From the NCBI RefSeq assembly GCF_002075285.3, contig NZ_CP021983.2, forward strand, positions 5,130,001-5,162,000: a stretch of DNA of 32,000 bases, written 5' to 3'. Each line of letters starts with the position of its first letter. Position 1 is the first letter of the stretch. Position numbers and translations under genes: made by a program. Origin of the DNA: Halomicronema hongdechloris C2206. Its GTDB lineage: Bacteria; Cyanobacteriota; Cyanobacteriia; Phormidesmidales; Phormidesmidaceae. Below the pieces are notes generated by a model, which ran no database searches, was not told the origin of the DNA, and saw nothing but the letters and a program-made list of their open reading frames with translations. This document shows, one piece after another, positions 1-32,000 of this stretch.

Positions 1-653
1 TTGCTCTCGGTGGCCGCCACCGCCTGGATCAGCCGCGGCACTACCCAGCGCCCCAAAGCTAGAGCCCCGATCAAAAACAGCGTGATCTTGAGCAGCGCCA
101 GCCCTAGGGTTACCCCCAGGGGATTCTCCGGATCGAGGGCGGGCAAAACCGCCAACATCAAGCCCAGGGCCAGATCCTGAGCAATTAAAATGGCCAACAT
201 CACCTGACCATGAACAGTGTTGGTCTCCCCTCGTTCACTCAGGGTTTTCAAGACCACGGCGGTTGACGACAGGGACAGCACTAGCCCCAAGAAAATGCCC
301 TGGGTCAACGTGGCAGCCCAGCCTACCGCCACGGTAATGCTGCTGACCAGGGCAATGGTCAGGCCAATTTGCCAGAGGCTGCCCTGGACCACAATTTTGC
401 GCATTCGCTTTAACTCGGCCAGGGAAAATTCTACCCCCAGGGCAAACAGCAAAAAGGCGACCCCTAGTTCTGCTAGGGCCCGAATCTGCTCGGCGTCGCT
501 GAGTAAGCCAAAGCCGAAAGGACCAATCAGCAAGCCTGTGGCTAGATAACCCAGCAAGATAGGTTGCTTTAAGCGGTTGGCGATATACCCTCCCACGGCC
601 GAACAGCCCAGGGCCAGGGTTAGATCCAGAATGAAATTATTGTCGGCGGCCAT
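1..653 (-). CDS. cation:proton antiporter (CPA2 / Kef-type Na+/H+ exchanger family), N-terminal part; the 3' end runs off the window
   Basis: Absent from the ORF track because it is truncated. My translation of the minus strand from the ATG (complement of 651-653) reads MAADNNFILDLTLALGCSAVGGYIANRLKQPILLGYLATGLLIGPFGFGLLSDAEQIRALAELGVAFLLFALGVEFSLAELKRM..., a typical N-terminus for this family. The plus-strand ORF 217-549 is its antisense shadow. Confidence 0.7.
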   Translation of the reverse strand, partial: MAADNNFILDLTLALGCSAVGGYIANRLKQPILLGYLATGLLIGPFGFGLLSDAEQIRALAELGVAFLLFALGVEFSLAELKRMRKIVVQGSLWQIGLTIALVSSITVAVGWAATLTQGIFLGLVLSLSSTAVVLKTLSERGETNTVHGQVMLAILIAQDLALGLMLAVLPALDPENPLGVTLGLALLKITLFLIGALALGRWVVPRLIQAVAATES

Positions 654-774
654 GGCTGGAGTCAGCGACGGGGTAAAAACTTGGCAAGAGAGGAACTAGT
701 CGGCTGGCTGGCGCCGAGGCGGTGGGAAGGTCTGCCCGCGACCAGGTTGTGGCAGGTAAGGAGGCGGAGGGTAA

Positions 775-2124
775 CTATTTCAACTCTCCAAAGGTCTCAA
801 TTGTATCCAAAGATGTCAGGGTTGATGGCACCAGACGAGCCAATGTCGTGGCTCGACCCGCCATAAATAGGGTAAAGGCCAGCCAGAGCAGATGGGGACT
901 GTCTAAGTGCTGAGCCAGGAGGGCTGAGGGTAAAAATCCTACGGCTGCCGCCAGGAGGCTGGAGTTCCTCAGGGCTTTGCCAGCGGTGAGCCCGAGGAAA
1001 TAGCCATCCAGGAGATATGCGATCGCACCCAGGCCTAAACTCGGCAACAACCACCAGACATAGTGTCCCACCCGAGCCACCACATCGCCGTGACCGGTAA
1101 GCAGACCAAACAAGGGGATCGGCCAAAGGGAAAATCCCAGGGCGATGCCGATGCCGATGGCGACACTCAGGGTCCCCCCTAACCCCAGCAACCATCTCAA
1201 GTGCTGGCGCTCACCGCTGCCATGGAATTGCCCCGCTAAGCTCTCGGTGGCAAAGGCAATGCCATCGACGAAATAGGCCGTCAGGCTAATCACCTGCAGT
1301 AGCAGAGTATTGGCGGTCAGCACTGGCGTTCCCAGCCTGGCACTGAATTGGGTAAACAGGGCAAAACTGGCCACCAGGGCCAGGGTACGAATCAAAATAT
1401 CCCGGTTCAACTGCAGTAAGCCCCGCAAGGCAGTATAGTCTCGCAACTGCGGCAGCAGCCGACTCAGGCGGCCCCAACCCCCGTCCCTCAATACCCAGTT
1501 CAGTCCCACCAGCAATACTGCATATTGACTCAGGGCCGTAGCCGCCCCCGCCCCGGCACTAGCCCAACCCCACTGGCGAATGAACAAGTAATCTAAGCCG
1601 ATGTTGGCTCCATTGCCTAAGGCCGAAAGAAGTATCAGCCGCCGTCCCTGGCCCTGCCCCAGAAACCAGCCCAGCAGCACCAGATTGAGTAGTACCGCCG
1701 GCGCTCCCCAAATGCGGGTGTTATAAAAGGCCGCTCCCGCTACCTGCACCGCTGCTTCAGCTGGGAGTAGGGCAAAGCCGACGGTGCGAATCGGCCCCTG
1801 CAGTAGCAGGATTAGTAAGCCCAAGCCTAAGGCCAGGCTGCCATTGCGCAAGGCCACCCGCCAAACCTCGTCGTCCTCACCACGCCCTCGGGCCTGGGCC
1901 GTTAGCCCCGTGGTGCCCATGCGTAGAAAGCCCAGGCTGTGATACAGCACATTGAAAATTACCGTGGCCAACGCCACCCCGGCCAGATGCCGAATGTCGT
2001 TCAGATGTCCTAAAAACGCGGTGTCAATCAACCCCGCCAGCGGCACCATCAGGTTCGAGAGAATATTGGCGGCCGCCAGGCGCAAGAAGTGGGCGGTGAA
2101 CTTGGGCAAGGGCAAGGCAATCAC
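775..2124 (-). CDS. MATE family efflux transporter
   Basis: 449-aa polytopic membrane ORF with a GTG start. The N-terminal signature NLMVPLAGLIDTAFLGHL and the 12-TM-like hydrophobic periodicity are typical of MATE/DinF-like proteins. Confidence 0.8.
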   Translation of the reverse strand: MIALPLPKFTAHFLRLAAANILSNLMVPLAGLIDTAFLGHLNDIRHLAGVALATVIFNVLYHSLGFLRMGTTGLTAQARGRGEDDEVWRVALRNGSLALGLGLLILLLQGPIRTVGFALLPAEAAVQVAGAAFYNTRIWGAPAVLLNLVLLGWFLGQGQGRRLILLSALGNGANIGLDYLFIRQWGWASAGAGAATALSQYAVLLVGLNWVLRDGGWGRLSRLLPQLRDYTALRGLLQLNRDILIRTLALVASFALFTQFSARLGTPVLTANTLLLQVISLTAYFVDGIAFATESLAGQFHGSGERQHLRWLLGLGGTLSVAIGIGIALGFSLWPIPLFGLLTGHGDVVARVGHYVWWLLPSLGLGAIAYLLDGYFLGLTAGKALRNSSLLAAAVGFLPSALLAQHLDSPHLLWLAFTLFMAGRATTLARLVPSTLTSLDTIETFGELK

Positions 2125-2250
2125 AATAGGGCTTATATTTAGCCTAAAAACGCCGAAAAACTAGGATGTATTTGACCGATCGGGTGATCCGTAAATCCCT
2201 AGCCCTGGTGGAGGAAACCCTATGAGCCTCCTGCATCCTTGGAAACGATG

Positions 2251-3051
2251 TTAAAAAAAGCCGTCCTGCTCAATCTCCTCAATGGTTTGCAAGCCGCGGG
2301 TGTCCCCCAGCTTTAATAGAGCCGCGCGGGCGTCTTCCCGCACTCCCAAATCGTCTTCCTCGGCGAAGGTCTCGATCAGGGCATCGATGGCGGTGGCATA
2401 GACCACATTGGCGGGTAATTCGCGACAGAGTTGGCCAACGGCCCAGGCACAGTTACTGCGCACCGCTGCGATCGCATCCCGTCGCAGGGCTTCAATCAGC
2501 GGTGGCATTGCCGCTACCGAGGCGTCATAGCTGACATATATCATCTGAGCCAGAGCACTGGCGGCCCAGAGCCGCACTGCCGAAATATCGGTGCGCAGGG
2601 CTTCAATCAAGGGCACCAGGGTACGACCATCACGGCAATTGCCCAGGGCCCAGACAATCCCCTTGCGCACATAACCATTCCAATCCTGGTGCAGCTGCTG
2701 AATCAACGGCTCCACGGCGGTTGAGTCGGGGTTGCGACCCAGACCATAGGAAGCGCTGACTCGAATCAGAGGGCATAGATCTTGCAGCAATCCAATCAAG
2801 GCCGGAACAGCTCGGGAATCTTGTAGGTCACAGAAGGCTCGGGCTGCCAGCATCCGTTGCTGGGTATCTGACGAGGCCAACAACGGCAACATCACCTCAG
2901 GATTAAGCTGGGGACCGCTAGCCGGGCCATCTAACGGTTCCAGTTGATCTAAGGGATCGACGAAGTCCAGATCCGCCTCGTCATCGTCGAGGGCATCTGT
3001 CTCTGAGTCCTGCTCGAGATCAAGCGTCGTTAGGTCGTCGTCGTCGTACAT
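2251..3051 (-). CDS. HEAT-repeat (PBS-lyase-like) domain protein with an acidic N-terminus
   Basis: 266-aa ORF. It has repeated D..AVP.LI.LL.D....VR..A..ALG units (for example DSRAVPALIGLLQDLCPLIRVSASYGLG, DGRTLVPLIEALRTDISAVRLWAASALA, AAMPPLIEALRRDAIAAVRSNCAWAVG) and a poly-D/E N-terminal tail. Confidence 0.7.
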   Translation of the reverse strand: MYDDDDLTTLDLEQDSETDALDDDEADLDFVDPLDQLEPLDGPASGPQLNPEVMLPLLASSDTQQRMLAARAFCDLQDSRAVPALIGLLQDLCPLIRVSASYGLGRNPDSTAVEPLIQQLHQDWNGYVRKGIVWALGNCRDGRTLVPLIEALRTDISAVRLWAASALAQMIYVSYDASVAAMPPLIEALRRDAIAAVRSNCAWAVGQLCRELPANVVYATAIDALIETFAEEDDLGVREDARAALLKLGDTRGLQTIEEIEQDGFF

Positions 3052-3153
3052 AAATCCACTTTAGTGCACCAGAGGCCACTGGCCCCCTAACCAGCTACTC
3101 TCCCAGAGTACTGGGTCAAATGCACCGCCAACCAGGGAAGAGCAGCTAGTATA

Positions 3154-3200
3154 CCAAGGCAGAAGTAGGAAGGCAGAAAGGCAGAAAGGGAAATCCTGAT
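3154..3200. repeat. dispersed repeat, copy 1 (inverted partner at 30244-30282)
   Basis: CCAAGGCAGAAGTAGGAAGGCAGA (3154-3177) is the exact reverse complement of 30259-30282. The match continues as AAGGGAAATCCTGAT (3186-3200) against CAGGGAGATCCTGAT after an internal 8-nt duplication (AAGGCAGA). Confidence 0.85.
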
Positions 3201-3267
3201 AAATGCAGCCTTTCCACACTAGTCAACAGAGGCATAATTTCTGCCACAGAGTGCTAGTTAGCCCTGG

Positions 3268-4569
3268 TTATAGCGCGGCGAATACCTCGCGAGCTGCGGC
3301 CAGGGTAGCCTGGATATCATCGTCGGTGTGGGCCAGAGACGTGAATCCTGCCTCAAATTGTGAGGGGGCTAAATAAATACCCCGCTCCAACATGCCCCGA
3401 TGAAAGCGGCTGAATTTTTCCAGATCAGACTGCTTGGCATCTTCGTAACGATGGACCGGTCCCGCCTGGAAGAACATGCCAAACATGGCGCTGATATGGC
3501 CGCCAAAGGTAGCATGGCCACTCTCTTTAGCGGCCTGCAGCATCCCCTCGATCAGGGTTTTAGTGGTGCGCTGCAGCTGCTCATAGGTACCCGGTCGCTT
3601 CAGCAGCTCCAGGGTCTTAATCCCGGCGGTCATGGCTAGGGGATTGCCGGAAAGGGTGCCCGCCTGGTACATGGGGCCAGCAGGGGCCACCATTTCCATG
3701 ATGTCTCGCCGACCGCCATAGGCGCCCACCGGTAGGCCACCGCCAATGATTTTGCCCAGGGTAGTGAGATCAGGGATCACGTTGAACTTCGCTTGAGCCC
3801 CACCGTAGGCAATGCGGAAGCCCGTCATCACTTCGTCGAAGACCAGGAGAGCACCGTGTTCCCGAGTGATCTCCCGCAGCCCTTCCAGGAAGCCAGCATC
3901 AGGAATAATAAATCCGGAGTTGCCGACGACCGGTTCCAAAATCACCCCAGCGATGTCATCGGGATGCTCTGCGAAGAGGGCCTTGACTGCCTCTAGATCG
4001 TTGTAGGGAGCAGCCAGGGTGCTACTGGTGGTGGCTTTCGGCACCCCGGGAGAATCGGGCAAGCCCAGGGTGGCCACCCCAGAGCCTGCCTGCACCAAGA
4101 ACATGTCGCCATGGCCGTGGTAGCAGCCTGAGAACTTGATCACCTTGTCTCGCTTAGTGTAGGCCCGCATCAGCCGTAGTACCGACATACAGGCTTCGGT
4201 GCCAGAGTTGACGAAGCGCACCATCTCGATGCTGGGAACGGCCTCAATCACCATCTCTGCCAGCACATTTTCTTCCTTGCAGGGTGCCCCAAAGCTGGTG
4301 CCCTTCTGCAGAGCCTCTGATAGAGCCTGCAGCACTTCCGGATGGGCATGGCCGCAGATGGCAGGTCCCCAGGTGCCCACATAGTCGATGTAGCGATTGC
4401 CATCCACATCCCAGATATAGGCGCCGTTGACCCGGTCAAAGACAATGGGCTGGCCCCCGACAGACTTAAAGGCCCGTACCGGGGAACTAACGCCGCCTGG
4501 CATCAGAGTTTGGGCAGCGGCAAAAATCTCTTGTGATTTGGTTGTATTCAACGATGTGGTGCTAACCAA
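3268..4569 (-). CDS. hemL: glutamate-1-semialdehyde 2,1-aminomutase
   Basis: 433-aa ORF. The N-terminus ...[18 protein letters not shown], the motifs DEVMTGFR and [17 protein letters not shown] (PLP lysine region), and overall class-III aminotransferase features support the call. Confidence 0.95.
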
Positions 4570-4710
4570 AATGAGTCTCCTCGAGTCCTGGCGTTAAGAC
4601 AGCAGTCATGGGGTTGCGTTAGCCGCCATCAGGCGAGCTCAGACCTGTTTAGACCGCATTCACTATCCTATCGGTTGGGTTGAAACTGCTTAAGGGATAT
4701 TAAGGAATGT

Positions 4711-4806
4711 AGCGGAGGGGATAGGGGGAAAACGGAGGACGGAGGGCGGAGAACGGAAAGGGGGAGATGGGGAGTGAATGGGTAGGCGAGTGGGTGAGTA
4801 GCGGGT
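4711..4806. repeat. G/A-rich low-complexity block with G-runs
   Basis: The block reads AGCGGAGGGGATAGGGGGAAAACGGAGGACGGAGGGCGGAGAACGGAAAGGGGGAGATGGGGAGTGAATGGGTAGGCGAGTGGGTGAGTAGCGGG. It shares the words AGATGGGGAG, GGCGAGTG and GAGTAG with the block at 10026-10103. Confidence 0.7.
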
Positions 4807-4810
4807 AACG

Positions 4811-5092
4811 TCATGCCGCACGGTGATATCTGCCGTAAAGTCTGTCATACTCGGCCTGTGAACCAATCCAAAACCAAATCACTGTATCTCCGTCTATTTG
4901 ACCTACTGCACGATAGCTCTTACTCACGCGGGCAGAGTAAATGGGGAGTTCCGGATGCACCTTCTTGCAACGTAGGCTTGGATAGCTTGGGTCTGCTTGA
5001 AACTGCCGATAGGCTGCACGAGCTTGCTGCTGAACCGGTTGAGGCAAATTAGCAAACAGTCTGCAGAACTCAGCAGTAGTGCATGACTTCAC
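4811..5092 (-). CDS. type II toxin, RelE/ParE superfamily
   Basis: 93-aa ORF. The pattern ...DPSYPSLRCKKVHPELPIYSARVSKSYRAVGQIDGDTVIWFWIGSQAEYDRL matches the H/YPSL-.KK...-SvRv...YRAvG...-WFWIGsH.eYd pattern of this toxin family. There is a 4-nt ATGA overlap with the upstream antitoxin ORF. Confidence 0.75.
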   Translation of the reverse strand: MKSCTTAEFCRLFANLPQPVQQQARAAYRQFQADPSYPSLRCKKVHPELPIYSARVSKSYRAVGQIDGDTVIWFWIGSQAEYDRLYGRYHRAA

Positions 5093-5307
5093 AACGTGTC
5101 TGGATCAAGTTCTTGGGTTTCTCCAGAATGGTATTCAGCCATTGCCGAAGCTGCGAGTTTCGCAAGGAGATCTGGAGAACTGGAGAATGCTTCATCCCAC
5201 TGCCGTTCATCCTCCATTTCTTCCAAAATGATCGACGCGATCGCATGCTGCTCACTTTCAGGCAGGTTTCGCAACCTAGCGATCGCACGCTCAAGCAACT
5301 CAGTCAT
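5089..5307 (-). CDS. antitoxin partner of the RelE/ParE-type toxin
   Basis: I place the start at the internal ATG (complement of 5305-5307), giving the 72-aa product MTELLERAIARLRNLPESEQHAIASIILEEMEDERQWDEAFSSSPDLLAKLAASAMAEYHSGETQELDPDTL. This acidic small protein overlaps the toxin start, which is the canonical antitoxin-first operon layout. Confidence 0.7.
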   Translation of the reverse strand: MTELLERAIARLRNLPESEQHAIASIILEEMEDERQWDEAFSSSPDLLAKLAASAMAEYHSGETQELDPDTL

Positions 5308-5399
5308 CGCTACCTCGCTCAAAGTATCAGAGCACACTCTGCTTATTATCGCTGCTTTCAGGCAGATTAAACATTGTCTGAACACGAGTCTGAAATGCT

Positions 5400-5489
5400 G
5401 CTAAACTCCCTTTATCCTGCCAGCGCTGCTAGAAAGTCGGCATCGGTTCTAAAAACATCACGTCCCCACCCTGATAATTCTTTATAGCC
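5400..5489. repeat. attC-like imperfect-palindrome repeat, degenerate copy (S4)
   Basis: GCTAAACTCCC...CAGCGCTGCTAGAAA...AAAAACATCACGTCCCCACCC...TTCTTTATAGCC aligns by eye with S1 (GGCTAACGTTCC...CAGCTGCTAGTAA...AAAATCTCTCATCAGTCCGCTCCAACC...GTTGTTAGACC). It has the same orientation and lies just 3' of the start-less ORF remnant. Confidence 0.45.
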
Positions 5490-5671
5490 TATGCAGAATC
5501 CGGGGGATCATTGCAATCAATAACTCCAAGGACTTCAACAATTCGATAGATATTGAAATCACCTTGCCACTTTTCCCGCTCTGACTTGTAATCTGGTACC
5601 TCTACAAAGAATTGAGCTGCATAACGTTCCTGGTCAGCTGTTGCCGAAAAACTAATGATCCAGAAGCCGCT
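5489..5671 (-). pseudogene. start-less 60-codon open frame, possible gene remnant or cassette relic
   Basis: My translation is SGFWIISFSATADQERYAAQFFVEVPDYKSEREKWQGDFNIYRIVEVLGVIDCNDPPDSA*. It is bounded upstream by an in-frame TGA and has no ATG/GTG/TTG start. Its first third overlaps repeat S2. Confidence 0.25.
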
Positions 5672-5703
5672 TCAATCAATCCGCTGCACCAAGATTGTTA
5701 GCC
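5619..5703. repeat. attC-like imperfect-palindrome repeat (S2)
   Basis: The sequence is GCATAACGTTCCTGGTCAGCTG...ATCAATCCGCTGCACCAAGATTGTTAGCC. The arms pair with bulges (TAAC:GTTA, TGG:CCA, CAGC:GCTG). It is homologous to S1 at both ends and starts 13 nt 3' of the brnA stop. Confidence 0.6.
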
Positions 5704-5716
5704 CTTAGCGCACATT

Positions 5717-5974
5717 TTACTTCTCAATACGTTTAAGCTCTTCACGAACAACTTTTCGTAGGGTTTCTTCTAAAGATTCGCGACTGGCCTGAATATGCTG
5801 ACGCAAGGCTTCATTAATTAAAGTTTGGTAGTTGCCACCACCGGCAATATGAACTTGCTCACGAAACCACGCCAAGACTTCATCATCTAGCCGGATAGTG
5901 ATGCGGGTTTTACCTGATGGTGTTGGATCAATTGCGCCTCGCTTTCCTTGACTGAAATCATATTCCGCTGCCAT
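5717..5974 (-). CDS. brnA: BrnA family antitoxin
   Basis: 85-aa ORF. The sequence YDFSQGKRGAIDPTPSGKTRITIRLDDEVLAWFREQVHIAGGGNYQTLINEALRQHI matches the BrnA_antitoxin pattern (K.RITIRLD.dVL.wFk......g.gYQTLIN.aLR). It lies directly downstream of brnT. Confidence 0.85.
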   Translation of the reverse strand: MAAEYDFSQGKRGAIDPTPSGKTRITIRLDDEVLAWFREQVHIAGGGNYQTLINEALRQHIQASRESLEETLRKVVREELKRIEK

Positions 5975-5976
5975 GA

Positions 5977-6243
5977 CTAACCCTCCTGATATTGTCGGCG
6001 TTCTTGTCGAGTTGCTTTGCGAGCAGAGATGACTCGAATCTCGTCTCCGCGTAACGTGTAGACAACCACCAAAACTCTGCCAAATGCATCGAGACCAATA
6101 GTGACAAACCGCTCTTCGTCAAATCGCTCATCTGGAATGGTAATCGCCAGGTCATCTGAGAAAACTGGTACTGCATCAGCGAAGTCAACACTATGCTTAC
6201 GCAGGTTAGCGGCTGCTTTATCCCTGTTCCATTGATAGACCAT
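5977..6243 (-). CDS. brnT: BrnT family toxin (DUF497 ribonuclease)
   Basis: I place the start at the internal ATG (complement of 6241-6243), giving MVYQWNRDKAAANLRKHSVDFADAVPVFSDDLAITIPDERFDEERFVTIGLDAFGRVLVVVYTLRGDEIRVISARKATRQERRQYQEG. This is the typical BrnT pattern (.F.WD..K...N..KHgV.F.eA..vF.D......D......ER....G......l.VVyT.R.d.IRiISARkAt..Er..Y). Confidence 0.85.
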   Translation of the reverse strand: MVYQWNRDKAAANLRKHSVDFADAVPVFSDDLAITIPDERFDEERFVTIGLDAFGRVLVVVYTLRGDEIRVISARKATRQERRQYQEG

Positions 6244-6247
6244 CTCA

Positions 6248-6271
6248 ATTATAGTATGCACGTCTGTACAT
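6248..6271 (-). promoter_or_regulatory. candidate brnTA promoter -10 element (TATAAT) with an adjacent inverted repeat (possible operator)
   Basis: On the minus strand, TATAAT (complement of 6248-6253) lies 4 nt upstream of the brnT ATG. Immediately upstream is the inverted repeat ATGCAC-GTCT-GTACAT (6256-6271). Confidence 0.4.
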
Positions 6272-6406
6272 ATTGCCAGGCGCAAACTCTAATTCTGGTT
6301 ACTCTCCAGGTGACGACAAATTGCTGCCCTACAGGCAACCTTGCGACCGACTTGGTTTAAGCACTGACAGGTAAGATTTATGCACCGCCCCGACCGAAGA
6401 TTTGAG

Positions 6407-6493
6407 GGCTAACGTTCCGGCTGAGCAGCTGCTAGTAACCTCTGCAACATGACCAAAATCTCTCATCAGTCCGCTCCAACCGGGTTGTTAGAC
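6407..6493. repeat. attC-like imperfect-palindrome repeat (S1)
   Basis: The sequence is GGCTAACGTTCCGGCTGAGCAGCTG...ATCAGTCCGCTCCAACCGGGTTGTTAGAC. The arms pair as GGCTAAC:GTTAG(A)CC, CCGG:CCGG and GAGC:GCTC, with unpaired bases between the boxes. The terminal heptamers fit RYYYAAC / GTTRRRY; read on the minus strand, GTCTAAC fits exactly. Confidence 0.6.
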
Positions 6494-6625
6494 CATGCCC
6501 GACTGATCGCTTCCAACTAGCAATCCTGTCTTTATGCCTACTCAATCTGCTTGGGACGGACTTCAAATTCAGAACGCGCACGGAAAAAGCAAACATCAAA
6601 CTCAAAGAATAAATTAGCTTGCCTC

Positions 6626-6650
6626 AAAATTAAAGGCACATTGGGTGCTT
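6626..6650 (-). terminator. candidate intrinsic terminator on the minus strand
   Basis: A stem AAGCAC/GTGCCT (with one G-U pair) and 5-nt loop is followed on the minus strand by TTTAATTTT. It begins at the stop codon of ORF 6649-6888. Confidence 0.4.
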
Positions 6651-6888
6651 ACGTCCAAGCAAATGCGAGATCAACAGTGGAAAAAGAACTGACTTGTACA
6701 GCAACAACCACTGCACGAGCTTCAAATCGAGGTATCAAGCTTCCCAAGGCGGATTGGGAGGCGGCCCCTCTGAGCATCCAAGCCTTAGTGCTGGTGTTGA
6801 ATGAGTAGGGGTCCCGGAAAAGCGAAATTTCCTCGGGCGAGCCTTTGACTGGTGCAATTAGTGCGATCTTATCGTGATCCACCGCCAC
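6649..6888 (-). CDS. hypothetical orphan ORF (79 aa, GTG start); doubtful
   Basis: I recognise no family. The only support is the terminator-like hairpin at its stop and its orientation, which matches the neighbouring cassettes. A competing plus-strand ORF (6551-6808) overlaps it. Confidence 0.25.
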   Translation of the reverse strand: MAVDHDKIALIAPVKGSPEEISLFRDPYSFNTSTKAWMLRGAASQSALGSLIPRFEARAVVVAVQVSSFSTVDLAFAWT

Positions 6889-7018
6889 TGAGCGACAAGC
6901 CCTGCCATGGAGCTCAGCGGTAAAAGCTGGCCTTACTCATTAGCAGAGCAGGGCGATTGGGTGACGGTCTGATAGCGTAGACATTACGATTTAGATTGCC
7001 CGTCCTTCTAGCAAACCC

Positions 7019-7669
7019 ATGGCTGCCCCTGTCTCTCCCTCCTTGCAAACTGCTGTGCCCTTAGACCAGATCCGCTACAACGACCAGGGCTTGGTGCCTG
7101 CAATCGTGCAGGACTATCTGGACGGCACGGTACTGATGCTGGCCTGGATGAATCGAGAGTCGTTGCAGCGCACCCTGGAGACTGGCGAAACCTGGTTTTG
7201 GAGCCGCTCTCGCCAAGAGTTTTGGCATAAGGGGGCGACCTCGGGCCATCGGCAGCGGCTGCAGGCGATGCGCTACGACTGTGATAGTGATGCCCTGTTG
7301 GTGACGGTGGAGCAACTGGGCGATATTGCCTGCCATACGGGAGAGCGTAGTTGCTTTCACCAAGTTGACGACCATAAGCAGGCCCCGCCGGCGGATACCT
7401 TGTCCCAGGTGTTTGGGGTGATTTGCGATCGCAAAGCCCAGCCCACCCCTGACTCCTACACCTGTAAGCTATTGGCTAAGGGCGACAACGGCATCCTCAA
7501 GAAAATCGGTGAAGAAGCGGCCGAAGTGGTCATGGCCTGTAAAGACGACGACCCCGAGGCCATTGCCGGTGAGGTAGCCGACCTCTTTTACCATACCCTG
7601 GTAGCCTTGGCCCACCACGATGTCGACCTGAAGGCGGTCTACCGGCGGCTACAAGAACGACGTCGCTAG
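7019..7669 (+). CDS. hisIE: bifunctional phosphoribosyl-AMP cyclohydrolase / phosphoribosyl-ATP diphosphatase
   Basis: 216-aa ORF. The HisI part contains LVPAIVQD...MLAWMN.ES...T...G...FWSRSR...WHKG.TSG..Q......[21 protein letters not shown]. The HisE part contains [24 protein letters not shown]........E.ADL.YH..V.L. Confidence 0.95.
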
Positions 7670-7670
7670 G

Positions 7671-9428
7671 CTACATCCGCTCCAGCACCTGAATCCCCAA
7701 CAAATTCAGCCCTAACTTCAGGGTCCTGGCGGTGAGATCACAGAGAATCAGACGGGAGGTGCGTTGAGGATCCGCTGTCTGCAGCACCGAGCAGCGATCA
7801 TAGAACTGGTTGAACTTCTGGCTCAGCTCAAACAAATACTGGCAGAGACGGTTAGGGAATAGATCCGTAGCCACCTCCTGCAGCACCTCATCCAGCTGCA
7901 GAATGTGCTTAGCCAGGGTGAACTCACTCTCATCCTCCAGGCAGATGGGGGCCTGAGCCGACAGGTGTTCAAAGTCGATGCCGCCCTTACGGCTAATCCC
8001 CTGCACCCGCACATAGGCATAGAGCAGATAGGGAGCGGTGTTGCCCTGCAGGGCCAACATCTTATCGAAGCTGAAAATGTAATTGCTGGTACGATTCTGG
8101 CTCAGATCGGCATACTTGACCGCACCGATGCCCACGGCCTCAGCCACGGCCTGGATGAACTCCTCAGATTCCTGGCGTCCCTCCTCGGCAATGCGAGCCT
8201 CTAGATCGACCCGGGCCCGACTCACCGCTTCATCCAGCAGATCCTGCAGTCGTACCGTGTCGCCGGAGCGGGTCTTGAACTTCTTGCCATCTTCCCCCTG
8301 TACCACGCCAAAGGGCACATGGACCAATTCCACTTCTGGGGGCACCCAGCCAGCCTTGCGGGCCACTTGGAATACCTGGGCAAAGTGATTGCTCTGGCCG
8401 GCATCGACCACGTAGATGATGCGGTCGGCGCCGTCTTGATGAATGCGGTAGCGGATCGCCGCTAAGTCGGTGGTGGCGTAGTTATAGCCACCGTCAGACT
8501 TACGTACGATCAGGGGCAGCGGTTCTCCGGCTTTATTGGTGAAGCCCTCGGCAAAGACCACCAGGGCTCCCTGGTTCTCTTCCAGTAGGCCCTGGGCCTC
8601 TAAGTCCTGAACGACTTCAGGTAGCAGGGGGTTGTAGAATGACTCCCCCCGTTCTTCGATGCGAATATCTAGGCGATCGTAGATTGTTTGAAAGGCTTGG
8701 CGGGATTGCTCACACAGCGCCTGCCAGGCCTGACGAGCCTGCTCATCTCCCGCTTGCAGCGCCACTACGGCCTGGCGCGATTGGGCTTTGAAGTGGTCAT
8801 CGGCATCGAAGCGGGCCTTGGCCTGCCTATAGAAGGCCACCAGATCGCCAATGTCTACAGACTTGGAGTCGGCAATGGCCTGGGGGCAGACCTCCTGCAG
8901 ATGGGTGATCAACATGCCGAACTGGGTGCCCCAATCGCCGACGTGATTGAGTCGTCGCACCTCGTGCCCCATGAACTCCAATACTCGGGCGATGGAATCA
9001 CCAATGATGGTGGAGCGTAGATGGCCCACGTGCATTTCTTTGGCGATGTTGGGACTGGAGAAGTCCACCACGGCCGTCTGGGGCTGTTTCACTGGGGCAA
9101 TGCCGAGGCGCTTGTCAGCTTGCAAGCCCTGCAGCTGGCGTTCTAGGTAATCAGGGTTGAGCCGCAGGTTGATGAAGCCGGGGCCAGCAATCTCGGGGGG
9201 CTGGCACAGATCACTGACGTCCAGGTGCTGCACAATCTGAGTTGCGATCGCACGGGGATTCTGCTTCAGGGGTTTCGCCAGGGCCATGGCCCCATTAGCT
9301 TGATAGTCACCGAATTTAGGATTACTGGCCGGCACCAGCATCGGATCAGCCGTAGCCAAGTCAGCCCCAAAGGCCGCCACCATGGCCTGCTGCAACCGCG
9401 ACTGTAGGAGGGAACGTGTCGATTTCAT
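7671..9428 (-). CDS. argS: arginine--tRNA ligase
   Basis: It has the class-I HIGH-type motif [20 protein letters not shown] and the C-terminal anticodon-binding region ...[10 protein letters not shown]...[20 protein letters not shown] prefer the ATG at 9428 ([13 protein letters not shown]...), which gives 585 aa; the ORF track extends to 9473. Confidence 0.95.
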
Positions 9429-9653
9429 GCTGTGTGTGCCATCAACGCCAAAGATCAATACGAGACCATCCACCCATGGACCAGTTGCCTGCTGCAGGTG
9501 CCCCAGGCAACCCCTATCTCATCCTACGGCAATCCCTTCGTGGCCTCTATCCCCCGTGCCAGCCTAGTCTTCAGATAGACGAGCTATCCTCCGCCATCTA
9601 TTATTCTGACGGCATAATGACAAGGGAAGCGTAAAGAACCGGAGGAGCGCGCC

Positions 9654-10025
9654 ATGGCCAATGCCAGCAACGTCTTAGGGGGCAACCTCGAGGTGTGTGG
9701 CACCGATCCGATCACCGGCTTCTATCGAGATGGCTGCTGCAATACTGGTGCTGGTGACTTCGGAGCCCATGTGGTGTGTGCCCAAGTCAGCGAGGAGTTT
9801 CTAGCGTTGACCAAAGTCCAGGGCAACGATCTCGGCACCCCCCTACCTGGATTCAACTTTCCTGGCCTCAAGCCTGGCGATCGCTGGTGTCTCTGTGCGG
9901 CTCGCTGGCAGGAAGCCTTAGAGACAGGAGTGGCACCTCCAGTCATCCTAGAAGCCACCCACGCCTCGGCCCTGGAGCATGTCTCCTTAGATGATCTCAA
10001 AGCTTATGCCCTCGATCTTCAGTGA
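9654..10025 (+). CDS. DUF2237 family protein
   Basis: 123-aa ORF with NVLGG.LE.CGTDPITGFYRDGCC.TG..D.G.H.VCA.V..EFL.....GNDL.TP....FPGLKPGDRWCLCA.RW.EA, as I remember this family. Confidence 0.8.
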   Translation: MANASNVLGGNLEVCGTDPITGFYRDGCCNTGAGDFGAHVVCAQVSEEFLALTKVQGNDLGTPLPGFNFPGLKPGDRWCLCAARWQEALETGVAPPVILEATHASALEHVSLDDLKAYALDLQ

Positions 10026-10103
10026 GTGGAAGAGGGTAGATGGGGAGATGAGAAGGATGGCGAGTGAGAGAGGGGTCGAGTAGGGGATAGGGCCCATCGG
10101 GGG
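10026..10103. repeat. G/A-rich low-complexity block containing a canonical G-quadruplex motif
   Basis: It starts immediately after the DUF2237 stop codon. The motif GGGG-tcgagta-GGGG-ata-GGG-cccatc-GGGGG at 10072-10103 satisfies G3+ N1-7 repeated four times. It shares words with 4711-4806. Confidence 0.65.
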
Positions 10104-10400
10104 ACCGATTTACCTGTCCGCAGGAATCTGCTTGGGTCTCGATAGGCCATGCCGCTTGGGGTGAGTGCAGTCGAATCGCTTATGGTGTTCGCAAAGCGGC
10201 TCCGCAGGAGCAACGGAGTCGAACTACCCTGGACCCCGCGGAAGGACTTGTCGATTGGTCGTGATAGATCGCGTTGCATCTGTGGAGTCGCGAGGGGCAC
10301 TTTGACCTGACGAGTAAACCAAAGCTGAGACAGATGTGGGCGGGAAAGGGAGTTTTGATGGTTGACTTGTTAAGGGCTGAATTCAATCCTTACCGAGAGA

Positions 10401-10450
10401 ACTCAACACTCAACACTTAACACTCTTCACTCAACCCCAACACCCCACCC
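10401..10450. repeat. C/A-rich degenerate tandem block (G/T-rich on the minus strand)
   Basis: ACTCAACACTCAACACTTAACACTCTTCACTCAACCCCAACACCCCACCC contains degenerate repeats of CACTCAAC / ACACT. On the minus strand it gives GGGTGGGGTGTTGGGG. Confidence 0.65.
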
Positions 10451-10601
10451 TTCGACTTCGTTACTCCTTAACCCCTCCGGGGTCGCTTCGCGAGCGGAGT
10501 CGCTGAGTGCAAAGCACTCGCTTCGCGTTTCATGTCGCTTGCGAAACCCGAACAGGGCAAGTCACCCCTAACCCCTGCGGGCAGGCTGCGCCAACACCCC
10601 A

Positions 10602-11516
10602 TCACTCCCCTACTCCCTGCAGCGTCATACTGATATCCAGCCAAGGAGCCTGAGTAATGGGGGCACTGGTAGAGACATAATCCACCCCGGTGGCAGCCAC
10701 AGCCCGAATCGTCTCTAGGGTGATGTTGCCGGAGGCTTCAATTAGCGGCGGAGCCGGCTGCTGACGAATTCGTCGCACTGCCTCAGCCATTCTGTCTAAG
10801 GGCATATTATCCAGCATGATAATGTCCACCCCCCAGGCCAGGGCCTCTTCCACTTGGTCTAAGGTCTCCGTTTCCACTTCAATGGAAATGGGGTGGGGGA
10901 TGCCATGGTCACCGACTCTTCCTGAAGGGCCATCGCCTCGGGCTCCCTGTCTCAATCTCTGCATCACTGCCCCAATGCCGCCAGCCGCAGCAATATGATT
11001 ATCTTTAAGCATCACTGCATCATCTAAGCCCAGGCGATGATTCACCGCCCCCCCCATGCGAGTGGCATATTTTTCCAACAACCGCAATCCAGGCGTTGTC
11101 TTGCGAGTATCCACCAGCTGCGTCGGTAGATCCGCAATCTGGTCCGCATAGCGTCGGGTTAGGGTGGCGACACCACTCAGCCGCATGACCAGATTTAAAG
11201 CCACCCGTTCCCCCATCAAGAGAGCCGCCAAAGGACCCTGAAGACAAGCAATGGTAGTTCCGGCTGCCCAGAACTCCCCCTCAGACACCTGAGGCATGAA
11301 AGATACCTCAGCATCCAACACTTCAAAAACCCGAGCCGCCACTGGCAACCCAACCACTACGCCCGCTTGCTTAATCTGCCAGACGCCCTGCCTAACCTCG
11401 TCTCGAACCGGCGCCAGAGCTTGGGTAGATAAGTCACCCCGGCCGATATCTTCTCGTAGCCAGATCTGTAGCAGAGGATCCAAAATAAATTGAGGTGGCA
11501 GCATGGCAGATGGCAA
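10602..11516 (-). CDS. nadC: nicotinate-nucleotide diphosphorylase (carboxylating) / quinolinate phosphoribosyltransferase
   Basis: 304-aa ORF with the motifs DTRKTTPGLR, HR.GL.DAVMLKDNHI, IEVE.E.L.Q..EAL, DIIMLDNM and IEASGNITLETI. Confidence 0.9.
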   Translation of the reverse strand: MPSAMLPPQFILDPLLQIWLREDIGRGDLSTQALAPVRDEVRQGVWQIKQAGVVVGLPVAARVFEVLDAEVSFMPQVSEGEFWAAGTTIACLQGPLAALLMGERVALNLVMRLSGVATLTRRYADQIADLPTQLVDTRKTTPGLRLLEKYATRMGGAVNHRLGLDDAVMLKDNHIAAAGGIGAVMQRLRQGARGDGPSGRVGDHGIPHPISIEVETETLDQVEEALAWGVDIIMLDNMPLDRMAEAVRRIRQQPAPPLIEASGNITLETIRAVAATGVDYVSTSAPITQAPWLDISMTLQGVGE

Positions 11517-11530
11517 ATGCCCTCGATAAA

Positions 11531-11559
11531 TTAGCTAACAAAATAAATTGTGCTATGCT
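11531..11559 (+). promoter_or_regulatory. candidate sigma70-type promoter with extended -10
   Basis: TTAGCT (11531-11536), a 17-nt spacer ending in TGC, then TATGCT (11554-11559). This predicts a transcription start near 11566, reading towards the pterin dehydratase gene. Confidence 0.35.
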
Positions 11560-11631
11560 GCGTACCAGTGTTGATCAATCAACGCTTGTCTCCTTGAGAT
11601 AGACCGTCCAGGGAATAAGGAGGTGATGCCC

Positions 11632-11703
11632 ATGCAAGACAGTAGTAAACGCATGGGTCTCCAGGTTGATGTAATCCGGCTGTGGGCCGGGGCTGTTCTT
11701 TAG
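11632..11703 (+). CDS. candidate 23-codon small ORF / leader peptide (MQDSSKRMGLQVDVIRLWAGAVL)
   Basis: It is preceded by AAGGAGGTGAT (11617-11627), which is fully complementary to the 16S rRNA 3' end, with 8 nt between GGAGG and the ATG. The start codon lies in the 5' arm of hairpin 11629-11657. I cannot assess conservation. Confidence 0.25.
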   Translation: MQDSSKRMGLQVDVIRLWAGAVL

Positions 11704-11789
11704 ACGATCAGTTCCGCCTCTTAGAGGCATTAGAACTGGCTCGCTAGGGTTCCTCCCGGCAGTCAGGTTCAACCTGTAGATCCGCTAGA

Positions 11790-11845
11790 CCGCTCCCATC
11801 TCTAGAAGGGCTTTCCTTCCCCAGATGGGAGCGGATAGTTTTTTT
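11790..11845 (+). terminator. intrinsic (Rho-independent) terminator
   Basis: 12-bp arms CCGCTCCCATCT (11790-11801) / AGATGGGAGCGG (11823-11834) enclose an inner GAAGG/CCTTC stem. They are followed by ATAG and a T7 run (11839-11845). Confidence 0.8.
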
Positions 11846-11880
11846 AAACTAAAGGCGATGACATTTAGTGAGGTATCTTC

Positions 11881-12162
11881 ATGGCCGCCGTACTTAGCGA
11901 CACCGATATCAAGAGCAACCTGAGCCAGCTTTCCGATTGGCAGCAGCAGGGAAACACCATCCAAACGGTCAAGACCTTTAAGGATTTTGTCGAAGCCATC
12001 AACTTCGTCAACAAGCTGGTGGAGCCGGCTGAAGCCGCTGGGCACCATCCCGATATCGCCATCTCCTATAACAAGGTCACCATCAACCTCACCAGCCACG
12101 ATGCCGGTGGCATCACCGAGCAAGACTTCGCCATGGCAAAAACCCTGGATCAGATTAGCTAG
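11881..12162 (+). CDS. phhB: 4a-hydroxytetrahydrobiopterin (pterin-4a-carbinolamine) dehydratase
   Basis: 93-aa ORF with L.....W.......I...F.F.DF..A..FVN.V...AE...HHPDI...YN.V...L.SHDAGG.T..D. The HHPD motif and size are typical of the PCD/DCoH family. The longer minus-strand ORF 11785-12183 is its antisense shadow. Confidence 0.85.
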   Translation: MAAVLSDTDIKSNLSQLSDWQQQGNTIQTVKTFKDFVEAINFVNKLVEPAEAAGHHPDIAISYNKVTINLTSHDAGGITEQDFAMAKTLDQIS

Positions 12163-12212
12163 CTGCTTCGGAAAAGCAGACACGATCGAGATCTCTTGTC
12201 ATGTCAACGATT

Positions 12213-12238
12213 CCTCCTGATACTCAGGAGGTTTTTTT
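12213..12238 (+). terminator. intrinsic terminator after the dehydratase gene
   Basis: CCTCCTGA-TAC-TCAGGAGG (an 8-bp stem) followed by TTTTTTT. Confidence 0.75.
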
Positions 12239-12503
12239 AGGCTATTCTTGCTCAATCCAGCCCATCGCTGACACGACAACCCTTCCAGGCGACAACTTGC
12301 TGTGAGCAAGGCGATATCAGCAGATTTACATTTGAGAAGAGGTTAAAAGAAAAGGTTCTCAATTTAACTTCTAGCCGTTGTCCTTCATAAGGATGGCTTA
12401 TGCCTTCTAATGCCTTTCCTGCGTGCTGTTTAGGGATTGATGGTTTCTATGCTTAATGGCATGATTCTGCTATGGATATCCTTTAAATGATTTTGTTCTT
12501 AAT

Positions 12504-13045
12504 AAGGTGTGAGGAAAATAAGACATGTCTAAACTGCTGTGGAAATCACTGCTGGCAGCGCCTGCTGCCCTCGGTGCAGTGCTCGCTATCTCTGGTACCT
12601 CTGTAGCCGCTGAGTCTGTTGAGCCTAGCTTCAACGAACTGAGTGCTGCCGAGCCCGCACAGCTGGCTCAGGTGACCAGCGTCGATGAACTGTCCGATGT
12701 GTTGCCGTCTGACTGGGCCTACACGGCGCTGCAAAACCTGGTAGAGACCTACGGCTGTATCGAAGGCTATCCCAACCGCACTTTCCGCGGTGACCGGGCC
12801 CTGACTCGCTACGAATTTGCCGCTGGTCTGAATGCCTGCTTAGACGTTATCTCCAATTTGATCGTCGGTGGTGGTGTCGGTGAGAGTGACCTGGCCACCA
12901 TCCGTCGTCTGCAAGAAGAGTTCCAGGCTGAACTGGCTACCCTGCGGGGTCGAGTCGATGCCCTGGAAGCCGACGTGGCTGAACTGGAAGCGAACCAGTT
13001 CTCCACCACAACCAAACTGCGTGGCCAAGTGGACTCCCACATCGT
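12504..13045. repeat. near-identical duplicated segment (porin 1 copy); partner at 14358-14899
   Basis: My hand comparison of the two copies at an offset of 1854 nt finds a single mismatch (12887 T versus 14741 C) across 542 nt. The segment covers the RBS, signal peptide, SLH domain and coiled coil. Confidence 0.85.
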
Positions 13046-13982
13046 CGCTCCCTTCGATGAGCTAGAGGGCGTTGAAGATTCCACTACCTTCACCAACCGG
13101 GTGCAGATGAACTTCGATACCAGCTTCACCGGTGAAGATCGTCTACGGGTGCGTTTGCAGGCTAGTGGTGGTGCTGATCCATTAGTTGCTGGTGCTGGCT
13201 TAGCTAATGCTGATGATGCTATTGGTGAGGAGTACAACGTTATTGTCGAGGACTTCTACTATCTGTTCCCGGTTGGGGATCGCCTAGATATCATCATCGC
13301 GGCCAACAACATCGTCACCGATGACTACGTGGTCAGCACCATCGTGCCCTTCGACGGTCCCAGCGTGGCTGACCCCGGTGGTCCTGTATTCTATGACTTT
13401 GATATGGGGGGTAGTGCTGGTGCTGGCTTCAGCTTTGCCCTCACCAACAACATTGCCATTGATGCCGGCTATTCCTTTGACGAAGCCGAGGGTGCTGATC
13501 CCCTAATTGGTATCTCAGCCGCTTCCGAGCAAAGCTACATCGGTCAGGTCACCTTCATCAGCGATGGCATCCTTGATCTGGCTGGTACCTTCATCCGCGG
13601 CGATAGTGGCGATGGTGCCTTTACTAATACCTTTGCTGGTCTAGCCAACCTCGACTTCGGTCGTTTCATGGTTAGTGGCTACTATGCCTACCATGACCTG
13701 GATGGCACGCCCGCCGTTGGCGACGATGATTTCACTACCTCCTGGATGGCCGGGATTGCCATTCCCGATCTGTTCATCGAAGGGGCTCAGCTGGGTGCTT
13801 ATTACGCCGGCTTGCCCGAGTACACCTCTGGTGAGAACCCCTATATGATTGAGGGCTATTACTCGATTCCCGTGAATCAGTTCCTCACCATTACTCCGGC
13901 GCTGATTTATGGTGATATCGACTCTGGTGCAGCCGATGAAGAGGCCTTCTACGGTGCTATCCGAGCTACCTTCGAGTTCTAG
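12525..13982 (+). CDS. outer-membrane porin, SLH domain + OprB-type beta-barrel (cyanobacterial iron-uptake porin / SomA-like), paralog 1
   Basis: It has a signal peptide (MSKLLWKSLLAAPAALGAVLAISGTSVAAE) and an SLH motif (DVLPSDWAYTALQNLVETYGCIEGYPNRTFRGDRALTRYEFAAGLNACLD). A coiled coil (LRGRVDALEADVAELEANQFS) follows, then an alternating beta-strand region ending in a C-terminal aromatic residue (...RATFEF). Confidence 0.9.
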   Translation: MSKLLWKSLLAAPAALGAVLAISGTSVAAESVEPSFNELSAAEPAQLAQVTSVDELSDVLPSDWAYTALQNLVETYGCIEGYPNRTFRGDRALTRYEFAAGLNACLDVISNLIVGGGVGESDLATIRRLQEEFQAELATLRGRVDALEADVAELEANQFSTTTKLRGQVDSHIVAPFDELEGVEDSTTFTNRVQMNFDTSFTGEDRLRVRLQASGGADPLVAGAGLANADDAIGEEYNVIVEDFYYLFPVGDRLDIIIAANNIVTDDYVVSTIVPFDGPSVADPGGPVFYDFDMGGSAGAGFSFALTNNIAIDAGYSFDEAEGADPLIGISAASEQSYIGQVTFISDGILDLAGTFIRGDSGDGAFTNTFAGLANLDFGRFMVSGYYAYHDLDGTPAVGDDDFTTSWMAGIAIPDLFIEGAQLGAYYAGLPEYTSGENPYMIEGYYSIPVNQFLTITPALIYGDIDSGAADEEAFYGAIRATFEF

Positions 13983-14321
13983 AGCGTCGTATTGCGAAGG
14001 GACGCCCTCACGAGAGGGTGTCCTCCCATGAGCCCTCGACCCAGGGATAATGCTTGCCAAGTCAGTGCAAGACTCACGTCCCCCGTTGAATAATTTGCCC
14101 TATCTAGAGTTAAGCGAAGGTTATGTGTTGCGACTAGCCCCTAGCCCCAAGTCAGGATTTCCTCACACGGCCTCGTTTCAGGGCATTTTTTGTCTAAAAA
14201 CTCTAGCCGCCCTCTGGTGGATCTGCTAGCATCTTGATGAGCAGATTAAGAGGAGGGTAAACTGGTCTGCCTGTGACTCGCTAGCCTCCTCGCTTAGCTC
14301 AAGGAGTGATTAGTTTGATGT

Positions 14322-14355
14322 CAGCTCCCGATAAGGGGTGCTGGCCTGTTTTTTT
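14322..14355 (+). terminator. candidate intrinsic terminator abutting the porin-2 RBS
   Basis: The stem CAGCTCCC / GGGG(T)GCTG has a GATAA loop, followed by GCCTG and TTTTTTT (14349-14355). The conserved RBS block AAGGTGTGAGG starts at 14358. Confidence 0.45.
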
Positions 14356-14378
14356 CCAAGGTGTGAGGAAAATAAGAC

Positions 14379-15839
14379 ATGTCTAAACTGCTGTGGAAAT
14401 CACTGCTGGCAGCGCCTGCTGCCCTCGGTGCAGTGCTCGCTATCTCTGGTACCTCTGTAGCCGCTGAGTCTGTTGAGCCTAGCTTCAACGAACTGAGTGC
14501 TGCCGAGCCCGCACAGCTGGCTCAGGTGACCAGCGTCGATGAACTGTCCGATGTGTTGCCGTCTGACTGGGCCTACACGGCGCTGCAAAACCTGGTAGAG
14601 ACCTACGGCTGTATCGAAGGCTATCCCAACCGCACTTTCCGCGGTGACCGGGCCCTGACTCGCTACGAATTTGCCGCTGGTCTGAATGCCTGCTTAGACG
14701 TTATCTCCAATTTGATCGTCGGTGGTGGTGTCGGTGAGAGCGACCTGGCCACCATCCGTCGTCTGCAAGAAGAGTTCCAGGCTGAACTGGCTACCCTGCG
14801 GGGTCGAGTCGATGCCCTGGAAGCCGACGTGGCTGAACTGGAAGCGAACCAGTTCTCCACCACAACCAAACTGCGTGGCCAAGTGGACTCCCACATCGTT
14901 GCTCCCTTCGATGAGTTAGAGGGTGTTGAGGATTCCACTACCTTCACCAACCGGGTGCGGATGAACTTCGATACCAGCTTCACCGGTGAAGATCGTCTAC
15001 GGGTGCGTTTGCAGGCTAGTGGTGGTGCTGATCCATTAGTTGCTGGTGGTGGCTTAGCTAATGGTGATGATGCTAGTGGTGACGGTGATTACAATGTCGA
15101 CATTGATGACTTCTACTACCTGTTCCCGGTTGGGGATCGCCTAGATATCATCATTGCGGCTAACGGCATCGTTACCGATGACTACGTGGTCAGCACCATC
15201 GTGCCCTTCGATGGCCCCAGCGTGGCTGACCCCGGTGGTCCTGTATTCTATGACTTTGATATGGGGGGTAGTGCTGGTGCTGGCTTCAGCTTTGCCCTCA
15301 CCAACAACATTGCCATTGATGCCGGCTATTCCTTTGACGAAGCCGAGGGTGCTGATCCCCTAATTGGCATCTCAGCCGCTTCCGAGCAGAGCTACATCGG
15401 TCAGGTCACCTTCATCAGTGATGGTATCCTTGATCTGGCTGGTACCTTCATCCGCGGCGATAGTGGCGATGGTGCCTTTACCAATACCTTTGCTGCGTTG
15501 GCTAACCTTGACTTTGGTCGCTTCATGATTGGTGGCTACTTTTCCTACCATGATCTGGATGGCACGCCCGCCGTTGGTGACGATGACTTCACTACCTCTT
15601 GGCAAGCCGGGATTGCGGTTCCCGATCTGTTTATCGAAGGGGCTCAGCTGGGTGCCTACTATACTGCCCTACCTGAGTACGCTTCCGGTGTTAACCCTTA
15701 CATGATTGAGGGCTATTACTCGATTCCCGTGAATCAGTTCCTCACCATTACTCCGGCACTGATTTATGGTGATATCGACTCTGGTGCAGCCGATGAAGAG
15801 GCCTTCTACGGTGCCATCCGAGCTACCTTTGAGTTTTAA
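14379..15839 (+). CDS. outer-membrane porin, SLH + OprB-type barrel, paralog 2
   Basis: 486 aa. The N-terminal ~190 aa are identical to paralog 1. The barrel is closely related, with a divergent acidic loop (GLANGDDASGDGDYNVDIDDF versus GLANADDAIGEEYNVIVEDF). It ends in ...RATFEF. Confidence 0.9.
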   Translation: MSKLLWKSLLAAPAALGAVLAISGTSVAAESVEPSFNELSAAEPAQLAQVTSVDELSDVLPSDWAYTALQNLVETYGCIEGYPNRTFRGDRALTRYEFAAGLNACLDVISNLIVGGGVGESDLATIRRLQEEFQAELATLRGRVDALEADVAELEANQFSTTTKLRGQVDSHIVAPFDELEGVEDSTTFTNRVRMNFDTSFTGEDRLRVRLQASGGADPLVAGGGLANGDDASGDGDYNVDIDDFYYLFPVGDRLDIIIAANGIVTDDYVVSTIVPFDGPSVADPGGPVFYDFDMGGSAGAGFSFALTNNIAIDAGYSFDEAEGADPLIGISAASEQSYIGQVTFISDGILDLAGTFIRGDSGDGAFTNTFAALANLDFGRFMIGGYFSYHDLDGTPAVGDDDFTTSWQAGIAVPDLFIEGAQLGAYYTALPEYASGVNPYMIEGYYSIPVNQFLTITPALIYGDIDSGAADEEAFYGAIRATFEF

Positions 15840-15863
15840 GTTCAGTTAAGTCCCCATTATCTG

Positions 15864-15893
15864 AAAGCCCCGCCACTGGCGGGGCTTTTTGGT
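15864..15893 (+). terminator. intrinsic terminator after porin 2
   Basis: AAAGCCCCGCC-ACT-GGCGGGGC followed by TTTTTGGTTTT. Confidence 0.8.
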
Positions 15894-16230
15894 TTTGGTT
15901 GAAGAGTAAGCAGGTGCCGTTAAAGCTGCTATCGATACTGGGCTCAGGGATCACGGCAACTTCGTAAGAGCCTCGAGAGAATCTGACTTGAAATTCCTTC
16001 CCGATTGCCGGAGTACAGTAACAGGGGGCTTACCTTTTCTCATCCAAAACCCATATCAAATTAAGCCGAGGTTAAGCTGCATGCCTAACTTGTCTGTATC
16101 GGATAATACTCTCTCAGGAAATTCTCAGCTAATTTTAAGCTTTCCATGACCTTTTCTCGGGTTGACGGACTCATAATGGAGGTGCGTACAACATTATACG
16201 CAGTTCTCTGGTGTGAGGAGATTATTAGAC

Positions 16231-17739
16231 ATGTCAAACCTGCTTTGGAAATCACTCCTAGCCGGTCCAGTTGCTCTCGGCACAGTGCTGACTGTGGCCA
16301 GTGCCTCTGTGGCCGCCGAATCTGCTCCTGTTGAGCCCAGTGTACAGGCCCTGGGCTCTCAGGATTCTTTAGAGCTGGCTCAGGTAACCAGCGTCGATGA
16401 GCTGTCCGATGTGTTGCCGTCTGACTGGGCCTACACGGCGCTGCAAAACCTGGTAGAGACCTACGGCTGTATCGAAGGCTATCCCAACCGCACTTTCCGC
16501 GGTGACCGGGCCCTGACTCGCTACGAATTTGCCGCTGGTCTGAATGCCTGCTTAGACGTTATCTCCAATTTGATCGTCGGTGGTGGTGTCGGTGAGAGCG
16601 ACCTGGCCACCATCCGTCGTCTGCAAGAAGAGTTCCAGGCTGAACTGGCTACCCTGCGGGGTCGAGTCGATGCCCTAGAAGCCGATGTCGCTGAACTGGA
16701 AGCCAACCAGTTCTCCACCACAACCAAGCTACGAGGCGAGGTGGTTGGCCATGTTGTGGCTCCCTTCGACGAGCTAGAGGGCGTTGAAGATTCCACCACT
16801 TTCCTGAGCCGGGCTCGCTTGAACTTTGACACCAGCTTCACTGGCCGGGATCGCCTGCGGGTGCGTCTAGAAGCCGGCAGTGGCGAAGACGCTTTAGTGG
16901 CTGCTCGCGGCGGCGACGACTTTGAAGACAATGGTGATGACTTTGACGTTGCCATTGATGATCTTTACTACAACTTCCCCATCGGTGAGCGTCTGACCAT
17001 TGAGTTGGCTGCGATTGGCCGCAGCACCGACGACTTTGCCACCAGCTCCATCGTGCCCTGGGATGGCAACAGCGTGTCTGATCCGGGTGAGCCGCCTCTC
17101 TATGATTTTGGCATGGGTGGCTCTGCTGGTATCGGGGCTAGCTTCCAGTTGACTGAGAATATCTTTATCGATGGTGGCTATTCCTTCGATGCGAATGATG
17201 GGTCTGATCCTTTAGTGGGCTTGGCCGGCTCGGATGAACAAAGCTACTTCGGCCAAGTGAGCTACCTCAGCGATTTCATTAGTGCGGCAGCTGTCTACCT
17301 CCGAGGTACCGATGGGGTTGATTTCCCTGAAGTCGGCGGATTTGGGTTCGTTGGCGGGGCTGATGCTACCGTCACAACGGAAACTATTGGTGGTTTGCTT
17401 AGCCTAGACTTCGGTCGTTTCATTGTGGCGGGCTCCTTCGGCTACCATGATTTAGTAGAGGGGACAGCTCCGGCAACAGCCGACGACTTTACCACCTCTT
17501 GGCAGGCTGGTATCGCAGTCCCCGATCTGTTTATTGAGGGAGCTGAACTTGGTGCTTTCTATGTGGCTTTGCCTGAGTTTACCTCTGGGATTAACCCCTG
17601 GATGGTTGAGGGTTACTACCAAATCCCTGTCAATGAGTTCATAGAGATCACACCATCGCTTATTTACGGTGACATTGATAGTGGCGTGGCTGATGAGGAA
17701 GCCTTCTACGGTGCCATTCGGGCCAAGTTCAAGTTCTAA
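16231..17739 (+). CDS. outer-membrane porin, SLH + OprB-type barrel, paralog 3
   Basis: I place the start at ATG 16231 (MSNLLWKSLLAGPVALG...), not the track's GTG at 16213. The reason is that the conserved upstream block GGTGTGAGGAGATTATTAGAC-ATG matches the RBS spacing of paralogs 1 and 2. The SLH and coiled-coil region is identical in protein to paralogs 1/2, the barrel is clearly divergent, and the protein ends in ...RAKFKF. Confidence 0.9.
   Translation: MSNLLWKSLLAGPVALGTVLTVASASVAAESAPVEPSVQALGSQDSLELAQVTSVDELSDVLPSDWAYTALQNLVETYGCIEGYPNRTFRGDRALTRYEFAAGLNACLDVISNLIVGGGVGESDLATIRRLQEEFQAELATLRGRVDALEADVAELEANQFSTTTKLRGEVVGHVVAPFDELEGVEDSTTFLSRARLNFDTSFTGRDRLRVRLEAGSGEDALVAARGGDDFEDNGDDFDVAIDDLYYNFPIGERLTIELAAIGRSTDDFATSSIVPWDGNSVSDPGEPPLYDFGMGGSAGIGASFQLTENIFIDGGYSFDANDGSDPLVGLAGSDEQSYFGQVSYLSDFISAAAVYLRGTDGVDFPEVGGFGFVGGADATVTTETIGGLLSLDFGRFIVAGSFGYHDLVEGTAPATADDFTTSWQAGIAVPDLFIEGAELGAFYVALPEFTSGINPWMVEGYYQIPVNEFIEITPSLIYGDIDSGVADEEAFYGAIRAKFKF
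16402..16676. repeat. 275-nt tract identical to porin 2 (14544-14818)
   Basis: By hand comparison there are no mismatches between 16402-16676 and 14544-14818. The flanking sequence on both sides diverges quickly. Confidence 0.8.
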
Positions 17740-17777
17740 GTTGGTTGGTCACGGTTCATAGTTGTGTCCTGTTGAGC

Positions 17778-17808
17778 AAAAGCCCCGTCTCTGGCGGGGC
17801 TTTTGTTG
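17778..17808 (+). terminator. intrinsic terminator after porin 3
   Basis: AAAAGCCCCG-TCTCTG-GCGGGGC followed by TTTTGTTGTG. The stem is similar to the porin-2 terminator. Confidence 0.8.
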
Positions 17809-17896
17809 TGCGATGGTGATGACGCTATAATCTGGCAAACTCCAGTGGGGAACCGGAGTATACTGGGAGGGATGCCCAAGAAAAATAACACTGTTT

Positions 17897-18331
17897 GTGG
17901 ATTTATCGTGTAAGAGTGAATATGCTCTGCTGGCTTTGATAGAGTTGAGTGCTCGCTACGCTAGCGGAGAGCCATTGCAGATTCGGCAGATTGCTACCCA
18001 ACAGTCGATTCCGGATCGATATTTAGAGCAATTGTTAGCCATACTACGGCGGGCGGGGTTAGTACGCAGTCAACGAGGGGCGCGAGGAGGGTACTTGTTG
18101 GCGCGTGACCCCTGGAGCATTACTCTGTTTGAAGTGGTTAGCTGCATCGAAGGATTAGATACCCAGACCGATATGGAAAAGTCGCCCCAGACAGCGGCGG
18201 GTATGGTCGTGGGGGAGGTATGGCAAGAGGTGCGGCAGGCGGCGGAGACGGTATTGCAGAAATATACTCTGCAGGATCTCCTGGAGCGCCGCAATGTCAA
18301 ACAGCAGCTCGACATTATGTACTACATCTAG
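17897..18331 (+). CDS. Rrf2 family transcriptional regulator (CymR/IscR-like)
   Basis: 144 aa with a GTG start. The N-terminal winged helix reads LSCKSEYALLALIELS...PLQIRQIATQQSIPDRYLEQLLAILRRAGLVRSQRGARGGYLLAR. Confidence 0.85.
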   Translation: MDLSCKSEYALLALIELSARYASGEPLQIRQIATQQSIPDRYLEQLLAILRRAGLVRSQRGARGGYLLARDPWSITLFEVVSCIEGLDTQTDMEKSPQTAAGMVVGEVWQEVRQAAETVLQKYTLQDLLERRNVKQQLDIMYYI

Positions 18332-18334
18332 GCA

Positions 18335-19303
18335 ATGACTATGCGCATCGCCAACAACATTACTGAACTCATTGGCCGTACACCTCTGGTTAGATTGACT
18401 CGGATCCCGAAGACTGATGGGTGTGACGCTCAGATCGTGATGAAGCTGGAGGGAATGAATCCGTCGGCCTCGGTCAAGGATCGGATTGGCATCAGCATGA
18501 TTGAGGCGGCCGAAGCCACTGGTGTGATTACACCAGGACAAACGACTCTGGTGGAGCCGACGTCAGGGAATACAGGGATTGCCCTGGCTATGGCGGCAGC
18601 GGCAAAGGGCTATCGCCTGATTTTGACCATGCCAGAGACCATGAGTGCTGAACGGCGGGCCATGTTGCGGGCCTATGGGGCGGAATTGGAGCTGACCCCG
18701 GGGTTGGAGGGCATGGGTGGCTGTATTCAGCGGGCCCAGGAAATCGTAAACTCTCTGCCGGATGCTTACATGCTGCAACAGTTCAGCAATCCGGCAAATC
18801 CGGCCATCCATCGCCGTACTACGGCGGAGGAGATTTGGGCAGATACCGAAGGAACCGTCGATTTTTTAGTGGCTGGAGTGGGCACAGGGGGCACCATTAC
18901 TGGCGTATCGGATGTGTTGAAGCAGCGCAAGCCAACGGTGAAATCCATCGCGGTGGAGCCGACCAACAGTCCAGTGTTATCGGGAGGACGTCCAGGCCCC
19001 CATAAGATCCAGGGGATCGGCGCTGGGTTTATTCCTGATGTGCTGGATGTCTCTCTGATTGATGAAGTCATTCAGGTGTCTGATGACGAGGCCATCGCCT
19101 ATGGCCGCCGTTTAGCTCGGGAAGAGGGACTGTTATCTGGAATTTCTAGTGGAGCTGCGGTCAAGGCGGCTATTGAGGTGGGCTGTCGACCGGAAAATGC
19201 CGGTAAGCTAATTGTCGTAGTGCAGCCTAGCTTTGGTGAGCGATATTTGAGTACGCCGCTGTTCCAGGATCCTGAATTGATGGCCCCGGTGGCACTGACC
19301 TAG
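18335..19303 (+). CDS. cysK: cysteine synthase A (O-acetylserine sulfhydrylase)
   Basis: 322 aa with the motifs [23 protein letters not shown] (PLP lysine), [22 protein letters not shown] and GISSGAA. Confidence 0.93.
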
Positions 19304-19471
19304 GAGGCTGCGGTGTAAGTTCAGCTGCTGGTCATTGGTAGGGAAAGAAGGGCGCAAATATCGATTAATACGCTGCTACGGCAATCCCGGTTTGGTTAGG
19401 ACAGCTTGGGTGATTGAGATCTCTATCAGTAAAGGTTCAATGCATTCTTCTGTCTTCTGCCATACGAGACC

Positions 19472-21280
19472 CTAGGAAATATCCTGGGTGATGTCAGGGC
19501 AGGTTAGCTTTACCAGTTGATAGGTGCCCTGGGAGATTGTTTCTGTGGGCTGGTAGGTCTGAAATGTGAGTTGGGCAATTTCTTGGCGGCGACCGACTAA
19601 CCAAATTGATGGAGCGGTTAGGCGGTGGAGATGTTGGTCTACGGCGTCGGCTGCATAGATATAGGTGACAGGGCGCTGACTATAGAACACCAGACTGGGT
19701 TTTTTGAAGCCCATCATGATGACGGGCTCGGTGTTTGTTGCTTGCGTCTGGATGATGTGGGCTAGCTGTCGCAGGGGAGCCTGACGGGCGGTGTCGATCA
19801 GGCCATAGGCGGGTAGGATGCTGATGGTAAGAAAGGCAACGAAGGCGATCAGGTTGATGCTCCAGAGCCAGGGGCTGTGGCGGCGAATTATCAGTACCAG
19901 ACCGGCGAGGGCGGCGAGCCCCCAGATGATGGCGGCATGAGCCAAGATGCCTGACTGGCTAAGGCGCTCGGGCAGGTTGGGCATAGCGGGATCATTGCCG
20001 ATCCAGTTGGGGCTGTAGAGGGCGGCAGCTCCCAAGCCGATAAATAGGACTAGGTTGAGGATGACACTGACTCGAAACCCCCAGCCCATGGGACGAAGGG
20101 ATGGTGTGTGCAGTAAGGCGTCGCCCCAGGCGAGGCCGACTAGGATGGCCGCGGCAGGCATCAAGGGCAGCACATAGCTGGGGAGCTTGGTGACGGCTAT
20201 AGTGAAAAATCCGAAAATGACCGCAAACCAGATCAGGGCAAAGAGGCCGAGATGGCTGGTGCGGGGTTGGCGTTGCCAGAAGCGTCGTCGCCAAGGTTGC
20301 AGACGTGCGATCGCATAGGGTAAGAAGGGCGACCAGGGCAAAAACCCCACCGCCACCACCACAAAATAGAAATACCAGGGGGCGGCATGGTCATTAACCA
20401 CCTGAGTAAAGCGCTCGACGTTGTGATAGCCAAAGAATGACTCGATATAGGCTTGCCCATTAGCCTGAATGACCAGCACATACCACGGTATCGTTATCAC
20501 GAGAAACAGCAGCACACCTGGGCCCAGGCGCATCTCTCGCCATAGCAGAGAAAGTTGACCGGTGTAGGCCAGAAACACCAGCACAACCAGCCCCGGTAAG
20601 ACGATACCCACAGGTCCTTTAGTCAGCACCGCCAGAGCGGCAAAGCCATAGGCAGCCAGATACCAAGCCGTTTGTCGCTGGGGAGTCTGGGGTTGAGCAT
20701 AGGCCAGAAAAAAGGCCAGCAACGCCGCCCCCATGGTGGCAGCCAAGAGCATATCTGAAACCCCGGTTCTGGCCCAGGCGATGGTTTCCGGATTGAAAGC
20801 CAACACAGCGGCGCCGATGAAGGCCGAGGTCCAGAGGGCTGCCTGGCTCTGACCGGAGCGGCTGGTGTCGCTGGCAAGGGGCTGGGGACGGGGAACTCCG
20901 AAGCGCCGGAGGCTATAAAAGCCAAAGCCCGTCAGGGCAAATGCTGCCAGGGCAGAGGGCAGTCGCACGGTCCATTCGGTCACTCCCCACAGATGAAAGC
21001 CCAGAGCCATACCCCAGTACACCAAGGGCGGCTTGTCGAAGCGGGGGTCGCCGTTGAAATAGGGGGTAATCCAATCGCCGCTGGCGTACATCTGTCGGGC
21101 GGCTTCGGCAAATAGGGGTTCGGTCTCATCTACCAGGCCAGTACTGCCTAGCTGCCAACCAAAGGCTACCCAACTGATCAACAGCACCCAGAGGATAGAC
21201 GCGCCTACTATTAGCGTCGGAACAGAGAGCCATCGTTTTAGCCACGGGAAGATCGGAGAAGACTTAGACCGAGACGCCAT
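19472..21280 (-). CDS. glycosyltransferase family 39 (ArnT / PMT_2-like membrane glycosyltransferase)
   Basis: A polytopic membrane protein. The N-terminal catalytic loop DETEPLFAEAARQM...GDWITPYFNGDPRFDKPPLVYW is typical of this family. I prefer the ATG at 21280 (MASRSKSSPIFPWLKR...); the track extends to 21373. Confidence 0.8.
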   Translation of the reverse strand: MASRSKSSPIFPWLKRWLSVPTLIVGASILWVLLISWVAFGWQLGSTGLVDETEPLFAEAARQMYASGDWITPYFNGDPRFDKPPLVYWGMALGFHLWGVTEWTVRLPSALAAFALTGFGFYSLRRFGVPRPQPLASDTSRSGQSQAALWTSAFIGAAVLAFNPETIAWARTGVSDMLLAATMGAALLAFFLAYAQPQTPQRQTAWYLAAYGFAALAVLTKGPVGIVLPGLVVLVFLAYTGQLSLLWREMRLGPGVLLFLVITIPWYVLVIQANGQAYIESFFGYHNVERFTQVVNDHAAPWYFYFVVVAVGFLPWSPFLPYAIARLQPWRRRFWQRQPRTSHLGLFALIWFAVIFGFFTIAVTKLPSYVLPLMPAAAILVGLAWGDALLHTPSLRPMGWGFRVSVILNLVLFIGLGAAALYSPNWIGNDPAMPNLPERLSQSGILAHAAIIWGLAALAGLVLIIRRHSPWLWSINLIAFVAFLTISILPAYGLIDTARQAPLRQLAHIIQTQATNTEPVIMMGFKKPSLVFYSQRPVTYIYAADAVDQHLHRLTAPSIWLVGRRQEIAQLTFQTYQPTETISQGTYQLVKLTCPDITQDIS

Positions 21281-21406
21281 AGGACATGTGATAAGGGAAA
21301 GCGGAAAACAGCATAGCCCATGGGATTTACCCGTGTCCAAACACCTTGGCAAGCCATCCACCAGTCTCCACAATAACTAAAGGAGGCAGTCCTAATCCTG
21401 ACGTCG

Positions 21407-22126
21407 ATGACCTTAAATCACTACCAGACCCTAGAGGTGTCGGAAACGGCAACCCAGACGGAAATTAAGTTGGCCTATCGGCGATTAGCCAAGCAGTTTC
21501 ACCCAGACAGTCAGCAGGTGACTGCTGGCCATGAGCAGTTTACGCGGATCAATGCAGCCTATGAAGTGTTGAGTGATCCACGGCAGCGCTCCATATACGA
21601 TCAGCGGCGTCAAGGGATTGGGGCGGCTAGCCGTAATCGCCAACAGCGGACGGCGGCTGCCCAGCAACAATATCGCCACCAACGCCAGGCCAGCCGATCG
21701 GCGGACGATCAGGTGCATGATTGGGTGAAACAGGTCTATACTCCCATTGACCGGCTGATGGCCAAAATTCTGACCCCGCTCAAGGGAGAACTCCGTAGTC
21801 TATCTGCCGATCCCTTTGATGATGAACTGATGGAAGGGTTTCAGGCCTATTTAGAGGCCTGTCGCACCTGGCTAGAGCAGGCCCAAGGTCGCTTTCAATC
21901 CACCCCTAATCCTGCCAATCTGGCCGGAGTAGCTGCTAATCTCTACCATTGCCTCAACCAGCTTGAAGACGGCATTGAGGAGATGGAGCGCTTCACCTAT
22001 AGCTATGAGGAGAGCTATCTTCACACCGGGCAGGAACTCTTTCGGATTTCATCTCAGTTGCGACGGGACGCTAAGACCGGCTTAAAAGAAGTAGTTTTTG
22101 AGGCCAACGCCTCCCCGTGGCCCTGA
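21407..22126 (+). CDS. J-domain (DnaJ domain) protein
   Basis: The N-terminal J domain has an HPD motif: HYQTLEVSETATQTEIKLAYRRLAKQFHPD...F..IN.AYEVLSDP..R..YD. I do not recognise the C-terminal ~140 aa. Confidence 0.75.
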   Translation: MTLNHYQTLEVSETATQTEIKLAYRRLAKQFHPDSQQVTAGHEQFTRINAAYEVLSDPRQRSIYDQRRQGIGAASRNRQQRTAAAQQQYRHQRQASRSADDQVHDWVKQVYTPIDRLMAKILTPLKGELRSLSADPFDDELMEGFQAYLEACRTWLEQAQGRFQSTPNPANLAGVAANLYHCLNQLEDGIEEMERFTYSYEESYLHTGQELFRISSQLRRDAKTGLKEVVFEANASPWP

Positions 22127-22171
22127 CCATGGCTAGAATAGATAAATTGTCCTTGAGTCACCTGCGCCAGC

Positions 22172-23530
22172 ATGTTGCCCGTCGTTGCCATTATCGGCCG
22201 CCCCAATGTGGGCAAATCTACCCTAGTGAACCGGTTGGCGGGCGGGCGTGATGCCATCGTCCATGACCAACCAGGGGTGACTCGCGATCGCACCTATCGC
22301 CCCGGCTTTTGGCAAGATCGAGAATTTCAAGTAGTGGACACTGGTGGGCTGGTGTTTGACGACGACACCGAGTTCCTACCCTACATTCGGGAGCAGGCTC
22401 TGGCTGCTCTGACAGAAGCCAGCGTCGCTATCTTTGTCGTCGATGGTCAAGCGGGCCCCACCGATGCCGACCAGGAGATTGCCAGCTGGCTACGGCAGCA
22501 GTCAGTACCGGTGATGATTGCGGTGAATAAGTGTGAATCGCCGGAATTGGGAGGAGCCCTGGCCGCCCAATTTTGGGAGCTGGGCCTGGGAGAGCCCTAT
22601 CCCGTTTCTGGCATCCATGGCAATGGCACTGGCGATCTGCTGGATGTGGTCATTGCCCATTTGCCTGAGACGACTCCCGCTGATGCCCGCGATGAGATTC
22701 GGGTAGCCATTGTGGGGCGGCCCAATGTGGGCAAGTCTAGCCTCTTGAATGCCTTCGTCGGCGAGTCGCGCGCCATCGTCAGCCCCATTTCAGGCACCAC
22801 CCGCGACGCCATTGACATGCAGGTGCGGCGGGGGGAGCAGATCTATCGCTTGGTCGATACCGCCGGCATTCGCAAGAAAAAAAGCGTCGACTACGGCCCC
22901 GAGTTCTTCGGCATTAACCGGGCCTTTAAGGCGATTCGTCGAGCCGATGTGGTGCTGTTGGTGATCGACGCGGTGGATGGGGCCACCGAACAGGATCAAA
23001 AACTAGCCGGGCGCATTGCCGACGAGGGCCGCGCCTGTGTGCTGGTCGTCAATAAATGGGACGCCGTCGAGAAAGATTCCCATACGGTGTATACCTACGA
23101 CCGTCAGCTCTTGGGCCGGCTTTATTTCGTCGAGTGGGCCGAGCGAGTCTATGTCAGTGCCCTGACTGGCCAGCGAGTCCCTAAGATTCTAGATTTAATT
23201 GACCAGGCGGTGATGCAACATCGCCGTCGGGTGTCGACCTCGGTGGTGAATGAAGTGCTGGCTGAGGCGACGGGCTGGCATACCCCACCGACGACGCGCC
23301 AGGGGCGCCAGGGGCGCATCTACTACGGTACTCAGGTGAGCAGTCGCCCCCCTACTATTGCCCTGTTCGTCAACGATCCCAAGCTATTTGGGGACAATTA
23401 TCGCCGCTACATTGAGCGTCAGTTTCGCCAAAACTTAGGCTTTGAAGGCACGCCTCTACGGTTGCTATGGCGAGGCAAGAAGGTGCGGGATATGGAGCGG
23501 GCCAGTGCTAATCGGGCGACAAAGGTCTGA
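22172..23530 (+). CDS. der: ribosome biogenesis GTPase Der (EngA)
   Basis: It has two tandem GTPase domains ([12 protein letters not shown] / DTGG / NKCE and [12 protein letters not shown] / DTAG / NKWD) plus a C-terminal KH-like domain. Confidence 0.95.
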
Positions 23531-23539
23531 TCGGACCCC

Positions 23540-24454
23540 ATGGATTTATTGCGATCGCTGCCCATCGGACTGTATCTAGAGCAACCGGTCACCTGGTTGC
23601 ACCGCCTCGATCCGCGCACGAAATTGCTCTGGCTGGTCAGTATTTTAGTCATGCCGATTCTGGCCAATGCCCAGTGGCGCTTTGTTCTGGTGCTATTGCT
23701 GATGGGGCTGACCTTGACTGCCTGGATCCCATGGCGGGTGTGGCGACGGCAGATGGGCTGGTTGCTGCTGTTGAGTGGGTTAGTGATGGTGTTGACCTGG
23801 GTGTTGCCAGATGGGCTCTCCGTGGATCAGGTACCGCGATTGCCAACCCCTGAGGCCATGGCCGCCCTGAGTGACCCGCCGGAAGCGTTACCGCAATTCC
23901 CGCAACCGGCCGCCTATCACTATGTGATGGTTGAGATGGGGCCACTGCAGGTGACTCAACGATCGTTGGGGTTGGGTATTCGCATTGGCACCCTATTGTT
24001 CACCTTGATCTATGGCACCAATCTGTTTTTGCTGACGACGGCTGCCGAGGAGATTACGGTGGCCCTAGAGGTGTTGATGCGCCCTCTGGGGTGGTTGCGG
24101 TTGCCGGTGACGGAAATTGCCCTCACCCTGACTTTGGCGCTGCGATTTATTCCCTTGGTTTTAGAGGAAGTCCAGAATCTGATCCGCTCGGTTCAGACTC
24201 GGGCTATCCATTGGAAGAAGTTAGGGTTTCGAGGGGCGGCACAGGTGTGGCTGATGGTGGCCGAGCGGTTGCTGGCTAATCTATTGCTGCGCGCGGAGCA
24301 GATCGCTGCCGCCATGGAAGTGCGAGGCTTCACCAGTGCCAATGAACATCGGGTGGTCTGGCATCAATTGCAACTGCGCTGGCGGGATGGCGTCGCGGTG
24401 GTGGTCTTAGCGTTGCTGTGGTGGGCTCGATATCGCTGGGGGAGTGCCCTTTGA
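23540..24454 (+). CDS. energy-coupling factor transporter transmembrane component (EcfT / CbiQ family)
   Basis: A 304-aa membrane protein. The N-terminus ...WLHRLDPRTKL.....I.. and the conserved arginine-containing region ...AL..R.IP...EE...I..A...R are typical of the CbiQ family. Confidence 0.75.
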   Translation: MDLLRSLPIGLYLEQPVTWLHRLDPRTKLLWLVSILVMPILANAQWRFVLVLLLMGLTLTAWIPWRVWRRQMGWLLLLSGLVMVLTWVLPDGLSVDQVPRLPTPEAMAALSDPPEALPQFPQPAAYHYVMVEMGPLQVTQRSLGLGIRIGTLLFTLIYGTNLFLLTTAAEEITVALEVLMRPLGWLRLPVTEIALTLTLALRFIPLVLEEVQNLIRSVQTRAIHWKKLGFRGAAQVWLMVAERLLANLLLRAEQIAAAMEVRGFTSANEHRVVWHQLQLRWRDGVAVVVLALLWWARYRWGSAL

Positions 24455-25899
24455 CCTACCTGCATCCCTGGTATGTGCGATCGCATCCCCTGCAGCACCG
24501 CACCGGCAGCGATATCTTTGCCCGCTTATTTGGCCACAGGACTACCATCGCCACCCTGCTGGAGAGTCCCTATCCACCCCCCCCGGAGCCAGCCCAGGCC
24601 CAGCTGGGCCAGTATTCTATCTGTGCCGGACCGCCCCGGACGATTGCTGGTCAGCCCCGGCTTTGGGCGCCTCAACAGGGCAGGATCCTATCGACCCTGG
24701 CCGAGCTACAGCGGTGGGCGCGCCGCGCTGCTCCCTCCCCTCTGATTGACGCCGATCGGGGCCAGCCCGTCACCCTCCCCTGCTTCTCTGGGGGCTGGTT
24801 GGGCTGGTTGGGCTATGACCTGGCTTGGGAAATCGAACGCTTACCCCGGCAACGGCCCGACCCCCTATCGTTTCCCGTGGCCTTCTGGTACGAACCCGAC
24901 TGCTTTGCCGTCCTCGACCATCGGCATCAACAGCTCTGGCTAGCGGCCAGTTGCCCCGCTCAACTGATGACTCTGGAGCAGAGCCTACATAGGGCCGAGC
25001 CATTCCCTAGCCTCCATCACTCCCTCGCGGCAGATCCCCTGGTCGATCAGCTCAGCTTCGGGTCGACCCAGGCGGAGTACGAGCAGGCTGTCCGTCGGGC
25101 CAAGGGCCATATTCAAGCCGGCGATATTTTTCAAGCCAACCTTTCTCTGCGCTTTGAAACCCGCACTGCGGCCGACAGTTGGGCCATCTATCGCGCCCTA
25201 CAGCGCATTAATCCCTCCCCCTTTAGCAGTTACTGGCGCAGTCCCTGGGGGGCGTTGATCAGTTGCTCCCCAGAGCGTCTGGTACAGGTAAAGGGGCGTA
25301 AGGCCCAGACCCGCCCCATTGCTGGCACCCGACCCCGAGGCCAGACCGGCCGGCAAGACCAAGTCTATGGCGATGAGTTACGGAGTCATCCCAAGGAGAT
25401 CGCAGAGCACATCATGTTGGTCGATCTAGTTCGCAATGACCTGGGCCGAGTCTGCCAGTGGGGCACCGTGCAAGTCAGTGAGTTGTTGACCATTGAACGC
25501 TACAGCCATGTCATGCATCTCGTCAGTAACGTCGTGGGGCAGCTGCAACCACAGGCCACGGTGGTGGATGTTATCCGAGCTATTTTTCCGGGGGGAACGA
25601 TTACGGGGTGTCCTAAAGTACGCTGCATGGAGATTATCAACGAGTTGGAACCAGTGCGCCGCAGTCTGTTTTACGGCTCCTGTGGCTATCTAGACTGGCG
25701 AGGACAGCTCGACTTAAATATTTTGATTCGGACGCTGCTGTGGGCGCCTCAGCCCGGGGCTACGTCCCATCGGGTCTGGGGGCAGGTTGGGGCTGGCATT
25801 GTGGCCGATAGTCAGCCCCACCGAGAATGGCAAGAGTCCTTGCAAAAGGCTAAAGCCCAACTCCAGGCTCTGGGGATAGAGCTAGAGCGTTTAGCCTAG
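24418..25899 (+). CDS. pabB: aminodeoxychorismate synthase component I (anthranilate synthase component I family)
   Basis: It has chorismate-binding motifs: SPERLV, PIAGTRPRG, KEIAEHIMLVDLVRNDLGRV, HLVSNVVGQL, FPGGTITGCPK and RSLFYGSCGYLDW...DLNILIRT. The start is ambiguous: GTG 24418, TTG 24451 (overlapping the ecfT stop) or GTG 24475. Confidence 0.8.
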   Translation: MVGSISLGECPLTYLHPWYVRSHPLQHRTGSDIFARLFGHRTTIATLLESPYPPPPEPAQAQLGQYSICAGPPRTIAGQPRLWAPQQGRILSTLAELQRWARRAAPSPLIDADRGQPVTLPCFSGGWLGWLGYDLAWEIERLPRQRPDPLSFPVAFWYEPDCFAVLDHRHQQLWLAASCPAQLMTLEQSLHRAEPFPSLHHSLAADPLVDQLSFGSTQAEYEQAVRRAKGHIQAGDIFQANLSLRFETRTAADSWAIYRALQRINPSPFSSYWRSPWGALISCSPERLVQVKGRKAQTRPIAGTRPRGQTGRQDQVYGDELRSHPKEIAEHIMLVDLVRNDLGRVCQWGTVQVSELLTIERYSHVMHLVSNVVGQLQPQATVVDVIRAIFPGGTITGCPKVRCMEIINELEPVRRSLFYGSCGYLDWRGQLDLNILIRTLLWAPQPGATSHRVWGQVGAGIVADSQPHREWQESLQKAKAQLQALGIELERLA

Positions 25900-25975
25900 T
25901 CCATTACAGCTGCTAGTCTTATAGACCACTTTGGCATACAGTATTGGCAGATTTAAGGATTTCCGTTCCACCTGA

Positions 25976-26248
25976 ATGAGCGCAGAGACATACCTCAATC
26001 ATCCCACCTTTGGCCTGCTCTTCAGGGTCTGTATGGCAAACGACAGCCAAGAGCTGTTTGCCACCCTCTATGCGCAGCGGCTCTTTTTTCTGGTGAAATC
26101 GGTGCCACCGGATGGGGTGGCCTTCGAACCCCTAGGTCGAGCCGATGCGCGGCTACTGCTGGAAAATCGCATGCGGATGCTGCGGCGGGCCGGCCAGTAT
26201 TCGGAGTACGATCGATTACAGAAGACGTACAAGCAAACCTTTCAATGA
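25976..26248 (+). CDS. pipX: PII-interacting protein PipX
   Basis: 90 aa. The sequence YLNHPTFGLLFRVC.....QELFATLYAQRLFFLV....G..FEP.GR..AR.L.ENR.R.LRR.G...EY..L...YKQTF matches PipX as I remember it. There is an ATGA overlap with the next gene. Confidence 0.9.
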   Translation: MSAETYLNHPTFGLLFRVCMANDSQELFATLYAQRLFFLVKSVPPDGVAFEPLGRADARLLLENRMRMLRRAGQYSEYDRLQKTYKQTFQ

Positions 26249-26931
26249 CTGCTGCTGCTACCTTTGAGCAGGTTGCTGACAATATTGCCCGGATTCGCCA
26301 AACGGTTCCCCCGACGGTTCGCATTGTCGCGGTTACTAAAAAGTTGCCCAGTGCTGCCATCCGTGCTGCCTATAACGCTGGTCTGCGGGATTTTGGTGAA
26401 AGCCAGGTGCAGGAGGCCCTGACCAAGCAGCGGGAACTCCAGGACTTAGCCGATATTACCTGGCATATGATTGGCCACTTGCAGACGAATAAGGCCAAGC
26501 AGGTGCTAGAGCACTTTCACTGGATTCATGCCGTCGATAGCCTCAGGTTGGCCCAAAAGTTGAACCAATTGGCGGCTGATCGCGGCCAATTGCTGCAGTG
26601 CTGCCTGCAAGTGAAGATGGTGCCAGATCCGCCTAAGTATGGCTTCGAGTTAGAGGAGCTTTGGTCGGCTCTGCCCCACCTCGATGACTGTCATCACCTG
26701 AGCTGGGCGGGCCTGATGACGATTCCGCCCCTGCATACCCCAGCCCCGGAAACAGAAGGCATCTTTTGCCAGGCCCGAGCCCTAGCTGACCAGATTAATC
26801 GAGCCGGGTTTGCCCATCTCAACCTACAGCAGCTTTCCATGGGCATGTCGTCGGATTATCCCTATGCGATCGCAGCGGGGGCAACCATGATTCGCTTAGG
26901 GACAATTCTGTTTGGTCCTCGGCCGAGCTGA
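26245..26931 (+). CDS. pipY: YggS-family pyridoxal-phosphate-binding protein (PLPBP) PipY
   Basis: 228 aa with the motifs VAVTKK (PLP lysine), FGESQVQEA, WHMIGHLQTNKAK, GLMTIPP and LSMGMSSDY..AI..GAT.IR.G. It is translationally coupled to pipX, as in the known pipXY operon. Confidence 0.9.
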   Translation: MTAAATFEQVADNIARIRQTVPPTVRIVAVTKKLPSAAIRAAYNAGLRDFGESQVQEALTKQRELQDLADITWHMIGHLQTNKAKQVLEHFHWIHAVDSLRLAQKLNQLAADRGQLLQCCLQVKMVPDPPKYGFELEELWSALPHLDDCHHLSWAGLMTIPPLHTPAPETEGIFCQARALADQINRAGFAHLNLQQLSMGMSSDYPYAIAAGATMIRLGTILFGPRPS

Positions 26932-26946
26932 TCGTTTTGGTACAGA

Positions 26947-26966
26947 TCATTGCAAAATCGATCTGA
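26947..26966. repeat. perfect 10-bp tandem duplication AATCGATCTG x2 within a GATC cluster
   Basis: Read directly: AATCGATCTG at 26947-26956 and again at 26957-26966. GATC sites lie at 26921, 26936, 26951, 26961, 26971 and 27022. Confidence 0.9.
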
Positions 26967-27506
26967 ATCGATCTGGACTGATCAAAATCGTGGAGGTAGC
27001 TCTCGAAATCGACAGATTTCACTTGCTAAAGATCGCTGCAAACCAGATGGCTATGTCCCCATCAGTGGCTGATGCTGAGAGAGATATCTCCAGAAGCACC
27101 TTTTTCAACACTCCCTGACTAGGGATTTAGCAGATTTCCCCGATTATTTCTTTAACTAATTGTTCACGAGGTTTGATTTCTCGAGATTTCGTGTATACTG
27201 TGGACTCAACATTCTGCATGATGGACTACGATTAAAACACTCATCAATCCAACTGCAGAACGTTAAAAAACGCGTCCTCCGACAGGTCATCGGGACGACC
27301 TCTATTTTCTCGGTGGGTAGTCCCAAAGTCAGATGAAGCAGTATGATAGCCAATTGAACCTGGTTACTCCACTGATCCAGCTGATTTCTAGATCGAGCAG
27401 CGGTAGAGTTAGTGGGAATCTGGGTTCGTTAGGTATCTACTGTTGAGAGGAGATGAAACGTCTCCCTTCCTGTCAAGTTCGTGATAGCCATGATGGAGTG
27501 TAAGCC

Positions 27507-28106
27507 GTGAGTAATCTCTTCTCTAAGCTACGAGACTTTGTCGGTCTCACTGACCCGGCAGATTATGAATACGAATATGACGAGATGGACGGCGAGGACT
27601 ATCAAAGCCTATATCAGGAAGAGAATCCTCAACCGATTCAGCCCCCGGAGGAACCTCGCAGCCGTCGTCGAATCCGAGAACGGATGCTGTCCTCTGATAC
27701 TGGAATGACCACTATGGGTAGTAATGTGATTGGAATGCCTGGAGCAATTAATGGAGCCTCGGAAGTTGTGGTGATGGAGCCCCGCTCCTTCGAAGAAATG
27801 CCACAAGCGATTCAAGCTTTGCGGGAACGCAAGTCTGTGGTCTTGAATCTAACCATTATGGACCCAGATCAGGCCCAACGGGCAGTTGATTTCGTTGCCG
27901 GTGGCACCTACGCCATCGATGGTCATCAAGAGCGTATCGGCGAGAGCATCTTCCTCTTCACGCCCAATTGTGTGCAGGTCAGCACCCCGACGGAATTTGC
28001 CGATGACATGCCCATGACGCCTCCTCCTCAGGCGGCTGCACCAACCCAGCAGCAAGCCCCCCCGACTCCAGCCTGGGGCACGGAACAAACGGCCCGGATG
28101 GCCTAA
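27507..28106 (+). CDS. sepF: cell division protein SepF
   Basis: GTG start with GGAG 8 nt upstream. The N-terminus is [14 protein letters not shown], and the conserved core is [66 protein letters not shown]. Confidence 0.9.
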
Positions 28107-28236
28107 TCAGCCGGCCGCAGTGCCTGATCTAGGCTTGTCTCATCTCGCGAGCAGGAGCATCTGCCTTGGTTGAAGGTGAGGCGAGGGAATGGTTGTTGTC
28201 CGATGAGCAGTTGCTGTAGTGCACGATAATACCCCT

Positions 28237-29043
28237 ATGCCGACTCGGCTTGGCATGATTGGCGGCGGGGTGATGGGCGAAGCCCTGCTGTCGCGGTTGG
28301 TGGCTGAGCAGGTGTTTGAGCCTGGGGCCATCACCGTTGGTGAGCCCCAAGCCGAGCGACGGACAACCCTGGCCCATCAGTATGGTGTGGTGGCGACGGC
28401 CGATAATCAGCAGGTGCTGAGTCAGGCTGAAGTGGTGCTCTTGGCGGTGAAACCTCAGAATTTGGCGGCGGTGGCCGCTGACTTAGAACAGGCGGCGTCT
28501 CACGGCTCGCCCCTGTTGCTATCGATTCTGGCGGGGATACCCTTGAGTAACCTGCAAGCCATCGTACCTAACTGGCCTGTGATTCGGGCCATGCCCAACA
28601 CGCCAGCTACGGTGGGTGCGGGCATGACCGTGTTGGCTCCCGGGCAAGGCGTACAGCCCCATCATCTCGCCCAGGCTCGCCGTATCTTTCAGACAGTGGG
28701 TCAGGTGTTAGAGGTGCCAGAATCTCTGATGGACGCGGTGACTGGGCTGTCGGGTTCGGGGCCTGGGTACGTGGCTATCATGATCGAAGCATTGGCTGAC
28801 GGCGGGGTGGCGGCAGGGCTACCCCGAACGGTGGCTCTGCAGCTAGCCCTGCAGACGGTACGGGGCACTGCGGAGTTACTCTTAGCCAAGGAGTGGCACC
28901 CTGCGATGTTGAAGGACCGGGTGACGAGCCCTGGGGGCACTACCATTGCTGGTATTGCTCAGCTAGAGCAAGCTGGGATTCGTTCAGCGTTGATAGAGGC
29001 GGTGCGGACGGCAGCCCAGCGCTCTAGGGACTTGGGAGGATAG
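28237..29043 (+). CDS. proC: pyrroline-5-carboxylate reductase
   Basis: I prefer the ATG at 28237 (MPTRLGMIGGGVMGEALL, a Rossmann GxGxMG motif). Other motifs are VLLAVKPQ, RAMPNTPA, GSGPGY and the C-terminal SPGGTTIAG. Confidence 0.9.
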   Translation: MPTRLGMIGGGVMGEALLSRLVAEQVFEPGAITVGEPQAERRTTLAHQYGVVATADNQQVLSQAEVVLLAVKPQNLAAVAADLEQAASHGSPLLLSILAGIPLSNLQAIVPNWPVIRAMPNTPATVGAGMTVLAPGQGVQPHHLAQARRIFQTVGQVLEVPESLMDAVTGLSGSGPGYVAIMIEALADGGVAAGLPRTVALQLALQTVRGTAELLLAKEWHPAMLKDRVTSPGGTTIAGIAQLEQAGIRSALIEAVRTAAQRSRDLGG

Positions 29044-29053
29044 TGACTAGGTC

Positions 29054-29353
29054 ATGGATTTAACCCGATTACTGGTGCAGCTGCTGATTGCCATTGTCTG
29101 CGCCAGTATTGCTAATATCCTGGTGCCTCGGCAGATTCCAGGCAAAGGAGTGGGCTTAGTTGTCATTGGTCTGGCCGGGGTATATCTGGGAGAGCAAGGA
29201 GCGAGCCTGTTGCAAGATCGCTATGGCTTATCTATTCCTGGATTAGAGTGGGCCATTCAAGGGGTGCCCATACTGCCGTCCATTATCGGTTCGGCTGTTA
29301 TCTTGTATGTGGTGACCGCCTTCTTGAGTTGGGGACACTATGGCAATCGCTAG
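29054..29353 (+). CDS. small membrane protein, GlsB/YeaQ/YmgE (transglycosylase-associated) family-like
   Basis: 99 aa with three hydrophobic segments. IANILVPRQIPGKGVGLVVIGLAGVYLG resembles the family pattern IA....PG.......I..G..GA..G. Confidence 0.55.
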   Translation: MDLTRLLVQLLIAIVCASIANILVPRQIPGKGVGLVVIGLAGVYLGEQGASLLQDRYGLSIPGLEWAIQGVPILPSIIGSAVILYVVTAFLSWGHYGNR

Positions 29354-29401
29354 GCTGGGCTACCTGGAACGATAGGGAAAACTGGGAGCCATGACATTTG
29401 C

Positions 29402-30070
29402 CTAGCTACTTGTCTTCCGGCTACCTAGACGGGGTTCGGTGCCTGCGAGGATGCGGTTTATGTTGGTGCGGTGGCGCAGAATCACGTAGAGTCCCCCTGC
29501 GATCGCAAGGAGTAGATAGGGCAGAGGCTGACCAGTGATAGCCATCAGGCCGATGGTGACCAAGGCAGCCATAATCGAACTCAAAGACACGATGCGAGAG
29601 ATGGCTAGGACGACGGCGAAGGTGACCACCGCTCCCATGGCGATGGGCCAAGCCAAGGCCAGCAACACCCCAAAGCCTGAGGCTGCCGACTTGCCGCCAG
29701 TGAACTGAATCCAGATGGAGCGGCTGTGGCCCACCAGAGCCATCAACCCTGCCAAGGCGGCCCACCAAGGCCAACCATCCGCCGGAATTGATGACTGAAA
29801 AGCACTGGCTATGAAGGGATAGGCAACCTTGATCAGGAGGACCGCGGCCATGCCCTTGAGAATATCGATGATCAGCACCGTCAGCCCTGCCCCTTTGCCG
29901 ACGGTGCGCAGCACATTAGTCGCCCCCGTGCCGCCAGAGCCATAGTCACGAATGTCAACACCCTTGAGCCACCTGGTCACCAAATACCCTGTGGGAATCG
30001 AACCTAGCAGATAGGCTGCTAACAGCACCCCCACCATGGCAAGCCACCCTACCATTTCATCCTCTTTCAT
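29402..30070 (-). CDS. plsY: glycerol-3-phosphate acyltransferase PlsY
   Basis: Motifs are YLLGSIPTGYL, DIRDYGSGGTGATNVLR and GGKSAASGFG. An alternative start is the ATG at 30055 (MVGWLAMV...). Confidence 0.9.
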   Translation of the reverse strand: MKEDEMVGWLAMVGVLLAAYLLGSIPTGYLVTRWLKGVDIRDYGSGGTGATNVLRTVGKGAGLTVLIIDILKGMAAVLLIKVAYPFIASAFQSSIPADGWPWWAALAGLMALVGHSRSIWIQFTGGKSAASGFGVLLALAWPIAMGAVVTFAVVLAISRIVSLSSIMAALVTIGLMAITGQPLPYLLLAIAGGLYVILRHRTNINRILAGTEPRLGSRKTSS

Positions 30071-30243
30071 CCTCTACATTGCGCTCAGTAACAGTTTAAG
30101 AGCTGAGGGGGCTGTCCTCGATGGCCAGCCATGAAGTTTTTAACATCCAGGCGGCCCCCAATAACTCACGGCAACCGGTAACCGACTAGTATTCTGCGGC
30201 AGCAATAATGCCCCTATTGACTAGAGCGGCAAGGCTGCTATTC

Positions 30244-30282
30244 ATCAGGATCTCCCTGTCTGCCTTCCTACTTCTGCCTTGG
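30244..30282. repeat. dispersed repeat, copy 2 (inverted relative to 3154-3200)
   Basis: ATCAGGATCTCCCTG-TCTGCCTTCCTACTTCTGCCTTGG. The last 24 nt are the exact reverse complement of 3154-3177. Confidence 0.85.
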
Positions 30283-30346
30283 CAGACTAGTCCCTCTGTC
30301 GCTAGTAATGGGAGTCGCCCGGACGCCACCACCTGTTAGGGGGGGA

Positions 30347-31390
30347 TTAGTAGTAGTCATACTCCGAGCTGGGATTCATCGGATCGGGAGCAAAGGCCAA
30401 CCACAGGGGGAACCGCAACAGGGATAGGCTCACCTTGTCTTCCGATTCGTCGATGATGATCAGGGGTAGGCGATCACTCTCGACTAGGCGCTCTGCTCGC
30501 TGGGCTAGGGGGTCTGGTGCTTCGAATAGAACAATGCCACGGCCGGTGCCGAAATCAGCCCGGGACACGCCCAAGCAGTCCTGTAGACCCCGTCGCCACT
30601 CGCCCAGGCGCTCGGGAGTGTTGGCCAAGATCAAGGTGTGCAGGCGATTGCCATAGAGGGTATGCAGAATTGAGATCGCTGCCGAGGCCACCAGGACATT
30701 TTGCAATCGGCTGCTCATGCTCTTGAGGGCACCCCGGCCGCCCTGGGTAAAGAACCAGTTGGCGACACGCTCGGCATGAAGCGGCTCAAAGGTGCGTCGC
30801 AACTGCCAGACTGGGCCGTAGTAGTCGGGTCGCATCCGGTACTGATCGAGCAGATCCCGAATCCGTTCGGTTTGGCTTTGAAAGCGTCCGGCAGCAAAAT
30901 CGGCTGTCGGCTGAGTCTTAGGAGGCGGGGCCGGTTCCGGCGCCGGAGGCTCAGCTGCGGCTGGGGTGGGTGGGGCCAGTTCCAGTTGTTCGGCGGCGGC
31001 AGCGAGATCCTGCAGACTGCCCACTAAGTATTCCTTGAAGCCCTGGACTCGAATGGCCAAATCTTGGGAAACACCGGCAAAGCTGGTACGCATTTCTGCC
31101 TGGATGCGATCGCGACGGCGCTCTAACTTCTCAATCTCGAGCTGTAATGAGCGCTGCCGCTGCTCTAGATCTGAGAGACTGCGCTTGACCAGCTGGTTAA
31201 TGTCCACCTGCGCCTGCTGCAGTTGCTCCTTGATCAGGCGATCGTAGCTAGCCTGTAAATCTGCAATCCGCCGCTTCAGGTCGGCTTCCTGACGCTGTAG
31301 CTGGTCCAAGTTGGCAGCCTTGCCCTCCGTGTTTGTGGACGAGGCGGGTGATGAAGACTGAGGGGAATTGACGAACTCGTCTGAAGTCAT
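30347..31390 (-). CDS. cyanobacterial coiled-coil protein (DUF3086-like)
   Basis: 347 aa. A long N-terminal coiled coil (LDQLQRQEADLKRRIADLQASYDRLIKEQLQQAQ...LQLEIEKLERRRDRIQAEM) is followed by a proline-rich linker and a conserved C-terminal domain. The family assignment is from memory only. Confidence 0.55.
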   Translation of the reverse strand: MTSDEFVNSPQSSSPASSTNTEGKAANLDQLQRQEADLKRRIADLQASYDRLIKEQLQQAQVDINQLVKRSLSDLEQRQRSLQLEIEKLERRRDRIQAEMRTSFAGVSQDLAIRVQGFKEYLVGSLQDLAAAAEQLELAPPTPAAAEPPAPEPAPPPKTQPTADFAAGRFQSQTERIRDLLDQYRMRPDYYGPVWQLRRTFEPLHAERVANWFFTQGGRGALKSMSSRLQNVLVASAAISILHTLYGNRLHTLILANTPERLGEWRRGLQDCLGVSRADFGTGRGIVLFEAPDPLAQRAERLVESDRLPLIIIDESEDKVSLSLLRFPLWLAFAPDPMNPSSEYDYY

Positions 31391-31438
31391 AAAGGGCAGG
31401 GATCACCGTAAAAAACGTAGGACAATGGGGCGGAATGC

Positions 31439-31825
31439 CTAGCCGCTGGATTGACGCGGGTAATGATGCTCTAGTTGGCGCTGGAGTTCCTCCGCATCAA
31501 AGAGGATGGGCAGGAAATGAATGCTCTTTACTTCGCGAAAATAAAACAAAACTGGGAATTTAGGCGAAAAAATCTGCCAAAATTGCCAGTCAGCATAGGG
31601 AAAGTGACGAATCCGGCCCTCCCCTCGATAAATATCCAGGGCGGTGTCGGTGAAATGCAGCCGCAGAGTCAGGGCCTGAACCAACAGAAACATGCCGAAC
31701 AGTGCGATCGCACCGGCTAGCCAAGGCGTGACCCACAAACAGGGAATGGCCACTAACACCAGTACCGTGGGGATGGCATAACTAGGAGCCAAGATCGTTG
31801 TTTCGGTGGTAGAGGTAGATGTCAC
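31439..31825 (-). CDS. small two-TM membrane protein (DUF3119-like)
   Basis: 128 aa with a GTG start. Two N-terminal TM helices precede ...LHFTDTALDIYRGEGRIRHFPYADWQFWQIFSPKFPVLFYFREVKSIHFLPILFD. The family name is from memory and has low certainty. Confidence 0.5.
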   Translation of the reverse strand: MTSTSTTETTILAPSYAIPTVLVLVAIPCLWVTPWLAGAIALFGMFLLVQALTLRLHFTDTALDIYRGEGRIRHFPYADWQFWQIFSPKFPVLFYFREVKSIHFLPILFDAEELQRQLEHHYPRQSSG

Positions 31826-32000
31826 AGCACACCAGAGAGTATCGTCAATGAACAGAAATGAGTAGATTTGGCCGTCGACCCCACAGCATGTAAGGCCAGC
31901 GATTCCCGGGCCATTGTTGGATACATCAGAATGGCAGGCAAGCTTACGCTCCCCATTCTATCGGGTGCCCGCCGCTAAAAGCCATCTAGCAACGCACTAC

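Follow-up and report, generated by a model that had tools for sequence, protein, structure and literature searches.

The window analysed here, a 32-kb stretch of the Halomicronema hongdechloris C2206 chromosome, carries between the promoter regions of hemL and hisIE a strain-specific islet with two toxin-antitoxin modules, the remnant of a further gene and two imperfect palindromes, S1 and S2 (Table 1). The closest relative (locus L124, HisIE 94% identical) aligned in blastn at 3262-4744 and 6959-10035 only, and its hemL-hisIE interval holds 5.5 kb of different genes and no attC; the interval is a variable intergenic hotspot.

Table 1. Features of the hemL-hisIE interval, with window positions, including two stretches rejected as attC sites.
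Feature	Position	Strand	Remarks
Fourth match over hemL start	4560-4624		Rejected
Strain-specific islet, hemL to hisIE promoter regions	4745-6958		blastn against closest relative (L124)
ParE-like toxin	4811-5092	-	PF24732 ParE_like, 43.5 bits (cutoff 24.4)
Antitoxin partner of ParE-like toxin	5089-5307	-	Conserved ATG at 5307
S4	5400-5489		Rejected; not attC
attC S2	5619-5703	-	R'' GGCTAAC ... R' GTTATGC on top strand (window minus strand)
Complete brnT-brnA cassette, 788 bp	5625-6412	-	From TT of S1 R' core (6412) to G of S2 R' core (5625)
brnA antitoxin	5717-5974	-	PF14384 BrnA_antitoxin, 47.1 bits (cutoff 26.1)
brnT toxin	5977-6243	-	PF04365 BrnT_toxin, 102.7 bits (cutoff 34.5)
Promoter-like stretch inside cassette (putative function)	6248-6272	-	TATGTACAGACGTGCATACTATAAT
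attC S1	6407-6493	-	R'' GTCTAAC ... R' GTTAGCC on top strand (window minus strand)
Retropepsin-like aspartyl-protease cassette gene, 3' remnant	6494-6735	-	5' part missing, frame interrupted

The brnTA and ParE-like gene calls of the original prediction are supported by Pfam matches above the respective cutoffs. The brnTA cassette recurs between two attC sites in locus L115, where it is part of a complete integron, and in locus L116, and the brnT start codon (ATG at 6243-6241) is kept in both. These homologous cassettes align with the one in the window from TTAGC(C/T)CTC after the upstream core site to their own attC and diverge beyond; the brnTA homology breaks at the core sites. The claim that brnTA has its own promoter fared less clearly: a strict consensus promoter scan found none, but a perfect TATAAT at 6253-6248, separated from the brnT ATG by 4 nt, is conserved in the L115 and L116 cassettes, and the promoter-like stretch around it was missed by the scan because its -35 hexamer is weak.

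Upstream of S1, what had been described as an orphan open reading frame is the truncated remnant of a cassette gene. Its DNA is approximately 85-90% identical to the 3' ends of cassette genes encoding 140 aa in three other loci (L044, L123 and L112). These homologues adjoin attC sites, the homology ends near 6735, and the full-length homologues match PF13650 Asp_protease_2. The ParE-like toxin is 74% identical to L084 4793-5047, where the module recurs and an attC comes 13 nt later, and its antitoxin partner is 67-68% identical to those in L031 and L084, with homology starting at the ATG. No attC follows the toxin gene here, although its homologues are cassette-borne; the module is of cassette origin and has lost its attC.

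S1 and S2 resemble each other at both ends, which align in register over 23 nt (78%) and 30 nt (77%) with spacings of 788 and 790, as had been noticed. Within the window the 30-nt right-end consensus is confined to S1 and S2, and none of 100 shuffles contained it. The sequence does contain the reported core heptamers GGCTAAC...GTTAGAC and GCATAAC...GTTAGCC, the common TAACGTTCC and the paired boxes CCGG:CCGG and GAGC:GCTC; the cores deviate from RYYYAAC/GTTRRRY at one or two positions (GGCTAAC and GTTATGC in S2). Our own covariance model of the family scored S1 at 93.5 bits (E 4e-24) and S2 at 59.7 bits (E 1e-14). The sequence profile accompanying the published "Cyanobacteria" attC covariance model (Ghaly et al., 2021; PMC8352920, supplement 3) matched S1 at 45.4 bits (E 2.7e-13, profile positions 1-86 of 87, minus strand) and S2 at 23.0 bits (E 2.7e-6, positions 1-87 of 87). 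In the whole 32 kb this profile matched S1 (6493-6408) and S2 (5703-5619) only, both at full length and on the gene strand, and together with our own model it shows the predicted coordinates of both to be exact. S1 and S2 are thus homologous elements and very probably integron attC sites of cyanobacterial type; the truncated upstream cassette has S1 as its attC, and the brnTA cassette has S2.

Three copies and a weaker fourth had been proposed, of which only these two are real. Neither S4 nor the match at 4560-4624 could be aligned with S1 and S2 or has a comparable predicted hairpin, and neither was matched by our covariance model or the published profile, even in unfiltered searches up to an E of 10; the 4560-4624 stretch falls in DNA conserved with L124. 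The suggested units from S2 to S4 and from S4 towards hemL lack a boundary at S4.

A pattern scan retrieved more than 120 further copies, nearly all cyanobacterial, with about 2 chance matches estimated; the pattern fixes 22 bases, and invariance of the aligned copies at these positions is a matter of ascertainment. Among 232 copies of the family at other loci the published profile picks up 217, without exception on the opposite strand to our own model. In folding energy the hairpins of S1 and S2 do not stand out from shuffled sequence (z -0.6 to +0.3), and the structure therefore rests on covariation and not on energy. The L-box stems of S1 and S2 covary with each other, and the inner helix of 15 bp is 94% paired across 123 aligned copies, with compensatory changes in 8 pairs. 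For the 25-pair structure, 376 cells are changed on both sides, compared with 187 +/- 11 after shuffling and 72-123 with the partners slid. Unpaired bases are conserved on one arm, namely a C in 118 and a T in all of the 123 copies.

Imperfect palindromes of about 85 nt directly 3' of genes might instead be generic REP/PATE or MITE-like elements that have nothing to do with integrons and were dispersed by a transposase, with a position that reflects insertion tolerance or else a function in termination or in mRNA stability. Single copies on Nostoc and Kovacikia plasmids, and only one exact pattern match in most 8-kb blocks, would fit such elements. However, the profile identified 66 multi-copy loci with cassette-like spacing (median 1330 nt), in 63 of which all copies are co-oriented, contrary to a scatter regardless of orientation. 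The longest open reading frame between neighbouring copies runs in the cassette sense in 93 of 103 intervals, about half of these frames stopping within approximately 50 nt of the element, and the content is diverse (108 Pfam families in 150 open reading frames, PIN, GNAT and ParE-like foremost). Copies moreover adjoin true integron integrases: in L115, 7 co-oriented sites follow an integrase (TIGR02249, 462.8 bits, cutoff 265) that is transcribed divergently from the cassettes, and in L129 (Halomicronema sp. CCY15110) intI, one cassette gene and an attC stand in the canonical layout. The recurring unit is a gene plus an element bounded at the core sites and not the element alone, the published attC profile recognises the copies, and the extrahelical bases lie on one arm only, as in attC. 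Repeats of the REP or MITE kind are largely refuted by these observations, and we regard them as exceedingly improbable here.

The compensatory changes would equally be expected from an RNA helix, and since the elements lie in gene sense directly after stop codons, they could be structured RNAs of 3' untranslated regions (stabilisers, terminators or regulatory hairpins), the covariation then reflecting the folding of RNA and not of single-stranded DNA. No Rfam family matched the elements, no T run follows the hairpin, and none of the 4 terminator-like sites found (2.4 expected) falls within S1 or S2. An RNA function would also leave the linkage to IntI, the breakpoints at G|TT and the invariance of the AAC/GTT core unexplained. 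It is very improbable as a replacement for the attC reading, but attC hairpins could have a side-effect as RNA in addition.

In integrons the single-stranded bottom strand of attC folds into an imperfect hairpin. IntI binds this shape and cuts the AAC of the bottom strand between its A and C, corresponding to G|TT on the top strand, whereby the unit TTRRRY-gene(s)-attC...G is excised or inserted. The bottom strand is here the plus strand of the window. In the predicted hairpin an R box would pair xxxTAAC with GTTAxxx, followed by a small unpaired spacer with GTT opposite GTT, an L-box stem broken on its 3' arm by extrahelical C and T (G and A on the top strand), and a variable tip. Read in the minus-strand gene sense, the array begins with the 5'-truncated, frame-interrupted aspartyl-protease cassette ending in S1, continues with the intact 788-bp brnT-brnA cassette with its promoter-like stretch, ending in S2, and closes with the ParE-like toxin-antitoxin module of cassette origin. 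We infer that IntI once assembled this array, that the array now appears to be decaying, and that the brnTA cassette may still be mobilisable by an integrase supplied in trans.

Neither intI nor an intI pseudogene was found within the 32-kb window, in agreement with the original prediction, and the 120 best matches of two IntI queries from cyanobacteria included no H. hongdechloris intI. From the sequence evidence, we consider it about 90% probable that S1 and S2 form an integrase-less two-attC array with one intact brnTA cassette, as predicted for these two sites from their resemblance to attC and supported by the profile, the family arrays next to IntI and the brnTA cassette of L115. Like other CALINs, clusters of attC sites lacking an integrase (Cury et al., 2016; PMC4889954), it has two or more attC sites on a single strand and within 4 kb of each other, no detectable intI or intI pseudogene nearby and cassettes unrelated to resistance genes, but it is of minimum size (two sites) and apparently decaying, with one truncated cassette and one attC-less module.

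Such an array could be the stump of a complete chromosomal integron from which intI and attI were deleted in place; alternatively, an integrase acting in trans may have inserted cassettes at a secondary GTT site, or rearrangement may have brought a piece here. The first cassette breaks off at about 6735, and the 220 nt between this point and the conserved hisIE promoter region, just where attI and intI would have been, are unrelated DNA. The last module has lost its attC, hence deletions clearly happened. On the other hand, no intI fragment is detectable in the window, the unrelated genes without attC in the same interval of L124 mean that no ancestral integron is visible at the site, and no intI pseudogene is found near 95% of CALINs, for which several possible origins are listed (Cury et al., 2016; PMC4889954). 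Deletion in place is a possible but rather unlikely origin of the CALIN.

The array is a small, ordinary mobile-DNA relic with an attC type already described for cyanobacteria. The statement that such arrays are little documented in this phylum is out of date, as integrons have been reported in Cyanobacteria (Cury et al., 2016; NAR 44:4539), a Cyanobacteria-specific attC model has been built (Ghaly et al., 2021; Commun Biol 4:946), and many cyanobacterial integron integrases are named in public annotation among the matches listed. S1 and S2 agree with that model in length (87 positions; S1 87 nt, S2 85 nt), in the consensus GcCUAAC AAgUC GcU-G-cAGCGG-A-C... ...GCCGCUgAgC UuaGuC GUUAGgC and in the unpaired G and A that the top strand has in its 5' arm, and its sequence profile spans S1 and S2 end to end (Ghaly et al., 2021; PMC8352920). 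Compared with it, S1, S2 and the gathered copies form a subfamily with fixed bases beside the core (GGAAC-GTT, AAC-AACCC), a uniformity that stems partly from the search pattern, and with two more pairs (CC:GG) and a spacer of 3 nt per side, whereas classical attC sites have 5-6 unpaired nt.

The attC of aadA7, a classical site of mobile integrons, shares the core GTCTAAC...GTTAGxx, the R and L boxes, the variable tip and, on the arm of the R'' core and approximately 8-9 nt away from it, an extrahelical base. In contrast, the sites described here are longer (85-87 versus about 60 nt), have a second conserved extrahelical base in the inner stem and belong to a family in which far more sequence is conserved. 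In the Vibrio cholerae superintegron and other sedentary chromosomal integrons, toxin-antitoxin cassettes with their own promoters are scattered through the arrays and are thought to stabilise them. The toxin families here differ from that system (BrnT/BrnA and ParE-like, PF24732), the array is tiny and any stabilising role would be putative, but brnTA likewise carries a conserved promoter-like stretch, and PIN and ParE-like toxins are the commonest cassette families in the sampled cyanobacterial arrays.

The two repeats S1 (6407-6493) and S2 (5619-5703) proved to be alike in register at their ends (23 nt at 78% and 30 nt at 77% identity, with spacings of 788 and 790 nt), and the consensus of their right ends had no third occurrence in the 32 kb and was found in 0/100 shuffles. 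Read on the top (gene) strand, which is the minus strand of the window, the cores are GTCTAAC...GTTAGCC in S1 and GGCTAAC...GTTATGC in S2; both elements carry the inverse core and core sites with AAC...GTT, each with one or two departures from RYYYAAC/GTTRRRY, at degenerate positions. On either strand S1 and S2 were predicted to fold alike, with a terminal stem pairing xCTAAC with GTTAGx, an internal loop of 2-3 nt, a 7-bp stem, one unpaired base and then a further stem, and six of the seven loop-adjacent pairs differ between the two elements with pairing retained. Their folding energies were no better than those of shuffled sequence, hence folding energy is uninformative for this pair. Our own covariance model, built from 123 copies of the family and run on the window with filters off, scored S1 at 93.5 bits and S2 at 59.7 bits, and at E up to 10 otherwise matched only the reverse strand of S1 (14.9 bits) and three stretches below 9 bits. 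We also used the published Cyanobacteria-specific attC covariance model, built from 51 sites with a cutoff of 61 bits and a reported sensitivity of 61%, and provided as model text in the supplement (Ghaly 2021, PMC8352920). With nhmmer, its sequence profile matched S1 (6493-6408, 45.4 bits, E 2.7e-13) and S2 (5703-5619, 23.0 bits, E 2.7e-6) over their full length on the minus strand and nothing else in the window, these scores coming from the rebuilt sequence-profile half of the model and the 61-bit cutoff belonging to the covariance model. Scanning 4000-7500 against Rfam (E up to 10) returned just two chance matches to eukaryotic families and no matching family. The original prediction that S1 and S2 are related attC-like elements is thus borne out by the end alignment, the covariance model and the published profile. 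Two further copies had been proposed, S4 (5400-5489) and a fourth match over the hemL start (4560-4624); both were rejected, as neither could be aligned or gave a comparable fold, and neither was matched by our covariance model with filters off or by the published profile.

Searches with blastn against plasmids identified copies of the element in Kovacikia, Nostoc and Synechocystis. A family pattern was derived from five copies (22 fixed bases, about two chance matches estimated in the genome collection) and recovered at least 120 stretches, which among the matches listed were almost all cyanobacterial and represented many orders; a first, stricter pattern gave 0 matches in viral contigs. The family alignment contains 123 distinct copies in 112 columns, the 22 pattern positions, including AAC and GTT, being invariant by ascertainment. 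Since the RNAalifold consensus shifted the register for part of the stem, the structure was set by hand and evaluated with shuffle and slide controls. The inner 15-bp helix has 94% of its cells paired and compensatory changes at eight pairs, and over the whole structure of 25 pairs 376 cells are changed on both sides, compared to 187 +/- 11 in shuffled alignments and 72-123 with slid partners (covariation score 0.30 vs 0.05-0.09 in the controls). The 3' arm of the plus strand carries two unpaired bases (C in 118/123 and T in 123/123 copies) and the opposite arm none, while the central spacer is an internal loop of invariant GTT opposite GTT, 3 nt per side. The family therefore has the L''/L' stem, the extrahelical bases on one arm and the unpaired central spacer of attC sites. 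Beyond TAAC/GTTA the outer stem is paired in just 37-67% of copies, depending on position, and this poor pairing would be expected from core crossovers that repeatedly bring together new combinations of the two outer halves.

The consensus of the published model, GcCUAAC-AAgUC-GcU-G-cAGCGG-A-C...GCCGCUgAgC-UuaGuC-GUUAGgC (Ghaly 2021, PMC8352920), is the reverse complement of our family consensus, both unpaired bases included; that model leaves G and A unpaired at positions 16 and 23 of its top strand, matching the extrahelical bases of the family. AAC and GTT are nearly invariant also in its independently gathered attCs, whereas the central spacer differs: the family has 3 nt per side, the model 5 and 6 unpaired positions. 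Among family copies at other loci the published sequence profile recognised 217/232, always on the strand opposite to our own model, hence top is the gene strand and plus the recombined bottom strand. As in classical attC, the extrahelical bases are located on the 3' arm of the bottom strand, but the classical extrahelical base there is G and that of the family is C.

Across the loci retrieved from other genomes, our covariance model yielded 204 and 56 matches in two sets. Sixty-six loci had more than one copy according to a sequence profile of the family, with full co-orientation in 63 of the 66 and a median spacing of 1330 nt. Four to six copies were present in several 8-kb blocks. In 93/103 intervals the longest ORF lying between two neighbours was antisense to our own model, as in the window, and about half of the longest ORFs in cassette sense stop no more than about 50 nt from the element. 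Cassette ORFs (n = 150) were assigned to 108 Pfam families, led by PIN, GNAT acetyltransferases and ParE-like toxins; judged from these assignments, their content is diverse and toxin-rich, as is typical of cassette arrays. Locus L115 is a complete integron, in which an integron integrase (NCBIfam TIGR02249, 462.8 bits, cutoff 265) is followed by seven co-oriented sites and the cassettes are transcribed away from the integrase. The same canonical layout was observed in L129 from Halomicronema sp. CCY15110, with an annotated integron integrase, one minus-strand gene and attC; a physical link of the family to IntI in the canonical divergent arrangement is thus present in L115 and L129 and not in the window. 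Protein searches returned hundreds of cyanobacterial proteins named integron integrase by their sources, and several annotated integron integrases are found on the same contigs as family copies. A REP/MITE-like repeat would be dispersed, in both orientations and unlinked to genes or to an integrase; this candidate was rejected, the copies being clustered, co-oriented, gene-linked and adjoining IntI.

The genes between S1 and S2 are, by their adjacency, small size and profile scores above the curated cutoffs, a BrnT/BrnA type II toxin-antitoxin pair, and exact-protein look-ups in the assembly collection found no record of BrnT (with two start codons) or BrnA. Homologues of brnTA with 76-87% protein identity are located between two attC sites in the complete integron L115 and in locus L116. 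In a three-way DNA alignment of the window with these loci, the homology starts at TTAGC(C/T)CTC after the upstream core site and stops at the cassette's own R', the DNA beyond being unrelated. These limits coincide with the core sites, where breakpoints had been proposed to lie, and indirectly support a putative crossover at G|TT by IntI acting on folded single-stranded DNA. The cassette had furthermore been credited with its own promoter. A stretch TATGTACA...GTGCATACTATAAT at 6248-6272, 4 nt upstream of the brnT ATG (6243), is kept in the window, L115 and L116, and in it a near-palindromic TATGTACA/TGCATA overlaps a perfect TATAAT, whereas a strict consensus promoter scan of 4560-7030 found none, so that a conserved promoter-like stretch is what stands of this claim. 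Its conservation suggests that brnT has a promoter inside the cassette and is transcribed without a leader, and the stretch may also act as an operator for BrnA.

Features of the hemL-hisIE interval (window coordinates)
Feature	Coordinates	Strand	Basis
hemL	3268-4569	minus	
ParE-like toxin gene	4811-5092	minus	gene call confirmed
antitoxin partner of ParE-like toxin	5089-5307	minus	gene call confirmed
brnTA cassette	5625-6412	minus	homology limits in three-way alignment
brnA	5717-5974	minus	PF14384 BrnA_antitoxin 47.1 bits, cutoff 26.1
brnT	5977-6243	minus	PF04365 BrnT_toxin 102.7 bits, cutoff 34.5
hisIE	7019-7669	plus	

Sequences on both sides of the brnTA cassette were compared to the retrieved loci. 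Three loci (L044, L123 and L112) have 140-aa Asp_protease_2 genes in front of attC, and the stretch 6494-6735 upstream of S1 has about 85-90% DNA identity to the 3' ends of these genes. Because this homology ends near 6735 and the frame is interrupted, the stretch is a pseudogene remnant, and what had been described as an orphan ORF is instead the truncated remnant of an Asp_protease_2 cassette gene. Between S2 and the antitoxin start, a relic ORF without a start codon had been proposed; an open frame lacking a start codon (…FFVEVPDYKSEREKWQGDFNIYRIVEVLGVIDCNDPPDS) is indeed present at 5386-5624, but the retrieved loci contain no homologue of it and Pfam gave no match to its longest open stretch.

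The ParE-like toxin is 74% and its antitoxin 67-68% identical to the corresponding pairs in loci L084 and L031. In L084 an attC lies 13 nt beyond the ParE-like stop codon; in the window the toxin 3' end diverges and no attC follows. Directly after the stop codon in the window, GGGTAAC at 4805-4811 (top strand AC-GTTACCC) is similar to an attC R' end. It might represent what is left of the R' side of a lost site, a 7-nt match being too short for a claim. In L031 (about 3620-3650) the ParE-like module is followed by just the R''-like AAGCTAAC with unrelated DNA beyond, and this locus, read from its sequence, is a second toxin-antitoxin cassette with a truncated attC.

The interval is bounded by hemL and hisIE, and the credible genes in it are all on the minus strand, in agreement with the common direction originally noted. 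In L124, the corresponding locus of the closest recorded relative (94% identity in HisIE), the order hemL ... hisIE-argS is kept and the gap (4452-9943) holds 5.5 kb of unrelated genes of defence or toxin type (ParE_toxin, PIN, Uma2, NACHT/WD40 and NfeD), with no attC found in it. Since window homology to L124 covers just 3262-4744 and 6959-10035, the islet at 4745-6958 is strain-specific, and on this comparison the gap between hemL and hisIE is a variable hotspot. Upstream of hemL the plus strand has a purine-rich tract (4715-4800, GGAGGGGATAGGGGGAAAACGGAGGACGGAGGGCGGAGAACGGAAAGGGGGAGATGGGGAG...), within which the islet has its left edge; L124 has a similar but diverged tract.

The prediction that the window lacks an integrase was upheld, as tblastn of cyanobacterial IntI against all 32 kb gave noise only (E = 2) and no intI or fragment. 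For two cyanobacterial IntI queries, no protein of the H. hongdechloris C2206 chromosome was among the best 120 matches listed (down to about 72% identity). The window has two attC sites on one strand, 788 nt apart and co-oriented with genes in top-strand sense, that is, at least two attC within 4 kb and no nearby intI, with the hemL side visible for 4.7 kb only. The proposed CALIN-type cassette array therefore holds for S1 and S2 with brnTA between them but not for S4 and the fourth match, and the S1/S2 array is a minimal and eroding one. Integrons have been reported in Cyanobacteria and the CALIN, a cluster of attC sites lacking an integron integrase, has been defined (Cury 2016, PMC4889954); cyanobacterial integrons, the cyanobacterial attC type, CALINs and toxin-antitoxin cassettes are all already known. 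In the paper library searched, no text named both Halomicronema hongdechloris and integron. The toxin-antitoxin islet of this chlorophyll-f cyanobacterium is accordingly not native chromosome but an integron cassette array that has decayed, and the significance lies mainly in correct annotation, with exact limits for the brnTA cassette. It also offers a worked example of the erosion of an integrase-less array, the first cassette being truncated and the terminal attC lost.

We consider it rather unlikely, at roughly one chance in five, that the hemL-hisIE gap is a recurrent Halomicronema landing site for different mobile systems carrying toxin-antitoxin-rich DNA, to which cassettes were added by an integrase at a secondary site, the intact brnTA perhaps still being open to excision by an integron integrase that is encoded elsewhere or comes in on a plasmid. 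If true, this would be a natural case of cassette seeding outside an integron, in Cyanobacteria, a phylum for which we know of no experimental tests of integron biology. The 123-copy alignment, with its covariation and two extrahelical bases, is a possible resource for experiments on cyanobacterial attC.

Several further observations were made at the retrieved loci. In L129 (1528-1633 and 9000-9106) there is a second attC group, 7.5 kb away from the group near intI and oppositely oriented, and genes of the T4SS-coupling type, ParA and ParB adjoin intI, a setting that suggests a plasmid or an integrative conjugative element. On the Nostoc cf. commune plasmid pANSO36B (L002, 1261-8079), a single attC copy follows a sigma-70 factor gene about 1.3 kb from a Tn7-like module (TnsA C-terminal-domain protein, AAA ATPase and TniQ), and one locus tag between the attC and this module is absent from the gene table. 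One cassette ORF from set A4 (loci L001-L123) matches Arr-ms, a rifampin ADP-ribosyltransferase, at E 1e-46; enzymes of this type belong to a family familiar from resistance cassettes. Finally, arrays of the cyanobacterial attC type were found on contigs binned as 'Candidatus Saccharibacteria' (L032 and L049, the latter with 5 sites) and 'Aggregatilineales' (L039), which points to mis-binning or to transfer between phyla.
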